This document shows, piece after piece, positions 1-64,000 of a DNA stretch of 64,000 nucleotides. How positions within the stretch are numbered: the stretch's first letter is position 1; every line of letters begins with the position of its first letter. The DNA is from a virus (Duplodnaviria; Heunggongvirae; Uroviricota; Caudoviricetes): positions 64,001 to 128,000 of the IMG/VR virus record IMGVR_UViG_3300005512_000002; one strand, 5' to 3'. The notes beneath the pieces were generated by a model, which worked only from the letters and a program-made list of their open reading frames with translations, was not told where the DNA came from and made no database searches. The position numbers and the translations under genes are program-made.

Positions 1-168
1 GAGCAGGTCGTGGATCTGCAGGTCCAGACCGGCCAGCATCTTGAGGTTGGTCCCCTCCTGGCGGTGGTGCCGGCGCTGCTTGAGCCAGGTATAACACCAG
101 CGGCCCGTGACGGTGGCCATCCCGATCACAAAACCACCGACCGCCATGCCGACGCTGATGCTGTCCAT
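1..168 (-). CDS. Hypothetical membrane-anchored protein, N-terminal part only (runs off window)
   Basis: ATG at 168, open to position 1: MDSISVGMAVGGFVIGMATVTGRWCYTWLKQRR..., hydrophobic N-terminus followed by basic residues; promoter-like motif at 227-257. Confidence 0.6.
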   Translation of the reverse strand, partial: MDSISVGMAVGGFVIGMATVTGRWCYTWLKQRRHHRQEGTNLKMLAGLDLQIHDLL

Positions 169-226
169 GTTATTATCTCTCGCTTGGTGAACGTCAAAGT
201 GGGCAGCTTACACGATTCGCACGTCT

Positions 227-257
227 AATTCTACTGCTTGCGACTCCATGGATGCTC
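227..257 (-). promoter_or_regulatory. Degenerate copy of the GTGAATC-N13-GCCGTAGTATC promoter-like motif
   Basis: GAGCATC-N13-GCAGTAGAATT: 5/7 and 8/11 identity, same spacing, in AT-rich intergenic DNA. Confidence 0.4.
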
Positions 258-309
258 TTTTTTACTTCTGCGAATTGTCACTTTGCCTACAACCATCCCA
301 GGCTGACCG

Positions 310-696
310 CTATCCGACCGGCGGCGGCAGGGGCACGGGGCTGCCGGCGGCCACCTGGATCAGCCCCCAGTAGCGCGGCGACAGCAGGTAATCGACCGCC
401 CGCATCAGGGCGATCACCTGGTAGTCCTTGATCGGCGTGGGCCGGTTGCTGGGCACGCCCAGGTGCTGGCAGACTCCCTCGTACTTCGGCTCGATCAGCT
501 TTTCATCGCACCACGGACTCCAGCGGTTGACCAGGCCGAAGGCGGCGGTGGTCCCGCCGTCGGCTCCCAGGGTCGGCGGCTCCACGCCGTCGATGGCCAC
601 CCGGGTCAGGCCGGTGACCCAGTACAGGGTGAACTCCTCGGCACTCACGGCGAACGCCGGGCTCACCCCGATAGCGCCAAGCTGCAAGGTCGTCAC
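310..696 (-). CDS. Hypothetical protein (~128 aa)
   Basis: ORF track 310..816; likely GTG start at 696 after GGAG, just downstream of the stop of the 1731-aa gene. Confidence 0.6.
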   Translation of the reverse strand: MTTLQLGAIGVSPAFAVSAEEFTLYWVTGLTRVAIDGVEPPTLGADGGTTAAFGLVNRWSPWCDEKLIEPKYEGVCQHLGVPSNRPTPIKDYQVIALMRAVDYLLSPRYWGLIQVAAGSPVPLPPPVG

Positions 697-713
697 GGTC
701 TGTTCTCCAGCGG

Positions 714-3700
714 TTAGAAGTCCATGTAGGGAATCTGGGCCAGTTGCTGCTCGTACCACCACGGGACCGGATCGAGGTAGGACCCGTAGCTTTCGGCGTT
801 CTGGGCGGTCACCCATTCGCTGCGACGGTGGAACTCGTACTCCACCGGGTCATAGTCCTCAAAGAGCAGCCGGATTTTCAGGTCGCTGTCCGGAGCGATG
901 CCGTTGACGGCCATCTTGACCGAACAGGCACGCTCGGTCCCTTCCCAGGAAGCCGGCACCTCGGTCAGGTGCCCGGCGGCCCCGAAGATCTGGCCGTCGG
1001 CACCGTCGGACCAGGTCCGGTCCTCCAGGCGGGCCCGGTAGATCCGGCCCTCGCCGTTGGGCAGCAGGAAATTAAACAGCAGGAACAGTTCCTCGTTGCC
1101 CCGGTACCGGTCCAGGTAAGCGCACGGGTAACACGGGGTCCCGGTCACCGGCACGCCGTCGTCCAGAATGGTGCGCGGCACGATCTCGGTCTGGCGGGAA
1201 CTCCAGGAGATCCCGTCGTCCGAGACCACCGAGGCGATCACCCCGCTGTCCAGGTCCGAGAAGTACATCACCCAGGCACCATTCAGACGGATGACGCTGG
1301 GCGAGCCCACGCCCCCGGAAGCTGAATAGACCGCTGCCCCGCCGTTCTGCGGGGTGAACGCCAGGCCGTCCGTGCTGGTGGCATAGAAGATCTTGACGGT
1401 GCCGGCGTCCGACTTCTCGTACCACAGGTGATAGACCCCCGCCAGGTACACCACGCTGGGGTAGGCCCCCGCCCCCAGTCCGGTCAGGCTCTGCGGATCG
1501 CTGAAGCTGTCGGCGTCGGTCGAGGTCGAGCGCATCAGATACGGCAGCCCGGCGGACTGGGCCGTCAGGTACAGGTGCAAGGTTTCGTCCACCAGCGCCA
1601 GGGCCGGGCCGTAGATGGCCGTTTCCGCCCGGCTGTCCCAGCAGGCCTCGTACTCGCAGACCGTCGGCAGGGCCATGCCGCGACTCTGCACCGGACGCCA
1701 CCGGTGTGAGAAGTGCTGCTTGGCCGCGAACAGGACGTACTGGCATTTCACCGGATCGTAGAGGATCGCCGGGCGGCGGCGGTCGCCCCCGGAAGGGACC
1801 CAGGCATACTGGTTGATGGTCCCGGTGTCCGTGTCGTCCGGGGCCCGGCGGTCCGAGACGTGGTCGATGGCGGTGTAGTCGGTCCACACCGGTGTTGTGG
1901 TCGCGGTGGACACCTGGTAAGCCGTAAGGCTCATGGTCTGGACCATGGGGTGGGCCTGGGCCTCGTAGCTGATCACGGCGATGTCCTGACTGGCGTAGGG
2001 TTGAATGCCGGTGATCAGCGGCCGGGGCCGGGCGCTGACCGGCCCGACGATGGCGTTGTAGGCGCAGACTCTCCACCAGTAGTGGGTCCCGCCCCATTGG
2101 TCCTGGCCGTCGGGCAGCAGGTCGGCGTCCTGAGCGCCGGGCAACTGGTCCGGGGGCAGCTTCACGCTGCCGCCCAGGGTCACGGTGTCGCGTTGGCTGC
2201 GTCCGCTGGTTCCGCTGAACTGGTCCAGGTCCTCGTCGGACGGCTCACCGTCCCAGGGCCCGGCCTGGTCCCGGGGGTCGTCCACGGCCGGGTTCTGGCG
2301 GGCGGTGAAGTCGGGCACCTGGTGGCGGCTGACGGTCAGCCGCTGGCCGTCGCGGTTGTACAGCACCGTGCGCAGGGGCCGGCGGCGGGCCTGGGACGCG
2401 AAGCTCAACGCCGGGTCAAGCTCCAGCCTGTAGTAGACGGCCTCCAGGGGCGTGCGGTCCTGGGGATCGAGATAGCCGTCGTCGTCGTAGATCCCGTTCG
2501 GGCCCTCGGGCACCGCCTGCACGCGGAATCGCCAGTAGCGGGTCACGTCGATGCCCGACGGGCTGACGTTGTTGTACTGGTTGACCAGCGGGTGGGTGAT
2601 GACCGTTTCGCTGACATGCCCGCTGGCGTCCACCTGGAAATGCTGTTCGGCGTAGTAGCCCTGGTCAATCAGGTCCTTGCGGCAGGCCACCTCGCCGGCG
2701 AAGATGGCCGCGTGGGCCTCGGGCAGGTCATGGTTGACCAGGTCGTCGATGGCGAAGTTGACGCGGGCCAGGCTCTGCCCGTGGGTCTGGTCGCCGGCGT
2801 AGGTTTGATCGAGCCAGAGGGCATAGCCCGAAGCGTCGATCACCTGGCCCTGATCGTCCACCAGGCCGTAGTACCCGCTGGGATACAGCGGATCATCCGA
2901 ATGGTTGCGGACCCGTTCGCGCTCCAGTTCCAGCAATCGCAATTGGCCGGGCGTGTAAACCGGCTCGCCCAGCTTGACCCACCGGTCAGAATCCGCGTCC
3001 CAGGCGAACGAATCTGTCCGGCCCAGGATGGCCTGCACCTTGGCCTCGGCCGGGTCGGTCACCGGGTTGGTCGGCGCGTACCACTTGAAGAACGGCAAAG
3101 TCAGGCGCTCGGCCCAGCCCACGGGCAGGCACTCGATCTTGACGCGGTACTGATCGCCGGCGGCCAGGGCGTAGTTCACCGTATCCCAATAGAGGGTGTG
3201 GGTGTTGCTGCCGGGGGTGCTCGACAGGTAGCTGGTCTGGCCGCTGATGTCACCCGCGCTGATCGACCGCCAGGTGATCCCGTCGTCGGACGAGTACCAG
3301 TAGCGGGTCAGCGTATAGCGCTCGGCCTGGGTATCGTCCAGGCGGAACGCGATGGTGACCCGCTTGCTCCACGGCTCGTAATCCAGACTGGTCACGCTCA
3401 CCGGGTTGGGCGTGTCCGCGAGGATCTGGAAGTCACCCGAGTAGGCCCAGTCCGAGAAGCTATGGCTGAGCACGTCGTACTGCCGCACCCGCAGCTTGTA
3501 GCGGCCCCCGGCGGGGAACAGGGCACGGGAACTGGTGTTCCAATAGGCGTAGAAGGTGAGTGGCGGCACCAGGTATCGCCGGGCCGCAGCGTCATAGACC
3601 ATGTTGTCCCCGAGCACGTCGGACCAGGCGCCCAGCGTGCCGCCCTCTGTGTACCGCGCCACCTGCAGGTGGTACATGCTGGTCTGGCTCCCGGTGGCTC

Positions 3701-5909
3701 GAAAGTGGACGGTGTTGTAGGCGTCCCACCAGGCTTGCAGGAACCTGAACGACAGCGGGTAGGCCTGATAAATGCGGCCGATCTGGCCGCCCACCAGCAC
3801 GTTCCAGGCCTGCGGAGGCTGCGGCCGATTCGCGTGTCCCGGGTGACTGTCGGGATCGACGCCCCAGAAAAACGAATCACGCAGAGGTCCATGCTCGCCG
3901 CTGACCGGTTTGCCCGGCCCGTCGTCGTAAGCGGTGGGCAAGGTGATCTGACCGTCGGTCGGATATCCCTGGGCCGCGTCGGTGGCGTCCGGGAAGACGC
4001 CCAGGTAGCCGGCCACCGCCCAGGCTGTCTCCCCGGACGTTTGCTGCGGGGGTGGCGGCAGGTAGACCGGCAGGCCGCTCAAATCCTCGCCGTCGAGCAG
4101 CCAGTCCAGGCCCAGGTGCGACAGCCGGTACCAGACCGGCCGGAGGTAGGCGGACATCCTGGCTCTGCCATGGGCCATTTCCGGGGGCTGGCCGTGGTCG
4201 AACCCATCCAGGCAGTCCGGGTTGGAGCAGGCCGTGCGGGTATAGCCATGGCCGTCGGCCACCGGCACCCAGTGACGACCTGCGCAGATCGAACAGACGG
4301 GGTACTCGCTGCGCCCGAGATGGGCCAGTTGCACCCAGGCGTCGCCGGTCACATAGACCTCCCGCCCCGCGTGCCAGTCCGGCCGGGCATCCCAGTCGTA
4401 GCCGTCCGGGTAGTGGACCACGTTGCCGTTGAAGTCCAGGTAGCCACTGAGCATGCTGACCCGGGTCATCTCGCGGCTGTTAAATGGCCGAGGCCAGGCG
4501 TCGGTTTGCCCGTGGTAGTCGATGGGCGACGTGAACAGCCACCGATTGGCGGTGGCATGCGGATTGAGCTGGCCCCCGCCCGAGGGAAAGCTCACCGTCG
4601 TGTAGCCGGCCAGCAACGCACTGCGGGTATTGGCATCCCAGCACCCCTTGATGACACTGTTCCACCCCCGGAAGCCTCCCCCGCCGGCATCGTCCGCGTC
4701 GTTACGCGATTCCAGTGGCGCGATCATGGCCGCCTGCGGCCAGAGGTACGGTCCGGCGTACACCGGATATTCGGCTTCCTGCCACTGGAACTGCCTGACG
4801 CCCAGCACCCCATCGGCCGGCTGGACCTGCACCAGGTCGCTGCTCGGGCGCCGGGCCAGATGGGCCACGATCGGATAGCTCAGGGCATTGGCTCCGAAGC
4901 CGCCCCCGGGATCGGGCACCTGGGTATTGTCAAGGGTGATCGGTCCATAGAACGCCTCCGGTCCGCCGAATTGCCGGTTGTAGGCCGTGGCATACAGCAC
5001 CACATCGTTGACCACGTCGTCGTCGGGGAAGCTGCGCCGGGTGCGCCACAGCAGGTAGCGGGTGCCGGTGGGCACCACCAGCGGACTGTCGGTGAACGAC
5101 AGGGGCTGGCGGTCCTCGTCGGTGGGCACCTCGTAGCTGAGGCTGACGAACACCTGATCGGAATCGGGGTCCTCGATGTAGAGGGTGATCAGGTGATCCC
5201 CATCATCGGTGTTCAGATCCGTCACGTCGAGGATGGTGACCGTGGGCGGCACGTCCAGGTAGTTGCTGAAGCAGTGCACACGCGACCAGGCACCGAAATC
5301 CAGCGAGTCCGATTGCCGCACGCGGTAGAAGTAGGTCCTGTCCAGTCCCGGCACGAAATCCTCGACCGGTACCGGGTGCACCACGGTCGCCCCCTGGAAC
5401 TGGGACAGGTCGTCGATCTCGTAGACCAGGTTGGCAAACAGCGGATCGCGGGCGATCTGCAGGTGAAACAGTCGGCCGCCGGGTGATGGCAGGGCGTCCG
5501 GATTGGTGCCCGCGTGCCAGGTGACGGTGACCTGTCCGCTGTTGTACAGCCGTTCCAGGATCGGGTCGTAGACGAAGTAAGCCGGTTCGCTGACCCACTC
5601 CATCTCGCCGCTGGAGACCTGCGACAGGGCCACGCTGACCGTGCACAAGCCGGCGAAATTGTTGTTCAGGCCCACCCCGAAGGGGAACTGGAACTGGCGA
5701 TCGCTGGTGGTCTGGATGCCGCTGGTGGTGTAGGCCCAGCCACCCGGCTCGGCGCTGGCGACCCGCACGTTGAAGCGTCGTTGGGTGAAACCGGCGGGCA
5801 GTTGCCAGGCCACGTAAGGGTGGGCGTTGTCCGTACCCCGGGTGTTGGCGCTGGCGTCGGCCGCGCTGGTGCCGAGCAAGATGGTCACACCGGGGAGTGT
5901 CTGGGCCAT
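714..5909 (-). CDS. Large virion/tail-tip protein (1731 aa) with Ig/FN3-like modules, a CxxC motif pair and a C-terminal beta-propeller-like domain
   Basis: Repeated blade motifs GPALALVDETLHLY / PSVVYLAGVYHLWY / PSVIRLNGAWVMYF as in GH32/GH43-type propellers; structural operon context. Confidence 0.65.
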   Translation of the reverse strand: MAQTLPGVTILLGTSAADASANTRGTDNAHPYVAWQLPAGFTQRRFNVRVASAEPGGWAYTTSGIQTTSDRQFQFPFGVGLNNNFAGLCTVSVALSQVSSGEMEWVSEPAYFVYDPILERLYNSGQVTVTWHAGTNPDALPSPGGRLFHLQIARDPLFANLVYEIDDLSQFQGATVVHPVPVEDFVPGLDRTYFYRVRQSDSLDFGAWSRVHCFSNYLDVPPTVTILDVTDLNTDDGDHLITLYIEDPDSDQVFVSLSYEVPTDEDRQPLSFTDSPLVVPTGTRYLLWRTRRSFPDDDVVNDVVLYATAYNRQFGGPEAFYGPITLDNTQVPDPGGGFGANALSYPIVAHLARRPSSDLVQVQPADGVLGVRQFQWQEAEYPVYAGPYLWPQAAMIAPLESRNDADDAGGGGFRGWNSVIKGCWDANTRSALLAGYTTVSFPSGGGQLNPHATANRWLFTSPIDYHGQTDAWPRPFNSREMTRVSMLSGYLDFNGNVVHYPDGYDWDARPDWHAGREVYVTGDAWVQLAHLGRSEYPVCSICAGRHWVPVADGHGYTRTACSNPDCLDGFDHGQPPEMAHGRARMSAYLRPVWYRLSHLGLDWLLDGEDLSGLPVYLPPPPQQTSGETAWAVAGYLGVFPDATDAAQGYPTDGQITLPTAYDDGPGKPVSGEHGPLRDSFFWGVDPDSHPGHANRPQPPQAWNVLVGGQIGRIYQAYPLSFRFLQAWWDAYNTVHFRATGSQTSMYHLQVARYTEGGTLGAWSDVLGDNMVYDAAARRYLVPPLTFYAYWNTSSRALFPAGGRYKLRVRQYDVLSHSFSDWAYSGDFQILADTPNPVSVTSLDYEPWSKRVTIAFRLDDTQAERYTLTRYWYSSDDGITWRSISAGDISGQTSYLSSTPGSNTHTLYWDTVNYALAAGDQYRVKIECLPVGWAERLTLPFFKWYAPTNPVTDPAEAKVQAILGRTDSFAWDADSDRWVKLGEPVYTPGQLRLLELERERVRNHSDDPLYPSGYYGLVDDQGQVIDASGYALWLDQTYAGDQTHGQSLARVNFAIDDLVNHDLPEAHAAIFAGEVACRKDLIDQGYYAEQHFQVDASGHVSETVITHPLVNQYNNVSPSGIDVTRYWRFRVQAVPEGPNGIYDDDGYLDPQDRTPLEAVYYRLELDPALSFASQARRRPLRTVLYNRDGQRLTVSRHQVPDFTARQNPAVDDPRDQAGPWDGEPSDEDLDQFSGTSGRSQRDTVTLGGSVKLPPDQLPGAQDADLLPDGQDQWGGTHYWWRVCAYNAIVGPVSARPRPLITGIQPYASQDIAVISYEAQAHPMVQTMSLTAYQVSTATTTPVWTDYTAIDHVSDRRAPDDTDTGTINQYAWVPSGGDRRRPAILYDPVKCQYVLFAAKQHFSHRWRPVQSRGMALPTVCEYEACWDSRAETAIYGPALALVDETLHLYLTAQSAGLPYLMRSTSTDADSFSDPQSLTGLGAGAYPSVVYLAGVYHLWYEKSDAGTVKIFYATSTDGLAFTPQNGGAAVYSASGGVGSPSVIRLNGAWVMYFSDLDSGVIASVVSDDGISWSSRQTEIVPRTILDDGVPVTGTPCYPCAYLDRYRGNEELFLLFNFLLPNGEGRIYRARLEDRTWSDGADGQIFGAAGHLTEVPASWEGTERACSVKMAVNGIAPDSDLKIRLLFEDYDPVEYEFHRRSEWVTAQNAESYGSYLDPVPWWYEQQLAQIPYMDF

Positions 5910-5915
5910 GGGGCA

Positions 5916-5937
5916 CTTCCGGGGGAACTTCCGGGGG
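5916..5937. repeat. Two tandem CTTCCGGGGG units just upstream of the 5909 start codon
   Basis: cttccggggg-aa-cttccggggg. Confidence 0.9.
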
Positions 5938-5948
5938 CGGGGGCGGGT

Positions 5949-8810
5949 TCAGGTGATTAGCTGGGCGTAATACTTGCCGGTGATCTCGACGCTGCACCGT
6001 TTCTCACCGGCACTGGTGCTCGGATAGCTGGAGCCCGAGGTCCCGCCCAGCACCCAGACGGCCCGCCCGAAGACCCGACTGCGGGCCGCGATATCCCCAT
6101 AGGTCGCATCCGCCCACGTCGAGAGCACGGTGCGGGCATCGGTTTTGCTCATCGACCGGGTCCACAGGAAGTTCTCCTGGATGTGCATGGCCATCTTGTT
6201 GTAGGTTTCGGCGGCCGTGCCCCGCTGGATGTCCCACGGGCGATTCAGGTCCAGCACCTGGTCCACCACATCCCCACCGGTGAGCACCACCTCGCCGTCG
6301 TTGTTGGTGTCGTAGCCCCGGGCCACGAAGTCCACCTTGGCGTCTTCCAGGGCGGCGTCCCCCTCGTTGACGATCTTCACGTCGGTGTAGGTGTAGTCGG
6401 GGAACTGCGGCGTGTCGTCGGCGACCACGATGGCATCCCGCCAGGCCAGGTCGCCATAGCCGTCGTTGCTCAGGCGCTTGTAGGTGTGATGCTGGTAGTC
6501 GGCGAACAGCCGCTGGCCGCTGGGTGGCACCGCGTCGGCGTCCAGTTCCAGCAGGCCCTTGTCCTTGTCCCAGGTGTAGCCGGTGGACATGCGACCGTAG
6601 CCGCTGGTCTCGTAGATCTCCAGCTTTTCGGCGTCGGTCGGGGTGAGGCTGGACCCGGCCAGGTTCTGCACGTAGACGTAGGCGTCCGCGTAGTCCAGGA
6701 AGTCGTCCTGGCCGGCCAGCCAGAGCGTGCCGCTGGGCGGGCTGCCGTCTTCCCACTGGTGGTAGGAGTAGTCGGCCGTGATCACCGGGCTGGCCCCGCT
6801 GGGCGGGGAACTGAAGGTCACCGTCCCCGCGTCGTAGTCGATGGTGACCGGCTGGGTGAGCCAGTCGTAGATCATTCGCTTGGTGGTGGCGTCGGCCGCC
6901 CCGGCGGCCGTGCCCAGGGAACTGTGCTTGTGAATCCACAGTTCGCCATGGGTCGCGTCGATGTGGTAGTTGATCCAGGTGCGGTCGTAGGCCGGCGAAC
7001 TCTTGAGCTTGAAGCCCGAGCCCGTCCCGGCCGCGTCGGTGTACAGCACCAGGACCACCTTGTTCACGCCCCTGATCCAGTCGGTGTTGAAGCCGCCCTG
7101 GGCGTTGGAGTTCATGCGGGCCCCGCTGGTCAGGTCCATGACGTTGGTGCCCTGGCCGGTGAAGGCATAAAGTTCCGAGAGCAGGGTCGAATCGCTCAAC
7201 TCCCAGCTTGTTTCGCCCTGGTCGTCGATGGTCTGGGTCAGGGCCCCGGCGGCGTCCGCGTTGTAGACCGCCAGCACGTCGCCGGTGTACGGCGCCGCCG
7301 TGTTGTACGGCGGTCCGTAGGCGTCGGAATTGAGGTCGCAGGATTCAAACTCCAGGCGATAGTTCCCGTAGCCGGTGGTGTCGATGACCCAGTACACCAG
7401 GCTGGCGGCACTGCTGGAAAGCATGTGCCCGTAGTCCTTGGTGCCGTCCTCGGTCCAGTCAGTGGTGATGGCCCGGCCCTCGTCGTCCAGGGTGACCTGC
7501 CCGCCGGCCACCAGCACCGCGTCGTGGTCGCTGTCCGACACGTTGTTCATGGCGATGGCCGCGTCTTCGTCCAGGTCGCCATTGGCGTCGGTGGGGTAGC
7601 TGTGCGAGGTCGGGTAGAAGATGTCGTCCCACAGCCGGATCGGGTCGTCGGTGATCGTCTGCGTCCGGGGGATGGTGACCTCGGCCCCGCCGGCGGTGAC
7701 CTCCCGCAACAGGGGCTGGTAGGTGGCGCTTTCCACGCGCAGCGGGCTGTAGGTGGCCTGGTAGATGCGGGTGTTCAGGCGGATCTCCCCGGCCCCCACC
7801 GTCTGGTTGCTGGCCGCGTCCAGGAAGGTGACGCTGACCGTCACCGTGGCGTCGCAGTTGTAGTCGTCGCTCTCGGGCGACGAGGGGTTGGTGGTGAGAT
7901 AGACCGTGGGGGTGTTGGTGTCGCTGTTGAGATTGTAGATGACGTTGATGTTGGCCCGCTGCTCCACGTCGGAAGTCGCCTCGATGCGGTAGCGCAGCGG
8001 GATGTCGCTGTCGGCCGAAAGCTGCAGGGTCACGGAGCGGTCCGGGCTGAACGATCCGTCACCGGCGATGGCGATGCCGGTGTAGTCGCCCGAGCCGGTC
8101 GAGCCGACGATGCCCACGGCGCAGTTCTGCGGGGCCTGCTTCTGCAGCCAGGTGGTCACGCTGCCGGTGGCCGAGCCGTTGTAGAACTCATCGTAGATCT
8201 TGAGGTAGAGGGTCTGCTGCCCGTCGGCGGTTCCCGCCGGGAACGCGAAGGTGACCGAGCCCGACCCGTAGGCGTGGAACGTGGCCGACGAAGCTGTGTC
8301 AAGCTGTGACACCGACAGGTTGGCCCGGAACCAGGTGGGCGTACCGGGCGGTGACGCGCCGTCGTGGCCCGACAGGCTGATCGGGGCCGCCGATGCCAGG
8401 GCGTTGCCGATGTACGCGCTCATGGTGGCGCTGCTGAGCACGGGCAGCAGGCTCTTGAGACTGAAGGCGTTGGAGGTGGAGGTGCCGGTCTGCTCCGAAG
8501 CGTCCGTGGCGGTCACCCGCACCTTGCAGCAGTTGCTGTAATCGCCCCGGGCCGGGAACCCGGCCTGGGCAAACGTCAGGTTCACGTCGATGGCCACTTG
8601 CCGGTCGGAGCCCTGGGCCACGGCGATCCCGTCGTACTCGCTGTGCAGGATGGCATCGTACCAGTTCGAGCCGTTGTCCACGGACAACTCCACCGTCAGG
8701 TCGCAGGCTCCGTCGGCGGTAAAGGTGACCTCGATCTCGACGATGGACTCGGTCAGCCAATCGCCGGTGCCCTGGGCCACGGTCAATCCGGTAATGTTGG
8801 GTGCGGCCAT
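5949..8810 (-). CDS. Virion structural protein (~953 aa) with a CUB-like domain
   Basis: ORF 5949..8840, likely start MAAPNITG at 8810; T/S/G/D-rich beta composition; YRLEFESCDL...GDVLAVY...VVLVLYTDAAGTGSGFKL resembles CUB. Confidence 0.65.
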   Translation of the reverse strand: MAAPNITGLTVAQGTGDWLTESIVEIEVTFTADGACDLTVELSVDNGSNWYDAILHSEYDGIAVAQGSDRQVAIDVNLTFAQAGFPARGDYSNCCKVRVTATDASEQTGTSTSNAFSLKSLLPVLSSATMSAYIGNALASAAPISLSGHDGASPPGTPTWFRANLSVSQLDTASSATFHAYGSGSVTFAFPAGTADGQQTLYLKIYDEFYNGSATGSVTTWLQKQAPQNCAVGIVGSTGSGDYTGIAIAGDGSFSPDRSVTLQLSADSDIPLRYRIEATSDVEQRANINVIYNLNSDTNTPTVYLTTNPSSPESDDYNCDATVTVSVTFLDAASNQTVGAGEIRLNTRIYQATYSPLRVESATYQPLLREVTAGGAEVTIPRTQTITDDPIRLWDDIFYPTSHSYPTDANGDLDEDAAIAMNNVSDSDHDAVLVAGGQVTLDDEGRAITTDWTEDGTKDYGHMLSSSAASLVYWVIDTTGYGNYRLEFESCDLNSDAYGPPYNTAAPYTGDVLAVYNADAAGALTQTIDDQGETSWELSDSTLLSELYAFTGQGTNVMDLTSGARMNSNAQGGFNTDWIRGVNKVVLVLYTDAAGTGSGFKLKSSPAYDRTWINYHIDATHGELWIHKHSSLGTAAGAADATTKRMIYDWLTQPVTIDYDAGTVTFSSPPSGASPVITADYSYHQWEDGSPPSGTLWLAGQDDFLDYADAYVYVQNLAGSSLTPTDAEKLEIYETSGYGRMSTGYTWDKDKGLLELDADAVPPSGQRLFADYQHHTYKRLSNDGYGDLAWRDAIVVADDTPQFPDYTYTDVKIVNEGDAALEDAKVDFVARGYDTNNDGEVVLTGGDVVDQVLDLNRPWDIQRGTAAETYNKMAMHIQENFLWTRSMSKTDARTVLSTWADATYGDIAARSRVFGRAVWVLGGTSGSSYPSTSAGEKRCSVEITGKYYAQLIT

Positions 8811-8882
8811 GTTGCTTTCTCCCCCCCGGAAGCTATCCATCGGGAATCAGGTTGTGCACAAACGTACCAAACAGGACGGGTC

Positions 8883-9977
8883 TTACGCCTCGGTCTTGAC
8901 GGTCAACTGGTCGTAGGGAGACACGGTCTGGGTTCCGGGCACCTCGACGCCGTCCACGTACACGTTCAGGGGCCGGTCATCGTGGTCCTGCTGGACCCAT
9001 CGCTTGCCGTGGCTGGCGGGGTAGGCGGTCTCCGTGTCGGCCTGGAAGGCCAGGCCGCTGGCCCCCACCACCTCATCGAGCTTCTGGCCGGTGACGTTGC
9101 CCACGTCCACCAGGTAGGCGTAGTTGGCCCGAACCGGGTCGGCCGCCGAATCCACCGCGCTGGCGAAGCTGATCAGCCCGTCACGGGCATTGAGCGAATA
9201 GGCATCGGGATCGACGAAGCTGGGGATCTCACCCGGCTCGTAGGGCACCCCGTCAATTTCCGAGGCATCGCCGGGGTAGTCCTCGGTGCCCACGAACACG
9301 TCCGGGCGCATCTGGTAATGATCGCTCACCCAGTTGTTGTGGTCGCCGCAGAAGTATCGGCTTTCGTCCTGGGTGTAAGCGTAGGTTGCCCGCACACTGG
9401 AAGCCGGCACGGTGGTTGCGTAGCTGTGGTTGACATCCAGGGAGGCCAGGGCCACCGGGTCGTAGTTGACCGACACCAGCACCTGGTTGAAGCTGTCGTT
9501 GGCCCCCTCATAGATGCGGCTGGAAGCCAGGGCCCAGGTGGTGTAGCCGCCCCCGGAATCCTGCAGGTAGAAGCTGGCGGTCGCTCCCGAAGGATACGGG
9601 GCCTGGAACACCAGCCCGTCGTCGCCGATGGACCACAGCGACTCGTCGATAAGCTGGCTGGCCCCGTCGTAGACCCGGATGCCCAGGTACCCCACCGCGT
9701 GCAGCACGTCGTCCCAGTCGTACCCGTCAGGCGTCTGGGTCTGCCCCGACGGGGGCACCAGGTCCACGTCGGTCTGCCGGCCCGAGCCCAGGTCCACCGG
9801 CTCCAGGGCCACCAGGTTCTGGGGCACGATGCCGGTCAGCAGCACGGCCTCGCCGGGAAGCTGGGACCGGTCGGCCACCGGCAGCAGTTCGTCGTTGGCC
9901 AGGGTCTGCAGATCGCTGTCGGCGTCTTCGCTGTAGCCGGCCGGAAGCTGGTACATTTTGATCTTCGGTGCACCCAT
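8883..9977 (-). CDS. Virion structural protein (364 aa)
   Basis: Continuous ORF in structural operon; YSLNARDGLISF...VRANYAY module shared with neighbouring proteins. Confidence 0.65.
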   Translation of the reverse strand: MGAPKIKMYQLPAGYSEDADSDLQTLANDELLPVADRSQLPGEAVLLTGIVPQNLVALEPVDLGSGRQTDVDLVPPSGQTQTPDGYDWDDVLHAVGYLGIRVYDGASQLIDESLWSIGDDGLVFQAPYPSGATASFYLQDSGGGYTTWALASSRIYEGANDSFNQVLVSVNYDPVALASLDVNHSYATTVPASSVRATYAYTQDESRYFCGDHNNWVSDHYQMRPDVFVGTEDYPGDASEIDGVPYEPGEIPSFVDPDAYSLNARDGLISFASAVDSAADPVRANYAYLVDVGNVTGQKLDEVVGASGLAFQADTETAYPASHGKRWVQQDHDDRPLNVYVDGVEVPGTQTVSPYDQLTVKTEA

Positions 9978-9990
9978 GATGGTTCTCCAC

Positions 9991-12900
9991 TCATACGGGC
10001 TCGGTCAGGTCGCGTTCCTTGAGGTACACCAGCAGCTTGGGGACCGGGCAACTGCCCGCCTTGCGGCCCTGGGATACAGGCTGGTTGTTGGCCAGTCGCC
10101 AGACCAGGGCCCCCCGCCGCAGGCCACCGGTCCGCTCGTACGTGCTCACGAGCCGGCCCTCTGACGAATAATACTGCCGGCGGGTGTACGCCTTGGCATA
10201 CACCGCCAAATCGCCTGACAGGATGACCCCCGGGGCCCCGTACAGCGTGACCGTGCCGGTGGCCACCCCGCCGATCACCGCGTTGTCGCCCAGATCGCCG
10301 GTCTCCCAGCCGTGGTTCCCGGTCCAGAGATTCATCACCGCCGTGGGGGACCAGGCACCAGCCCCAAGCTCGTCGCCGCTGACCCACTTGAGGGTCCGGG
10401 GCCAGATGACCGGCTGGTGGTTGTAGCAGCGCCAGTCCAGGTCGTAGCGCTGCCCGGAAAGGCTGCGCAGGCGGACCGACGGGCCCATGGCGGGCAGGGC
10501 ATCGCTGCTGACATCTTCCGGGAGGTCCGTGTCGTCGCCGGCGGTGTTGTGGGCGATGATGCTGATGCACTCGCGGTCGAGTTGGTAGCTGGGACCCGGT
10601 CCGCAGGCGGTGATCGGCACATCCACCGGGACCCCCGTGCCGGTGAAGTAGCTCACCGTCACCTTGCTGGGCAGGGTGTCGATGGTCAGCGGCTCGTCGG
10701 CGGTGTACAGGTTCTCGTTGAGCGTCCAGATGCTCAGCGTCTGGCCGCTGTCCGGATCGACGTAGCGGCCGGGCAGGACCACGGTGTTGCGTTTCCAATC
10801 GTAGAACCACTGGCCGGCGGTGATGCGCAGGTAGGTCTGCTGGCCGCAGGTGGTGGACGTGACCGTCCAGACGAAATCGTCCGCGTCGGGATCGTCCGCT
10901 TCGACCATGCTGACGGCCGGGTCGTCGCCAGCCACCACGGACAGGCTGGTGATCTGGGTGGGCTGGTCGGCCAGGCCGTATTCCGTGGTGCCGACGGAAG
11001 CCGACGTACTGTTGCCGGGAGCCAGGTCGATCTGCTCGACCTGGCCCGGGCCGGTGAGGGTCAGATCGCCGTCGGCGTACGGGTAGCCGAAGGCCCGGAA
11101 CACCGTGCAGCGGGCGACATACTCGGTCCAGGTGATCCGGCACTGGGCGTGCTGATCGGTAACCACGGACTGGTCCAGGTGCATCACGACCGTTCCCGGA
11201 GCCGGGCTGGTGACCCGCACAATCATCGCCGAGACCTCGTTGCCGCCGTCGGCTTGGGCCATGGTGAGGGTGCGGCCGACGTAGGCACTGGTATCACCGT
11301 CCACCGGCGCGTCCCCGAACAGGTCCAGGGTCGTGGCGAACCGGGTCGGGTCGCCGGCGTACCGGCTGCCCGGGTGCCAGCTTGCCGCCCCTGGCTCGGC
11401 CCGTTCCGAGACCGCCGGCTGGACCACTTTGAAGCGCAGCTTGCTGGCCGCCGTGGTCACGAAGTGGGCTCCGGCTGCCCCGGCTCCCGCCACAGGGTTG
11501 CCCAGGTGGTCGCCCTGCACACCCGCGAAGCATGCGGGCAGCGACTCGTGGGTGTTCCAGGACCACTGGCTGCCGTCCCACGTCTTGAATCGGTACAGGT
11601 CCTGGTCGGCCAGGTAATCCACCCGCAGCAAATTGCGCCACTGGCCCAGGTCGGTGTGGTAGCCCTCGACCACGAACCCGTGCTTCAGATCCGGATCGAA
11701 CCCGTCACCGCTGTCCTGGATGTCGATGGCCAGAGCACTGACCAGCGGATTGGGTGCCATGATCGGGTCATAGGCGACGGTGGTCACGCCGTCACCGCCG
11801 GTTTCGACCACGCCGTCGAGCAAGGTGTTACAGATCGGGCAATAGCGTGCGTGCATGCTGGGCGTGGTTCCACCGAAAATCCGGTGGGCCTGCTGCTCGT
11901 AGAGTTCGGCCATGGTGTAGCCGCCGGCGGCCACCCAGCAGCCCCGGGTGTTGGGACACGTCGCGTTCGAGGCATCCACTTCCGGGGCCTGGTACCGATA
12001 GGGACGGCGCCATTGCTCGTAGGGAACCTGGCGCAGGTCCATGGTGAAGAACTGGCTGACCGGACGCGACTGGCGACTGCGCCAGTAGTGGTTCGCGTCG
12101 GCCTCGGGCACCGGCCGCACCCCGGTGGACGTGTTCTGATCAAACACCGAGGTATCCGACCGGCACAGGCTCCACGGGTGGTACTGGTAGTAATTCTCGT
12201 CCTGCTCATCACGGCCCTGCGTATCCCAGGTGCTGACCTGGCGGACCCGTCCGATCCGATCGGATTCGGTCTGCTCGATGGGATCACCTTCGGCATCGGG
12301 CTGCGGCTGGTTGTCGGCCACCAGCGGCGTCATGTGCCACGGGTCGGTCAGCCACATGGCGGCCGCACCCGCCGTCAGCAGCATGTAGCGGTAGTTCCAC
12401 CAGTAGAGCGGATCGTAGTCGCCGTCCACCGCCCCTGCGGGCGTGTCGTGGAACCGGTTGGCCAGCCCGCCGGTGGTCAGATCATAAGGGTCCGGCTGCA
12501 CGATGTTGGTGTCCGTGCGTGACCGCACGAAATCGTACAGGTCCCCGTAGGCGACGCCCAGGTCACAGGTATAGAAACGGGCCAGCCGTTCGTTGTAGGC
12601 GCCCCGGATCTCGTTGGTCACCTCGATGACCCGCTCGACCGTACCCGCCTGCCACTTGCCGCCGCCGCCCCCGGAAGGCACCTGGGAGCCCTGGGCCTGC
12701 ACGATCACCTGCGGGCCGTCGGCCCAGGCCGTGTCGGTGTAGACCTGCTCGATGTCGATGGCGCGGCTGAAGCGGCCGGAGCTGTCGTAATTGACCAGGT
12801 TCAGCCAGCCGGGGATCGCCTGGTGCTGGTTGGGGAAGATGCTGTTGCGGAAGGCTTCGGCGTAGTAGGTGAACGTCTGCTGGGCCCCGATCCCGCCGGT

Positions 12901-15900
12901 GGAGGCCTGGGCCAGCATCTGGGTGCTGTACATCTCGCGGGCCTGGTCGTACTGCTCGTAGGTCAAGTCTTTCCAGATCGCGTGCTCGGTGAGCAACTGG
13001 GTGAGGTTCTGGCCCCACGACCAGCTATCCAGGAACGGTTGACTGAAGCCGATGCCGTGCGACTGGTCGTAGAAGCTCAGTCGGGTCAGCGTCATGGCCG
13101 GATCGTAGATCCGCGTGTCTTCGTCGGTGGCCCGCCATCGCCAGGTGTTGTCATCCTGGAAGCTGTGGCCCGTGTCGGTCTGCAGGTGGGCGGTGACCCC
13201 CGCGTCACTGAGCGGCGCCCAGGGCACGCCGGCGTCCACCTGGGCCCCGCTGACCCAGTGCTCGCGGGAGTCGTACCCGGCATACCCGGGATTGCCCCAG
13301 GTGCTCTGCACGCTTCCGGCGGCGTAGGAGCCGATGTCGCCTTCGTGGTCGGTGGTCCACGGGTGGTAATGCTGCCAGTAGCAGTTCTCGTGTCCCCGGT
13401 AGACCCACCCGTCCTCGTTGGGGTTGCCGCTGCCCATCAGGTTGGTCTCGAACCCGTCGTAGGGCCCGACGCAGCCCAGGGGCGCGGCGGATGGACCGTC
13501 GTCCACCTGGTAGACCAGGTAGGCCTTGACCACGTCCTTGTCCAGGGGCAGCCGCCCATGCAGGAAGTAAGTGACCGTCGAGACCACCTGGTCACCGGTG
13601 TACGGCTGCATGCCCTGGTCGAGGTACGACTGGTAGGTGGCTGCGCCCACGGCGTCCGGGTCGGCGTCCATGTGCAGGGGGTTGGTCCCGCCGGACCGGG
13701 CGATGAACCCCACCCGCTGATTGGTGCGCCACCAGGTGGTGCCCACCGGGTAGTAGGCTCGCACCTTCTGACCCACCGCTTCGGTGCTGTCCCACTCGAC
13801 GTAGCAGTCCAGGCCCGTGGAGTTGGCGGCGATCACCTGGGGCGGAATGGTGCCCAGGGTGTCCTGTGGCAGGGACCGGGTGGTCATTACGTAGCGCTGA
13901 TTGTTGGCAAGCTGGCTCTGGGTGCTGTAGTCGCCACCGGCCGAATACTGGTTATCCTCCGTGGACAGGTCGTAGGCCAGCATGGGCAGGATGCGGTTGC
14001 GCAGCCGCTGGATCTGGGGCCGGGACATAATCTTCAGGCCGGTCTGCTCATCCTGTCCGTAGGGCCCGATCAAGCGCTCGTCGAGATCGAGCACCCCGGC
14101 CCCCTGGCCGATCCCCGACCCGGTCAGGTTACCATTGGGCGGACTGCCGGGGGTGTAGGGCTTGGCCAGGTCACCGTTGCGGCCGGCGGCTGTGAGTGTG
14201 TCGGACCAGAGATTCGGCGTGCCGTTGATATCGCTGGACCACTGCAGGATCGAACTGTCCACCGCATCCAGAATCCAGCGGCGCAGGTGTTCGTCGTACA
14301 GGGCATCACCCTCGTGGGTGTCAGGGTAGTCGCCGCGATCGGGTCGCGGGCTGTCGCTGGCCACCAGCGGCTCGTCCAACAAGCTGCTGGAGATCTGGGC
14401 CACGACGTTGATGATCACCCCGATCCGTCGCTGGGTGCCGTTGGGCATGGTCCGAACGAACCAGATCAAGTCGTTGGCCTGCAGGGTGCAGGCACCTTCG
14501 TCGGCGATGGCCACTTCGATGGTCTGGGTCTGGCCCAGGCGGCTGATCCGGGCCAGGTCGCGCAAGCCCCGGGCGGCGTAGTGATCCAGACCCAGCCAGG
14601 GCTTGACCCGGGCCCGCACGGTGGCCATGGTCTCGCCGGGCTGGGCCCAGGGGACCACGATCTGCCGATTGATCCCCGGGCTGTAGCCCACGGCGGTTGC
14701 CGCACCCGGCGACGGCAGGCGACCCAACTGCTCGATCGCCGCCGTCAGATGGCTGAACGTATAACCACCGCCTGACGGGTTGTAGGCTCCGAGCTTCTGC
14801 TGGATATGGGTCTCCTGGGCCCGACTGACCAGGGTGGGATGCCGCCAGAACAAGCCGTCGTGGCGGACGGTGGCCCCGGGCGGGGCCCACAGGTCCACAT
14901 AGCCCCGGGACAGGCACGAGGGGATACGGTCCATCCCCTCCTGCTCGATGAGATAGCCGCCATCACCGCGCGGGCAGGTAAGCACCGCTCCCTCCGGAGC
15001 GTCCTGCCCCACGGCGTGATCGCCGTCGGCTGCGAGGTTGTTGACCTCCTGCTCGGTGGCATCGACCCCGCAGACATTGCAGCGGTAGTAATAGCGCTCG
15101 ACGGGGGTCATGGTGCCGTCCCCGCCGGGCGGGGCGACGGCGACCTTGTCCGGCGGGAAGCTCAGGGACATCGGATCGTCCGGCAGCAGCGTCCACCAGC
15201 GGGTTCGAGGCGTGCCGTCCACGTCCACCGTCTCGCGGAACCAGTCCAGCAGGGCCTTGGTGTCGTTGGAGTAGGTCGCGCCCACCGAGGCGTAGCTGCC
15301 GGTGGCCTGCACACTCGGGTCGGCCGGGTCGTTCACGCTGTAGCCGGGCACGCCATGGATGGGCCGGGCCCCGTCCACGTTGTCCGGCGGGATGTTCAGG
15401 ATACGGCTGTCAACGTCCACCGCCTGCTCGTAGGTTTCGGCGCGGGTGCCGACCGTGGGGCTGCCGTCGATGAAATACTCGCCGTCGGCGTCGGTCCAGT
15501 AGCCGCGCGTGCCCACGTTCTTGCGGGCGGCCATGCCCCAGTGCAAACCGCCGAACTGGTTGCCGGCGGTCATGTTGCCGGGCGTCTGATTGAGGGCGTA
15601 ATACCCGAAGTCGCAGCGGATCTCCCGCCCCCGGAAGTGGTGGTTCTTGTATTCGGGCGATCGGCCGCCCCAGAACGCCTGGCTGTTGGTCACACAGGTG
15701 GCGTTGCCGGTTGGTGAGACGTAGTCGTCGTGAAGCTCGACCAGCCAGGGAATGTCATCCGAGGTGCCGTACAAGGCCTCGATCGCCGCCTGGTATTCGG
15801 CGGGCACGGCCATCACGCAGAGATTATTCTCATCGTCGAACTGGACCAGGTGGGCGGCCAGGTGACTGTCGGTGTGGGTGTCGAGCCAGGACGGGATGTC

Positions 15901-18141
15901 GTAGAAGAAGTAGGCCCGGAAGTAGCGGGTCTCCTGGGTGTCGGGGTCGGCGTACTCGAACCGTGGCTGCCAGTGCCCGATCACCGGCACGCTGTCGGGC
16001 ACGGTTTCGGGTTCTTCGAGCACCGCCACGCCCAGGGCGTTGGCGTTTTCCTGATCCTGGAAAGTTTCCGCGTCCAGAAACTTGAGTTGGCCGGAAACCA
16101 CGAAGGCTTCGACCAGGCCATCGCCGCTGAAGGCGTCGATCCCGCTGGCCCTGAACGGGGTCAGGATCTCATCGAGCAGGATCTGGTAATTCGCATCGTA
16201 CTCGACCGCCCGACGGTCAAGCTGGGTGTAGGGGCATTGGGCTCCGCCGTAGTGGCAGTAGGAATCGGTGCCGTCGCAGGCCGGGTAGCCGGGCATGCAG
16301 GCCGCGTGCCCCTGGAAGTCGAGGTTGGAATAGCGGCCCCGCTGGAAGCCGGGGGCCAGGCCCCGGGTGGTGATGATGCTGTTGCAGTGTTCGGCCAGGT
16401 AGCACGGCTGCACGTTCTGCATGATGCGGTAGTTGATCTGGTTGACCAGTCCGAAGAAGGGCGTGTCCACCCCCCGGAACGGCTCGTTGGCCTTCTCGTC
16501 CAGCGGAAAGTAGCCGGTGCCGGGTGTGATGGCGAGCCCGGACTCCGGGTCGGTGCGATCGGGCTGGCCGTCGTCGGTGTCGTAGAACGTCTGTTTGCCC
16601 TGGGTCTGCACGACCTCGGGGCTGTAACTGACCGACACGCGGGTCCGGCGATAGCCGCTGTTGGGATCTTTGACCTCGATCTTGGGCGAGGCGATACCCC
16701 GGAAGATGCCCAGGTCCACGTAGCCGCCGGCCGCACTGAGCAGGTCCCCGGCCCCGGGTACGGGTGCCTGGGTGGCCAGGCGCAGGATCTGCAGTTGCCG
16801 ATCCGTGTCGGCCACTCCCGAGAAGGCCGCCAGCACGCGCGGGCCCTGCGGAGTGTAATAGGGGCAGGTGCCCCCGGCGGCGGTGTAGCTTTGTCTGGCT
16901 TGGGCCGGCGTGTCGCCCAGGTACATGGGACACAGGCTCTTGCTGGTGACCGGCCGGGCCAGGTTATCATTGGCCAGAAACCGGGCCTCGTTGGCCGACC
17001 AGTAGGTGCACTGGCAGCTTCCGGCTGCCCCATGCCAGAACGCGCAGCCGCGATGGACCAGGTCGCCGTCGGTGAAGTTGACCTCGTCGAACTGGTAGTT
17101 GCTCACGTCCGCCGGGGCCATCTTGGGGATCGGCACCTCGATCCCGTCGTCGATCGAACCCGGAAGCTCGTAGGTGAACGTGCTGCCCGGAGGCCCGTCG
17201 GTGCCGCTGAGAGTCACCGGGGTCAGGCTCATGCGGGCGGCGTTGTTCCATTGGCCCAGGCTGATCCCATCGGCCATGAACACCGCCCCCCCGGAAACAG
17301 TCATCTCGGGGGTAAGCGTGTCGTAGATCGGTGAGCCCGCCCGGATCTCGATGTGGGGGGTGACCCGGCCGGTAAACCGGCCTTCGGGCCGGAAGTAGTC
17401 GATGGGTCCCAGCATGCCGAACGTGCGGGTGGGCACGTTCTGGCTGTAGCCGTGCCGCAAGGATTGGCACCAGACCGGCTCGCGGTAGAGTCGCACCCCC
17501 GCATTGGGCTCCTGCTGGGCATAACGCACCACCCGCCGGCTGGTCGTGGTGCGGGTAAAGCGGGTGTTGATCGAGCCGTTGTCCAGCCGCTCGCGCCAGT
17601 GAGTGGCATCCAGTTCCGTGCGCCAGTAGTACGTGCCGGTGGCGGCGCTTTGCCAGCGATATTCGATCTCGGGGCTGACCCGCTGACCCGGTGCCACAAG
17701 GGTGGCTGGTTGCTCATTCAGGTAGAGCAGCACCGGCGTGTCGCCGCTGCGATCGCAGGCCGTGGGCAGCACCCAGGGCGGGCAGACCACGCTGCTGGTC
17801 ACACTCTGGGCGTCGTCCAGGTCGCTGCGTTTGCCGCAGCCCTCGACCACGTACTCGGTGAACATCCACGGGTCATGGACCTCGGGGAACAGGCAAGCGG
17901 TGGCGTTGTAGTCCGATCGGCTGGCGAAGCGCCAGTCCTTCTGGAACTTGCTGATCCACTGGGTCCAGCCCATGAACGAGCCGTCGGCGTTATAGCGAGG
18001 GAAGCTGGGCAGGTCGTAGGTGCCGCCCTCGTCCCAGGCCCCGTAGCCGTAGATGATCTGCTGGGGCGGCAGGTCGAAGCACCAGCCCGAGCCATCGGGG
18101 TAGCGGAAATGGGGGGTTGGCGTGTCGCTGTGGTAGGCCAC
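9991..18141 (-). CDS. Very large cysteine-rich virion protein (2716 aa), putative tail tip/baseplate component
   Basis: 8.1-kb ORF, GTG start 3 nt after the HTH gene stop; many Cys clusters; no family recognised. Confidence 0.65.
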   Translation of the reverse strand: MAYHSDTPTPHFRYPDGSGWCFDLPPQQIIYGYGAWDEGGTYDLPSFPRYNADGSFMGWTQWISKFQKDWRFASRSDYNATACLFPEVHDPWMFTEYVVEGCGKRSDLDDAQSVTSSVVCPPWVLPTACDRSGDTPVLLYLNEQPATLVAPGQRVSPEIEYRWQSAATGTYYWRTELDATHWRERLDNGSINTRFTRTTTSRRVVRYAQQEPNAGVRLYREPVWCQSLRHGYSQNVPTRTFGMLGPIDYFRPEGRFTGRVTPHIEIRAGSPIYDTLTPEMTVSGGAVFMADGISLGQWNNAARMSLTPVTLSGTDGPPGSTFTYELPGSIDDGIEVPIPKMAPADVSNYQFDEVNFTDGDLVHRGCAFWHGAAGSCQCTYWSANEARFLANDNLARPVTSKSLCPMYLGDTPAQARQSYTAAGGTCPYYTPQGPRVLAAFSGVADTDRQLQILRLATQAPVPGAGDLLSAAGGYVDLGIFRGIASPKIEVKDPNSGYRRTRVSVSYSPEVVQTQGKQTFYDTDDGQPDRTDPESGLAITPGTGYFPLDEKANEPFRGVDTPFFGLVNQINYRIMQNVQPCYLAEHCNSIITTRGLAPGFQRGRYSNLDFQGHAACMPGYPACDGTDSYCHYGGAQCPYTQLDRRAVEYDANYQILLDEILTPFRASGIDAFSGDGLVEAFVVSGQLKFLDAETFQDQENANALGVAVLEEPETVPDSVPVIGHWQPRFEYADPDTQETRYFRAYFFYDIPSWLDTHTDSHLAAHLVQFDDENNLCVMAVPAEYQAAIEALYGTSDDIPWLVELHDDYVSPTGNATCVTNSQAFWGGRSPEYKNHHFRGREIRCDFGYYALNQTPGNMTAGNQFGGLHWGMAARKNVGTRGYWTDADGEYFIDGSPTVGTRAETYEQAVDVDSRILNIPPDNVDGARPIHGVPGYSVNDPADPSVQATGSYASVGATYSNDTKALLDWFRETVDVDGTPRTRWWTLLPDDPMSLSFPPDKVAVAPPGGDGTMTPVERYYYRCNVCGVDATEQEVNNLAADGDHAVGQDAPEGAVLTCPRGDGGYLIEQEGMDRIPSCLSRGYVDLWAPPGATVRHDGLFWRHPTLVSRAQETHIQQKLGAYNPSGGGYTFSHLTAAIEQLGRLPSPGAATAVGYSPGINRQIVVPWAQPGETMATVRARVKPWLGLDHYAARGLRDLARISRLGQTQTIEVAIADEGACTLQANDLIWFVRTMPNGTQRRIGVIINVVAQISSSLLDEPLVASDSPRPDRGDYPDTHEGDALYDEHLRRWILDAVDSSILQWSSDINGTPNLWSDTLTAAGRNGDLAKPYTPGSPPNGNLTGSGIGQGAGVLDLDERLIGPYGQDEQTGLKIMSRPQIQRLRNRILPMLAYDLSTEDNQYSAGGDYSTQSQLANNQRYVMTTRSLPQDTLGTIPPQVIAANSTGLDCYVEWDSTEAVGQKVRAYYPVGTTWWRTNQRVGFIARSGGTNPLHMDADPDAVGAATYQSYLDQGMQPYTGDQVVSTVTYFLHGRLPLDKDVVKAYLVYQVDDGPSAAPLGCVGPYDGFETNLMGSGNPNEDGWVYRGHENCYWQHYHPWTTDHEGDIGSYAAGSVQSTWGNPGYAGYDSREHWVSGAQVDAGVPWAPLSDAGVTAHLQTDTGHSFQDDNTWRWRATDEDTRIYDPAMTLTRLSFYDQSHGIGFSQPFLDSWSWGQNLTQLLTEHAIWKDLTYEQYDQAREMYSTQMLAQASTGGIGAQQTFTYYAEAFRNSIFPNQHQAIPGWLNLVNYDSSGRFSRAIDIEQVYTDTAWADGPQVIVQAQGSQVPSGGGGGKWQAGTVERVIEVTNEIRGAYNERLARFYTCDLGVAYGDLYDFVRSRTDTNIVQPDPYDLTTGGLANRFHDTPAGAVDGDYDPLYWWNYRYMLLTAGAAAMWLTDPWHMTPLVADNQPQPDAEGDPIEQTESDRIGRVRQVSTWDTQGRDEQDENYYQYHPWSLCRSDTSVFDQNTSTGVRPVPEADANHYWRSRQSRPVSQFFTMDLRQVPYEQWRRPYRYQAPEVDASNATCPNTRGCWVAAGGYTMAELYEQQAHRIFGGTTPSMHARYCPICNTLLDGVVETGGDGVTTVAYDPIMAPNPLVSALAIDIQDSGDGFDPDLKHGFVVEGYHTDLGQWRNLLRVDYLADQDLYRFKTWDGSQWSWNTHESLPACFAGVQGDHLGNPVAGAGAAGAHFVTTAASKLRFKVVQPAVSERAEPGAASWHPGSRYAGDPTRFATTLDLFGDAPVDGDTSAYVGRTLTMAQADGGNEVSAMIVRVTSPAPGTVVMHLDQSVVTDQHAQCRITWTEYVARCTVFRAFGYPYADGDLTLTGPGQVEQIDLAPGNSTSASVGTTEYGLADQPTQITSLSVVAGDDPAVSMVEADDPDADDFVWTVTSTTCGQQTYLRITAGQWFYDWKRNTVVLPGRYVDPDSGQTLSIWTLNENLYTADEPLTIDTLPSKVTVSYFTGTGVPVDVPITACGPGPSYQLDRECISIIAHNTAGDDTDLPEDVSSDALPAMGPSVRLRSLSGQRYDLDWRCYNHQPVIWPRTLKWVSGDELGAGAWSPTAVMNLWTGNHGWETGDLGDNAVIGGVATGTVTLYGAPGVILSGDLAVYAKAYTRRQYYSSEGRLVSTYERTGGLRRGALVWRLANNQPVSQGRKAGSCPVPKLLVYLKERDLTEPV

Positions 18142-18144
18142 GGG

Positions 18145-18348
18145 TCAGGTCTCCTGATGGTGGAGGCGAGCCTCGATGGCCGCGACGTGCTGGCGGGTGA
18201 AGCGGCGGTGGCCCCCGACGGTGCGCCGGGCGGGCGGGATCAGGCCCTGCTTTTCCCAGACCCGCACGGCCTGGGCGGAGACCCCGAACAGGGCCGCCAG
18301 TTCGCTGGGCTTGTAGAATTGTGGGGCCTGGTCCGTACCGCTGGTCAT
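18145..18348 (-). CDS. MerR-family/excisionase-like winged HTH protein (67 aa)
   Basis: FYKPSELAALFGVSAQAVRVWEKQGLIPPARRTVGGHRRF matches the MerR HTH pattern; AAGG-type SD upstream. Confidence 0.85.
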   Translation of the reverse strand: MTSGTDQAPQFYKPSELAALFGVSAQAVRVWEKQGLIPPARRTVGGHRRFTRQHVAAIEARLHHQET

Positions 18349-18461
18349 GCCGTGTCCTTCACCTTACCTTGACATCAATGGTACGGCGGGACACACACAA
18401 CCTAACTTTGGGATTTTTAACTTTGTGAAGATGCAATCGAGACGTGCAATTAAAGCCAACC

Positions 18462-18490
18462 AGCATAGCGTGTTAGCTTATTTCAGTCAA
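18462..18490 (-). promoter_or_regulatory. Sigma70-type promoter for the HTH/tail-tip operon
   Basis: TTGACT-17 nt-TATGCT in AT-rich intergenic DNA. Confidence 0.7.
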
Positions 18491-18541
18491 GAGCGAATTG
18501 CCAAATCAAGAGGCTGAAGCGCCATTCCCCGGAGGTTGAAG

Positions 18542-18614
18542 CTCCAGCGACAGGGGTCGAACCTGTAACCTGCCGGTTAACAGCCGGCTGCTCCACCGAT
18601 TGAGCTACGCTGGA
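18542..18614 (-). tRNA. tRNA-Asn(GTT)
   Basis: Cloverleaf: TCCAGCG/CGCTGGA acceptor, loop CTGTTAA, G73. Confidence 0.95.
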
Positions 18615-18625
18615 AAGTAAAAGTA

Positions 18626-18646
18626 GCCCGCCGATCACCGGCGGGC
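18626..18646 (-). terminator. GC hairpin followed by TACTTTT, possible terminator or processing stem
   Basis: GCCCGCCG/CGGCGGGC 8-bp stem. Confidence 0.4.
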
Positions 18647-18722
18647 CGATAGAAGCTGGGTTCCGTTCTCCTCGGGGTCCAGCGTTTGACGGAGCGCTGG
18701 GCCTCTTGGGTACGGGAGAAAG

Positions 18723-18795
18723 CTGGCCCGGCTGGATTTGAACCAGCAACCTCCTGGTCCAAAGCCAGGCGCTCTGCCGCTTGAGCTACGGGCCC
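18723..18795 (-). tRNA. tRNA-Gln(TTG)
   Basis: CCTGG-CTTTGGA-CCAGG arm; A72, G73; G1:A72 mismatch. Confidence 0.9.
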
Positions 18796-19277
18796 TTGAT
18801 TTCGGGCAGCGGGGTCGGATTGAACGCAACAGTCTCAGCCTCGACCGTGTGGTGGGTGCACACCACCGGAATGGTATGCTCCAGGCCCAGGTGCCGCAGG
18901 GCCTTGCTGAACAGCTTGGCCACTTTCTTGTAGGTCTTCTTCTCGCGCACCGGGAAGTGGTCGTTGCCCACCTTCACGTGCAGCACCTGCGGGCACTGGC
19001 CGGCCCCGGGGGCGCTGAGCAGTCGGGCGGTGGCCTGCAGGACCTGCTCGGCCCCGGCGGTGCGATTGGGCCACTTCCAGACGCACGGCCTGTCGGGGTC
19101 CTGGGCCAGGCTGATGCTGGTCAGGTCCTCGTTCGGTTGGTCACAGCCGTCGCTGAACACGTGCAGATTGACGCAGGTGTCGGACCAGACGCGGGTGATG
19201 ATGGCCGCCGCCGGCTCGCTGTCCGGCTGGGGGAAGTAGTGGACGATCCGTCCCACACTCGGCTTGGGCTGAGGCAT
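18786..19277 (-). CDS. Hypothetical phage protein (~163 aa)
   Basis: N-terminal PSVGRIVHY...AAIITRV...VNLHVF motif common in small phage proteins; stop lies in tRNA-Gln. Confidence 0.7.
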   Translation of the reverse strand: MPQPKPSVGRIVHYFPQPDSEPAAAIITRVWSDTCVNLHVFSDGCDQPNEDLTSISLAQDPDRPCVWKWPNRTAGAEQVLQATARLLSAPGAGQCPQVLHVKVGNDHFPVREKKTYKKVAKLFSKALRHLGLEHTIPVVCTHHTVEAETVAFNPTPLPEIKGP

Positions 19278-19278
19278 G

Positions 19279-19995
19279 TCAAACTCCTGGTACGTTCGCA
19301 GGGTTGCACCCAGACGCATCAACGTACAACGCGATGCGTTCGGGTACGCCGTAGATCTCGAAGCAGTGCACGCACAGGGCGGCGACGATGCGCACCCGAT
19401 CCAGGGCGCAGGTATCGCCCGGCAGGCGATCCCATCCGACCATCACCCGGCCCCCCACCGTCGCGGCGCCGGTCGGACTGTCCGTGGCCAGCCGGTTCTG
19501 GCACCAGGCGAAGTCGGCCTGCCACAGGTAATGCCGCAGCAAGGTGGCGAAGTCGTTAATGGTCTTTTTGCCACCGGGCCGGCTGGTGATGCGATTCGGC
19601 GGTAGGTCGCGCTGATACTCGCGTTCCTCCAGGACCACGTCCCACACGTCGTCGAAGCTCATGGGTAACCGTCCGCCCGCTTCATTCAGCCGCGTGCTGA
19701 ACGCGACGGGATGGTCTTGGCGTCGGGGCACCCCGAAGTGCATCAGGCAGGTGATGGCCAGATTGGCCACCTTGCGCATGGGATCGAGGGCGGCGTCCTT
19801 GCCGTTCACGTCGATGCAGGCTTCGCTGACCTGCCGCACGTAGCAGTCCATATAGGTCAGCCAGTCGCCCACGGATTTCTGGCTGTCGGGCACCCGGTCG
19901 GTGGCCCCGGCTCGCTGGGCCCGCCCGGGCCAATCACCGCTGGCGTACTCGTGCTCGGTCAGGATGATCTGCTTGATGGCGTCGCGGTCCATCAT
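19279..19995 (-). CDS. Protein with two tandem MazG/all-alpha NTP-pyrophosphohydrolase-like units
   Basis: Duplicated pattern (E..Y...W...DWLTY...ALDPMRKVANLAITC / E..YQ...NDFATL...ALDRVRIVAALCVHC); family call is inference. Confidence 0.5.
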   Translation of the reverse strand: MMDRDAIKQIILTEHEYASGDWPGRAQRAGATDRVPDSQKSVGDWLTYMDCYVRQVSEACIDVNGKDAALDPMRKVANLAITCLMHFGVPRRQDHPVAFSTRLNEAGGRLPMSFDDVWDVVLEEREYQRDLPPNRITSRPGGKKTINDFATLLRHYLWQADFAWCQNRLATDSPTGAATVGGRVMVGWDRLPGDTCALDRVRIVAALCVHCFEIYGVPERIALYVDASGCNPANVPGV

Positions 19996-20078
19996 GGTGT
20001 GCTCCAGATCCGGCGTCGGCGTGACGCGGGTCTGGTTCTGGTCGGCCTGCCCGGGGCCCGACTTGAGTTCCTGGTGAA

Positions 20079-20112
20079 CTTCCGGGGGAACTTCCGGGGG
20101 AACTTCCGGGGG
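20079..20112. repeat. Three tandem 12-bp CTTCCGGGGGAA units
   Basis: Direct reading; 3' trailer of tRNA-Glu(TTC). Confidence 0.95.
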
Positions 20113-20115
20113 TAA

Positions 20116-20191
20116 TGACCTGGACCGGAATCGAACCGGCGACCTCCGGGTTGAAAGCCCGGTGATGCGAGCCAACCGCATCTGCCAGGTC
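20116..20191 (-). tRNA. tRNA-Glu(TTC), atypical D arm
   Basis: GACCTGG/CCAGGTC acceptor, loop CTTTCAA; C8 and extended GATGCG/CGCATC D stem. Confidence 0.8.
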
Positions 20192-20264
20192 CAGGCCGGG
20201 CCGACGGCCCGGCATTTGAGATTGGAAATCTCAAATCTGAGATGCACCCCGCAGGGGTGCCAAG

Positions 20265-20350
20265 TGCGCCCGGGAGGAGTCGAACCTCCAAAGTCCGATG
20301 GACGGCTGCTTTACAGGCAGTTGACCTCAGCCACATGGTCGTGCGGACGC
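20265..20350 (-). tRNA. tRNA-Tyr(GTA)
   Basis: Loop CTGTAAA, long variable arm, A73; 3-nt CAC linker before D stem. Confidence 0.85.
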
Positions 20351-20368
20351 AGAGAATAAAAAGGCAAG

Positions 20369-20456
20369 CGGAAGGCGGAGGACTTGAACCCCTAGCCCTT
20401 GCAGGCTTCACCGGTTTTCGAGACCGGGGCCGCGCCCGGTGGCGACATCACCTTCC
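20369..20456 (-). tRNA. tRNA-Ser(CGA), 8/4 fold
   Basis: GGAAGGTG/CGCCTTCC 8-bp acceptor, GGGG/CCTC 4-bp T stem, loop CTCGAAA, long variable arm, G73. Confidence 0.85.
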
Positions 20457-20668
20457 GAATCGTAAAGCATCTGGTACTCGTACTGGCTCAAGGTCCCCGG
20501 TGGTAGATCGGCCACAGCCAGAATTGCTTCGCATATCCGTCGTCGCACGGTCAGTGTGCGTTCGATCATAAACCGGCAGTGCAGGGCCAGGACCAGGTCG
20601 ATCGGCTCACCGTGGGCCATGGCCAGGATCTCAGGCACATTGGATGGCAAGGCGAAGGCGAAGGTCAT
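20408..20668 (-). CDS. Hypothetical protein (86 aa)
   Basis: ATGA overlap with upstream gene; 3' end runs into tRNA-Ser(CGA). Confidence 0.5.
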   Translation of the reverse strand: MTFAFALPSNVPEILAMAHGEPIDLVLALHCRFMIERTLTVRRRICEAILAVADLPPGTLSQYEYQMLYDSEGDVATGRGPGLENR

Positions 20669-20907
20669 GACATAGGTGGTATCGGGATCTGCCCGAAGTC
20701 GTCATTGCTCAAACAGTCTTCAAGCATTCGCCGCATCACGCATGATTGCTCAATCTGCGATAGCAGCAGGGCCAAGGTCTCGGCATCCATGATCTCAGCC
20801 AGGCCCATCGTTCGGCACTGGCGAATCAGCAGGTCCACGATCACCCGCTTGCCTTGCGGGGTGCTGGCCCGGCTGATCCAGTTGTCCCACTGCTTCTTGC
20901 GGTCCAT
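20665..20907 (-). CDS. Hypothetical protein (80 aa)
   Basis: Protein-like composition; ATGA overlap with next gene. Confidence 0.6.
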   Translation of the reverse strand: MDRKKQWDNWISRASTPQGKRVIVDLLIRQCRTMGLAEIMDAETLALLLSQIEQSCVMRRMLEDCLSNDDFGQIPIPPMS

Positions 20908-21151
20908 GTTCAGCCTCGCAGGTTTGGCAGACCAGCTTATCCAGCTTGCCGCGCACGGTCAGCATGCCGGTCGGTTCCCAGTGCACCCGCAACTCGCGGA
21001 TGATGTACGGGCCCTGTTGTTCATGAAAGTCGCGTGCCTTGATGACCATGTTGAGAATAGCCTGTAGGCCGCGCTCCGGTTCGTCATGGACAACGCTCGC
21101 GGGTATGCCGCAGTCGATGTTTTCCGGGACTTCAATCCGTTTCAGACTCAT
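20795..21151 (-). CDS. Hypothetical protein (118 aa)
   Basis: ATGA overlap with thermonuclease stop; 3' 113 nt overlap the next ORF. Confidence 0.5.
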   Translation of the reverse strand: MSLKRIEVPENIDCGIPASVVHDEPERGLQAILNMVIKARDFHEQQGPYIIRELRVHWEPTGMLTVRGKLDKLVCQTCEAEHGPQEAVGQLDQPGQHPARQAGDRGPADSPVPNDGPG

Positions 21152-21615
21152 GGTTTTCTCGCTGGCTCCTGGCGGAACTGGTCTTGGGCCTGCTCGAACC
21201 GGGCGGTGTACTTGCCCGTGCCGTACTTGGTCCAGAACTCACTGTGGCCCAGTCTCACCATCTCGACGTTGACATTGCGGCCCCGGGCCCAGACGTAGGC
21301 CAGCAGGCGTCCGAAGTAATCACGGGTTGGCGCGCCGTCGGATTCCGGGGGCTCGAACTCCAGAACCACCGGCTGGTCACCGATCAGGTACTTGAGGGTC
21401 TGGGTCGCTTCGGTGTAGCCCGGCTCCCCTTTCTCGGGGGTGTCGATCCGCAGCAGCCGGACGTATTCCAGCTTGCCCTGGTAAAGCACACGGATGGTGT
21501 CCCCATCGACCACCTTGACCACCGGGTACGTGGGCCGGGGCGTGGGACTGGCCGCACACCCGACCGGCAGCACCCCCGCAAGCAAGAACAACGGCAGGAG
21601 CAGGGCTTTACGCAT
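21148..21615 (-). CDS. Thermonuclease (SNase-family) lipoprotein
   Basis: VVDGDT, VRLLRIDTPE and DYFGRLLAYV motifs; signal peptide ending LPVGC. Confidence 0.92.
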   Translation of the reverse strand: MRKALLLPLFLLAGVLPVGCAASPTPRPTYPVVKVVDGDTIRVLYQGKLEYVRLLRIDTPEKGEPGYTEATQTLKYLIGDQPVVLEFEPPESDGAPTRDYFGRLLAYVWARGRNVNVEMVRLGHSEFWTKYGTGKYTARFEQAQDQFRQEPARKP

Positions 21616-21651
21616 ACTGATGGTATCGGCCCCGGGACGTTGGCGCTTGAG

Positions 21652-21685
21652 CTTCCGGGGGAGCTTCCGGGGGAACTTCCGGGGG
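21652..21685. repeat. Three tandem 12-bp CTTCCGGGGG-containing units
   Basis: Direct reading; between tRNA-Ser(GCT) 3' end and SNase start. Confidence 0.95.
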
Positions 21686-21689
21686 AAAG

Positions 21690-21778
21690 CGGAAGACGGT
21701 GGACTTGAACCACAGACGCCATATGGCGCCCCACCCGGTTAGCAGCCGGGGCCGCACCCAGTGCGCGATTCATCTTCC
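21690..21778 (-). tRNA. tRNA-Ser(GCT), 8/4 fold
   Basis: GGAAGATG/CGTCTTCC 8-bp acceptor, GTGG/CCAC 4-bp T stem, loop CTGCTAA, G73. Confidence 0.88.
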
Positions 21779-22110
21779 GGAGAGGTTGGTTGGACCCAGC
21801 GGCGGACACTGATGATCACGCCCTCGGTGGCCAGCATGGCAACGATCGGAATCTCGTCGGTCAGCAGATCCAGCCAGATATACAAATGGCCAAGCTGTTT
21901 GTGTTCTGCCATGGCGAACTGCATGGCTCTCACTGCTGTTCGCAGACTGCGGCCACACCGCCAGGTGGGCACGATGATCCGGGTGGCGGTGGCCATCACC
22001 TGGGGGATCACGCCCACGTCCGGGCAGACCAGGGCCGGTGAGGATTGATCCACCAGAACCTCCAGGTTGTGACCGAACTCACTGTAATCGAAGTGGCTGA
22101 GTCGAATCAT
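21739..22110 (-). CDS. Hypothetical protein (123 aa)
   Basis: GGAG SD; stop lies in the tRNA-Ser(GCT) anticodon loop. Confidence 0.55.
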   Translation of the reverse strand: MIRLSHFDYSEFGHNLEVLVDQSSPALVCPDVGVIPQVMATATRIIVPTWRCGRSLRTAVRAMQFAMAEHKQLGHLYIWLDLLTDEIPIVAMLATEGVIISVRRWVQPTSPEDESRTGCGPGC

Positions 22111-22139
22111 TGCTTTTCTCCAACACCCAAGCAGGGCAA

Positions 22140-22211
22140 AGGGCGGAGCGGGAGTCGAACCCGCGTGATCGGGGTTGCAATCCGATACCTTGGCCGTTCG
22201 GTCATCCGCCC
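22140..22211 (-). tRNA. tRNA-Cys(GCA)
   Basis: Anticodon GCA, U73, 4-nt variable loop. Confidence 0.92.
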
Positions 22212-22531
22212 GAATCGAGTGTGTCGATGCCGCCGAGCAGATCCTGCTCGGTCCACGTGCCCTCCATGGTCATTAGGCCGTACTTTTCAAAGTGCAGTTT
22301 CAATCCCTGCCAGACCTCCTCTACGCCTTGTGATTCGGCGATGGGGTGCCGGTAGCTGAGGAAAAAGCCCGGCAAGGACGTGTAGCACTTGACCGCTGTG
22401 ACCAGCACGGATCTGCCCGTGTCGCCGTCGCGGACAACCGCCATTTTGACGAAGGTAATGCCCACCGCGAGACCCAGTTCGATGAACCGGGCCGGGTCCG
22501 TAAGGCGGTACGGGATGGTGTCCATGCTCAT
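22202..22531 (-). CDS. Hypothetical protein (~109 aa)
   Basis: Start MSMDTIPY by ATGA overlap; stop at tRNA-Cys nt 8-10. Confidence 0.6.
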   Translation of the reverse strand: MSMDTIPYRLTDPARFIELGLAVGITFVKMAVVRDGDTGRSVLVTAVKCYTSLPGFFLSYRHPIAESQGVEEVWQGLKLHFEKYGLMTMEGTWTEQDLLGGIDTLDSGG

Positions 22532-22677
22532 GGTTCCCACGCCTGGCTGACCAGGCGGCTGACCCACAGGGTGAACACCACAATGCTCACCGCCCCACCG
22601 ATGCAGGCCGCCACAATCAGGGGCACCAGCCAGTCGTGCACGGGTGTGCGATACTTGTCGTCAGGCGTGTCGGTCAT
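22528..22677 (-). CDS. Small single-pass membrane protein (49 aa)
   Basis: WLVPLIVAACIGGAVSIVVFTLW hydrophobic segment. Confidence 0.55.
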   Translation of the reverse strand: MTDTPDDKYRTPVHDWLVPLIVAACIGGAVSIVVFTLWVSRLVSQAWEP

Positions 22678-22679
22678 AA

Positions 22680-22752
22680 CTGGCCTCTCAGGATTTGAAC
22701 CTGAAACCTTCCGGTCCAGAGCCGGACGCTCTACCAATTGAGCTACAGGCCA
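22680..22752 (-). tRNA. tRNA-Gln(CTG)
   Basis: U1-A72, loop CTCTGGA, G73. Confidence 0.92.
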
Positions 22753-22765
22753 AAGGGTACCACAA

Positions 22766-22837
22766 TGCGACAGACGGGACTCGAACCCGTGGCCTCCACG
22801 TTGGCAACGTGGCGTTCTGCCACTGAACTACTGTCGC
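22766..22837 (-). tRNA. tRNA-Gly(GCC)
   Basis: Loop TTGCCAA; A73. Confidence 0.93.
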
Positions 22838-22840
22838 CCC

Positions 22841-22876
22841 CGGAAGCTGGCCCGTCGCAAGGCGGGCAGCTTCGGA
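22841..22876. terminator. Hairpin after macro-domain gene, built on the CGGAAG motif
   Basis: cggaagctggcccg...cgggcagcttcgg imperfect inverted repeat; no clear U tract. Confidence 0.4.
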
Positions 22877-23314
22877 TTATTCCATCATCACGATCGTCAC
22901 CCGGTCACCCAGGATAGGCACCAGCAACAGTTCGACATCGCCCCAGGCCAGTCCGCCGTTGGAGCAGCCGGGAGCCGGTAGTATCACGTCCCACACCCGA
23001 TGCTCCTCGATCGCCTGGACTAGACGGTTGGCGCTGTTCACGATAAGTTGCGGGTCCGACGCCTCTCGCCAACGATGCTTGGTGGGAAAGGTGAACAATC
23101 GTTCAGGGGGTAGCAGGTGTACCACGTTGCCGTACTCCCGCACCAGTCGTCCCAGTCTGGCAGCGATGCCGGGATACCGATCGCGGGCCTGTTTGGCGAC
23201 GCCGGCCCCCATGACCAGTTCGCCATTGATCTTGACCACCCCGTTGGTGGTGATCCCCCGCCAACAACCGTCGAAGCGGGGGTCCCACAGGTCCAGGTTG
23301 CGATAGACGTGCAT
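22877..23314 (-). CDS. Macro-domain (ADP-ribose processing) protein
   Basis: TTNG...MGAGVAKQARDRYP, FPTKHRW and PAPGCSNGGLAW motifs. Confidence 0.88.
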   Translation of the reverse strand: MHVYRNLDLWDPRFDGCWRGITTNGVVKINGELVMGAGVAKQARDRYPGIAARLGRLVREYGNVVHLLPPERLFTFPTKHRWREASDPQLIVNSANRLVQAIEEHRVWDVILPAPGCSNGGLAWGDVELLLVPILGDRVTIVMME

Positions 23315-23343
23315 GGTTTAAGCCTCCCTGCCTATTATCGTAA

Positions 23344-23417
23344 CACGTCCACGAGGACTTGAACCTCGAACCTGCGGCTTTGGAGACCGCCGCTCTGCCA
23401 GTTTGAGCTATGGACGT
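23344..23417 (-). tRNA. tRNA-Trp(CCA)
   Basis: Loop CTCCAAA, G73. Confidence 0.93.
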
Positions 23418-23481
23418 AAAGTCGTCAACCGAACCGGCCGATGAAAACCGGTGAACCTCCAAGGGTTCCGTTGTTCATCGA

Positions 23482-23518
23482 CCCCGCCAGGCCCATCCCG
23501 CCCGGCGGGGTTTTTCTT
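23482..23518 (+). terminator. Intrinsic terminator oriented for antisense (+ strand) transcripts
   Basis: CCCCGCCAGGC/GCCCGGCGGGG stem followed by TTTTTCTT. Confidence 0.55.
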
Positions 23519-23524
23519 GAAGCA

Positions 23525-23597
23525 AGCCGCCAGCCGGCCACGATCCGGCAACCTCCGCTTTACGGGAGCGGCGCTCTGCCTCTTGAGCTACGGCGGC
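23525..23597 (-). tRNA. tRNA-Thr(CGT), C33 and A54 variant
   Basis: G1-C72/C2-G71, loop CCCGTAA, T loop ATCGTGG. Confidence 0.82.
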
Positions 23598-23600
23598 GAA

Positions 23601-23673
23601 TACCCCCGGCAGGAGTCGAACCTGCACCTTACGGGTTAAAAGCCCGCTACTCTGCCAATCGAGTTACGGGGGT
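23601..23673 (-). tRNA. tRNA-Lys(TTT)
   Basis: Loop CTTTTAA, A73. Confidence 0.93.
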
Positions 23674-23679
23674 GTGAAG

Positions 23680-23752
23680 TGCCACCGGCAGGAGTTGAAC
23701 CTGCAACGTCCCGATTAAGAGCCGGGTGCTCTGCCAGTTGAGCTACGATGGC
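23680..23752 (-). tRNA. tRNA-Lys(CTT)
   Basis: Loop CTCTTAA, A73. Confidence 0.93.
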
Positions 23753-23753
23753 G

Positions 23754-23830
23754 TGGTGCGCCGGACGGGCCACGATCCCGCAACTTCCAGCTTGGAAGGC
23801 TGGCACTCTGCCCACTTGAGTTACCGGCGC
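23754..23830 (-). tRNA. tRNA-Gly(TCC) with encoded CCA
   Basis: Loop CTTCCAA, T loop ATCGTGG, ends ACCA. Confidence 0.88.
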
Positions 23831-23840
23831 AAAAGAAGAA

Positions 23841-24041
23841 CTACAGCGGGTACCCGTCGTCCTGCACGGCTTGCCAATATCGGCCGGCGTGCTCGATCTC
23901 TGCGATCTGCACCCACAGGCGCCTGAAGGGCCAGACCCGCCGCAAGACCTGGTAGTGTGTGGGACCCATGTTGATGTACGGCGAACGCATGGGGTCGAAG
24001 CTCCAGGCCAGCAGCCACCATTTCCATTTGAACGGACTCAT
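23841..24041 (-). CDS. Hypothetical protein (66 aa)
   Basis: ATGA overlap with upstream gene. Confidence 0.55.
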   Translation of the reverse strand: MSPFKWKWWLLAWSFDPMRSPYINMGPTHYQVLRRVWPFRRLWVQIAEIEHAGRYWQAVQDDGYPL

Positions 24042-24319
24042 AGTTTGGCCGCCCGCTGCTGATCGTCACGCTCCGTCTGGGTCATGCCCCGGGGATTGCC
24101 GAACGGGATGAACTCGTAGTCGAACCAGTCGCAGGTCTGCATGTCCCGGTCCATGGCCTGGCGGCACACCAGGTGCATTTTGTCGCGCTGGAAGTCCCCG
24201 TCGCAGATCCCGCTGGCGAAATGGTACACCTCACCCGGCTCGATGGTCTGGCCGCACCAGGTGCAGCGGTGCGGCTTGCGGGCCTTGGACTGGCGCTGGT
24301 CCAGCAGCACGTAGCTCAC
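24038..24319 (-). CDS. Small putative Zn-binding phage protein
   Basis: GTG start; KARKPHRCTWCGQTIEPGEVY...HLVC motif. Confidence 0.7.
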   Translation of the reverse strand: MSYVLLDQRQSKARKPHRCTWCGQTIEPGEVYHFASGICDGDFQRDKMHLVCRQAMDRDMQTCDWFDYEFIPFGNPRGMTQTERDDQQRAAKL

Positions 24320-24639
24320 GGGTACGGTTCCTTCCACGGCTCGTTGCGCGGGTGCATGATGCACTTGACCACGTCGTCGTCCACGATCACGCGCGGGCTC
24401 TGCACACCCCAGAGAATCCCGTCGTGGGGAATGTCGTGCTCGCGGAGGGTGCGGGCGGTGACGGTCTCGCTGTACTTGGGGTGTTTGGCCCCCCACTCCT
24501 CGTTGCTGCGCCGGGTGATCAGGATCACCTCGTGGCCTTCGGCTTTCAGGTGCTTGAGCCAGGCGATCGCCCCTTCCAGCGGCTCCTGGGTCGAGTGTTT
24601 GAGAATGGTCCCGTCCAGGTCGATGAAGTAGGTGGCCAT
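24316..24639 (-). CDS. HAD-superfamily phosphatase
   Basis: FIDLDGT motif I, ITRR motif II, VIVDDD motif IV. Confidence 0.85.
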   Translation of the reverse strand: MATYFIDLDGTILKHSTQEPLEGAIAWLKHLKAEGHEVILITRRSNEEWGAKHPKYSETVTARTLREHDIPHDGILWGVQSPRVIVDDDVVKCIMHPRNEPWKEPYP

Positions 24640-24675
24640 GCGGCCTGTATCGGCCAGGCCCGGGGGCAAGTTAAA

Positions 24676-24749
24676 TCAGACTGAGTGGATTTGAACCACC
24701 GACCTCCTGGTCCCGAACCAGGCGCTCTGCCAAGCTGAGCTACAGTCTG
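24676..24749 (-). tRNA. tRNA-Pro(CGG)
   Basis: C1-G72, loop TTCGGGA, A73. Confidence 0.95.
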
Positions 24750-24824
24750 TGGGGTGACCGACGGGATTTGAACCCGCGACCGCAGGCTCACAACCTGCTG
24801 TGTTGCCCCTACACCACGGTCACC
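24750..24824 (-). tRNA. tRNA-His(GTG) with G-1 and encoded CCA
   Basis: G-1:C73, loop TTGTGAG, ends CCA. Confidence 0.93.
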
Positions 24825-24833
24825 ATCTGAAAG

Positions 24834-24906
24834 TCAGGCTGGCCGGACTCGAACCGGCGACTTCCCGGCCCCAAACCGGGTGCTCTGCCAACTGAGCTAC
24901 AGCCTG
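24834..24906 (-). tRNA. tRNA-Pro(TGG)
   Basis: C1-G72, loop TTTGGGG, A73. Confidence 0.94.
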
Positions 24907-24974
24907 TGTCCCGCTCCCGCGTAACGGCCGCGACGAAGGCGCGCCTGCCGGCGCAGCCGTTACGCTGGAAACGG

Positions 24975-25583
24975 TCACTCCTGCAATTCCACCGACCAGT
25001 ACGCCTCGTCAACGAACTGGCTCCAGGTCTTCATCCGCTCACGGGGCACCTTGACCGCCACCTTCAGCGGCTGTGGTGGCCGGATCAGCTTCATGCCCGC
25101 TTGTTCGGGCGTGCGGTCGTTCTTGCGCGAGTTGCACTGGATACAACTGCACACGATGTTGTCCCACCGGCTCTTGCCGCCCTGGCTGCGCGGCAGCACG
25201 TGGTCCAGGTTGAGCCGGCTGGTGGGCAGTGTCCGGCCGCAATACTGGCAGGTGTTCTGGTCGCGGGCGTAGACGTTGCGGCGGTTGAACCGGATGCGCC
25301 GCCGCTTGAGCTTGTCGTACTTGAGCAGTCTGACCACGGTGGGGATCAGGATCTTCTGCTTGACCGCCTGTACGAAGACGAACTTCTCGGGCTCGAACCG
25401 CTCGCGGTGCTCGCTAAGCTCAGCCCAGGACTCGAAGTCGTGGCAGGCGTAGTCGCCTTCGGCGTCGATGGCCTCGGCCACGCCCCGCACCATCATGCTC
25501 AAGGCGTCGGCTGCCGTGGCCACCCGCAGGGCGGCCCAGTGCCGGTTGAGCACCATCACCGGCTGGTCGAGAACGAGTTCCAT
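24975..25583 (-). CDS. HNH endonuclease (McrA-like)
   Basis: RDQNTCQYCG...LDHVLPRSQGG...CIQCNSRKNDRTP. Confidence 0.92.
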   Translation of the reverse strand: MELVLDQPVMVLNRHWAALRVATAADALSMMVRGVAEAIDAEGDYACHDFESWAELSEHRERFEPEKFVFVQAVKQKILIPTVVRLLKYDKLKRRRIRFNRRNVYARDQNTCQYCGRTLPTSRLNLDHVLPRSQGGKSRWDNIVCSCIQCNSRKNDRTPEQAGMKLIRPPQPLKVAVKVPRERMKTWSQFVDEAYWSVELQE

Positions 25584-25606
25584 CGGACACCTCACTTTCA
25601 CAACAG

Positions 25607-25680
25607 TGGAGCCAGTGGGATTTGAACCCACGACCTTCTGCGTGCCACGCAGACGCTCTCCCAGGCTGAGCTATGGCCCC
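25607..25680 (-). tRNA. tRNA-Ala(GGC)
   Basis: G3:U70, loop GTGGCAC, A73. Confidence 0.93.
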
Positions 25681-25883
25681 ATGTCAACAGGTTTGTACTG
25701 GGTCTGGCGCGTGGTCTTCCAGCCCCGGCCCCGGTTGGCCTTGGGGATGTCGTCCCAGGCGTCGGGCAGTTGCCGGGGCCGCCGTTTGCCCCGCACGCGG
25801 TACGGGACGGTCTGGTAGTCCTGGTTGGCCCGCTTTTCCTGGGTGGATCGCGGGCGACGGTAGTACAGCTTGAACCACTGCAT
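25671..25883 (-). CDS. Small basic phage protein (70 aa)
   Basis: AGGAG SD; YRRPRSTQEKR...LPDAWDDI...WK...QY motif; stop at tRNA-Ala nt 8-10. Confidence 0.75.
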   Translation of the reverse strand: MQWFKLYYRRPRSTQEKRANQDYQTVPYRVRGKRRPRQLPDAWDDIPKANRGRGWKTTRQTQYKPVDMGP

Positions 25884-25909
25884 GGTGATCTCCTAAGCGC
25901 GGCATGCGC

Positions 25910-25942
25910 CTAAAAGACCGTGCTACGGAATCGTGTCACCAT
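25910..25942 (-). CDS. Candidate 10-aa leader peptide MVTRFRSTVF
   Basis: AAGGAGG 6 nt before ATG, downstream of a promoter-like motif; too short to verify. Confidence 0.3.
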   Translation of the reverse strand: MVTRFRSTVF

Positions 25943-25962
25943 GATCCGCCTCCTTTCCTGAT

Positions 25963-25993
25963 GATGTTACGGCTACCGGAAGCCTTGATTCAC
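25963..25993 (-). promoter_or_regulatory. GTGAATC-N13-GCCGTAACATC promoter-like motif
   Basis: Same -35-like block and spacing as the copies at 30927 and 55980. Confidence 0.6.
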
Positions 25994-26023
25994 GCCCGGC
26001 TAACTTCCGGGGGCGGGGGAAAG

Positions 26024-26096
26024 TGGACCCGGAGGGGATCGAACCCTCAACCTCCTGCGTGCAAAGCAGGTGCTCTCCCAGTTGCGCTACGAGCCC
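26024..26096 (-). tRNA. tRNA-Ala(TGC)
   Basis: G3:U70, loop TTTGCAC. Confidence 0.94.
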
Positions 26097-26107
26097 ATGA
26101 AAACCAA

Positions 26108-26192
26108 TGTCGTCGGAGGGAGTCGAACCCTCAGCGCCCTTACGGGCACCAGCACCTCAAGCTGGCGTGTTTGCCAATTTCACCACGACGAC
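26108..26192 (-). tRNA. tRNA-Leu(GAG)
   Basis: Loop TTGAGGT, long variable arm, A73. Confidence 0.93.
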
Positions 26193-26203
26193 AAAACGTC
26201 AAG

Positions 26204-26278
26204 TAGCCCCGGGTGGAGTCGAACCACCAAGCGGCTGAGTTTGAGTCAGCCAGGTTTGCCAGTTTCCGTCACGGGGCC
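26204..26278 (-). tRNA. tRNA-Leu(CAA) lacking the long variable arm
   Basis: GCTGA-CTCAAAC-TCAGC, 5-nt variable region, Leu-type D loop, A73. Confidence 0.8.
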
Positions 26279-26348
26279 CCCGGAAGTTTTCCCATGGCAT
26301 TTGCTGATCCACTGGAAAACTTCCAGTATTTCGACACAGACAGTCAAG

Positions 26349-26435
26349 TACCCACGGCAGGAGTCGAACCTGCAGAGCCCCTCACGGGGCACCTGGACCT
26401 GAGCCAGGCGCGTCTGCCAATTCCGCCACGTGGGC
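26349..26435 (-). tRNA. tRNA-Leu(CAG)
   Basis: Loop CTCAGGT, long variable arm. Confidence 0.94.
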
Positions 26436-26449
26436 ACATGGTAGCAAAG

Positions 26450-26523
26450 TCGGGCTGAGTGGATTTGAACCACCGACCTCGTGACCCCCAGTCACGCGCG
26501 CTGCCAAGCTGCGCTACAGCCCG
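26450..26523 (-). tRNA. tRNA-Pro(GGG)
   Basis: C1-G72, loop CTGGGGG. Confidence 0.94.
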
Positions 26524-27107
26524 TCCCCGGAAGTGGCCGAAGCCACCTGTTCATTGCTTTCGACACCGAGTAATCGGTAGCTCAGATTCCGTCCTACCGC
26601 TCCGAGCACCCGCCGGCCCTCGCCGGGCAGCAGGCAGGCGTGGGCCTTGACCGGGCGCAGGCTTTCGGGCATCCAGCCGTGCGGCTTGACCAGCACGACG
26701 CCCCAGTATCTGGGCAGGCCGCGTTCGGCCAGCCAGGTCACCAGCTTGCGACGCTCGTCGCGGCTCCGCAGGGCCGCCGGCGAGTCGAACCAGATCTCGG
26801 TGTTGAGTGCCAGGTAGCAGTGGGTGGCCACCTGGCTGTAGCCGTGCATCTTGCGGGCCCGCAGGTCTGCCAGCAGGTCGCTGCGGGAAGTCTTGCACTC
26901 GACCACGCAGATCTTGTCGTGCTCGCCCAGCTTCACACCCAGGGCGTCCATCTGGATGCCCTTCCAGTGGTAATGAATCCGGCCGTTCCAGCCACAACGG
27001 TAGGGCTCGCCGCGCACCTGCATGCCGACCTCGTAGCTGACCAGGTCCATCTTGACCCGGTGCAGCAGCCAGGTAGCCATGGCCTTGCACATCGCCCGGT
27101 GGTCCAT
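26514..27107 (-). CDS. MmcB-like PD-(D/E)XK nuclease-fold protein
   Basis: MDALG...VVECKTSRSDLLAD...K...Y...ATHCYLA and LPRYWGVV motifs. Confidence 0.7.
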   Translation of the reverse strand: MDHRAMCKAMATWLLHRVKMDLVSYEVGMQVRGEPYRCGWNGRIHYHWKGIQMDALGVKLGEHDKICVVECKTSRSDLLADLRARKMHGYSQVATHCYLALNTEIWFDSPAALRSRDERRKLVTWLAERGLPRYWGVVLVKPHGWMPESLRPVKAHACLLPGEGRRVLGAVGRNLSYRLLGVESNEQVASATSGDGL

Positions 27108-27128
27108 GGTCTGGCTATCGGCCCAAAG

Positions 27129-27201
27129 CGTACCCGGCTGGAGTCGAACCGGCAGCCTCGACCTTCGGAGGGTCGCGCTCTTCCTGTTGAGCTACGGGTA
27201 C
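27129..27201 (-). tRNA. tRNA-Arg(CCG)
   Basis: Loop CTCCGAA, A20, G73. Confidence 0.94.
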
Positions 27202-27236
27202 CCCCGGAAGCCGCCCTGTGGCAACTTCCAGGCAAG

Positions 27237-27310
27237 TACGGCCGGCAGGGATCGAACCTGCATACCTGCGGGATAGAAGCCCGCCGCTCGTCCGGTTGAG
27301 CTACGGCCGC
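27237..27310 (-). tRNA. tRNA-Arg(TCT)
   Basis: Loop CTTCTAT, A20. Confidence 0.92.
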
Positions 27311-27315
27311 ATGAA

Positions 27316-27468
27316 GAAAAACCACCGGCGTTCTGCCAGTTAAACTACCAATACGTTCGTGCTGACCCTCGGGTCGATGGCCCGGCCGATCTTTGGCGCC
27401 TTCGGTCCGGCGGGAACCACCACACACACGTATCAGGCGGGACTCGAACCCGCACTACCGGTGTTTTC
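27316..27468 (-). ncRNA. Circularly permuted tRNA-like element B
   Basis: 3' half ACCGG-TAGT-GCGGG TTCGAGT CCCGC-CTGATAC (27462-27430) precedes 5' half GTATTGG-TA-GTTT AACTGGCA GAAC-G-CCGGT (27354-27324); all four stems pair; 74-nt insert closes the acceptor stem. Confidence 0.8.
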
Positions 27469-27471
27469 AAG

Positions 27472-27546
27472 GCGGGTATCCTGCCGATTGGACGACCACC
27501 CCCGGGTGGGGGCGGGCGGGACTCGAACCCGCATCACCCGCGTAAG
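27472..27546 (-). ncRNA. Circularly permuted tRNA-like element A
   Basis: GCGGG-TGAT-GCGGG TTCGAGT CCCGC-CCGCCCCC, ACCC loop, GGGGGTGG-TC-GTCC AATCGGCA GGAT-A-CCCGC; all stems pair. Confidence 0.82.
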
Positions 27547-27619
27547 CGACCCCCGCAGGACTTGAACCTGCAGCCTCCTGGTTCGTAGCCAGGCGCTCTG
27601 TCCTTTGAGCTAGAGGGTC
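27547..27619 (-). tRNA. tRNA-Arg(ACG)
   Basis: Loop CTACGAA, A20, G73. Confidence 0.94.
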
Positions 27620-27629
27620 GAAGATCAAG

Positions 27630-27702
27630 GGCCACCGACAGGCGTCGAACCTGCAACCTGAGCTTTACAGGAGCCCTGCTCTGCCAGTTGAGCTACGGTG
27701 GC
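27630..27702 (-). tRNA. tRNA-Thr(TGT), C33 variant
   Basis: G1-C72/C2-G71; GGGCT-CCTGTAA-AGCTC; C73. Confidence 0.8.
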
Positions 27703-27711
27703 GATGGATGT

Positions 27712-28002
27712 CTACTTGCCGGCCATGTATCCCAGGCCGGTGGCCGCACCCTTGGCGGCGGTCTCGATGATCTCCTTCAAGGGCCCGGGCCCCTCCCGCA
27801 CGTAGTCGGGGATGAGCAGCCCGGTGGCTGGCTCGAAGCGGTACAGGGCCGCCAGGTTGGGTCCGCCCAGCGTGGTGTCGCGCACCACGTACAGGTCGGT
27901 CTTACCCAAGGTGCCAATTTTGACCATTTGCGGGCCACAGCCGGCCGTAACCAGCCAGAAAAGAACACTTACGATCGCAATGAGCCGATGGCGTGTGGAC
28001 AT
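27712..28002 (-). CDS. Small lipoprotein (~96 aa)
   Basis: MSTRHRLIAIVSVLFWLVTAGC signal with lipobox; GGAG SD. Confidence 0.75.
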   Translation of the reverse strand: MSTRHRLIAIVSVLFWLVTAGCGPQMVKIGTLGKTDLYVVRDTTLGGPNLAALYRFEPATGLLIPDYVREGPGPLKEIIETAAKGAATGLGYMAGK

Positions 28003-28025
28003 GGCTTTCTCCTGCTCCGGGGCTA

Positions 28026-28047
28026 CTTCCGGGGCTACTTCCGGGGG
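28026..28047. repeat. Two tandem CTTCCGGGG units
   Basis: cttccgggg-cta-cttccggggg in the tRNA-Asp trailer. Confidence 0.9.
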
Positions 28048-28051
28048 CAAG

Positions 28052-28124
28052 CGGTCATGACGGGACTCGAACCCGCAACCTCCGGATCGACAATCCGACG
28101 CTCCGCCAATTGAGCTACATGACC
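28052..28124 (-). tRNA. tRNA-Asp(GTC)
   Basis: Loop TTGTCGA, G73. Confidence 0.92.
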
Positions 28125-28188
28125 GTATCGGCCCCCGGCCCCCGGAAAATTAGTCCGAGGGCTAAAGGGCTCTTAACTTCCGTGGAAA

Positions 28189-28261
28189 AGTCGCCGGCGG
28201 GTGTCGAACCCGCAACCTCGCCCTTACCAAGGGCGTGTTCTGCCGGTTGAACTACGGCGAC
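28189..28261 (-). tRNA. tRNA-Thr(GGT)
   Basis: Loop TTGGTAA. Confidence 0.9.
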
Positions 28262-28329
28262 ACGGCTGCAGCCGCCAGGGGTCGCCTGACGGCTGCGGAA
28301 CGGTTTGGACGCATGGCCCATCCGCAAAG

Positions 28330-28401
28330 TGCGCCCGAGTGGACTCGAACCACCGACTACCCGGTTATCAGCCGGGTGCTCTGCCACTGAGCTACGAGCG
28401 C
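28330..28401 (-). tRNA. tRNA-Ile(GAT)
   Basis: Loop CTGATAA, A73. Confidence 0.95.
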
Positions 28402-28465
28402 TTGGTAAAAACTGGCCCGGCCCCGGGCGAGAACCCGGGGCGCAGGCCAGTAGACTTGCCTCTTA

Positions 28466-28481
28466 CAATTCGCTCTTGACT
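28466..28481 (+). repeat. Exact inverted 16-bp copy of 18485-18500 (CAATTCGCTCTTGACT)
   Basis: Reverse complement of agtcaagagcgaattg at 18485. Confidence 0.85.
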
Positions 28482-28565
28482 TGTCAAAGCCCCCGGAAGG
28501 TCGAGCCGGGGTGCCCACGCCCTCGGCCGTGGCCTGCCACGACTCTGAGCGGGGACTCTCGCAAG

Positions 28566-28638
28566 TGGCCCAGGCCGGGTTTGAACCGGCGCGACCCTGT
28601 TCTTCAGACAGGTGCTCTACCAACTGAGCTACCGGGCC
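28566..28638 (-). tRNA. tRNA-Phe(GAA)
   Basis: Loop CTGAAGA, A73. Confidence 0.93.
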
Positions 28639-28653
28639 AGGATGTCGGTCAAG

Positions 28654-28727
28654 TGGGCGGTGCGGGACTCGAACCTGCGGCCTCCTCGGTGTGAACGAGG
28701 CGCTCTGGCCAACTGAGCTAACCGCCC
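28654..28727 (-). tRNA. tRNA-Val(CAC)
   Basis: Loop TTCACAC, A73. Confidence 0.93.
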
Positions 28728-28758
28728 CCCGGAAGTTGTCTTCCGGGCATACGGGCAA

Positions 28759-28832
28759 TGGCGGTGGCAGGATTTGAACCTGCGATCTCCGGGTTATGGG
28801 CCCAGCGGGGACGGCCGCTCCCCTACACCGCT
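28759..28832 (-). tRNA. Initiator-type tRNA-Met(CAT), C33 variant
   Basis: A1:C72 mismatch, three consecutive G-C pairs closing the anticodon stem, loop CCCATAA. Confidence 0.85.
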
Positions 28833-28838
28833 AACAAG

Positions 28839-28911
28839 TGACGATGGCAGGCGTCGAACCTGCAACCTGCGGGTTATGACCCCGCTGCTCTGCCAGTTGA
28901 GCTACATCGCC
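28839..28911 (-). tRNA. tRNA with CAT anticodon (elongator Met or Ile2, not resolved)
   Basis: GCGGG-GTCATAA-CCCGC, paired 1-72, A73. Confidence 0.85.
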
Positions 28912-28928
28912 AGCATGCGTTCTCCAAG

Positions 28929-29002
28929 TGGCCCCGACAGGACTCGAACCTGTGGCCCCCTGCTTGTCGAGCAGGTGCTCTGGCCAACTGAGCTACGGGA
29001 CC
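28929..29002 (-). tRNA. tRNA-Val(GAC), C33 variant
   Basis: CCTGC-TCGACAA-GCAGG, A73. Confidence 0.87.
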
Positions 29003-29007
29003 GTCAA

Positions 29008-29078
29008 TGACCCCAACCGGATTTGAACCGGTGTCTCCGGGCTGAGAACCCGGCATCGTGCCGCTGGACCATGGGGTC
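29008..29078 (-). tRNA. tRNA-Glu(CTC)
   Basis: CCGGG-TTCTCAG-CCCGG, 4-nt variable loop. Confidence 0.92.
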
Positions 29079-29146
29079 GCGGGTGTGGACGTTAAATGGT
29101 GATTCGGATTCGCTTGCTTACGCCATGGACCCCGGTTCGCGGGGGG

Positions 29147-29299
29147 TCACGCTCGTGGACGTGACCGGCGTTTCGTGGTAAACCAGTCTTCCAGACTGGC
29201 GGGCATATTCTCATGCCCCTGCTTCGCGCAGACCACCAGCGAGCCGGCCGGTGTGCCGGGCAAGCGATAGAGGTGGCTGATGGTTCGTTGGCGAAGCAT
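29147..29299 (-). CDS. Possible 50-aa ORF at the head of the tRNA transcript
   Basis: MLRQRTISHLYRLPG... open for 50 codons directly after the 29309-29337 promoter; no recognised family. Confidence 0.3.
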   Translation of the reverse strand: MLRQRTISHLYRLPGTPAGSLVVCAKQGHENMPASLEDWFTTKRRSRPRA

Positions 29300-29308
29300 A
29301 GTCCTACC

Positions 29309-29337
29309 TTTCTACTCGATTATCGTCCGGTTGTCAA
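29309..29337 (-). promoter_or_regulatory. Sigma70-type promoter at the head of the tRNA array
   Basis: TTGACA-17 nt-TAGAAA. Confidence 0.65.
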
Positions 29338-29358
29338 GACAATTCACCGACGGCAGTT

Positions 29359-29465
29359 AAAAAAAGTAAAAAGACCCCCGCCCCCGGAAGACTTTCTCTC
29401 CTCCGCCGTGACGGGAGGTGTGGTTCTCCGCTGTCGCGGGAACCGGCTTCCGGGGGCCGGGGGCC
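29359..29465 (-). terminator. Long-stem terminator ending the upstream tail operon
   Basis: GGCCCCCGGCCCCCGGAAG (29465-29447) pairs with CTTCCGGGGGCGGGGGTC (29390-29373), followed by TTTTTACTTTTTTT. Confidence 0.6.
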
Positions 29466-29659
29466 GGGTGGGCGGCCGGCCGTGGATGGTGGCGACATCG
29501 GGCCGCGCGATGCCTGGAAGACTCGCCGGCGAAAGAGTCAAACCTCCGACGCAGTGCGGGGATGAATGGCCCCGCACACTTCCTGTTTAACGTGCCCTCT
29601 CACGGCTCAGACACACCCCCGGAAGTTGCCCCCATGCGTTGGGGGCGGACGTTCGCAGG

Positions 29660-30157
29660 CTAATCGCCATCGGTCGTAAAGTCCTCATCGTCGCTTTCGT
29701 CGTCCGGCTCAAGCCCCCCGGAAGCGTCGTCCGGCGCATCGTCGGGTGCTTCGGAACTTCCGGGGGCCGGCGGAAGGCCCAGGCTGAAGCGCATGTAATC
29801 CTCGATCTGCCGCACCTGATCGTCGTAGAAGGCCTGCACCTGCTCGTGATTGGGGATGCCCAGGTTGTACAGGGCGGCCACCGGGTTATCCATGATCTGC
29901 TGGCGCAGGGCCGCCGAGTGCTGCTCGATCTGCTGGCGCAGCCGGGCGGTGTAGTTGGTCACGAACTGCTCTTTGCGTTGCCGGGCCTGGGGCAACTGGT
30001 CCATGACCGTGCGCAAGGCCTGGGCTCCCATGTTCAGGGCGGCGTTAAGGATCAACGGGCTCTGCAGGAAGTTGGGTGCCGGGGCCGAGTGCCAGCGGCT
30101 GGTCGGCACGTGCGGCTCGAAGGCGTCGTCCCGGTCTTCGTCAACAAAGTCAGCCAT
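29660..30157 (-). CDS. Hypothetical acidic protein (~165 aa)
   Basis: Start MADFVDEDRDD overlapping the HTH gene stop; acidic termini, Q/A-rich helical core. Confidence 0.65.
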   Translation of the reverse strand: MADFVDEDRDDAFEPHVPTSRWHSAPAPNFLQSPLILNAALNMGAQALRTVMDQLPQARQRKEQFVTNYTARLRQQIEQHSAALRQQIMDNPVAALYNLGIPNHEQVQAFYDDQVRQIEDYMRFSLGLPPAPGSSEAPDDAPDDASGGLEPDDESDDEDFTTDGD

Positions 30158-30908
30158 CCTGCTGTCTCCTGCGCCAGGCTGCTTTGGCGGCATCCGACCG
30201 CGACCGTGTGGTCAGGTACTTCTGCAGCCAGTGTTCCGAGCAGCCCAGCGTCTGGGCCACCCGCCGCATGCACATGGGGGTGTCATAGAGTTTCTGGGCC
30301 CGGGCCAGCTTCTCGGTGTCCAGCACCCGGGGGTTGTGCCCGTGCAAGCCGGCCTTCTTCAGGGCCCGACGGACCTGGGCCACCGTCACCCCGCACGCCC
30401 GGGCGGTCTGCGGAATGGTGTCGTGCGGATGTCCCTGGTGATGTTCGACGATTCTGCGGTAGCACTTGAGTGCCCGCCCGGCCCGATCGGCCGGAGCCAC
30501 GCGGTACACGTGTCCCAGACTGAAACCCGTGCGTTCGGCCACCTGTCGGGGGGTCAGGCCCCGGGCCAGCAGGTCGCGGATCTGCTGATGCTCGGCCCCG
30601 GTGTCGGGTCGGGTGTAGGGCCGCAGGGTGGTGTGCTGGGCCAGTAGCTCGCGCATCTGTTCGGGGCGCAGGCCGAAGGCTTCGGCCACCTGGCGCAGGG
30701 TGCGCGGCTTGTGGTAGAGGCTGAGTGCCTGTTTGATCTGCCCGGGCTTGAGCCGGGGCGGGGCGGGTCGGGTCCGATAGCGGTCCCGGGCCGGTCCCAG
30801 CCAGCGATAGAGCGTCGAGGTGCTGATCCCGATCTGGCCAATGATCTGGAGCACCGGCACGCCCGCCTGGTACAGTTGCAGTGCTCTTGCTTGCTGGTCA
30901 TGGCTCAT
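30150..30908 (-). CDS. Multi-HTH DNA-binding protein (five HTH-like repeats)
   Basis: Repeats such as GVPVLQIIGQIGISTSTLYRWL, TPRQVAERTGFSLGHVYR, MRRVAQTLGCSEHWLQKYL. Confidence 0.8.
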   Translation of the reverse strand: MSHDQQARALQLYQAGVPVLQIIGQIGISTSTLYRWLGPARDRYRTRPAPPRLKPGQIKQALSLYHKPRTLRQVAEAFGLRPEQMRELLAQHTTLRPYTRPDTGAEHQQIRDLLARGLTPRQVAERTGFSLGHVYRVAPADRAGRALKCYRRIVEHHQGHPHDTIPQTARACGVTVAQVRRALKKAGLHGHNPRVLDTEKLARAQKLYDTPMCMRRVAQTLGCSEHWLQKYLTTRSRSDAAKAAWRRRQQDG

Positions 30909-30926
30909 GACACTTGCCCTCCATTT

Positions 30927-30957
30927 GATACTACGGCAAGTGTGATAGCCGATTCAC
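30927..30957 (-). promoter_or_regulatory. GTGAATC-N13-GCCGTAGTATC promoter-like motif
   Basis: Both blocks and spacing identical to 55980-56010; followed by GGAGG SD and start at 30908. Confidence 0.7.
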
Positions 30958-31052
30958 AATACCGGTTTTTCGCACCCATGAGGCGCGGACGGGCGCGGCT
31001 GTGCCGCGGCCGCTACGCGGTCGATGCGTAGCTGCAGCGAAGCTGCGCCTGC

Positions 31053-31457
31053 TCAAATCGCCCAGTTCTGCTGGGGCAGATCGGTGCCCGGGTGCCAGAC
31101 GGCGAAGGCGAAACCGCCGTGGTAGTTATCGCGGTGGTCGTGCACGCCCCGTCCGGGCAGGTAGCCGCCATCGTAAGGCCCGGTATGCCCGTGGGCGTTG
31201 TACCCTTCGCTGGCCGTGGCCGGCACCGGCAGATCATCGTTGAAGGCCGCGTTCCAGTTCTGAATGGCCTCTACGTCGTTGAAGGCGATCGGGTACTGCG
31301 AATCGTCGTGCCAGTGCAGGTGGGCCAGGGGGATGCTGAAGCGGTCCTGGTCCTTGTCGTCGTAGTGGTGGGCCAGGAAGACCGCCTGCAGCAAGGCGCT
31401 GGCGGCCTGGGCGGCGGTGATCAGCGTGCCTTGCAGTTCGTTCAGGGGATGGGGCAT
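31053..31457 (-). CDS. Putative tail-associated protein (134 aa) with His-rich C-terminus
   Basis: Follows hub-like gene; HGHTGPYDGG...HDHRDNYHGGFAFAVWHPG. Confidence 0.65.
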   Translation of the reverse strand: MPHPLNELQGTLITAAQAASALLQAVFLAHHYDDKDQDRFSIPLAHLHWHDDSQYPIAFNDVEAIQNWNAAFNDDLPVPATASEGYNAHGHTGPYDGGYLPGRGVHDHRDNYHGGFAFAVWHPGTDLPQQNWAI

Positions 31458-31475
31458 GGGACGGCTCCTGGCCGG

Positions 31476-34400
31476 CTAAGCGTGCGAGGAAGGATTGCTG
31501 GGATGCGGGATGAAGCGGCGGTGGTAACCCCCGCGATGGGGGAACGGGTGCTGCTCGGCGAAGCGGCGTTTGGCCTGGCCGGCCTTCTCCTCGCGGAACA
31601 GGCGGGCCAGGTCGGTCAGGCGCAATTTGTCGTCCGGTGGCATCTCGCCGGGCCGGGCCTCGATGCGGGTCAATTCCAGGGTGGTGGCGAAGCCCCGGTT
31701 AAACGAATAGGTGACCTTCACCACCGCCGCCCGGGCCTTGTCGGGATAGTCCACGTAGCCCAGGCCGCCGGCCAGGTCGTTGACCCGTCCCCGGATCAGC
31801 AGGCTGCCGCGCACCTGCAGGTCGTTGGCCTGCTCCAGCTTGCGCACCGCCATGGCCATCAGCTTGCTGCGGTCGTCGCGCAGTCGCCAGGAATACAGCC
31901 GGGGCCGGGCCAGGGCATTGGAGGCGAACACCGGGGCGATCCCTTCCATCTCGTAGAGCACCTCGCCGGGTGATGGCTGTTCCCACTTGAACAGCCGGGC
32001 CCTGGGGAAATCGCAGCCCGCCTGGCGCTTGGCGGCTTCCAGGGCCTCGGGCGTCATGCCGGCGGTGGGCGGGATCAGCATCCGCTCCAGGTCATCCTCG
32101 GTCGTCTCGATCACGGCCGAGGCGTCGTGGAGGGTGACCTGCACCAGCCGGTCGTGGTTGCCGAACTCGATCTCCTGGTCGCCCCACTGGGCCGGATTGA
32201 TCTTGGCCACCTCGACCGACCAGCACCCGTCTACGATCGCGGCCTTGGCCACGTACTGGTTCTGCTGACCGTCGGCGTCGGTGTAGGTGAACTGCACCGG
32301 CTCGTGCTCGGGGTACTCGTACCAGTTGTCACGGATGTAGAACGCCTGCAGCCAGGCCTTGGCCGGCCGCCAGTAGCCCAGCGGCACCCCCCAGTGGTTA
32401 CTGGTGATGTTCCCCGCTTGCGTACCCTGGTCCTGCACCAGACCGTCGCTGTCCAGCACGTAGGCCACCTTGGCGCTGGTGACCTCCATGCGCAGGGTTT
32501 GCCATTTCATCTCCGCCGGGATGAACACCGGCTGGTTGAAAATGACGCGACCCATGGCCGGGTCCAGGCTGGCCGGCATTTCCTGGCCGGTCATGATGGT
32601 GGTGAACGGCACTCGCACCTGGTCGTCCCAGGCCGGGTCGATGAGCTTGGCCCTGGGGCTGTCGGCCGCGATGCCGGCGACGGTGATCAGGTTCTTGGTC
32701 CAGCCGGTCAGGGGGTGGGGGAAATCAAAGTACCGATTGGCCTCGGCCAGACTGCCCAGGGCGTCCCAGGTGTCGTTGACGTGGGCCACCGGCGGCAGCC
32801 GGTGCGGGGTCAGGATGGCCTCCTCGTATTGCACGTAGGCTGACAGGTTGATGGTCAGACGGTTCTGGGTCTGGGCCCAGGTTTCCGCTTCGACCTGGGT
32901 GTAACTGGCATCGAGTGGGATCTCCTGGGCGGCCTCCTGCATGCTGCGGGCATTGGCCCGCCCGCTCACCAGCCGATCCTGCAGGTTGCGGATCTTGTAC
33001 TGGGGCTTGAGACCCACGCCCCGGCACACCGGGCACAGGTTCTTCCAGGGGATCGGATAGGGCTGGCTCACACTGGCCAACCACGGCGTGAGCATGCCGT
33101 CGTAGGCGTCGGGATCGCCGAAGTCCTGCGGGTCGAACAGGTAGTTGGTGACCGAGAGCTTCTGAAACCGGTTGTCCGGCCCGCAACTGGTCCAGGTCAC
33201 CGTCGGCGTGTTCGAGCCGCCGCTGTAGACCTCGGCCACGTAGCCCGAGCCGTTGCAGGCCGAGCAGGCCCCGTCGGTCTTCCACGCCTGGTAGCTGTGC
33301 AGATTGTCGGCAGCCCCCAGTCGCTGGATGCCCATGGCGTACTGCTGGCCCCGGGTCATCGGCTGGTACTCGGACTGATAAAGATAATCGGCCCCGGTCT
33401 TACCGGCGGGAATGTTCTCCTGCGGGCTCACGTCCAGCAGCATGACCACGTCCGGCAGGTAATCCTCGTGCACGTTCCAGTCGGGGAACAGGGGCATGCC
33501 CACCGGGTACTGTTGGTAGGTGCGGGCGTCCTCGAACAGCTTCAGCGGATGCTGGAAGCGGTAGTAGGCCCCTTCGGCGTTCCGGGCCCGGGCTTTCTGG
33601 TCGGCGATGCTGTCGTTCTCGACGGCCCGGAAACGGCTGCCGTCCGCGACGGGGCTGCCTGCGCCATCCACGGCGTTCTCGATCATCTCGGGTACGATCG
33701 ACTGGCCGGTGTAGAAGCGGATGGGTCCGCTGGTGATGCGGCAGACGTTGGCGCTGCTGCGGGAAGTCCACTCGGTGCGATCCTCCTCGATGTCGGCCTC
33801 GTGGGCGTAGAGGTCGCCGGCCCCGGTCAAAGCCGCCTGGCTCACGTCGGGGTAGGTCAGGTCCCACAGGTCCCCGCAGTAGCCGCAGGCCAGGTCCAGC
33901 TTGACCACCACGAACCGACCGTGCGATCCGTAGGCCGGGTCGTAATGCAGCCGGTAGCTGCCGGCCTTGGCCAGCAGTTCGGCGATGGCCAATCCCTTGG
34001 GGGTATCGACGAACTGCACGTCGCTGGGCACGAACAGGCCGCAGGCTTCGGAGGCGTCCAGCCCGTTCCAGAAGATGTCCTGGAAGCTGAAATACTCCGT
34101 GGAGTTCCAGGCATCCTTGAACAGCATGATCTGCTCGACCAGTTCATAGATGGTCTTGAGCTTGGCCTCCATGAGCACGCCCGATTCCGGGTCGAACACC
34201 GGCTGCGGGTTCACCGGGTCGTTGAACAGGTTGGCCGTCAGGGTGATATGCGTTTCATTCAACCGTGTGCAATCCATGACCGCCCGGCAGTTGTACGCCA
34301 TGCCCGTGGCGCTCTTGGTCTCAGTCACCGCGTCGATCAGGCCCCGGAACACCACCTGCCAATCGGCCTGCGGGGTCTGGCGCACGGCGATCTCCACCTG

Positions 34401-34646
34401 GTCGGAGATGGCCGGCTGTGGCAGACTGTACTGGGGCGGCACCGCGCCCGAACGCAAGCGCACCGAGTCCCGATCCCACATCTGGAAAAAAGCGACGTTG
34501 TCGTTGAGGTCGTAGCCGATGGTCAAATGCTGCAGGCGGACCAGGTTGGTGTCCGAGGTATAGCCCGGCTCGCCGTTGATCTGCACGCGGTAGTCAAAGG
34601 CGTGAATGCCATGGCCGTCAATACTGGTGCTCGGTTTCAGGCCCAT
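31476..34646 (-). CDS. Tail hub/Tal-like protein (1056 aa) with CxxCxGxG Zn-finger insertion
   Basis: Position after TMP and distal-tail-like genes; VFRGLIDAV and LLIRG...GLGY...VVKVTYSF segments; CSACNGSG/CPVCRGVG. Confidence 0.6.
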   Translation of the reverse strand: MGLKPSTSIDGHGIHAFDYRVQINGEPGYTSDTNLVRLQHLTIGYDLNDNVAFFQMWDRDSVRLRSGAVPPQYSLPQPAISDQVEIAVRQTPQADWQVVFRGLIDAVTETKSATGMAYNCRAVMDCTRLNETHITLTANLFNDPVNPQPVFDPESGVLMEAKLKTIYELVEQIMLFKDAWNSTEYFSFQDIFWNGLDASEACGLFVPSDVQFVDTPKGLAIAELLAKAGSYRLHYDPAYGSHGRFVVVKLDLACGYCGDLWDLTYPDVSQAALTGAGDLYAHEADIEEDRTEWTSRSSANVCRITSGPIRFYTGQSIVPEMIENAVDGAGSPVADGSRFRAVENDSIADQKARARNAEGAYYRFQHPLKLFEDARTYQQYPVGMPLFPDWNVHEDYLPDVVMLLDVSPQENIPAGKTGADYLYQSEYQPMTRGQQYAMGIQRLGAADNLHSYQAWKTDGACSACNGSGYVAEVYSGGSNTPTVTWTSCGPDNRFQKLSVTNYLFDPQDFGDPDAYDGMLTPWLASVSQPYPIPWKNLCPVCRGVGLKPQYKIRNLQDRLVSGRANARSMQEAAQEIPLDASYTQVEAETWAQTQNRLTINLSAYVQYEEAILTPHRLPPVAHVNDTWDALGSLAEANRYFDFPHPLTGWTKNLITVAGIAADSPRAKLIDPAWDDQVRVPFTTIMTGQEMPASLDPAMGRVIFNQPVFIPAEMKWQTLRMEVTSAKVAYVLDSDGLVQDQGTQAGNITSNHWGVPLGYWRPAKAWLQAFYIRDNWYEYPEHEPVQFTYTDADGQQNQYVAKAAIVDGCWSVEVAKINPAQWGDQEIEFGNHDRLVQVTLHDASAVIETTEDDLERMLIPPTAGMTPEALEAAKRQAGCDFPRARLFKWEQPSPGEVLYEMEGIAPVFASNALARPRLYSWRLRDDRSKLMAMAVRKLEQANDLQVRGSLLIRGRVNDLAGGLGYVDYPDKARAAVVKVTYSFNRGFATTLELTRIEARPGEMPPDDKLRLTDLARLFREEKAGQAKRRFAEQHPFPHRGGYHRRFIPHPSNPSSHA

Positions 34647-35543
34647 TTAATAGACTCCCACCACCGCTACCCGGACACCACGCTCGGTCGGCTGAAGGTC
34701 GATCGTCGGCTGTTCAACCAGCAGATCGCTGAACAGGGTGCTGGTCAGGGCCCGGCCGTTGCTGAAACTGATCCGCTCCACGTCCATGGTGCCGTCCACC
34801 AGCGATCGGGCCAGGGCGGCTGCCTGTTCCGAAAGGTCTTCGCCGCTGGCGGTCGGCAGGATGCCCTGCAGGTGCACCCGGGTCTGGGTATAGTTCTGAA
34901 TGTGGATCACGGCCCCTTCGGCGGCGATCATGCGTCGCTGGACGATCATTGGTCTGGGCGCGTCGATCAGCAGCCGGGCCGATTCCAGGGGTACCTGGTT
35001 GACCAGGAGCATACTGGGGGGCATGGGTCCTTCCAGCAGCACGGCCTGGTAGTGGAGCATGACCGGCCAGCGCGACTCGATGACGCTCAGTTGCTGGGGC
35101 AGGCCGTAGATTCGCTGGCCCTGCTGATCCGTGAGCCGTTCGGGCAGGGCCAGGCAGCGCGGGTCGTTCGCGCTGTACCATTGCTCGACGGCACTGGGCC
35201 GCGACTGTCCGGCCGCCTGGTTGAACGCCGTCTCCAGGGCCTCGTAGCGCTGGCTCATGGCCACCAGGGCGGCTGCCTCGTCGATCACCTGGCCGGTGTC
35301 CGGGTCCACGTAGGTGCCCGCCATGCCGGGGGCGGCGTCTTCAGCGTCGATGGTGAAGTAGCCTTCGATCATGAACCGGGCCTGGGTCCAGTAGCATTCG
35401 GCCTCGTTGTAATGGGCCACCTGCTGCTGCCCGAAGCTGTAGTATCCCCACAAGGGGTCGTACAGCCCGGTCTGGGGCACCCCCGTCCCCGGAAGCCCCG
35501 ACGGCTCGGTCAGGTCTACGTTCTCGAAGTTCACCAGGGCCAT
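34647..35543 (-). CDS. Putative tail-tip protein (298 aa)
   Basis: Abuts hub gene; synteny only. Confidence 0.55.
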   Translation of the reverse strand: MALVNFENVDLTEPSGLPGTGVPQTGLYDPLWGYYSFGQQQVAHYNEAECYWTQARFMIEGYFTIDAEDAAPGMAGTYVDPDTGQVIDEAAALVAMSQRYEALETAFNQAAGQSRPSAVEQWYSANDPRCLALPERLTDQQGQRIYGLPQQLSVIESRWPVMLHYQAVLLEGPMPPSMLLVNQVPLESARLLIDAPRPMIVQRRMIAAEGAVIHIQNYTQTRVHLQGILPTASGEDLSEQAAALARSLVDGTMDVERISFSNGRALTSTLFSDLLVEQPTIDLQPTERGVRVAVVGVY

Positions 35544-35556
35544 GGCCTGACCTTCC

Positions 35557-36381
35557 TTATGGCAGCGACTGCGGCGGGCAGACCATCTGCAGCCGCACGC
35601 TGGCTTGATCGTTGACGAAATCCCAGTCCATCTGCGCGCCGCTGACCCACAGCATCCGCAAGGGCACGGCGTCGGCCAGCCGGGGGCTGATCTCGACCAT
35701 GTCGAACACGCGGGGGTAGCCGCTGGGCAGTTCTGCGTCGGACCGGTCCGAGAGCGATCCCGATCCGACCGCCGTGGTCCCCAGTCGCTGGCTAAGCTGC
35801 TGGACGACCTGCTGCATGTCCTGGGTCCCGGCCGGAGGCTGCCAGATCCCGGACAGTTCGCAGACCATGATGTCGTGGGTCAGCAGGGTCCGAATGGGCG
35901 AGAAACCCAGGTCGTCATCCACGTCGATCAGGCCCGTAGCCAGGGGCATCTGCACCACCTGGTCGTGCACCTCGGAGAACGGCAGCCGCATGGAGAATCG
36001 CGGGTTGTGCAGGGTCAGGCCGAAGAAGTCCACGGTGTAGCGGGTATCGTCCGGATCATCGTCGGTGAAGTCCACGGTGATCCGCTGGTGGTTGAGCCAG
36101 GCGCTGGTGGGATAGTCGGCACCCTCGTAGCGGATGTTTTCCAGGGTGGTCCAGGGCAGGATGAGCGTTCCGCGTTCGCCGGTTTCCGAATCGCCCGGCG
36201 TCAGGGCGTCGAGGCCCTGGGTCTGACTGGCCGCCGTCTGGCGGACGATCACGGTCGAGACGCGGATGCGCTTGACGTGGCGGACCACCCCACCGCGCCA
36301 GGACCATTCGTCGGCCACCGCGATCATGGCGTTCTCGAACGTCACCGTGCCCAGGTTGTTGGTAAAGGTCACCGTGGCCAT
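35557..36381 (-). CDS. Putative distal-tail-like protein (274 aa)
   Basis: First gene after TMP; beta-rich; synteny only. Confidence 0.55.
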   Translation of the reverse strand: MATVTFTNNLGTVTFENAMIAVADEWSWRGGVVRHVKRIRVSTVIVRQTAASQTQGLDALTPGDSETGERGTLILPWTTLENIRYEGADYPTSAWLNHQRITVDFTDDDPDDTRYTVDFFGLTLHNPRFSMRLPFSEVHDQVVQMPLATGLIDVDDDLGFSPIRTLLTHDIMVCELSGIWQPPAGTQDMQQVVQQLSQRLGTTAVGSGSLSDRSDAELPSGYPRVFDMVEISPRLADAVPLRMLWVSGAQMDWDFVNDQASVRLQMVCPPQSLP

Positions 36382-36393
36382 GGCCTGTCCTTA

Positions 36394-39300
36394 TCATCCG
36401 CTGTTGGACCCTTGCGATGGGGCTCCTGGCGAGGTCCGCCACCAGTAGCCGGTCGGGTTGTTCTGCCGGTGCGGCTCGATCGTCGCATTGTCAGCCGGGT
36501 CCCGGGGCGACGGGCCGCCCGCCCCCTGCTGCTGCTGCTTGAGCAGGCTCACCAGTTGGTCCATGACACTCTTGGAGCCTTCGTCCAGGGTCAGGGTCAC
36601 CGCTCCGCTGTGTTCGACCTTGCCCCCCGCACCCCCGGAGGCGAAGTCGGTCATGAACTGCTGCATGTCCTGATGGAAGGTGTCCACCGTCTTCTGCAGT
36701 TGTACGACCAGGCCGTTCAGGCCGTCCATCTGCTCGCGGGGCGTGCTGACCTCGGCGGGCGTGCCGCTGGCAGCGGCTCCGGGCGGGCCGCCCCCGGAAG
36801 CCCCACCACCGGGCATCTGGTAATCCTCGCCCAGGCCGAGCTTGGCCCGGATGTTGGCGTCCGACAGCCCGCTGCGGCGCAGGCGATTGATCTCCTTGCC
36901 CCGGGCCATCTGCATCTGGTACTGCTGGTACTTTTCACTGTGCGGGCCGTCGATGTCCACCATCCGCCAGTCGCCGGTCTCCTGGTCGCGCACCGCCCGC
37001 TGCTTGATCCCCTGCTCCAGGTACAGATCGCGCAGGTCCATGTGCTCGTAGCCCCCCGAGGGCTTGGCCTCCAGGTTCCACCAGTCCTCCAACTGGCGTG
37101 ACTGCTGAATCTGGCGGCCCCGGCTGGCCTGGGCCAGAAACTCGGACGCCCGCTTGCCGACGCCCTGCAGGTTGGGCATCTTGAACTTGCTCAGCCAGCC
37201 CGGCCCGCTGCCGGCGGACCGTCCGACTGACGGTGCCGCCTGGGTGGACCCGGCCGGACCGCTCTGAGGCTTGGGACCGTACAGCATCTGGCGCTGGTGC
37301 TCGCGCTGGCGATTGAGGTCGGCGATGAACCATTCCGCGTCGGTCATGGGCCCGGTGGGTGCCTGGGGCCGGTTCTTTGCGGCCTTGTCCAATTCCTGCA
37401 GGTCGCGCAGGAACTGCTGGTCTCGCTGCTCGCGTTCGGCACTCTCCCGCCGTGTCAATTCTTCCTGGAAGCGTTTTTGCTGATAGGTCCAGCCACTGGC
37501 GTACAGTACGTCGCCGGTGCCCTGCTCGAACTGGTTTTGCGTCAGCCGGTCGGCCTGCTGGCGGTTGAGCACGATCTCGCCCTTATGCAGGATCGCCGGC
37601 GTCTGGTCGTGCCGGATGCGGCCCTCGGGGTCCACGTCGCGGCTGCCGGACTGGGCGAAGGTGCCGCTGGCGAACTCGGGCAGATCGACTCCGGCCTTCT
37701 GCAGTCGAGCCATAAGCTCCTGGATGCCGGTGGCACCCGGAATGTTCTTCAGGCCCAGGAACGCAGCCGGGTCGGGGATCTTGCCCGACTTGTAAATCTC
37801 CTGGCTGAGCATGCCCTGCTCGACCATCTTGCGGATGAACGCCTGCTGGATCTCCGGGGGCAGGCCCTCGAAGCTCTGGTACAGGGTGTTCAGCCCCCCG
37901 GTCAACCGGTTGTAGGGGTCCATGACCGCTGCCGCGTGACTTTGCAGAGTGGGCATCCAACTGTTCAACTGGTTGCGGTTGGCACCCGGCACGGGGTTGC
38001 CGTCCGAATCCAGGAACATCAGGCTCAAGCCACGCAGCGTGGTCAGCCGCTCGTTGTGTGTCCGGACGTATTCCTCGTAGGTGTTGGCCAGTTCGCCCAG
38101 GTGGCCCAACTGTTCGCTGAACTGGCCCGCCCCCTCCCAGCGGGCGGCGATGTCCGCGAACAGCTTGGGATCGACCTGTGACAGGGCCCGGGCCCCACGC
38201 TGTTTGCCGGCGGCCTGAGCGGCTGTGTTGACCAGGGGCACGTCCAGATCGCTGAGCCACGCCGGGGTCTTACCTTGCTGGTTGGCCATGTACCATTCGC
38301 TGGCGTAGCGGCCGCTGACCCCCCAGCCCTCGCGGCCATGGATGGCATCGAACATCTCGCCCAGCGTCTGGTGGCCGCCCATGTTGACCGCCAGGTGGGT
38401 CCAAGCCTCACGGAAGTTGTCGGTGTCCAGACGGGTCAGCCAGGTCGGGTCGATACCCACGGGTCCGCCGAAGCTCGCTTCGCGCTTGAGCAGGTCCAGG
38501 GCTCGCAGGCTGGCGTCGCCGATCAGGCCCGTGTAGCCCTCGGGGCTGTAGGACCGCAGGGCCTCGGCGTACCCGAACGCCTGCTCCATGGTCATGCCGG
38601 CGACCCCGGCACCCTGGTTGCGGCCCATGGTGATCTCGAAGCGATTGAGTCTTTGACCGGGACCGCTGGCGCTTTGTACCGTGCGCTCAAGCTGCTCGGT
38701 CAGATAGTCGCGGCGGCGCAGCAGACTGCTGCGGCGGTCCTGCATCTGCCGCAACAACTGGGCATAGTTCTTGGGTGTCTGGCCACCGCTGAACGTCTGG
38801 CCCATCCAGCCACTGAACCGGGAGATCAGACCATCCTCACTGTCCGGTGCGCCCAGCCAGGCGATTTCCGAGTTCAGCTTGCTGACCTGCTCTTTGACCG
38901 GTCCTCCGGCCATCGGGGCCATGCCCGTGGCCAGGTTCAGCATGCGCATGGCCTGGACGTTGCGCGGGTCCCGGTTGCCAGCATCGTCCACCATGCCGCG
39001 CTGGCCGCCGACCGTTTCCACCGGCAGGCCCGGGTAGTGCCGCTGCAGGGATTCGGCGGTGGCGAACAGCAGCATGGGCCGGGCCATCATGGTGCCCATC
39101 ACACCCATGCGGTCGCCGCGTTCCTGCTCGGTCACTGCCCGGCGATAGGTTCGGATGAACGGCAATTCCTTACCGGCCATGGCCGCGAAGGTCATCAGCA
39201 GTTCGATCGGCGCCGTCTGGGCGGATCGCCCGGCCCACTGCGACCAGCTTTCGGCTTCACCCAGCGGGTTGTCGAACATGGTCTGGATCAGTTGCACCCC

Positions 39301-42300
39301 ACCGTGCTTGAGTTGCTCGTCCACGTGATCGAGCACCTGACGGCGGTAGGTTCCATACTGACCGGTGACCGTCTTCCAGCCCAGCGTACCCCAGGCCCCG
39401 GCACCCTGGAACGCGGCGGCGAACGCGCCCATGTCACCTTCCATGGCCTTGTCGGAGATCAGTCCCAGGGCGTTGCCACCCTCCATGATCCATTGGGGGG
39501 TGCTGGTGGCCAGTTCCACGCTCATCAGCAGGTTGGCGGAACTGGCCAGGCCGCCGATGGAACTGGTGGCGAAGCTCGCGCCTGGTGCTCCCAGGAGCAT
39601 GGTTCCCAGCTTGCCGCCAACCTTTTGACCCATCGTTCTGGTCAGGGCGGCCCGGGTCGAGCCCAGGATCTTACCTTCACCGCTCAGGCCCAGCAGGCGT
39701 TGGCCCAGGCGGGTGCCCATGCCCGCCCGGCTGGCGGCCAGTTGTTCAGCCGCCACGGTCGCCGCCTCGCGGCTCATGCCGCGAGTCACAAAGGCTTGCA
39801 CCATTTCGCCCTTGCCGGCCAGTGTGCCGCCCAGGCTGCGACCCACCATCTGGCGGGCAGCGCGACGGGCCAGATCGCGTGACAGCCCGTTCTCGGCCAG
39901 GTAGCCGGCCAGGCGGGTCTCCGACGCCCGGGTGCCGCCACCGATCAGACTGGCCATGGTCCGCTTGCCCATAAACTCGGCCGGCACCCGCTGCAGGGCA
40001 CCGCCGCCGGACATGAGCTTGGTGACACCCCCACCGAGCCATTCCAGGCCGCGTGCCGCCTTGGCCACGCCGGAACGGCCGATCAGGCCGGTGGCCATCC
40101 GTTCGCCGAGCCAGCCGGTAACCTGCCCGGTCTTACGGGCGACCATGGCCCGCTCGGCTTCGTGGGCCAGCCAGCCGGGCACCCGTTCCAGCAGAGGCAT
40201 CTTCCACATGGCACCCTGGCCCCGGGACCACGAGTGCATGATCGCCCGCATGAAGTCCTTCTGCATGGCCGGATGCAGGGCCCGGTCGAACAACTGATCG
40301 GTCTTTTCCTGCCCGAAGGCCTGCGACAAGGCACTGTGTCCGCCGGTGAGCATGGCGGCCATGGCGCCGAAGCGCAAAACGTTACCACCGAGAAATCCGC
40401 CAATCCCGGTACCGGCTCGCCCGAGCATGCCCCGACGGCTGAGCCAGCGTCCCAGGCGGCTGCGCCAACCGAAGGGCGTGCGTTCCCCAGCCGCCGCTTC
40501 CACGCCGGTTTCGGCCGCCCGGCGGCCCATGGCTTCTTCAGCAGCCGCCGTGGTCTGGTAATCACCCGAGCCGGTCAGCACGGGCATGCCACCCAGGGCT
40601 TCGCTGGGTCGCATGTGCGGGCCGGACCGCACGCCCGGTGCCCCGCGTGAGGACCAGAACGGATCACTGTACGTGCCCGGCTCGGCGGCTGCGGCCTGGA
40701 ACGGGTCCATATCGTAGGGCAGGATCGGTCGTCCGAAACGATCCCGCCGAGCGCCTTCGAGCATGGGCCAGCCGACCTGCTCACCGGCCAGGCCCCCGGC
40801 AGGCGGTGCGTAGGGCACCCCTTGCCGCAGGTGGTAAGCCCGGGCCACCGCTTCGGACTGGGCCACCCTCAACTGATTGGTGTCGATACCATAGGGCTCG
40901 ACGGTACCCATGGGCCGTCGGCCTGCCAGGGTCGGGCGTTCGTAGTGCCGCTGCATGCGGTCGGCGTACCACCGCTGCCAGCGCTCGCTGGGCGAGCCAA
41001 CTTCGTAGCCCTCGGCGGCCGGCACCATGGTGACCTCACCCGGACCGTACAGCCGCGTGCGGGCCCGGGCCATGCGGTCGGCGTACCAGGACTGGTAGCG
41101 ACCACTCACCGGATCGTAGGGCTGACCGCTGCGCACCATGCTGATTTCGCCGGTGCCCGCCGAGGGCCCCCGGAAGGATTCGCCCGGATATCCCACACCG
41201 TAGGCTCGGGCCGCCGCGCGACCACCGCCGAACGCCGTGGTGCCAGCCACCGTGGGGCTGGCCGTTTCCAGGCCGTACAGGCCCTGCCGCCAGTTGCGGA
41301 AGCGTTCGCGCATCGTTCCGGCACGCCCGCCCAACCAGCGGGCCGCCCGCCCGATTCGTCCGGGGCCTGGCTCACGGATGTCCTGGAACCGCTGCTTGAG
41401 TTCCATGGTCGTCTGCGGCTCGACGCCGGCCCCGGCCAGGGCCTGCGTGATGCGGCGGTAGCGGACGGCCAGTTCCCGTTCGAGCGTGGCCCGGGAGACC
41501 GGGCGGCCCTGCTGACCCTCGTGCAGCATCTGGTCCAGATCACCGGCGGAGCGCAGGGCTTCCTGCACCATGCGGTGCCGGTAGCCCAGGGGCTGATGCC
41601 CGGCGGCGGCAAGCTGGTTGCGCTTGGCCAGGACCTCGGAGACGAACGCCATGGCACTGGTGGGGCTTCTGGTATCGCCCGAGGCCTGGGTCAGCCAGCC
41701 CAGCCGGTCGGCGTTCATCGCTTCCGCGTACTGCGGGTAGGTCTCCATGACCGTGAACAGGGCATTGCGCATGAGCGGGTCGCCCTCGCGGGTGACGTAA
41801 CCCAGCAGCATGCGCTGCATACGGCCCAGGCCTTCAGCGACGTGCTTGGGCAACGCCTCGGCGGGCTGGGTCATGGTGCTGCCGGCGGGCGTGTACTCGC
41901 TGCGCAGGGCGAACGGCAGCTTCTCCAGGATGTTGACATCGCCGATGTGGCTGACTTCCTCACTGAGGATCGCCGCCAGGAACTGCGAGGGCGAACTGCC
42001 GCGCAGGTGTCGGGGCACGTTACCCAGGTCGATGCGCGGGCCGGCACCCGGGCGCCAGCGGACGTGCTCGCCGGTCGTGCCCAGCCGTTCGATATCGCCG
42101 AAGGTCATGCGGGCAAACTCGCTGCCGTCGCGGATGCGCAGCGGGTACTCACCCCGGGGCAGGTCGCGCATGCGTTCGAGCACCTGCTGGTTGCTGGCCC
42201 CGGCAAGTTCTTCCCACACGGTCTGGTCGGTGACCATGAACGGCAGTGCGGGCCCGACGGTGGCCTCCCGTCCGATGGTGAGGTTGCGGGTCAACTGGTC

Positions 42301-45300
42301 CACCTGGGCCGGCTTCAGGCCGTAGCGCTGGGCATGGCGCTTGAGCAGCCGCAAGGCCTGGCTGGTCGTGGCCACGTCCTCGGGCCGGCTCCCGGAAAGA
42401 GCCACGTCGATATTGCTGGACACGCCCATCTGCCGCAGGAAGGGCGAGATGTTGCGACCGCCGGCGGCGGCCATCGAGCCGCGCGGGTGGCGGTTCTCGT
42501 TCAGATCGCGGTAGGGCGAGAACATACCGCGTTCGTCCAGGGCCCTGTACAGTTGCACCAGGCGGTGGTTGTTCCGCTCGAAGCGCAGGCGGTTGGCTTC
42601 CACGCGGCGGTAGTCGCTGCCGCGCTCGGTGGCCATTTCATCACGCAGCGACGTGTACAGTTCATTCAACTCGGACTCGCCCAGATCCGTCGGATCAAAG
42701 CCGCCCTCGTAAGCGAGCGCGTTCAACCTGCGCAGGACAGACTCGTTGGCCTGGCCACGCATTTGCGACAAAGCCCGCCCGATGCTGCGGGCCGCCATGC
42801 GACGTTCGTATTGGCGGTAGCGGACGCTGTTGGGTTCGACCTGCTCGAAAGGCGGCATCTCGTCCATACCGACGGGCCCGCCGGCCTCGATGACCTCCGG
42901 CAGCACCGATTCGGATTGCAGCACGGCGTGCATGGCCCGGGGCAAGTGCTCGCGCTTACGCAGGCCGGGTCGCAGCGAGATGCTGGTGTACTGATCCATG
43001 CCATGCCGCCCGGCCCGGGCCCCGGTAATGCGCTGGGCTTCGAGCATATCCACTTCGGGATGTCTGGCCGCGATCATCCGCAGCAGGCGCAGGGTGCCAC
43101 GGGTGCCCACGGTGTTGGACAGTCCCTGCGCGTCCATGGACCATCCGCGATCCGTCTTCTGCCAGATCCCGCCGATGTGGCCGACCCGGCTGCCCTGCTC
43201 CACGTCGAAGGACATGCGGACGGCACGGCCGGTGGGCACGTGGTGTGCCTCGTAGATGTGTTCCGTGCTGGTCGTGGTCCAGGGGCGGTGGTCCTCCTTG
43301 TAGATCTGCCAGATCTCGTCCATGGGACGACGCCCGCTGGGCGAGCCGCCGGCGGAGGCCATGGAGCCGCGTTCGGTGCCGGGCTGCATGTTGACCCGCA
43401 TCATCTGCCGTTGGGCATCCAGGTACCGCCGGGCCCCGGTGATCCGCTGGGCCTCGATGGACCGGACCGTCGGATGGGTTTCCTGGATGAAGCGTTGCAG
43501 GTCACGGATGCCACCGGCCCCGACGGTGTGGGCGAAGCGCGGATGGAACGGATCACCCGGCACATCGCGCGGGGCCACGCCGGCGATCTTGGCCCACCCG
43601 GCGCCGGCGTGCACGTCCATGTCCATGTCGATCATCCGCCCGGTCGGCAGATGCTTCATGGTGTATTCGTGGGTGGTCACGCCCGGCTCGCTGCCCGCAA
43701 GCTGCCGCTGACGGGCATTGACCACCCGCCACACCTCGCTCCAGTGGTGCGGATCGCTGGTCCGCCCGCTGCGGGCACTGCCGGCGGCGGCCATGGAGCC
43801 GGGTTCCGGCTGGGCGTCGCGGATCGCCCGCAGCAGCCGACCTTCGGGCGTGTCGGCCAGGGAGGAGCCCGCACGCGGTCTGGCGGATGCTTCCGCCATG
43901 GCGTCGCGGATCGCGGCAGCCTCTGCGGCCATAATCTGCTGCTTGTGAGCCCGTCCGCCCTGGCGCAGACTGATCAGGGTGTGCTGGCGGGAGTAACGAT
44001 CGGCCCGGGCACCGGTGATCCGCTGGGCTTCGAGCACGTCGATGTCCGGGTGCTTGTCCCGAATCAGCCGATTCAGCCGCAGCATGTCGCGGGTACCCAC
44101 CGTGCCAGCCTGTCCTGGAGCGGTCATGGGTGTCGGCCGGCCCCTTTCGTCGGCACTGCTGATACCCTCGACATAACCCACGCCGTCTCGGGTGCTCATG
44201 GCAATGTTGATGATCCGCCGGGTCGGCTCGTGGCGGACGGAATACCGATGGTCTCTGGCTCCTTCCCATTCGGGCGAATGGTACTCGTCGAGCATGGTCC
44301 AGACCGGGGCCTTGCCGCCACCGCGTACAGCCGTGCCGCTGGCGGACGACATGCGTGCCCGCATGCTGGCATGCTCGACCGCCCGGCGCAAGGTGGGCTC
44401 CTCGTTGACAATCAGCCGGCCCTGCGGATCAAGCACATCCCACACGCCGCCCAGGTTGTTCCGCGAGCCGCGCATCTCGCCGACCCGCTGGAACTGCCAG
44501 CCTTCCTGCCGCAAGCGCCGCCATTCTTCCATGGCGGCCCGCATGGGACTGACACCACGGCCGCCCGGAGTCATCCCCACGCTTTGCAGGGGCTGGCTCA
44601 AGCTGCCCTGGGAAAAGCGGTTCTTCTGGAAGTCCTCGGCCTCGCGGGCATTCAGGACGATCTCACCCTTGTGCAGCGTGACCTTGGTGTTGTCCCGGGC
44701 GATCCGACCCTGGGCGTCCACCGCGTGGCCGGTGGCTGCCCCGGCGGTGTTGGCGTTCACCGCCGCGCCCGGCGAGGCCTGCATGTTGTGCAGCACATCG
44801 ACCAACTGCTGCATGACCCCCGGCAGGTTGGCCAGGATCTCGGTCATTTTCTGCTGCAGGTCGAGAATGCGTTCCGGGCCGTGCATGTCGGCCTGGATGC
44901 TCTGGTCCAGCAGGGCCCCCATCATCGGGTTGTTGCGGGCGGCCTGCCGCATCATGGGGAAGCCGAAGATCTCCTGGGCGCTGTGGCCCTGGCCGATCAT
45001 GGCCATGACCTGCGAACCCATGGCCCTTTCCGAGGGCGAGGCCAGCAGCATCTGCCGCTGCAGGTTGCTGTCGCCCAGCAGTCCCATCTGTCTCATGGGG
45101 GCCAGCATCGGGGCCAGTCGCTCGACCGCCTGGCTCATGAATCCACGGATGGCCTGCGGGTCGTTACCCAGGGCGCCGGAAGCATCGGTGACCATGCGCT
45201 GGATGGCTTCCATGACCATCTGCTGCTGGCTGGCCAGGTAGGCTTCGGGTCCTTCGCCACCGGGCAGGCCCAGTCGCCGGGCGATGGTGCTCACCATGGA

Positions 45301-48300
45301 GCTTTGCAGGGCGCCCTGGCCGAGCACCTGGCGGCGGATGCGTTCCTCGGCGATCTGCTGCTGCTGCTGGTGGATCAGTTCGTTGAGGCCCTGGAGCAGG
45401 TTCTGGCGCAAGGCCGGATCGCCCCCGGACGTTTCGGCTCTGGCCCGCTGGCCTTGCAGAAGCTGGATGGCGAACTGCCGGGCATTCAGGCCCGTCAGGC
45501 CGTAGGCGCCGGCCCGATCGGTGGCCCGGCCACTTTCGGCCAGTCGGTCCTGCATGTCGCGCAGGCCGGCGTTGAGGGCGTAGATCCGGTCGGGCAGTGT
45601 GGCGATCGTCTGGTCCATGGCCGACAGGGCCGACTTGAGCCCCGCGATCGACCGGGCCGTCTCCTGGATCAGAGCCGGGTCCGCCCCGTTGGCCTGCATG
45701 TCCGTCAGGACGACCTGCTGCTGGAGCAGGCCTCCGCGAATGACCTGCCGCAGCAGGTGAAGCTGTTGGACCTGCTCGGCCGGATCGCCGGTCTGCAGGA
45801 ACCTGCCTGGGGTGCGGGTGCGGCCAAGATCACGCTCGAAGCTGAACTGCTGGGCCAGGCCGTGCACCACCTGCTCGCGGAAGGTCGAGAACTCATCGAC
45901 CAGATTGCGGACGTTTTCCCCGCGCCGATCGACGAACTCGCGGATCATGACACTGGCCTGCTCACGCAGTAGGTCCATGCCGGCCTCACGGAACTTGCGG
46001 GCTTCGTCGCTCTTGCCGGCAAGCTGGGCCGCTCCGGCCTCCTCCGCGAGCTTGCGGACCTCGGCGTAGCGTTCCCCGGCCAGTTGCTGGACCGTGGTCT
46101 CGATATACCCGACGGAGCGTCCGAACTCCTCGTCCATGTCGGTGTTCTTGGCACCGCCTCGACGGGCCAGTTGCCGGAAGAACGCTTCACCCGTGCGCTG
46201 TACGTCGATCTGCGTATCGCGCAGGCGACTCAGCAGATCGGCGTTGATGCTGAGCAGGCCGCGCAGGGACACGCCCTCGCGGTTGTCGGAGGCCCGAGCC
46301 ACCTGTCCGGCCCCGATGGAGATACGGCGGGCCAGGGCTCCGGGCCCTTCGTCGGTGATGTTGAGCGGCTGGATACCCTGCACTCCCCGGCCCTGGATAC
46401 CCACCAGGGTACGGCCCACGCGGGTCAGGCCGCGCAGTCCCTCGCCGCTGACAAGCTGGGCCTGCGGGCCGCCGGCGGCCGCGCCATAGTTCTGGTTGAT
46501 CCACGCCTGCTGGGTCAGCAGTTCCTGGTTGCGCCGCAGCAGGGAGTTGACGGTTTGCCCGTAGTTGGTGATCAGCCGGTTGATCGCCTGCGGGTTGATC
46601 TGCGGTGTACCCTTGAGAACCCCGGCGGCATTGATGAAGATGCGTCCGCTGGAGGCCAGGGACTCCTTCCACTGCTCGATTTCCTCGGTGGTCGAGGCGA
46701 CTTCCTGGTGGTCGAACAGGCGGAAGATGGGCTCACCTTCCTTGAACTGAATGAAGCCTTCCTTGAGGACCTTGTCGATGGGCTGGCCACCGAGCAGTTC
46801 GTTGATGTTCGGCACGTCCTGGCCGCTGGCGGTGGTGATGTACTTGCGCAGGAACTCGCGCTGGGCCCGGCCCTGGGAGACATCCGCGCTTTGACTGACG
46901 ACCTTGAGCAGGTTCGGGTCCAGGGCCTCGGCAGTCCCCATGTTGGCCCGTCCGGCCCGCAGGCCCATCGCCTGCCAGTAGCTCCACATGGGAGCAAGCT
47001 CCTGGCGGACACCGGTCAGTTCGGTCCGGGCCGCCGACTTGGCGGTCGGCGCGCTTGCTCCGAGCATCTTGCGCTCAAGCTCGGCCCGTTTCTGGATGGA
47101 CTTCTGGTACTCGCTGCCACCGGCCTTGGCCAGGATCTGCTCGCGGGCATTGATCGCCTCGGTGGCCCGCAGGGCCTGCTGGGCCTGCTCCAACTGGTCG
47201 CGGCCACGGGTCAGTCGCTGGACCAGGTCCTCGGCCCCCTGGCCGATCCCCTGAAAGGCCGGCACCACGGACGTGAGCCGATCGGTCAGTTCATGCAGGC
47301 GGGTCGGGTCGATGTCCTGGCCACCGGCCAGATCCTGCAGGGCGTCGCGCAGGTCGCTGTAGGTCTTGTCCATGGTCTGCGACAGACCGGCAAGCTCCTC
47401 GACCTTCTGCTCGCTGGTGCCCAGCCGACTGTTGCCCTGCTGCTCCTTCTTGCGATCCGACAGGTATTGCGAGGTCAGGCTCAAGGCCGAGACGCCGGCC
47501 ATGAACGGCAGCAGTTTACCCTGGCCGCGCAGGCCGGCGCCCTCGCGCATAAACAGTCGCAGGAAGCCTGCCTGCTCCAGGCCCGACGAAGCCAGGTGCA
47601 TCCACTTGCGCGAGGGCTCGACCTTCTGGTCGTTCTCGTGGGCCTGGTCGTACCAGGACCGCAGGGCGTGACCGCCGACCATCAGACCCAGGCCCGTCCC
47701 CCATTTGCGCATCAGCCGTCCCGGGCCCCGGCCCGGCACGACCATGGGCACCGGCATCGCGGGACCCATTCCCGGCCCGGTCACCACCTGGCCAGGACCC
47801 ATGCGGTCGGCCATCAGGTTGGTCGCCGCCAAACCCCCGGTGGCGGCCATGCCCCGCCCCCGGAAGCCGGCGGCCTGGGGGCCGTAACCGCCCTGTGGGG
47901 ATTGGTTCCCGTGCATCAGGCCCATGATCAGCGGGTAGCCGCCGTACATGGCCACCGTGCTGGCCCCGGCCGCGATGGCCAGGCCGGTGCCGGCCATGCC
48001 ACCCAGGGCCTCGCCCCCGAGCTTGTTGATGGCGCCGATCGACGAGAGCAGTTCACGCAGCAGGGAGATTACGGACTTCAGAGCGTTAATGGCTCCGGTC
48101 TCCCCGATGGCCGCCCACATGCCCTGCCACTCGGCCTTGAGTTGGGCGACCTGCTTGTTGAGGGCCTGCATGGTCTTCTCGTTCTCGCGCATGGCCGAGC
48201 CCTGCGAGAGCAAGGCGGTCACCGAGATGTCCATGGCCCGATCCCAGCGTTCCATGAGCACGTAGAAGTCATTGGCTCGCCGCGTTCCAGCGATGGCGAT

Positions 48301-51300
48301 GGCCACGTTCTGACGCTGGGCGTCGGACAGGTCGTCCCACCGCTCGCGCAGCGAGGCCAGCACGTTGCGAGCGCTCATCATCCGGCCTTCGGTGTCGGCC
48401 ATGTAGATGCCGACATCCTGCAGGGCCTCGACGGCCTTCTGCTGCCGCAGGTGCTGGAAAATGAAGCGCATCGAGGTGCCGATCGACTCGCCGCTCTTGC
48501 GGGTGGCTTCGCCCACGGCGGCGGTAGAGCCCAGGAACTCCTCGAACGACAGGCCCGCCACCCGGGCACTGGTGCCGGCGGCCATGATGCTCTTGGTGAG
48601 CACCTTGGCGTTGACAGCGGTGGTGTTTTCGACCTCGTTCCAGGAGTCCAGAATGCGAATGCTTTCGCTGGCGGGGATCAGGAACTGCTTCTGGGCGGCG
48701 GTCAGGGCCTCGGTGGCTTCGACCAGCGACAGTTCGGTGACGTTGGTGGCCAGGACAGCCACCCGGGTCTGTTCGATGATCTCGTTTTGGCTTCGACCCT
48801 GCTGGGCGAAGATCTGCATGCCCTGGGTGATCTCATTGAGAGCCACGCCGAAGGTCGAGCCCATCTCCATGGCCGCCTTGGAGACCAGCCGCATGTCGGC
48901 GCCCAGCGGGTTCATCACCCGGCGGATCTTGATCAGCCCTTCTTCATAGTCGGACATGGTCCGCAGGGCATTGGAGAAGGTGGCGTAGCCGCCGTAGAGC
49001 ACGGTGGCCGCCGAGCCGTACAGGCCGGCGCGGGTAAAGGCGTCCATCCAGCGGGTGCCCAGGGGGCTCTTGGTATCACCCATGGCGCCCCGCCGCTTGG
49101 TGCCCGACAGTTCCGGGTGTGGCCGGTTGACGATGTCGGCCATGTCGCCACTGGCCGCCATGCCCCGACCCCCGGAAGCGGCCATGGACCCGCCGGGCCG
49201 GTAGGCCAGCATGCCCGGCCAGCCGCGTTGCTTGGCCGCGTCGGCTTCCACCAGGGTCGCCGACCGTTCCAGGGCCTTGCCCAGACGGCGGACGCTGTTG
49301 GTGGCCCGCACGGTCTGGTCGATGAACTGCTGGTTGGCGTAGAGTTTCCCGCGCGTGATCTGCAGCCGCTCCTGGTTCGGATGCTGCTGCAGGGCCGACG
49401 AGGCATTTTCAGCCGTATCGAACACCGCGACGATATTGCCGCCGGCGGCCATGCGCGATCCGGTCTCGTACTGCACGGCATAGGCATCGCGCAGCTTCTT
49501 GCGGTCCAGCCGCTGGTGCATGGCCCGGGGCTGGCCTTTGACCAGAATGGGCGGCTTGTCACCGTCCCCGGCCACCGGGCGCGGCTGCTGCTGAGCCAGC
49601 GGTCGCTCGTCGGTCTGTTCGACAGTCGTTACCGGCTTGGGGGGTACGGGTGTTCGCGGGGTGCCGCCGGCGGCCGGTGGTCCTTCCGGGCCCCGGGCGA
49701 CCAGGGCGGCGGTGTGCTGCTCGATGGCCTGGACCGCCGATTGAACGGCCTTGAGGGTGGTGGCGATGGTGTTTAGCTGCGTGTTCTCGACGGCCCGGCG
49801 GGCGGTCGGGGTCTTGGCAGCCACCTCGGCCATCAGGTCCTGGCGCATGGCGCTACTGACCTGGCGCAGCCGTTCGGAGTGGATCGGCTTACCCTTCTCG
49901 CCCTTGTCGTAGAGCAGTTCGCGGATATAGGCGTCGTTGAAACCCTGGCCACCCACCTGTTCGGCCAGGCGGTGCGATTTGCGCAGGACCCGTTCGGAGA
50001 CCTGGGCCACCTGCTTGGCGAATCCCGTCTCGTCTTCGAGGTTCACCTGGCCCTGCTGCCACCGCTTGTACATGCGGCGGCTGACTTCCCGGTCGATGGG
50101 GCTGGTGGCGAACTGATCGGCCCGGGTGCTCTGGCGGACGCGACCCGTCTTGGTGGTGTAGGCCGCGCCGCCGCCCTCCAGTCCGAAACGGATCATGGCC
50201 TCCTCGGGTGAGACCAGCGGGCGGACCGTGCGGCTGAAGCGTCGTGGTTGCTGCAGGCTTTCGTAGGTCAGGGTCTTGCCCAGCATCCGCTCGACCATTT
50301 GCATGCTGCGGGCCCCGCCGGTCTTGCGCAGACCGTGGCCCTGCAGGATGTTGAGCATGTAGTCCATGGGCGAGCGGCGGGAACTGACCATCGCCTCGCC
50401 CCGGGTGGCAGCCATCTGGGCCACCAGCATCTGGCCCATCATCTGGCTGTACTGGGCCTGGTTCTGGGGATCGAATGCCTGCTGGAAGAACTGGCGGACG
50501 GCCTGGCGGGAGGCCCCGGCCCGCTGGCCCTTGGGGGCCATGGCCGACGCCGACTCGCGGGCCGAGGTGACCAGGGGCGACAGGCTGCGTGGCAGGTTGA
50601 TGCCAAGCTGCTTGGCCATCTTCAGCGGATCATCGCTCTGCCGCATGGCGGCCATTTGGGCGGCCAGGGTCTGCAGGTAGCGGTGGCTGGCCGACTGATC
50701 GCCACCCTGGAAGCTGCGGCGGACCAGGCCCAGGGCCAGCAGGCTCTGCCGCGAGCCCAGGCCGCTCTGGGACAGGGCCGTGGCCATACCCCCCCGCACG
50801 TGGGCCGGGTCATAGCCGAGATTCTGCTGGGTGGGAATGCGGACCTGGGACAAGGCCCGCTGCAGGTAAGCCTGCGGATCGGCCTGGTATTGGCGGAGAT
50901 GTTGTTGAGGCCGCTGAAAACCAAACACGTCGCGCATGGCCTGTTCCATCACCCGCTTCTGGCGACGGATCATGCCTTGCTCGGCGACGCCGGTATTGAT
51001 CTGGTGCTGCTGCTGGACGTAGAGCGGCAGGTAGGCCATGCGCTGGCCCGTGCCACTGGACGGAGGTGGCCGGTCCATGGTTCCGGCCCCCACGGCCCGC
51101 TGCTGGTCGATGCGGATGCGCTGCTGCATACCGGCCGGCCAGGTGCGGCCGGCCTTGCTTTGCCCCGCGAAGCCGATGGCGGCCGCCTGCTGCTGTTTGA
51201 GCATGTTCGCCTGGCCCAGGGCCTGCACGATAGCCACCGTCTGATTGCTGATGGCGGTGACGATCGGCTGGGTGACCGAGCGCTGCATGGTGGCGGCCAG

Positions 51301-51882
51301 GGCACCGGCGTTGGCCTGCTGGCCGCCCGTGCCACCCTTGATGTTCATGGCCAGGGTCGCCATATCGGTGCGGAAGTCGGTCACCAGCTTGCGCATGGAC
51401 CCCCGGGCGGCGGCCAGGTCCTGCTGGAGCCCCTGGATCTGCAACTGGCCTGTCGCCTCGCGGCGGGTGGTGGCGGTGACCCGCTTGTAGCCGCGTTCCA
51501 TGGCGATTTCCATGGCCCGGGCGTTAATGTCGGATTCGCGCAGGCTGGCGGCGGGACGATGGACCGCCTGGCGTGCCCCGCCGGGCCCGCCCAGGGTCAT
51601 TTCGCGTTGCAGCATGCGCAGGTCACGGCGCAGGTCGGCGACATGGCGGCGAACCTGGCTCTGGCCGGCCTCCAGGGTCCGCACCCGTTCGGCCATCAGG
51701 GCCAGAGTGGCCTCCTTGCCCATCTTGTTGATGCTTTGCACCGTGGCTTCGATGGTGGGGCGCAACGAAGTCAGCCGCGTGGAGACGCGGTCGATATCGT
51801 TGACCACCTTGGCCAGTTCGTTGAGGCTCTGGCCTCGGACACTGACCTGCAGGGCCCAGATTTCCCCGCCGAATGCCGTCAT
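36394..51882 (-). CDS. Tail tape measure protein (5162 aa) with TP901-type core and inserted repeated domains
   Basis: Core near 49080-48100 (MSDYEEGLIKIRRV...FGVALNEITQGMQIFAQQG...SIGTSMRFIF); A/G/Q/R-rich helical composition; follows tube and chaperone genes. Confidence 0.9.
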   Translation of the reverse strand: MTAFGGEIWALQVSVRGQSLNELAKVVNDIDRVSTRLTSLRPTIEATVQSINKMGKEATLALMAERVRTLEAGQSQVRRHVADLRRDLRMLQREMTLGGPGGARQAVHRPAASLRESDINARAMEIAMERGYKRVTATTRREATGQLQIQGLQQDLAAARGSMRKLVTDFRTDMATLAMNIKGGTGGQQANAGALAATMQRSVTQPIVTAISNQTVAIVQALGQANMLKQQQAAAIGFAGQSKAGRTWPAGMQQRIRIDQQRAVGAGTMDRPPPSSGTGQRMAYLPLYVQQQHQINTGVAEQGMIRRQKRVMEQAMRDVFGFQRPQQHLRQYQADPQAYLQRALSQVRIPTQQNLGYDPAHVRGGMATALSQSGLGSRQSLLALGLVRRSFQGGDQSASHRYLQTLAAQMAAMRQSDDPLKMAKQLGINLPRSLSPLVTSARESASAMAPKGQRAGASRQAVRQFFQQAFDPQNQAQYSQMMGQMLVAQMAATRGEAMVSSRRSPMDYMLNILQGHGLRKTGGARSMQMVERMLGKTLTYESLQQPRRFSRTVRPLVSPEEAMIRFGLEGGGAAYTTKTGRVRQSTRADQFATSPIDREVSRRMYKRWQQGQVNLEDETGFAKQVAQVSERVLRKSHRLAEQVGGQGFNDAYIRELLYDKGEKGKPIHSERLRQVSSAMRQDLMAEVAAKTPTARRAVENTQLNTIATTLKAVQSAVQAIEQHTAALVARGPEGPPAAGGTPRTPVPPKPVTTVEQTDERPLAQQQPRPVAGDGDKPPILVKGQPRAMHQRLDRKKLRDAYAVQYETGSRMAAGGNIVAVFDTAENASSALQQHPNQERLQITRGKLYANQQFIDQTVRATNSVRRLGKALERSATLVEADAAKQRGWPGMLAYRPGGSMAASGGRGMAASGDMADIVNRPHPELSGTKRRGAMGDTKSPLGTRWMDAFTRAGLYGSAATVLYGGYATFSNALRTMSDYEEGLIKIRRVMNPLGADMRLVSKAAMEMGSTFGVALNEITQGMQIFAQQGRSQNEIIEQTRVAVLATNVTELSLVEATEALTAAQKQFLIPASESIRILDSWNEVENTTAVNAKVLTKSIMAAGTSARVAGLSFEEFLGSTAAVGEATRKSGESIGTSMRFIFQHLRQQKAVEALQDVGIYMADTEGRMMSARNVLASLRERWDDLSDAQRQNVAIAIAGTRRANDFYVLMERWDRAMDISVTALLSQGSAMRENEKTMQALNKQVAQLKAEWQGMWAAIGETGAINALKSVISLLRELLSSIGAINKLGGEALGGMAGTGLAIAAGASTVAMYGGYPLIMGLMHGNQSPQGGYGPQAAGFRGRGMAATGGLAATNLMADRMGPGQVVTGPGMGPAMPVPMVVPGRGPGRLMRKWGTGLGLMVGGHALRSWYDQAHENDQKVEPSRKWMHLASSGLEQAGFLRLFMREGAGLRGQGKLLPFMAGVSALSLTSQYLSDRKKEQQGNSRLGTSEQKVEELAGLSQTMDKTYSDLRDALQDLAGGQDIDPTRLHELTDRLTSVVPAFQGIGQGAEDLVQRLTRGRDQLEQAQQALRATEAINAREQILAKAGGSEYQKSIQKRAELERKMLGASAPTAKSAARTELTGVRQELAPMWSYWQAMGLRAGRANMGTAEALDPNLLKVVSQSADVSQGRAQREFLRKYITTASGQDVPNINELLGGQPIDKVLKEGFIQFKEGEPIFRLFDHQEVASTTEEIEQWKESLASSGRIFINAAGVLKGTPQINPQAINRLITNYGQTVNSLLRRNQELLTQQAWINQNYGAAAGGPQAQLVSGEGLRGLTRVGRTLVGIQGRGVQGIQPLNITDEGPGALARRISIGAGQVARASDNREGVSLRGLLSINADLLSRLRDTQIDVQRTGEAFFRQLARRGGAKNTDMDEEFGRSVGYIETTVQQLAGERYAEVRKLAEEAGAAQLAGKSDEARKFREAGMDLLREQASVMIREFVDRRGENVRNLVDEFSTFREQVVHGLAQQFSFERDLGRTRTPGRFLQTGDPAEQVQQLHLLRQVIRGGLLQQQVVLTDMQANGADPALIQETARSIAGLKSALSAMDQTIATLPDRIYALNAGLRDMQDRLAESGRATDRAGAYGLTGLNARQFAIQLLQGQRARAETSGGDPALRQNLLQGLNELIHQQQQQIAEERIRRQVLGQGALQSSMVSTIARRLGLPGGEGPEAYLASQQQMVMEAIQRMVTDASGALGNDPQAIRGFMSQAVERLAPMLAPMRQMGLLGDSNLQRQMLLASPSERAMGSQVMAMIGQGHSAQEIFGFPMMRQAARNNPMMGALLDQSIQADMHGPERILDLQQKMTEILANLPGVMQQLVDVLHNMQASPGAAVNANTAGAATGHAVDAQGRIARDNTKVTLHKGEIVLNAREAEDFQKNRFSQGSLSQPLQSVGMTPGGRGVSPMRAAMEEWRRLRQEGWQFQRVGEMRGSRNNLGGVWDVLDPQGRLIVNEEPTLRRAVEHASMRARMSSASGTAVRGGGKAPVWTMLDEYHSPEWEGARDHRYSVRHEPTRRIINIAMSTRDGVGYVEGISSADERGRPTPMTAPGQAGTVGTRDMLRLNRLIRDKHPDIDVLEAQRITGARADRYSRQHTLISLRQGGRAHKQQIMAAEAAAIRDAMAEASARPRAGSSLADTPEGRLLRAIRDAQPEPGSMAAAGSARSGRTSDPHHWSEVWRVVNARQRQLAGSEPGVTTHEYTMKHLPTGRMIDMDMDVHAGAGWAKIAGVAPRDVPGDPFHPRFAHTVGAGGIRDLQRFIQETHPTVRSIEAQRITGARRYLDAQRQMMRVNMQPGTERGSMASAGGSPSGRRPMDEIWQIYKEDHRPWTTTSTEHIYEAHHVPTGRAVRMSFDVEQGSRVGHIGGIWQKTDRGWSMDAQGLSNTVGTRGTLRLLRMIAARHPEVDMLEAQRITGARAGRHGMDQYTSISLRPGLRKREHLPRAMHAVLQSESVLPEVIEAGGPVGMDEMPPFEQVEPNSVRYRQYERRMAARSIGRALSQMRGQANESVLRRLNALAYEGGFDPTDLGESELNELYTSLRDEMATERGSDYRRVEANRLRFERNNHRLVQLYRALDERGMFSPYRDLNENRHPRGSMAAAGGRNISPFLRQMGVSSNIDVALSGSRPEDVATTSQALRLLKRHAQRYGLKPAQVDQLTRNLTIGREATVGPALPFMVTDQTVWEELAGASNQQVLERMRDLPRGEYPLRIRDGSEFARMTFGDIERLGTTGEHVRWRPGAGPRIDLGNVPRHLRGSSPSQFLAAILSEEVSHIGDVNILEKLPFALRSEYTPAGSTMTQPAEALPKHVAEGLGRMQRMLLGYVTREGDPLMRNALFTVMETYPQYAEAMNADRLGWLTQASGDTRSPTSAMAFVSEVLAKRNQLAAAGHQPLGYRHRMVQEALRSAGDLDQMLHEGQQGRPVSRATLERELAVRYRRITQALAGAGVEPQTTMELKQRFQDIREPGPGRIGRAARWLGGRAGTMRERFRNWRQGLYGLETASPTVAGTTAFGGGRAAARAYGVGYPGESFRGPSAGTGEISMVRSGQPYDPVSGRYQSWYADRMARARTRLYGPGEVTMVPAAEGYEVGSPSERWQRWYADRMQRHYERPTLAGRRPMGTVEPYGIDTNQLRVAQSEAVARAYHLRQGVPYAPPAGGLAGEQVGWPMLEGARRDRFGRPILPYDMDPFQAAAAEPGTYSDPFWSSRGAPGVRSGPHMRPSEALGGMPVLTGSGDYQTTAAAEEAMGRRAAETGVEAAAGERTPFGWRSRLGRWLSRRGMLGRAGTGIGGFLGGNVLRFGAMAAMLTGGHSALSQAFGQEKTDQLFDRALHPAMQKDFMRAIMHSWSRGQGAMWKMPLLERVPGWLAHEAERAMVARKTGQVTGWLGERMATGLIGRSGVAKAARGLEWLGGGVTKLMSGGGALQRVPAEFMGKRTMASLIGGGTRASETRLAGYLAENGLSRDLARRAARQMVGRSLGGTLAGKGEMVQAFVTRGMSREAATVAAEQLAASRAGMGTRLGQRLLGLSGEGKILGSTRAALTRTMGQKVGGKLGTMLLGAPGASFATSSIGGLASSANLLMSVELATSTPQWIMEGGNALGLISDKAMEGDMGAFAAAFQGAGAWGTLGWKTVTGQYGTYRRQVLDHVDEQLKHGGVQLIQTMFDNPLGEAESWSQWAGRSAQTAPIELLMTFAAMAGKELPFIRTYRRAVTEQERGDRMGVMGTMMARPMLLFATAESLQRHYPGLPVETVGGQRGMVDDAGNRDPRNVQAMRMLNLATGMAPMAGGPVKEQVSKLNSEIAWLGAPDSEDGLISRFSGWMGQTFSGGQTPKNYAQLLRQMQDRRSSLLRRRDYLTEQLERTVQSASGPGQRLNRFEITMGRNQGAGVAGMTMEQAFGYAEALRSYSPEGYTGLIGDASLRALDLLKREASFGGPVGIDPTWLTRLDTDNFREAWTHLAVNMGGHQTLGEMFDAIHGREGWGVSGRYASEWYMANQQGKTPAWLSDLDVPLVNTAAQAAGKQRGARALSQVDPKLFADIAARWEGAGQFSEQLGHLGELANTYEEYVRTHNERLTTLRGLSLMFLDSDGNPVPGANRNQLNSWMPTLQSHAAAVMDPYNRLTGGLNTLYQSFEGLPPEIQQAFIRKMVEQGMLSQEIYKSGKIPDPAAFLGLKNIPGATGIQELMARLQKAGVDLPEFASGTFAQSGSRDVDPEGRIRHDQTPAILHKGEIVLNRQQADRLTQNQFEQGTGDVLYASGWTYQQKRFQEELTRRESAEREQRDQQFLRDLQELDKAAKNRPQAPTGPMTDAEWFIADLNRQREHQRQMLYGPKPQSGPAGSTQAAPSVGRSAGSGPGWLSKFKMPNLQGVGKRASEFLAQASRGRQIQQSRQLEDWWNLEAKPSGGYEHMDLRDLYLEQGIKQRAVRDQETGDWRMVDIDGPHSEKYQQYQMQMARGKEINRLRRSGLSDANIRAKLGLGEDYQMPGGGASGGGPPGAAASGTPAEVSTPREQMDGLNGLVVQLQKTVDTFHQDMQQFMTDFASGGAGGKVEHSGAVTLTLDEGSKSVMDQLVSLLKQQQQGAGGPSPRDPADNATIEPHRQNNPTGYWWRTSPGAPSQGSNSG

Positions 51883-52955
51883 GCCTGCTGTTCCTCACCG
51901 GTGCGAACGCGGTAGCCCTGATTGATCTTGTAGGTCGTGCGGCCGGCCTGTTTCATGGGCCGGCGGCGACCCGAGCCGTCGATGTAGGTGACCGGTCCAC
52001 CGTCCTTTTTGACACCACCAATCGGGGCACCGGACTGGTTCTGCTGCCGGGCCTGGCGAGCCTTGGCCACCTGCTGATTGACCCAATTCTGCAAGGCCTC
52101 ATCGTCCTGGATCAGGTCATCACCCGGACATTCGGGGTGGGCCAGGACACTGTCGAAAAAGTCGCTCCACGAGATCAGGTTCAGCTTGTTCTGATCCCAG
52201 GTACTACCGAAGCCCTCGAACAGGGGCGTCCCGGACTCCTTGGCGGCCTTCCAGCGCTGCCGCCATTCGGGGGTTCGAGCCAGGGCCCTGATAATGGTTA
52301 CGCTCAAACCGGTCGAAACTCTCAAATGAGCTTTTCGGGATTCCAGCAGCAGCGTCACATCGTGGGTCTGCTCGTAACTGGCCCAATCGGGCCAGACCGG
52401 CTCATTGAGCAGGTCGCCACCCAGGGTGCAGCAGAAGGCTAGGAACGAGGCCCGGGCGTCCTGGGCCCGGTACTCGGCGCAGTTGGCGAAGACCACCTGC
52501 TCGACGGCCACAGCCTCGTTGAGCTTCTTCTCGGTGGCGGTGATCTGCTGGGCCAGCAGCACCTTGTGCTGGGGGCTGGTCGAGTCGTCGCGCTGCTTGA
52601 CCAGGCGTTTCAGGTGGTTGCCCAGGGCTTGTTTCTGGGCTCGTTCGACCGGATCGAACACGCCGTTCTCGACCGCGAAGGCTTCCATCTCGGCCTGGGT
52701 CATGAGACCAGCCGCCCGGCATTCGTTCAGCCGCCGGGCGTAGACCAGCCGGGCCTGGTCGATCTGGTTGCGGTCGGGCGTGCAACTGGCGTAGATGCTG
52801 CCGTGGACCTCGAACAGGTACTTGCCGTGGATCACCTCGACCAGCAGGTCGTTGATGTGCTCGGGCAGGACCTGGCCGTCACTGCCGATCAGGGCATCGT
52901 AGTCGAGCACCTGCAGCATGGCGGACTGCTCCTGCCGATCGGGCCGCACGCTCAC
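51879..52955 (-). CDS. Tail assembly chaperone-like protein 2 (358 aa; alternative ATG at 52922)
   Basis: Directly before TMP with ATGA overlap; paralogous to the upstream gene. Confidence 0.65.
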   Translation of the reverse strand: MSVRPDRQEQSAMLQVLDYDALIGSDGQVLPEHINDLLVEVIHGKYLFEVHGSIYASCTPDRNQIDQARLVYARRLNECRAAGLMTQAEMEAFAVENGVFDPVERAQKQALGNHLKRLVKQRDDSTSPQHKVLLAQQITATEKKLNEAVAVEQVVFANCAEYRAQDARASFLAFCCTLGGDLLNEPVWPDWASYEQTHDVTLLLESRKAHLRVSTGLSVTIIRALARTPEWRQRWKAAKESGTPLFEGFGSTWDQNKLNLISWSDFFDSVLAHPECPGDDLIQDDEALQNWVNQQVAKARQARQQNQSGAPIGGVKKDGGPVTYIDGSGRRRPMKQAGRTTYKINQGYRVRTGEEQQA

Positions 52956-53779
52956 GCGACCGGCTGTTCGACCGGCTCGTCCTCACTGACCAACTGGCCG
53001 GCCTCGGGCTCGTCGCTGGCCACGCCGGGGGCCACCTGCACCACCGGGTCCGGCTCGTCGGCCGGCGGCTCGTCGATCGGGTCGGGCGACTGGTCGATGG
53101 CCGACGGCTCGTCGGCGGGCACCTGGGCCGGGGCGTCCGGCTCGGTCTGATCGGCCTGATCGGTGGCTTGGGTCGTGGCGGTGGCTGGCGCGGGGGTCTG
53201 GAAGCTGGCCCAATCGCTTTCCAGGCCGGCCCGGAACATGGTCCACTCGTACATGGCGCGGCTGAGCAGCTTGTTGTCGGTCTCCTGCATCAGGTCATCG
53301 ACCGAGGGCCACAGCCGTTCGGCCTTCTCATCGCCGACGACCTCGACACTGCAGCACATGAGGAAGTTGCGATAGGCCTGGTCGGCCTTGGCATCGCAGG
53401 TGTGGGCCAGCATGGCTTCCAGGTCGCGCCGGGCCTCGTTGAGTTGGGTCATGGCCTCGCGGTGTTCGGTCTTGAGGTCTTCGGACGCCGTATCGCCGGC
53501 TTCCGAGAGGCGGTCCTCGATGGCCAGAGCATGCTGGCGCAGCTTTTGCACGCGGGCGTCGTCGGCCTCGGTCCAGAGTTCCGACTGTTTCAGGTGCTTC
53601 ATCTGCCGGGTGCTGGTGGGCAGGCCGAAGCGCAGGGCCATGTTAAAGGCCCTGGAGAACTCCATGTCGGCCATCTCCAGTTCACGGCGGGTGGCTTCGC
53701 GGACGCGAAGCTGGACCTCGGTGCTGTCGTCTTTGGTGGCGGTGAATGCGCGAGATGTCTGCTTGACCTGGTCGGCCAT
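52952..53779 (-). CDS. Tail assembly chaperone-like protein 1 (275 aa)
   Basis: Between tube and TMP; helical; acidic Pro-rich C-terminal tail. Confidence 0.65.
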   Translation of the reverse strand: MADQVKQTSRAFTATKDDSTEVQLRVREATRRELEMADMEFSRAFNMALRFGLPTSTRQMKHLKQSELWTEADDARVQKLRQHALAIEDRLSEAGDTASEDLKTEHREAMTQLNEARRDLEAMLAHTCDAKADQAYRNFLMCCSVEVVGDEKAERLWPSVDDLMQETDNKLLSRAMYEWTMFRAGLESDWASFQTPAPATATTQATDQADQTEPDAPAQVPADEPSAIDQSPDPIDEPPADEPDPVVQVAPGVASDEPEAGQLVSEDEPVEQPVA

Positions 53780-53862
53780 TGTCCTTCTCCTCTCCAGCCG
53801 GTGACGGTTTCCAGGCCGTAACCGGTTTGTTTGCCTTGCGTCCCGAGTCTCGCCTTGTGAGA

Positions 53863-53898
53863 CTTCCGGGTTGACTTCCGAGGGAATGCTTCCGGGGG
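53863..53898. repeat. Three degenerate CTTCCG(G/A)GG units
   Basis: cttccggg / cttccgaggg / cttccgggggg in intergenic DNA. Confidence 0.85.
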
Positions 53899-53962
53899 GT
53901 GCATGGGGCGGGCCCGGACCCGCAGGTCGATGGGGCCCGCCCGTGCATGCCGGTATGGGTTA

Positions 53963-54460
53963 TCAGGCGATCACGTCGTCATCGACGTAGCTGTCGGGGA
54001 TGTTCTCACCGGCCTCCCAGTCGCTGTTGGGCTCCCAACTGAAGTTGTCCTTCATGAAGGTCCAGATGGTGCCCGAGCCGTTGACGGTGCCGGAGGCATC
54101 GACCATGTCGGTATCGAGGGCGGCGGTGACGATGGCCACCGACGAGTTGCTGGCCAGGCCCAGGTCCACGGCGATCACCTTGCGCAACAGGTTCTGCACG
54201 GCGGTCACGCAAGCGGTCTGCAGGCTATCCACCTTGCTGACCGTGGCCTTGACCTGGGTATGCAGGGGCACGATGGCCTCGGTGATGTCGTCGTAGAGGT
54301 CCGAATCGGCGGCGCCGTTCTGGGCGAAGGTGCCGGCCATGGCCTTCTTGAGGGCGATCTGCTGCAGTTCGCCCCATCCGGTGGCGGCGGTGCCATGGAT
54401 GAAGATGATCTTGCCGATCAGCTTGAAGTAGTCCTGGATGGTTGCAAGGCTCAAGGTCAT
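53963..54460 (-). CDS. Hypothetical protein (165 aa), probably virion-associated
   Basis: GAGG SD; tail operon context. Confidence 0.65.
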   Translation of the reverse strand: MTLSLATIQDYFKLIGKIIFIHGTAATGWGELQQIALKKAMAGTFAQNGAADSDLYDDITEAIVPLHTQVKATVSKVDSLQTACVTAVQNLLRKVIAVDLGLASNSSVAIVTAALDTDMVDASGTVNGSGTIWTFMKDNFSWEPNSDWEAGENIPDSYVDDDVIA

Positions 54461-54515
54461 GGTTTCAGATCCTCATTGCGGGTGTTCGGTGTGCCTCTAT
54501 CCGGCTGGTGCCGGG

Positions 54516-54911
54516 TCAGTCTTGTCCACGCATGCGGACGCCCGGAGGCAGTTGCCAGGGCCCTTCGCCCTTGAGCACGATGCGTTGCACCACCTGATGT
54601 TCCAGGGCCTGCCAGATGACGAAACAGCCAAGCTGGTGTTCCAGGTCGCGTTTCTGGTTGTTGCCCGTGGTCAGCACGCGGTGTCGCAGGGCCTTGAACA
54701 GGCGTTCGTTGGCCGAGCCGTCGCCCCGTTCGTGGGGCAGTGCTTCCTCCAGGGCCACCAGGGCGTCGGTCCACAGGTCCTGCAGGGCCTTGTCGATCCT
54801 GGCCTTGAGGGCCAGGCGATCGGGGTTGCAGTCCTTGAGGGCCTGCTGCACTTTCTGCATGGACGCCAGCGATTCCTGATCCGCATCCGCTACTGCCTGT
54901 GGGTCAGCCAT
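54516..54911 (-). CDS. Hypothetical protein (~131 aa)
   Basis: GGAG 6 nt before ATG at 54911; helical composition. Confidence 0.6.
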   Translation of the reverse strand: MADPQAVADADQESLASMQKVQQALKDCNPDRLALKARIDKALQDLWTDALVALEEALPHERGDGSANERLFKALRHRVLTTGNNQKRDLEHQLGCFVIWQALEHQVVQRIVLKGEGPWQLPPGVRMRGQD

Positions 54912-54979
54912 GTCCATCTCCAATCCTGTGCCTGGGAAACTTCCGGGGGTCGCGGGCCCGCGCCGTGCGGGCTCACGGG

Positions 54980-55912
54980 TTAGTCAAGGGTCGCAGCCGG
55001 CGGCTCGTCCAGCGGGACCTGCAGGTCGGCCACCGTGTAGTTGAACGTGTAGGCCCGGTAGCGGCCCACGGCCATGGTCTCGGACTCATCGACCTTCGAC
55101 AGGTCGATGGCCTGGACGATCTGGCCACTCCAGCCACCGGCCTGGCCGGTCTCGCCAGTCTGCCCGCCGCCGGAGACCACCAGCGTGTCGAACCGCTCGT
55201 AGGCCGTGCGGTCGGTGACCTGGTAGACTTCCAGATCGGCGGAAATGTCGATGGGGTAAGTGGTTACGAACTGCACCGGCAGCACCGAACGCACGTCCAG
55301 CACGTTGTCGCGGTTGATCCTGGCGTTGAAGTTCAGGCTCTGCAGGCCGGCGGGCAGGTTGCCGTCGGCGATGGTGGTCGGCGAGCCGTCGGTGTCCAGG
55401 ATGGTCACCCCGTCGCCGGCCTCGCCGCCGCCGGTCGCCGCGATGGCGATGCCCGAGGCGTCGTCGCCCACGACCACGGCGAACGGGTCCTCCTCACCGT
55501 GGCGGACGGTCGCGGACTGTTCGGCGAGCATGGCCAGGGTGCTGGCGATCGAGGCGGTCAGGAACCCGTAGGTGGCGGTGGCCGGGTTGCCGGCGGTGAA
55601 GGAGATCGACACGTTGGTGAGCACGTACTCCTCCAGGCCCACGTCCACGCTCTGCAGCGCGTACTTGTAGACGCTGGTGTTGGCCGAGGCCACCTCGGTC
55701 TGCTCGGTGATCACCACGTCGATGGACACGTCCGAGGTGATGATGCCTCGGGTGAAGTCCACCACGCCGAGATAGCCGACGGCCTGTTGCATCTGCTTGG
55801 GCGTGTGCCGACCGACGGTAATGGACTGGATGGCGTTGGAGCCGTGCAGGATGCCGGTGGCAACCATCAGGCCGCTTTCCAGGTCCACGAAGTCGTGCGT
55901 GTAGATGGGCAT
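54980..55912 (-). CDS. Major tail tube protein (~310 aa)
   Basis: AIQSITVGRHTPKQMQQAVG and LQSLNFNARINRDNVLDVRS strands typical of tube proteins; position between neck and chaperone genes; GGAG SD. Confidence 0.7.
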   Translation of the reverse strand: MPIYTHDFVDLESGLMVATGILHGSNAIQSITVGRHTPKQMQQAVGYLGVVDFTRGIITSDVSIDVVITEQTEVASANTSVYKYALQSVDVGLEEYVLTNVSISFTAGNPATATYGFLTASIASTLAMLAEQSATVRHGEEDPFAVVVGDDASGIAIAATGGGEAGDGVTILDTDGSPTTIADGNLPAGLQSLNFNARINRDNVLDVRSVLPVQFVTTYPIDISADLEVYQVTDRTAYERFDTLVVSGGGQTGETGQAGGWSGQIVQAIDLSKVDESETMAVGRYRAYTFNYTVADLQVPLDEPPAATLD

Positions 55913-55979
55913 GGAGCTTTCTCCGATCGGTGTCTTGCGGGGCGAAAAAGCCGGGCGCAGGGGCCGCCGCCTGTCATTC

Positions 55980-56010
55980 GATACTACGGCCAATTTTGAA
56001 GTGGATTCAC
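55980..56010 (-). promoter_or_regulatory. GTGAATC-N13-GCCGTAGTATC promoter-like motif upstream of the tube gene
   Basis: Identical blocks and spacing to 30927-30957. Confidence 0.7.
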
Positions 56011-56019
56011 GGTCGCCGA

Positions 56020-56799
56020 TCAGCCGACGAACTCGATTTCCAAGTCGATCATCGCCCGGTACTGCTCCTTGTCGGAGCCATTTCGCTTCGGGCTCAGATT
56101 TGTCGCATGCGGTCGGCGCACGACCGGGGCGTAATGCACGAACTGGGCACCCGAGTTCCAGCGGGTGTCGATGGCGCCGCCGTAGCCCAGCGGGTGGTGC
56201 TCAGTCAGATCCCAGACGGGGAACAGGCCCAGTTTCTTGCGCAGCAGTCCGGCCAGGCTCTTGCGCTGGCCGTCGGTGCGGGCCAGCAGGTCCACGGTCA
56301 CCTGGTAGATCAGAAACTCGCTGCTGCTGCCCAGCGAATAGGGTCGCCCGCGTTCATCGGGCACCTCGTAGGCGATCACCGGCAGGTCCAGAACCTCCAG
56401 GTCCTCGCGCTCGGGGTACCCCTCGCGGACCAGGGCGTCAAACTCGGTAAAGTCCGCCGTGACCACCCCGCCGGGATTACCGTCAAAGATGACCCAGCCG
56501 TTCTCGTAGTCCACGGCGTACAGCCCGCTGGGCACTTCGGTCCCGTCCACGTAGACAGTGACCATGCCCGGGATGGTCTGCACGGCCTCGTCGATGGGTA
56601 CCCAGCCATGGGAACTGCCGGCCACCGTGGCCCCCTGGCCGTAGGTCCAGGCGGTGGCCCAGTCGTACTGGTCGGCATCCAACGTCGCCAGGTGATCGAG
56701 GGTCTGACCGGTGCGCACGGTCATCCACCCGTTGTTGCGCAGGATCTGCCACAGCCGGTAGCGCAGGGAGCCCGAAATGTTGGTCTGCACGCTGCTCAT
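56020..56799 (-). CDS. Putative tail completion/terminator protein
   Basis: LPVIAYEV...YQVTVDLLARTDGQRKSLAGLL terminator-like pattern with an inserted beta module; ATGA overlap start. Confidence 0.6.
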   Translation of the reverse strand: MSSVQTNISGSLRYRLWQILRNNGWMTVRTGQTLDHLATLDADQYDWATAWTYGQGATVAGSSHGWVPIDEAVQTIPGMVTVYVDGTEVPSGLYAVDYENGWVIFDGNPGGVVTADFTEFDALVREGYPEREDLEVLDLPVIAYEVPDERGRPYSLGSSSEFLIYQVTVDLLARTDGQRKSLAGLLRKKLGLFPVWDLTEHHPLGYGGAIDTRWNSGAQFVHYAPVVRRPHATNLSPKRNGSDKEQYRAMIDLEIEFVG

Positions 56800-57548
56800 T
56801 GGCCGGTCCTCAACCATTGCAGGGTTCGGGCGCGGGCGCGTTCCATGGCCTGCTTGACCGGGTGGTAGCCGCCGGCCCGGGCCTCGGTGATCATCTGCCG
56901 GTAGATGTTCCAGGCATTGAAGCCCTCGTGCGGCTCGACGAACTTTTCGGCTCGTCCGAACTCGGGGTAGGCGAAGAACAACGGCTCGTGCAGGGCCACC
57001 ATGATGCCCTCGCCGTGCTTGCCGGCCATGCGATCCTGCACGTACTGCAGCAGATTCTGCTTGTCGCCGGCATCGAGGTTCAACCGCTCGCCCGCCTGCT
57101 GGGCCAGGGCCAGGGCCTGGCCCAGGGGCAGAAAGCCGTAGACCCGGCTTTCCCCCATACGGCCCTGGTAGCCGCTCTCGAACAGGGCGAACCAGCCGGG
57201 ATAGGCCGGATCGCCCTTGCCCCGATTGCTGGTCCGGCGGTAGACCTGTTCCAGGTTGAACAAGCTCATCTGCACGTCCGGCACCCCCCCGCCGCGATCA
57301 ATCAGCACCGTCTCCTGGTACAGGGCATGGGCCAGTCGTTCCTGCAGGCTGGGCTCGCCGTCGATCCGCTGTCGCTTGTGGACCTGGTACAGCCGCCGGA
57401 GGCGGGCGACCATCTCGGCGGCGATCTTCTCAAGCTCGAACTTGAGGAATTGCATCATGACCCGGCCGACCTGGCGCATGCGGGCCCCGTTGACGGGCAT
57501 GGTCTGTCCGCCGACCACGAGACTCACGCTGATATCGCTCTGGGGCAT
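56796..57548 (-). CDS. Putative neck/tail component (250 aa)
   Basis: Synteny between head-closure-like and terminator-like genes. Confidence 0.5.
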   Translation of the reverse strand: MPQSDISVSLVVGGQTMPVNGARMRQVGRVMMQFLKFELEKIAAEMVARLRRLYQVHKRQRIDGEPSLQERLAHALYQETVLIDRGGGVPDVQMSLFNLEQVYRRTSNRGKGDPAYPGWFALFESGYQGRMGESRVYGFLPLGQALALAQQAGERLNLDAGDKQNLLQYVQDRMAGKHGEGIMVALHEPLFFAYPEFGRAEKFVEPHEGFNAWNIYRQMITEARAGGYHPVKQAMERARARTLQWLRTGQ

Positions 57549-57552
57549 GTTG

Positions 57553-57590
57553 CTTCCGGGGTCGAACTTCCGGGGTTAAACTTCCGGGGG
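57553..57590. repeat. Three CTTCCGGGG units with 14-bp period filling the intergenic gap
   Basis: Copies at 57553, 57567, 57581. Confidence 0.95.
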
Positions 57591-58088
57591 TCAGTCGTCG
57601 CGTTTCACCACGAACTCGGTGATCACGTAGCTGAGCAGCCCCCGATTCCACGGCTGGCCCACCAGGTGGCAGCGCACGCCATCGACCAGGAAATACTCGG
57701 CTTGCTCGACGGTGCTGCGCTTGGTGCTGGGCACTTTGATCTTGGCGTGCCCTTCCGGCAGCTTGCCTTGCGGCAGCCGGGCGTCGTCCTGCTTGCCGGC
57801 GTTGGACCAGCGCACGTTGGCGTTGGCGATGCGCACCTGCTGCTGAGTCTGGAGGCGACCCTTGCCTCCGCAGACCGGGCAGGCCCCCTGGTCAAACGGT
57901 TGCGGCCCGGTCCGGTTCCACGTGCCGGTTGAGCATTTGTGGGCCGAGTCCCAATGGCAGTTGTTGCACTGGGTGAAGCTGCCCGACATGACAGCCACGA
58001 AGGTGGACCGTTGGGCCAGGGCAGTGTTGACCTGGCTGACCTTGGTCCGGTACAGTCGATCGAGGGCGGGGGTAATGGGCAAAGCCAC
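57591..58088 (-). CDS. Putative head-closure/stopper protein with Zn-finger
   Basis: CNNC...C...CPVCGGKG insertion; C-terminal YFLVDGVRCHLVG...FVVKRD beta pattern. Confidence 0.6.
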   Translation of the reverse strand: MALPITPALDRLYRTKVSQVNTALAQRSTFVAVMSGSFTQCNNCHWDSAHKCSTGTWNRTGPQPFDQGACPVCGGKGRLQTQQQVRIANANVRWSNAGKQDDARLPQGKLPEGHAKIKVPSTKRSTVEQAEYFLVDGVRCHLVGQPWNRGLLSYVITEFVVKRDD

Positions 58089-58106
58089 GGGCGTCTCCTG
58101 TCAGGT

Positions 58107-58802
58107 TCAGGTGCTGGTGTCACCGGTCGAGTCCTGCTCCAAGCCCGCCCGCGATCGGGTCGTGTCGTAATGTCCCGCGAACCGTTTGACCAGCACGTTC
58201 CTGACCTGCTGGTCGTACCGTTTCGATCGCCGCTGGGTAGCCCGGTCCTGGGCCCCGGCGGCCTTGCTGGTGTCGATGGTGGTGTCCCCGTCCTTGATCA
58301 GGATGGCCTCGTCGGCGGCCCTGGCCCCCTTGCTGTCGGCGACCACCAGGGCGGTTTTCAAGACCAGCAGTCCGCGCACGTCCGCCACCAGTTCATCGCG
58401 CCCGTCGGCCCAGTCGTCGGGGATCTCGTAGATCCACTCGTTGTTGTCGTCCACCTCCCAGTCGAGGTCCAGGTCCCCACCCACTTCCCGGGCGGCGTCG
58501 GCGAGAAACGCCTGGACCTCGTCGTCGGAATAGGTGGTCTGGGTGTAGGTGACCACGACCGTCGCCCCGTTGGTCAGGGCCTCGGCGAAAACAAGCACGT
58601 TGACATCCTGGGTTACCTGGTCGGTATCCACCGCCACCTGGTCCACGCTGATCGACAGCAGGGTGATGGTGCCGGTGTTGTTGAGCACGATGGTGTCGGT
58701 GCCGTCGGACACCTGGGTTTCGCGCACCCTCTGGGCGGTATCGCCAATGGCGCGGCGGGTCCAGTCCAGGATGCTGCTGAATTGGAAGTCGATGTTGGCC
58801 AT
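58107..58802 (-). CDS. Putative head-tail adaptor/connector protein
   Basis: WTRRAIGD...YSDDEVQAFLADA...IKDGDTTIDTS pattern; synteny. Confidence 0.6.
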   Translation of the reverse strand: MANIDFQFSSILDWTRRAIGDTAQRVRETQVSDGTDTIVLNNTGTITLLSISVDQVAVDTDQVTQDVNVLVFAEALTNGATVVVTYTQTTYSDDEVQAFLADAAREVGGDLDLDWEVDDNNEWIYEIPDDWADGRDELVADVRGLLVLKTALVVADSKGARAADEAILIKDGDTTIDTSKAAGAQDRATQRRSKRYDQQVRNVLVKRFAGHYDTTRSRAGLEQDSTGDTST

Positions 58803-58821
58803 GGTCAATTGCCTTCTGTCT

Positions 58822-59157
58822 TTACGCGGTCACGTAGGCCGCCTGGCGTTCCATGAGCACGGTGACCTGCCGTTCGTTGGCCTGGCCCGGGCTGGTGATG
58901 GCCACCGCGTACAGCCGGTAGGTGCGGCCGCTCTGCATGTTGGCGGTGGGCCCCAGCAGTCCCTCGTATTCGCCATCGGAGCCCTCGACGTAATCGAAGG
59001 TCACCGAGCCGCCGGTGACCGACTCGTCACGGTGGGTCTTGAGGGTGCCGGTCACCTGGGCGTTGTTGATGTACGCGCCGGTGGCCTTCCATTGCAGCCC
59101 GCTGATGGTGATTTTGTTATGGCTGCCGATCTTGAACGTGCCGGTGACTTCCGCCAT
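58822..59157 (-). CDS. Small beta-rich virion protein (111 aa)
   Basis: GGAGG SD; Ig-like composition. Confidence 0.65.
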   Translation of the reverse strand: MAEVTGTFKIGSHNKITISGLQWKATGAYINNAQVTGTLKTHRDESVTGGSVTFDYVEGSDGEYEGLLGPTANMQSGRTYRLYAVAITSPGQANERQVTVLMERQAAYVTA

Positions 59158-59188
59158 GGCATCTGTCCTCCCATCTGTCTCAGCTTGC

Positions 59189-59491
59189 CTAACTTGCCGG
59201 GCATTCGCCTGTCACCGGGGTGGTGGCGGCCGACTCCACGTCATGCAGCGCGGCGGTGGCTGCTGATGATACGGCCAGGCTGCCTTGCGTCTCGGCACTG
59301 GCAATGTCCTGCTCGGCGGCCACCGTTCCGCCATTCACGTCCATGATCGAGGTGACGTTGACCGACTCGAAGCATGCCTCCATGATGAGGTTGATGCTCA
59401 TGCACATGGGCAGCAGCGTCATGCCGACGCGATCGCGGGCATCGAGCCGGTTGTTCACCAGGGGGAACAGTCGCATGTACTGCAGGGCCAT
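59189..59491 (-). CDS. Hypothetical protein (100 aa)
   Basis: GGAG SD; fills the operon gap. Confidence 0.55.
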   Translation of the reverse strand: MALQYMRLFPLVNNRLDARDRVGMTLLPMCMSINLIMEACFESVNVTSIMDVNGGTVAAEQDIASAETQGSLAVSSAATAALHDVESAATTPVTGECPAS

Positions 59492-59504
59492 GGGTCACTC
59501 CGAA

Positions 59505-61973
59505 CTAGGCCTGCCAGGCCACCGCGTCCTGCTGCTGGGCGATGGAGGTCTCGCCCAGGGCCTGCGTACCCAGCAGGCTTCCGTTGGCGGCGTAGAACTC
59601 GTACTGCTGCTCGACGGCGTCCATGATGACCTTGCCGTAGAAGCGGTGGTAGACCAGGTTCATCATCTGGGGCCAGTTATCCGGCCCGCCGGTCGGCACG
59701 GTGGTGGCGACCAGATTCAAGCCGCTGGCCGAAAGGGCGTAGCCGTTCTTGTCGGCGTTGGAGCCCACGGTCACGCGCCCGAAGGCGTCGGTGGCCAGCG
59801 TCTGGCTGGGGGTGGTCAGCACCAGGTCAGCCGGGCTCTGGCCTGCCAGGTAGCCGCCGACCGTGACATTGCCGCTGGGCTGCCGTGACAGGATGCTGGC
59901 GTCCAGGTAATCCAGGGCGTTGGCTCGCGCCTGGGTGAGCCGATCGTCGTGCAAGGCATTGACCTTGGTCTGCATACCGGTGAGGATGGCCAGGTTGTCG
60001 AGGTACCCGGCCCGCGTGGCCGTCAGCCGGCTGTCGTGCAACGTATCGACCTTGGCGGCCAGGGCGTCGATCTCGGCGTCCCGGGTGCCGGCGGTAAGCG
60101 TGCGGGTGTCGCTCGACCAGAAGTCGGCTGCCGCCGTCACGTCCAGGGCGTCGGTCTGGGCACTGAAGCTGCCGCCCTTGATGTCGGTGAGGTGGGTGAT
60201 GATCGTGGCCTGGCTATCCGCCGTGGGCCAGGAGACCGGAATGGTGTCCGTCTTGGCCTTGATGGCGTCGATCTGGTCGTCCCGGGTCCCGGCGGTGAGC
60301 GTACGGGTCTGGTTCGCCCAGACATCGGCCGCCGCCGACACGTCCAGGGCGTCGGTCGCAGCGTTGAAGTTCTCGCCCTTGATGTCGGTCAGGTGGGTCA
60401 CCAGCACACTTTGGATCTCACTGACGGCACTGGCGGCCAGCACGTCGCTGGTAATCGCGTCGGCCGCGAAGCTGGCGGCGGAAATGGCCCCGGCGGCCAG
60501 CACCCCGGCGGCGGTGCTCAAGTCGAGGGCGCCACTGCTCTGGCCGGTGCCGGTCAGGTAGCTGGTCGTGGGCAGCTTGCCGTAGATAGCGGCCAGCTTG
60601 CTGCGATCATCGGTGGTGAAGTTGACCGCCGTGGCGTCCACCACCACGGTGGTGTTGCCGTAGGCTCGGGTGTTGCCACCCTCGATGACGCTGAAGCTGA
60701 AGATCAACTGCTCCATGGCGTGGTCGCTGGCCACGGTGTAGGTCCAACGGTAATGGCCCGTGGCCACATTCGTCGCGGCTGACAGGTTGGCCGCGCGGTC
60801 GGTCCCTTCCTGATTGACCACGGTGAGTGTCGGGGTGGAGTCGGGGGCTTCCATGCTGCCCGCGTCGTCGTAGAGCATCAGTTCCAGGCGGTAGGCAACC
60901 GACCCGGCGTCCGGCCGTTCCATGCTGGCCGGCACCACCCGCACGCAGCGGGTGTTGTTCTGGATGCTGGTCACCTCGGTGCTGGCGGCCACGTTGCCGG
61001 TGATGTTCAGCTTATCGAGGTAGCCCATGCGCAGGGAGGTCACACCGGTGGCCCCCAGGCCCTGCTCGACCTCAAGCTGGATGGTGGCCAGGGCCCCGGC
61101 GGCCAAGCTGTTGACCTGGGCCACCTCGCCCAGGATCGCCCCGGTGTGGGTGGCGGCGGCCAGCAGCACCTTGCTGTCGGCGGCGTTGAGCACGATGGCA
61201 CTGCCGTTGCTGGTGATATTGGCCGCACTGGTCAGGGTCCGGGCCGTGGTGCTCCAGATTTCGGTCACGGCGGTGGTGGCCAGTTGAGCCGAGCCGATGG
61301 CATCGGTGGCGATCTTGGCGGCGGTGATGGCGTTGGCGGCGATCTTGGCCGCCGTCAGGAACCCATCGGCGAACTTGGCCGCCGTCAGGAATCCGTCGGC
61401 GAACTTGTCGGTGGTCAGGGCCCCGTCGGCGATGGCCGACGCCTGGATCGCGCCCGTGGCAATCTTGGAATCGCTGATGGCCCCGGTGCCGATGTTGCCG
61501 TTGCCGATCGCCCCGTTGGCCAGGACCGTGCTGGTGATGGCCCCACTGGCGAACTTGGCGGCGGTAACGGCCCCGCTGGCGATCTTCGCGGCGGTGATGG
61601 CCCCGTCAGCGAGCGTAACCCCGTTGTTGACGGTGTTGACCTGCCCGACGGTATCGTTGGCCGCATCGAAGTCGTTCAGTTCGCTGGCCCGCTTGGCGGT
61701 GATCTGTCCGAAGCTGCGCACGTCGGCGGTGGTCACCCCGTCGATGGTGGCCATGATGCGGCATTCGAGGTTCTGGCCCTCGGTGGCCCCGGACGGCACG
61801 CTGAACAGGCCCTTGTACACCCCGGTGGACTTGACGCTGATGCTGACCCCGTCGCCGTCTTCGCCATTAAGGACGATGATGCCGCTGGGTGCCACGTCCG
61901 GGGCGACGGCGTTCCCCTCGGCGTCGGTGGTGGTGAACTGGAAAGCGACGGTTTCACTGGCCTTGTAGCTCAT
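59505..61973 (-). CDS. Fibre-like virion protein (822 aa) with 10-aa (ITAAKIA.GA) repeats
   Basis: About eleven 10-aa repeats near 61600-61280 plus two long repeats containing THLTDIKG...RTLTAGTRD. Confidence 0.7.
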   Translation of the reverse strand: MSYKASETVAFQFTTTDAEGNAVAPDVAPSGIIVLNGEDGDGVSISVKSTGVYKGLFSVPSGATEGQNLECRIMATIDGVTTADVRSFGQITAKRASELNDFDAANDTVGQVNTVNNGVTLADGAITAAKIASGAVTAAKFASGAITSTVLANGAIGNGNIGTGAISDSKIATGAIQASAIADGALTTDKFADGFLTAAKFADGFLTAAKIAANAITAAKIATDAIGSAQLATTAVTEIWSTTARTLTSAANITSNGSAIVLNAADSKVLLAAATHTGAILGEVAQVNSLAAGALATIQLEVEQGLGATGVTSLRMGYLDKLNITGNVAASTEVTSIQNNTRCVRVVPASMERPDAGSVAYRLELMLYDDAGSMEAPDSTPTLTVVNQEGTDRAANLSAATNVATGHYRWTYTVASDHAMEQLIFSFSVIEGGNTRAYGNTTVVVDATAVNFTTDDRSKLAAIYGKLPTTSYLTGTGQSSGALDLSTAAGVLAAGAISAASFAADAITSDVLAASAVSEIQSVLVTHLTDIKGENFNAATDALDVSAAADVWANQTRTLTAGTRDDQIDAIKAKTDTIPVSWPTADSQATIITHLTDIKGGSFSAQTDALDVTAAADFWSSDTRTLTAGTRDAEIDALAAKVDTLHDSRLTATRAGYLDNLAILTGMQTKVNALHDDRLTQARANALDYLDASILSRQPSGNVTVGGYLAGQSPADLVLTTPSQTLATDAFGRVTVGSNADKNGYALSASGLNLVATTVPTGGPDNWPQMMNLVYHRFYGKVIMDAVEQQYEFYAANGSLLGTQALGETSIAQQQDAVAWQA

Positions 61974-61975
61974 GG

Positions 61976-64000
61976 CTACGATCTCCGCGTCAGGAGCTTG
62001 TTTTCAAGCAGGGGTGAACCGATCATCCGCGAGCCGATGCCCACCGCCCCGGTGAGCGGCACCCACTCCAGGGCACCCCGGTCCCAATACTCACCGGTCG
62101 GCAATCTCTCAAACAGCACGGCGTCGTAATACAAGGGCAGGTCGCTGAACACCTCCCCGTCGTGCACGATGGGCAAGCTCACCGCCACGCCGGTGTCGAT
62201 GGCCGGGCTGGTCTTGGTCAATCGCCAGTCGCTGCTGGCGTCAACCAGTACGCTGGCTGCACTGGCCCCGGTGATGGCATTGCTGCCGGTCGCCGTGGCG
62301 TCGCTGGACAGGTTGTAGCTGCGGGTTTCACTGCCGGTGACGATGTCGGTGTAGTAACAGGCCGTGCTGGCACCCACGCAGATATTACTGTGCATGGTGA
62401 GGTTGACCGTGCCATCGGCCGACTCATCGACGTAGATCCCGTGGGTGCCGCCGACGCAGGTGTTGAACAGCAGGGTCAGGTCGTCTTCGACCGTCCAGTC
62501 GTTGTGCTGGGCCAGGTAGAAGACCTGGTGGTCGCAATCGGTGGCGATGCAGTTGACGATCTGCAGGCCGTCGCTCATTTTGCAATCGGTGTTCTTGTAA
62601 ATCGCCGACCAGAAGTCTTTCACCCCATCGAGGTCGGCGATCAGGCAATTGGCCAGCAGCATCGAGCCCAGGCTGCCGACCAGGTAGACCCCGGCGGCAT
62701 TGCCGGTGGTGCCGCTGTTGACGAAGATGGTCAGCCCTTCGATCTCGAAGCGCACGGAGCCGACGCCGCTGACCTGAATCGCTGCAGCGGCGCCTCCCAG
62801 AGGTGCCGTGGAGACACTGGCGCGATCGGCCAGGGCCACGCCTGCGGCGGTGCCGTCGTGCCGGTAATCGGGATGGGCCCGGATCACAACCGGGTCCCAG
62901 TAGCTGCTGGACGTGCCGGTCCATTGGTAGAAGTTGACGTAGCCGGCATCGCCGCCGTAGACGGTGCACACCTGCCACGGGTCGGCGATGGTCTCGGTCG
63001 CCATGGCCGTCTCGAACGCCGCCAGGCTGCTGTAGTTCGGACTGGGAGCCGGGTTCTGCTCCGTGAACGGATGGTTGCCGCCACTGGGCACGATGATCGA
63101 AGTCACCGGCCGTCGCTCCCAGGCCCCCAGGTCCCACGCGCCTTGGTAGCCACGGTCCGCACCGGTGGCGTCGTAGGCGGTGCCGTAGCCCAAATCCGGC
63201 AGGGTCAGGGCCACACCTCCGCCGTAAGCGGCATTGCCATTGTGCTTGAAACGGCCGGCGGCGGCCGAGCCGATGATGTCACTGACCGCATAGCCGGTGT
63301 AGTAAGTGCTCGCCCCCACGCTGGCGGTGTTGTCCGTGCTGAGATTGTAATCCCGGGTCAGGGTGCCGCTGTGCCACTGGAAATCGTAGACGGAATGCCC
63401 CACCGCGATGTTGTTCTTGGCCGTGACGTTGAGGGTGGTGCCGCTGTCCTGACGGACAAAGAATCCCACCACCCCGTTGTGGCTGACATTCCCGTAGAGG
63501 TAACCGTTCAGCGTACCGTTGAAGGTGCGCATGCGATAGGTCTGCGACCAGGTGTTGTGGGCGACATTGTTGATCATGTAGGCCGGCGCCGAGCCATCGC
63601 CTGCGATGCTGATCATGTCGATGGCCCATTTCAACTGGCCACCACCCGCCGGGGTGACCGGCGCAAACATGCAATTGGCAACCACGATCCCCGTACAATT
63701 CTGGTTTTGGATCGCAATGCCGGCGTTCGACCCGCTCGGGTCACGCATGGTGATGGTGTCGGCCAGCTTGAACGCCAGGCCGTCGATCTGCAGGTACGAG
63801 GGGTTGCTGGCCGAGTTCTGGCAGAAATCAGCGACTGTGATGTGGTTGCCGCTCACCGGCATGACGTAGCCGCCGGGGTAGCTTGGCTGCATCTCGATGT
63901 AGGCCCCGTAGTCGGCGTAGGCGGGGATACCGCAGAGATTGTGGCGGTGCTCCAGCGGCACGTAGATCCGCACGTACTCCGTGGCGCTGAACGCATAGAG
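61976..64000 (-). CDS. Parallel beta-helix (pectin-lyase-like) virion protein, 5' end outside window
   Basis: Frame open to window edge (LYAFSATEYVRIYVP...); N-rich ladders; two modules ending WDLGAWE and WDRGALE. Confidence 0.7.
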   Translation of the reverse strand, partial: LYAFSATEYVRIYVPLEHRHNLCGIPAYADYGAYIEMQPSYPGGYVMPVSGNHITVADFCQNSASNPSYLQIDGLAFKLADTITMRDPSGSNAGIAIQNQNCTGIVVANCMFAPVTPAGGGQLKWAIDMISIAGDGSAPAYMINNVAHNTWSQTYRMRTFNGTLNGYLYGNVSHNGVVGFFVRQDSGTTLNVTAKNNIAVGHSVYDFQWHSGTLTRDYNLSTDNTASVGASTYYTGYAVSDIIGSAAAGRFKHNGNAAYGGGVALTLPDLGYGTAYDATGADRGYQGAWDLGAWERRPVTSIIVPSGGNHPFTEQNPAPSPNYSSLAAFETAMATETIADPWQVCTVYGGDAGYVNFYQWTGTSSSYWDPVVIRAHPDYRHDGTAAGVALADRASVSTAPLGGAAAAIQVSGVGSVRFEIEGLTIFVNSGTTGNAAGVYLVGSLGSMLLANCLIADLDGVKDFWSAIYKNTDCKMSDGLQIVNCIATDCDHQVFYLAQHNDWTVEDDLTLLFNTCVGGTHGIYVDESADGTVNLTMHSNICVGASTACYYTDIVTGSETRSYNLSSDATATGSNAITGASAASVLVDASSDWRLTKTSPAIDTGVAVSLPIVHDGEVFSDLPLYYDAVLFERLPTGEYWDRGALEWVPLTGAVGIGSRMIGSPLLENKLLTRRS

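Follow-up and report, generated by a model that had tools for sequence, protein, structure and literature searches.

The window analyzed here is a stretch of 64,000 nt (positions 64,001 to 128,000) from the Caudoviricetes record IMGVR_UViG_3300005512_000002, which is 193,655 bp long, has 65% G+C and is estimated to be 97% complete. The record has 36 tRNA genes, all on the minus strand at window positions 18541-29078, which together cover all 20 amino acids and are packed 0-13 nt apart. At one place, between tRNA-Arg(ACG) and tRNA-Arg(UCU), the two neighboring genes are separated by 235 nt in which no tRNA is called and which only spurious ORFs overlap. This interval holds two tRNA-like modules, A and B, in tandem and co-directional with the tightly packed tRNA operon around them (Table 1). 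Upstream of the modules lie tRNA-Arg, tRNA-Thr and an ORF of 112 aa that matches nothing in Pfam or PHROG. This lipoprotein-like protein and a PD-(D/E)xK-like protein of 197 aa are encoded by the flanking ORFs, and neither has an informative family match. Several ORFs in the block abut tRNAs.

Other features of the tRNA block can be noted in passing. Genes of nuclease or phosphatase type are scattered through it (21148-21615, 22877-23314, 24975-25631 and 26514-27107, all minus), with products that include an SNase-like protein (Pfam, 2.4e-10), an HNH endonuclease, a macro-domain-like phosphatase (1.3e-22 to phrog_335, with the Pfam Macro match falling below its cut-off) and the 197-aa protein, whose VECK motif suggests a PD-(D/E)xK nuclease. 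For tRNA-Glu(UUC) and both tRNA-Ser genes (20117-20191, 20370-20456 and 21691-21778, minus), the best Rfam model is tRNA-Sec, at 36-42 bits and below threshold; in the case of the Ser tRNAs, this match fits the unusual acceptor/T-stem geometry noted earlier.

Table 1. Features of the interval between the two tRNA-Arg genes, in window coordinates and in order along the minus strand.
Feature	Position	Strand	Basis or comment
tRNA-Arg(ACG)	27546-27619	minus	tRNA call
Whole non-coding stretch, tRNA-Arg(ACG) to tRNA-Arg(UCU), 235 nt	27311-27545	minus	presumed ~235-nt RNA freed by flanking tRNA maturation
Module A, permuted tRNA-like domain	27472-27541	minus	MFE fold, strict scan, ARAGORN on re-ordered halves
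A closing-stem 3' strand	27541-27537	minus	
A variable loop	27536-27533	minus	
A T arm	27532-27516	minus	
A acceptor 3' strand	27515-27508	minus	
A ACCC loop	27507-27504	minus	
A acceptor 5' strand	27503-27496	minus	
A UC linker	27495-27494	minus	
A D arm	27493-27478	minus	
A26 of module A	27477	minus	
A closing-stem 5' strand	27476-27472	minus	
Linker CUUGAAAA between modules	27464-27471	minus	last four A form the outer part of B's basal helix
Module B, permuted tRNA-like domain	27323-27463	minus	folds, strict scan, ARAGORN on re-ordered halves
B closing-stem 3' strand CACCGG	27463-27458	minus	
B variable loop	27457-27454	minus	
B T arm	27453-27437	minus	
B acceptor 3' strand	27436-27430	minus	
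B G73-like nucleotide	27429	minus	
74-nt insert in B acceptor arm	27355-27428	minus	genome-unique; folding energy not different from shuffles
B acceptor 5' strand	27354-27348	minus	
B UA linker	27347-27346	minus	
B D arm	27345-27330	minus	
G26 of module B	27329	minus	
B closing-stem 5' strand CCGGUG	27328-27323	minus	
Tail, GGUUUUUCUUCAU-type U run after B	27311-27322	minus	bulged G and UUUU pairing with 27467-27464
tRNA-Arg(UCU)	27236-27310	minus	tRNA call

The initial annotation of this DNA had described two adjacent elements, each with the 3' half of a tRNA placed ahead of the 5' half, and both the sequence and the folds agree with that description. In each module, the closing-stem 3' strand is followed by a 4-nt variable loop, the T arm, the acceptor 3' strand and a cap, and then by the acceptor 5' strand, two linker nucleotides, the D arm, one further nucleotide and the closing-stem 5' strand. 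The closing stem is thus made of the two anticodon-stem strands, with the 3' strand coming first and the 5' strand last. Module A reads GCGGG / UGAU / GCGGG-UUCGAGU-CCCGC / CCGCCCCC / ACCC / GGGGGUGG / UC / GUCC-AAUCGGCA-GGAU / A / CCCGC; its acceptor is an 8-bp helix, and the closure of this helix by a 4-nt ACCC loop, as annotated, is seen in both sequence and fold. Module B reads CACCGG / UAGU / the same T arm as A / CUGAUAC / G / a 74-nt insert / GUAUUGG, followed by UA / GUUU-AACUGGCA-GAAC / G / CCGGUG. The T arm GCGGG-UUCGAGU-CCCGC is indeed identical in the two modules, as had been stated, and the bulged helix said to prolong B's anticodon stem is also present, with AAAA paired to UUUU around a bulged G and a U run beyond. 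The acceptor of B has 7 bp, or 9 bp with the first and last 2 nt of the insert, and encloses the 74 nt that had been annotated as a structured cap. The insert itself stands; that it is structured is unproven, with a stability relative to shuffled sequences of z = -0.19. Its sequence occurs once in the genome, so it cannot be one more copy of the dispersed repeat that this genome carries.

Both modules keep the nucleotides of the tRNA elbow, namely U8, A14, G18-G19, A21, the A15:U48 Levitt pair and the T loop UUCGA, and the variable loop of each ends in a pyrimidine. An anticodon loop is missing from both, which leaves the RNA unable to decode, and module A cannot be charged as transcribed. A local hairpin, ACUGGC/GCCGGU at 27324-27340 (minus), competes with the D arm and closing stem of module B. 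With the U run that follows, this hairpin makes a terminator-like site that is mutually exclusive with the fold of module B.

We asked whether such an arrangement could have arisen by chance. The MFE fold of module A is the permuted cloverleaf, at -38.7 kcal/mol. The folding-energy z-scores are modest (-2.1 for A and -1.5 for B) and the DNA is G+C-rich, so the specific geometry was tested instead. A strict scan that required a 5-bp T stem, a 7-bp acceptor, a 4-bp D stem, a 5-bp closing stem and tRNA spacing found exactly two sites in the 193,655-bp genome, A and B, as compared with 2 matches in 200 Markov-shuffled genomes, or 0.01 per genome. When the halves of each module were re-ordered around a borrowed 7-nt loop, ARAGORN called both A and B as perfect 72-nt cloverleaf tRNAs; it made no call for the A5'+B3' and B5'+A3' chimeras. 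The modules have in common a 19-nt identical stretch at the T arm. Elsewhere, both partners of a base pair have changed together in six places (the acceptor has three such compensatory changes, the closing stem two and the D stem one), and the approximately 45 base pairs contain no mismatch. The observation of two tandem back-to-front tRNA look-alikes is confirmed as real.

The closest architectural counterpart is YrlA, which mimics a tRNA in circularly permuted form and has its acceptor closed (PMC4201824). Conserved features of the YrlA tRNA-like domain are D- and T-loop nucleotides, the terminal pyrimidine of the variable loop, a UA linker and the Levitt pair, and its T and D stems are conserved as well, possibly for an unknown factor (10.1101/312249). 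The identical T arms of A and B amid diverged stems echo this conservation of the YrlA T and D stems (10.1101/312249). A Y-RNA-like, non-decoding mimic was one of the two identities that the initial annotation had put forward. The architecture, the elbow nucleotides and the recurrence of the design in other genomes (see below) speak for it, whereas the lack of a Ro60-binding handle, the lack of a TROVE gene and an Rfam score of 24 bits speak against a Y RNA in the full sense. The cmsearch with the Rfam YrlA model that had been proposed as a check gave only a local match to module A (24.3 bits; 27475-27539, model positions 24-84 only), which is below the gathering score of 69 bits and at noise level. 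Plain tandem-tRNA junctions from the same tRNA block score as high as module A, at 23.5-33.4 bits, and we therefore rejected the score as evidence; Chen et al. had warned that the YrlA model scores tandem-tRNA junctions (PMC4201824). A genuine YrlA control from a Planctomycetota genome, by comparison, gave 70.9 and 70.5 bits over the full model, with the handle ACGGCGAAUGC...CUUGUCGCCGU.

The handle motif bound by Ro60/Rsr is GNCGAAN0-1G (PMC4201824), carried on the 5' strand of the basal helix. It is absent upstream of both A and B, and the sole near-match, ACCGAAGG, lies inside B's insert. We also found no bulge-helix-bulge at the module termini: the flanks, which in B are AAAAC and GGUUUUU, are unpaired in the folds. 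The earlier statement that no clear bulge-helix-bulge or Ro-site consensus is visible is in line with both results. Likewise, its finding that the window contains no Ro60/Rsr or RtcB gene holds for the whole 193-kb, 97%-complete phage record, in which neither a TROVE gene nor an RtcB gene was found. The phage RNA is not a member of the YrlA family.

The initial annotation knew of no RNAs of this kind in phages, a view that is superseded by the report in 2014 of YrlA beside Ro60 in phages (PMC4201824) and by Ro60-less copies that we found in several phage tRNA arrays. Relatives were sought by scanning for closely spaced T arms and then checking the pairing explicitly. Handle-less modules, single or tandem, occupy tRNA-array slots of at least six other viral contigs. 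Tandem pairs are found in a Mu-like viral contig (L049:45-188; YrlA scores of 41.3 and 37.5 bits, for the tRNA-like part only), in a phage contig directly after tRNA-Asn and tRNA-Lys (L078:2815-2946) and in a Flavobacteriaceae genome, where the pair lies between an 11-tRNA array and a gene for a 367-aa repair-type Band-7 protein (L087:5378-5516, minus). Single modules sit in the tRNA-array slots of five phage loci (L020, L029, L046, L059 and L081) and upstream of Band-7 genes at three Fretibacterium loci (L090, L110 and L117), with Pfam confirmation of Band-7 for L090 only. At that locus, a single handle-less mimic (L090:4144-4211, plus) immediately precedes a repair-type Band-7 gene of ~370 aa. 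Viral loci totaling 661 kb, with 792 tRNA calls among them, contained 10 modules outside tRNA calls, compared with 0 in reversed-sequence controls, a count that is not an estimate of prevalence because these loci were chosen by their T-arm pattern. TROVE is lacking in four of the five viral records with such modules, one of them 90% complete; in the remaining record, a module that does bear a handle is found about 0.8 kb downstream of a gene for a TROVE protein. In other phages, handle-less modules directly adjoin one another, with no space for a loop.

Many matches to the T-arm-pair pattern proved to be ordinary tRNAs in tandem, tRNA-Ile-like genes with an intron, duplications of att sites or mini tRNA-like hairpins, and were discarded. 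A covariance model of the modules was dropped because MAFFT misaligns the variable acceptor hairpins and because such a model would match tandem tRNAs too. The ORF upstream of the Mu-like pair was ruled out as a shared partner, having no homologue in the phage studied here. Eight near-identical viral contigs carry a tRNA-Ile(UAU)-like gene and then tRNA-Arg(UCU); given the 20-30-nt insertion after its anticodon, the former may be an intron-bearing phage tRNA. Odd tRNA-like elements were also seen in three viral contigs without ordinary tRNAs (L028:2778-2864, minus; L034:9264-9374, minus; L074:1321-1410, plus). One of these is a normal-order tRNA-like element with a 5-nt anticodon loop, and the others are paired acceptor-plus-T-arm minihelices.

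No orthologue of the locus itself was found in the collections searched, which comprised viral and metagenome contigs, cultured phages and host-clade proxies. Using the 197-aa, 112-aa, 2716-aa and 1056-aa proteins as anchors in viral and metagenome contigs, we recovered a sole and distant relative phage, with 38% identity on the 1056-aa protein. This phage (IMGVR_UViG_3300037466_003065; 184,787 bp, estimated 100% complete) has no tRNA gene, which points to the 36-tRNA block as a lineage-specific acquisition. A loop-anchored DNA pattern for the exact RNA matched nothing in metagenome contigs, and blastn against cultured phages and five host-clade proxies matched only the T arms.

Host proxies were picked among 401 Planctomycetota genomes by a decamer that is over-represented in the phage (its signature word), of which one genome has 185 copies and four others have 16-27. 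The genome with 185 copies, which is the best host-clade proxy, has neither TROVE nor RtcB. The four others have RtcB, and one of them has a marginal TROVE match. On the phage side, no RNA ligase, splicing endonuclease or CCA-adding family was seen among the Pfam families of 135 ORFs. The sole Band_7 gene of the phage lies 75 kb from the locus and encodes a 226-aa SPFH protein; it was ruled out as a partner, as it is unrelated to the repair type (E = 0.01). The genuine YrlA control comes from one of the signature-word Planctomycetota (G371), where four YrlA RNAs stand in tandem directly upstream of RtcB (L129:778-1320, plus). The two that scored 70.9 and 70.5 bits exceed the Rfam threshold, and the handle GNCGAANG is present in three of the four; TROVE was not detected in this genome at E <= 0.001.

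To our knowledge, Y RNAs with a tRNA-like domain are known solely in partnership with Ro60. In the phage studied here, the domain is present twice without a handle, no Ro60 gene is found in the phage or in its likely host clade, and handle-less modules of this design are met again in other phage tRNA arrays and next to Band-7 repair genes. These results argue that the tRNA-shaped domain has a function that is independent of Ro60. On balance, we favor a model in which A and B are a functional, handle-less mimic of tRNA shape of the YrlA type that acts without Ro60, and we regard this as likely, with appreciable room for other explanations. The 235 nt would give rise to one non-coding RNA, or two, with two tandem tRNA-shaped domains. 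This RNA would be co-transcribed with the 36-tRNA operon and released by RNase P cleavage at the 5' end of tRNA-Arg(UCU) together with 3' processing of tRNA-Arg(ACG), and its tRNA fold would make it stable. Once free, it would act through tRNA-shape mimicry on a tRNA-binding factor other than Ro60. One possible role is to divert, as a decoy or competitor, some host enzyme by which the tRNA elbow and T arm are recognized; alternatively, the RNA could assist a host RNA-repair machine as its cofactor, a role proposed for YrlA and b7a-tRNA with RtcB and Band-7.

A bolder version of this model, which we put forward as speculative and rather unlikely, is that the handle-less mimics located in the tRNA arrays of phages constitute a class of their own, independent of Ro60 and represented here by a processed two-piece RNA. 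B would be opened by RNase P and receive CCA, A would present a G-1:C73 pair like that of tRNA-His, and the product would serve as a decoy or cofactor in a conflict over tRNAs, either against host nucleases that target tRNAs or on behalf of a host RNA-repair machine, and would do so alongside the complete set of phage tRNAs. Phage tRNA sets are thought to counter tRNA-directed defenses.

Processing of this kind can also be considered on its own, without the wider class. The modules would then be a tRNA mimic in two pieces, comparable to two-piece tmRNA. Cleavage by RNase P would fall at the acceptor 5' strand (on the 5' side of the G at 27354 in module B and, in module A, perhaps at G-1 or G+1), and the upstream piece would be trimmed and given CCA, leaving a nicked and possibly chargeable molecule. 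B has several of the expected parts, with its canonical 7-bp acceptor, its 74-nt removable spacer and its discriminator-like G, and the eighth G:C pair of A sits where tRNA-His has G-1:C73, the pair that sets the identity of that tRNA. RNase P cleaves the YrlA of Mycobacterium smegmatis, whose acceptor has 7 bp, and CCA is added to this RNA in vivo (PMC4201824). However, the acceptor helix of B runs 9 bp into the insert and that of A is closed by a tetraloop, and YrlAs with such closed stems were uncleaved in the work of Chen et al. (PMC4201824). Moreover, no CCA-adding enzyme was seen among the families of 135 phage ORFs. We judge this explanation to be improbable.

We attach similarly little weight to the idea that the modules are non-functional debris of tRNA-gene rearrangement, whether duplicates that lost their outer halves or products of deletions between anticodon loops, with the HNH and other nucleases of the block perhaps promoting the deletions. 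Tandem copies of one tRNA automatically produce a junction at which a 3' half pairs with the following 5' half, as seen at one of the loci we examined (L064), and the Rfam tRNA model reads A5'+B3' as a weak chimeric tRNA (25.5 bits). The HNH, SNase and PD-(D/E)xK-like genes of the block and the lack of any relative that shows conservation would also fit debris. Against this, at least three precise deletions at anticodon stems would be needed, the outer halves are completely gone, and the approximately 45 base pairs have stayed free of mismatches despite the six compensatory double changes between A and B. In addition, 235 nt of junk would be unusual where tRNA genes are packed 0-13 nt apart, and the architecture recurs independently in other phages and bacteria.

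It is doubtful, too, that the modules are solely a cis-acting element of the operon with no role in trans, such as processing punctuation, a 3' stabilizer or, with the U run, a terminator or attenuator. The terminator-like hairpin and U run at 27340-27311 would suit such an element, tRNA-like structures serve as RNase P or RNase Z signals elsewhere (mascRNA, to which there is a weak 17-bit Rfam match), and several ORFs of the block abut tRNAs, as described above. However, the number of terminator-like sites is not significant (2 observed compared with 1.4 expected), and tRNA-Arg(UCU) starts 13 nt past the U run, leaving no space for a new promoter. The real tRNAs on either side already provide processing sites, and two elaborate, full tRNA mimics exceed the needs of punctuation.

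The second identity proposed in the initial annotation was that of permuted tRNAs that need ligation at the anticodon. The transcript ends would be joined there and the acceptor spacer removed, giving decoding tRNAs as in Cyanidioschyzon merolae, which is very improbable here. In its favor, the order of the halves is right, they yield perfect cloverleaves once re-ordered, the 7 nt that follow the 5' half of A (CUUGAAA) resemble an anticodon loop with U33 and A37, and some signature-word Planctomycetota encode RtcB. On the other side, there is no anticodon loop, the flanks form no bulge-helix-bulge, the acceptor spacer of A is just 4 nt long, and the downstream flank of B, GGUUUUU, does not resemble a loop; the adjoining handle-less modules of other phages have no space for one either. 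Neither RtcB nor a splicing endonuclease or RNA ligase was found in the phage, its best host proxy has no RtcB, and 36 normal tRNAs already serve all 20 amino acids.

A comparison with known systems places the handle-less, Ro60-independent mimic that we favor among several families of unusual tRNA-like RNAs. In the permuted tRNA genes of Cyanidioschyzon merolae and Thermofilum, the anticodon loop is split at a bulge-helix-bulge, and a splicing endonuclease and a ligase are needed. The phage locus is like them in encoding the 3' half ahead of the 5' half, and unlike them in having no split anticodon loop, bulge-helix-bulge, endonuclease or ligase. Module B also resembles two-piece (permuted) tmRNA, in which the acceptor 5' strand comes after the T arm and the acceptor 3' strand, beyond a removable spacer. 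However, the phage RNA lacks the tag reading frame and the pseudoknots of a tmRNA, and tmRNA identity was excluded, as the Rfam tmRNA_permuted model scores 12.4 bits against a threshold of 47 bits and ARAGORN finds no tmRNA.

A closer parallel in some respects is b7a-tRNA. Burroughs and Aravind (2016), as quoted in 10.1101/312249, describe under this name tRNA-like RNAs that are paired with Band-7 and RtcB rather than with Ro60, and YrlA is occasionally adjacent to Band-7 as well (10.1101/312249). We found an operon in a Planctomycetota MAG (L124:1-5300) with a divergent RtcR gene, two tandem tRNA-like elements, Band-7, RtcB and RtcA, which is a clear example of the predicted b7a-tRNA system. 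Its Band-7 protein is orthologous to that beside the Flavobacteriaceae tandem pair (E = 1e-68). Like the phage RNA, the tRNA-like RNAs of this operon are tandem and Ro60-independent, and the first copy has the identical T arm, GCGGGUUCGAGUCCCGC. Unlike the phage modules, they have normal order, with 4-5-nt 'anticodon' loops, and lie inside a repair operon, whereas the phage has no repair-type Band-7 gene.

The strongest likeness is to YrlA (RF02553). Both RNAs have the order of T arm, loop-closed acceptor and D arm, with a stem in place of the anticodon arm, and both keep the nucleotides of the tertiary core; B has the full conserved set, and A has UC instead of UA. The T stem GCGGG/CCCGC is the YrlA consensus, and YrlA too occurs in phages and in tandem arrays. 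On the other hand, the D stems of the phage RNA are GUCC/GGAU and GUUU/GAAC rather than the GCUC/GAGC of YrlA. The phage RNA is embedded between real tRNAs and has no Ro60/Rsr basal helix, and the phage has no rsr gene; the YrlA of Mycobacterium smegmatis, by contrast, is bound by Rsr and encoded beside rsr. The kind of RNA is known from YrlA and b7a-tRNA, and what is new here is that it is handle-less, tandem and placed between tRNAs, with a 74-nt insert in the acceptor of one module. These comparisons suggest that phages may use the tRNA-shaped domain together with their own tRNA sets. A small, partner-free RNA of this type also makes the factor that binds the elbow and T arm of YrlA experimentally approachable.
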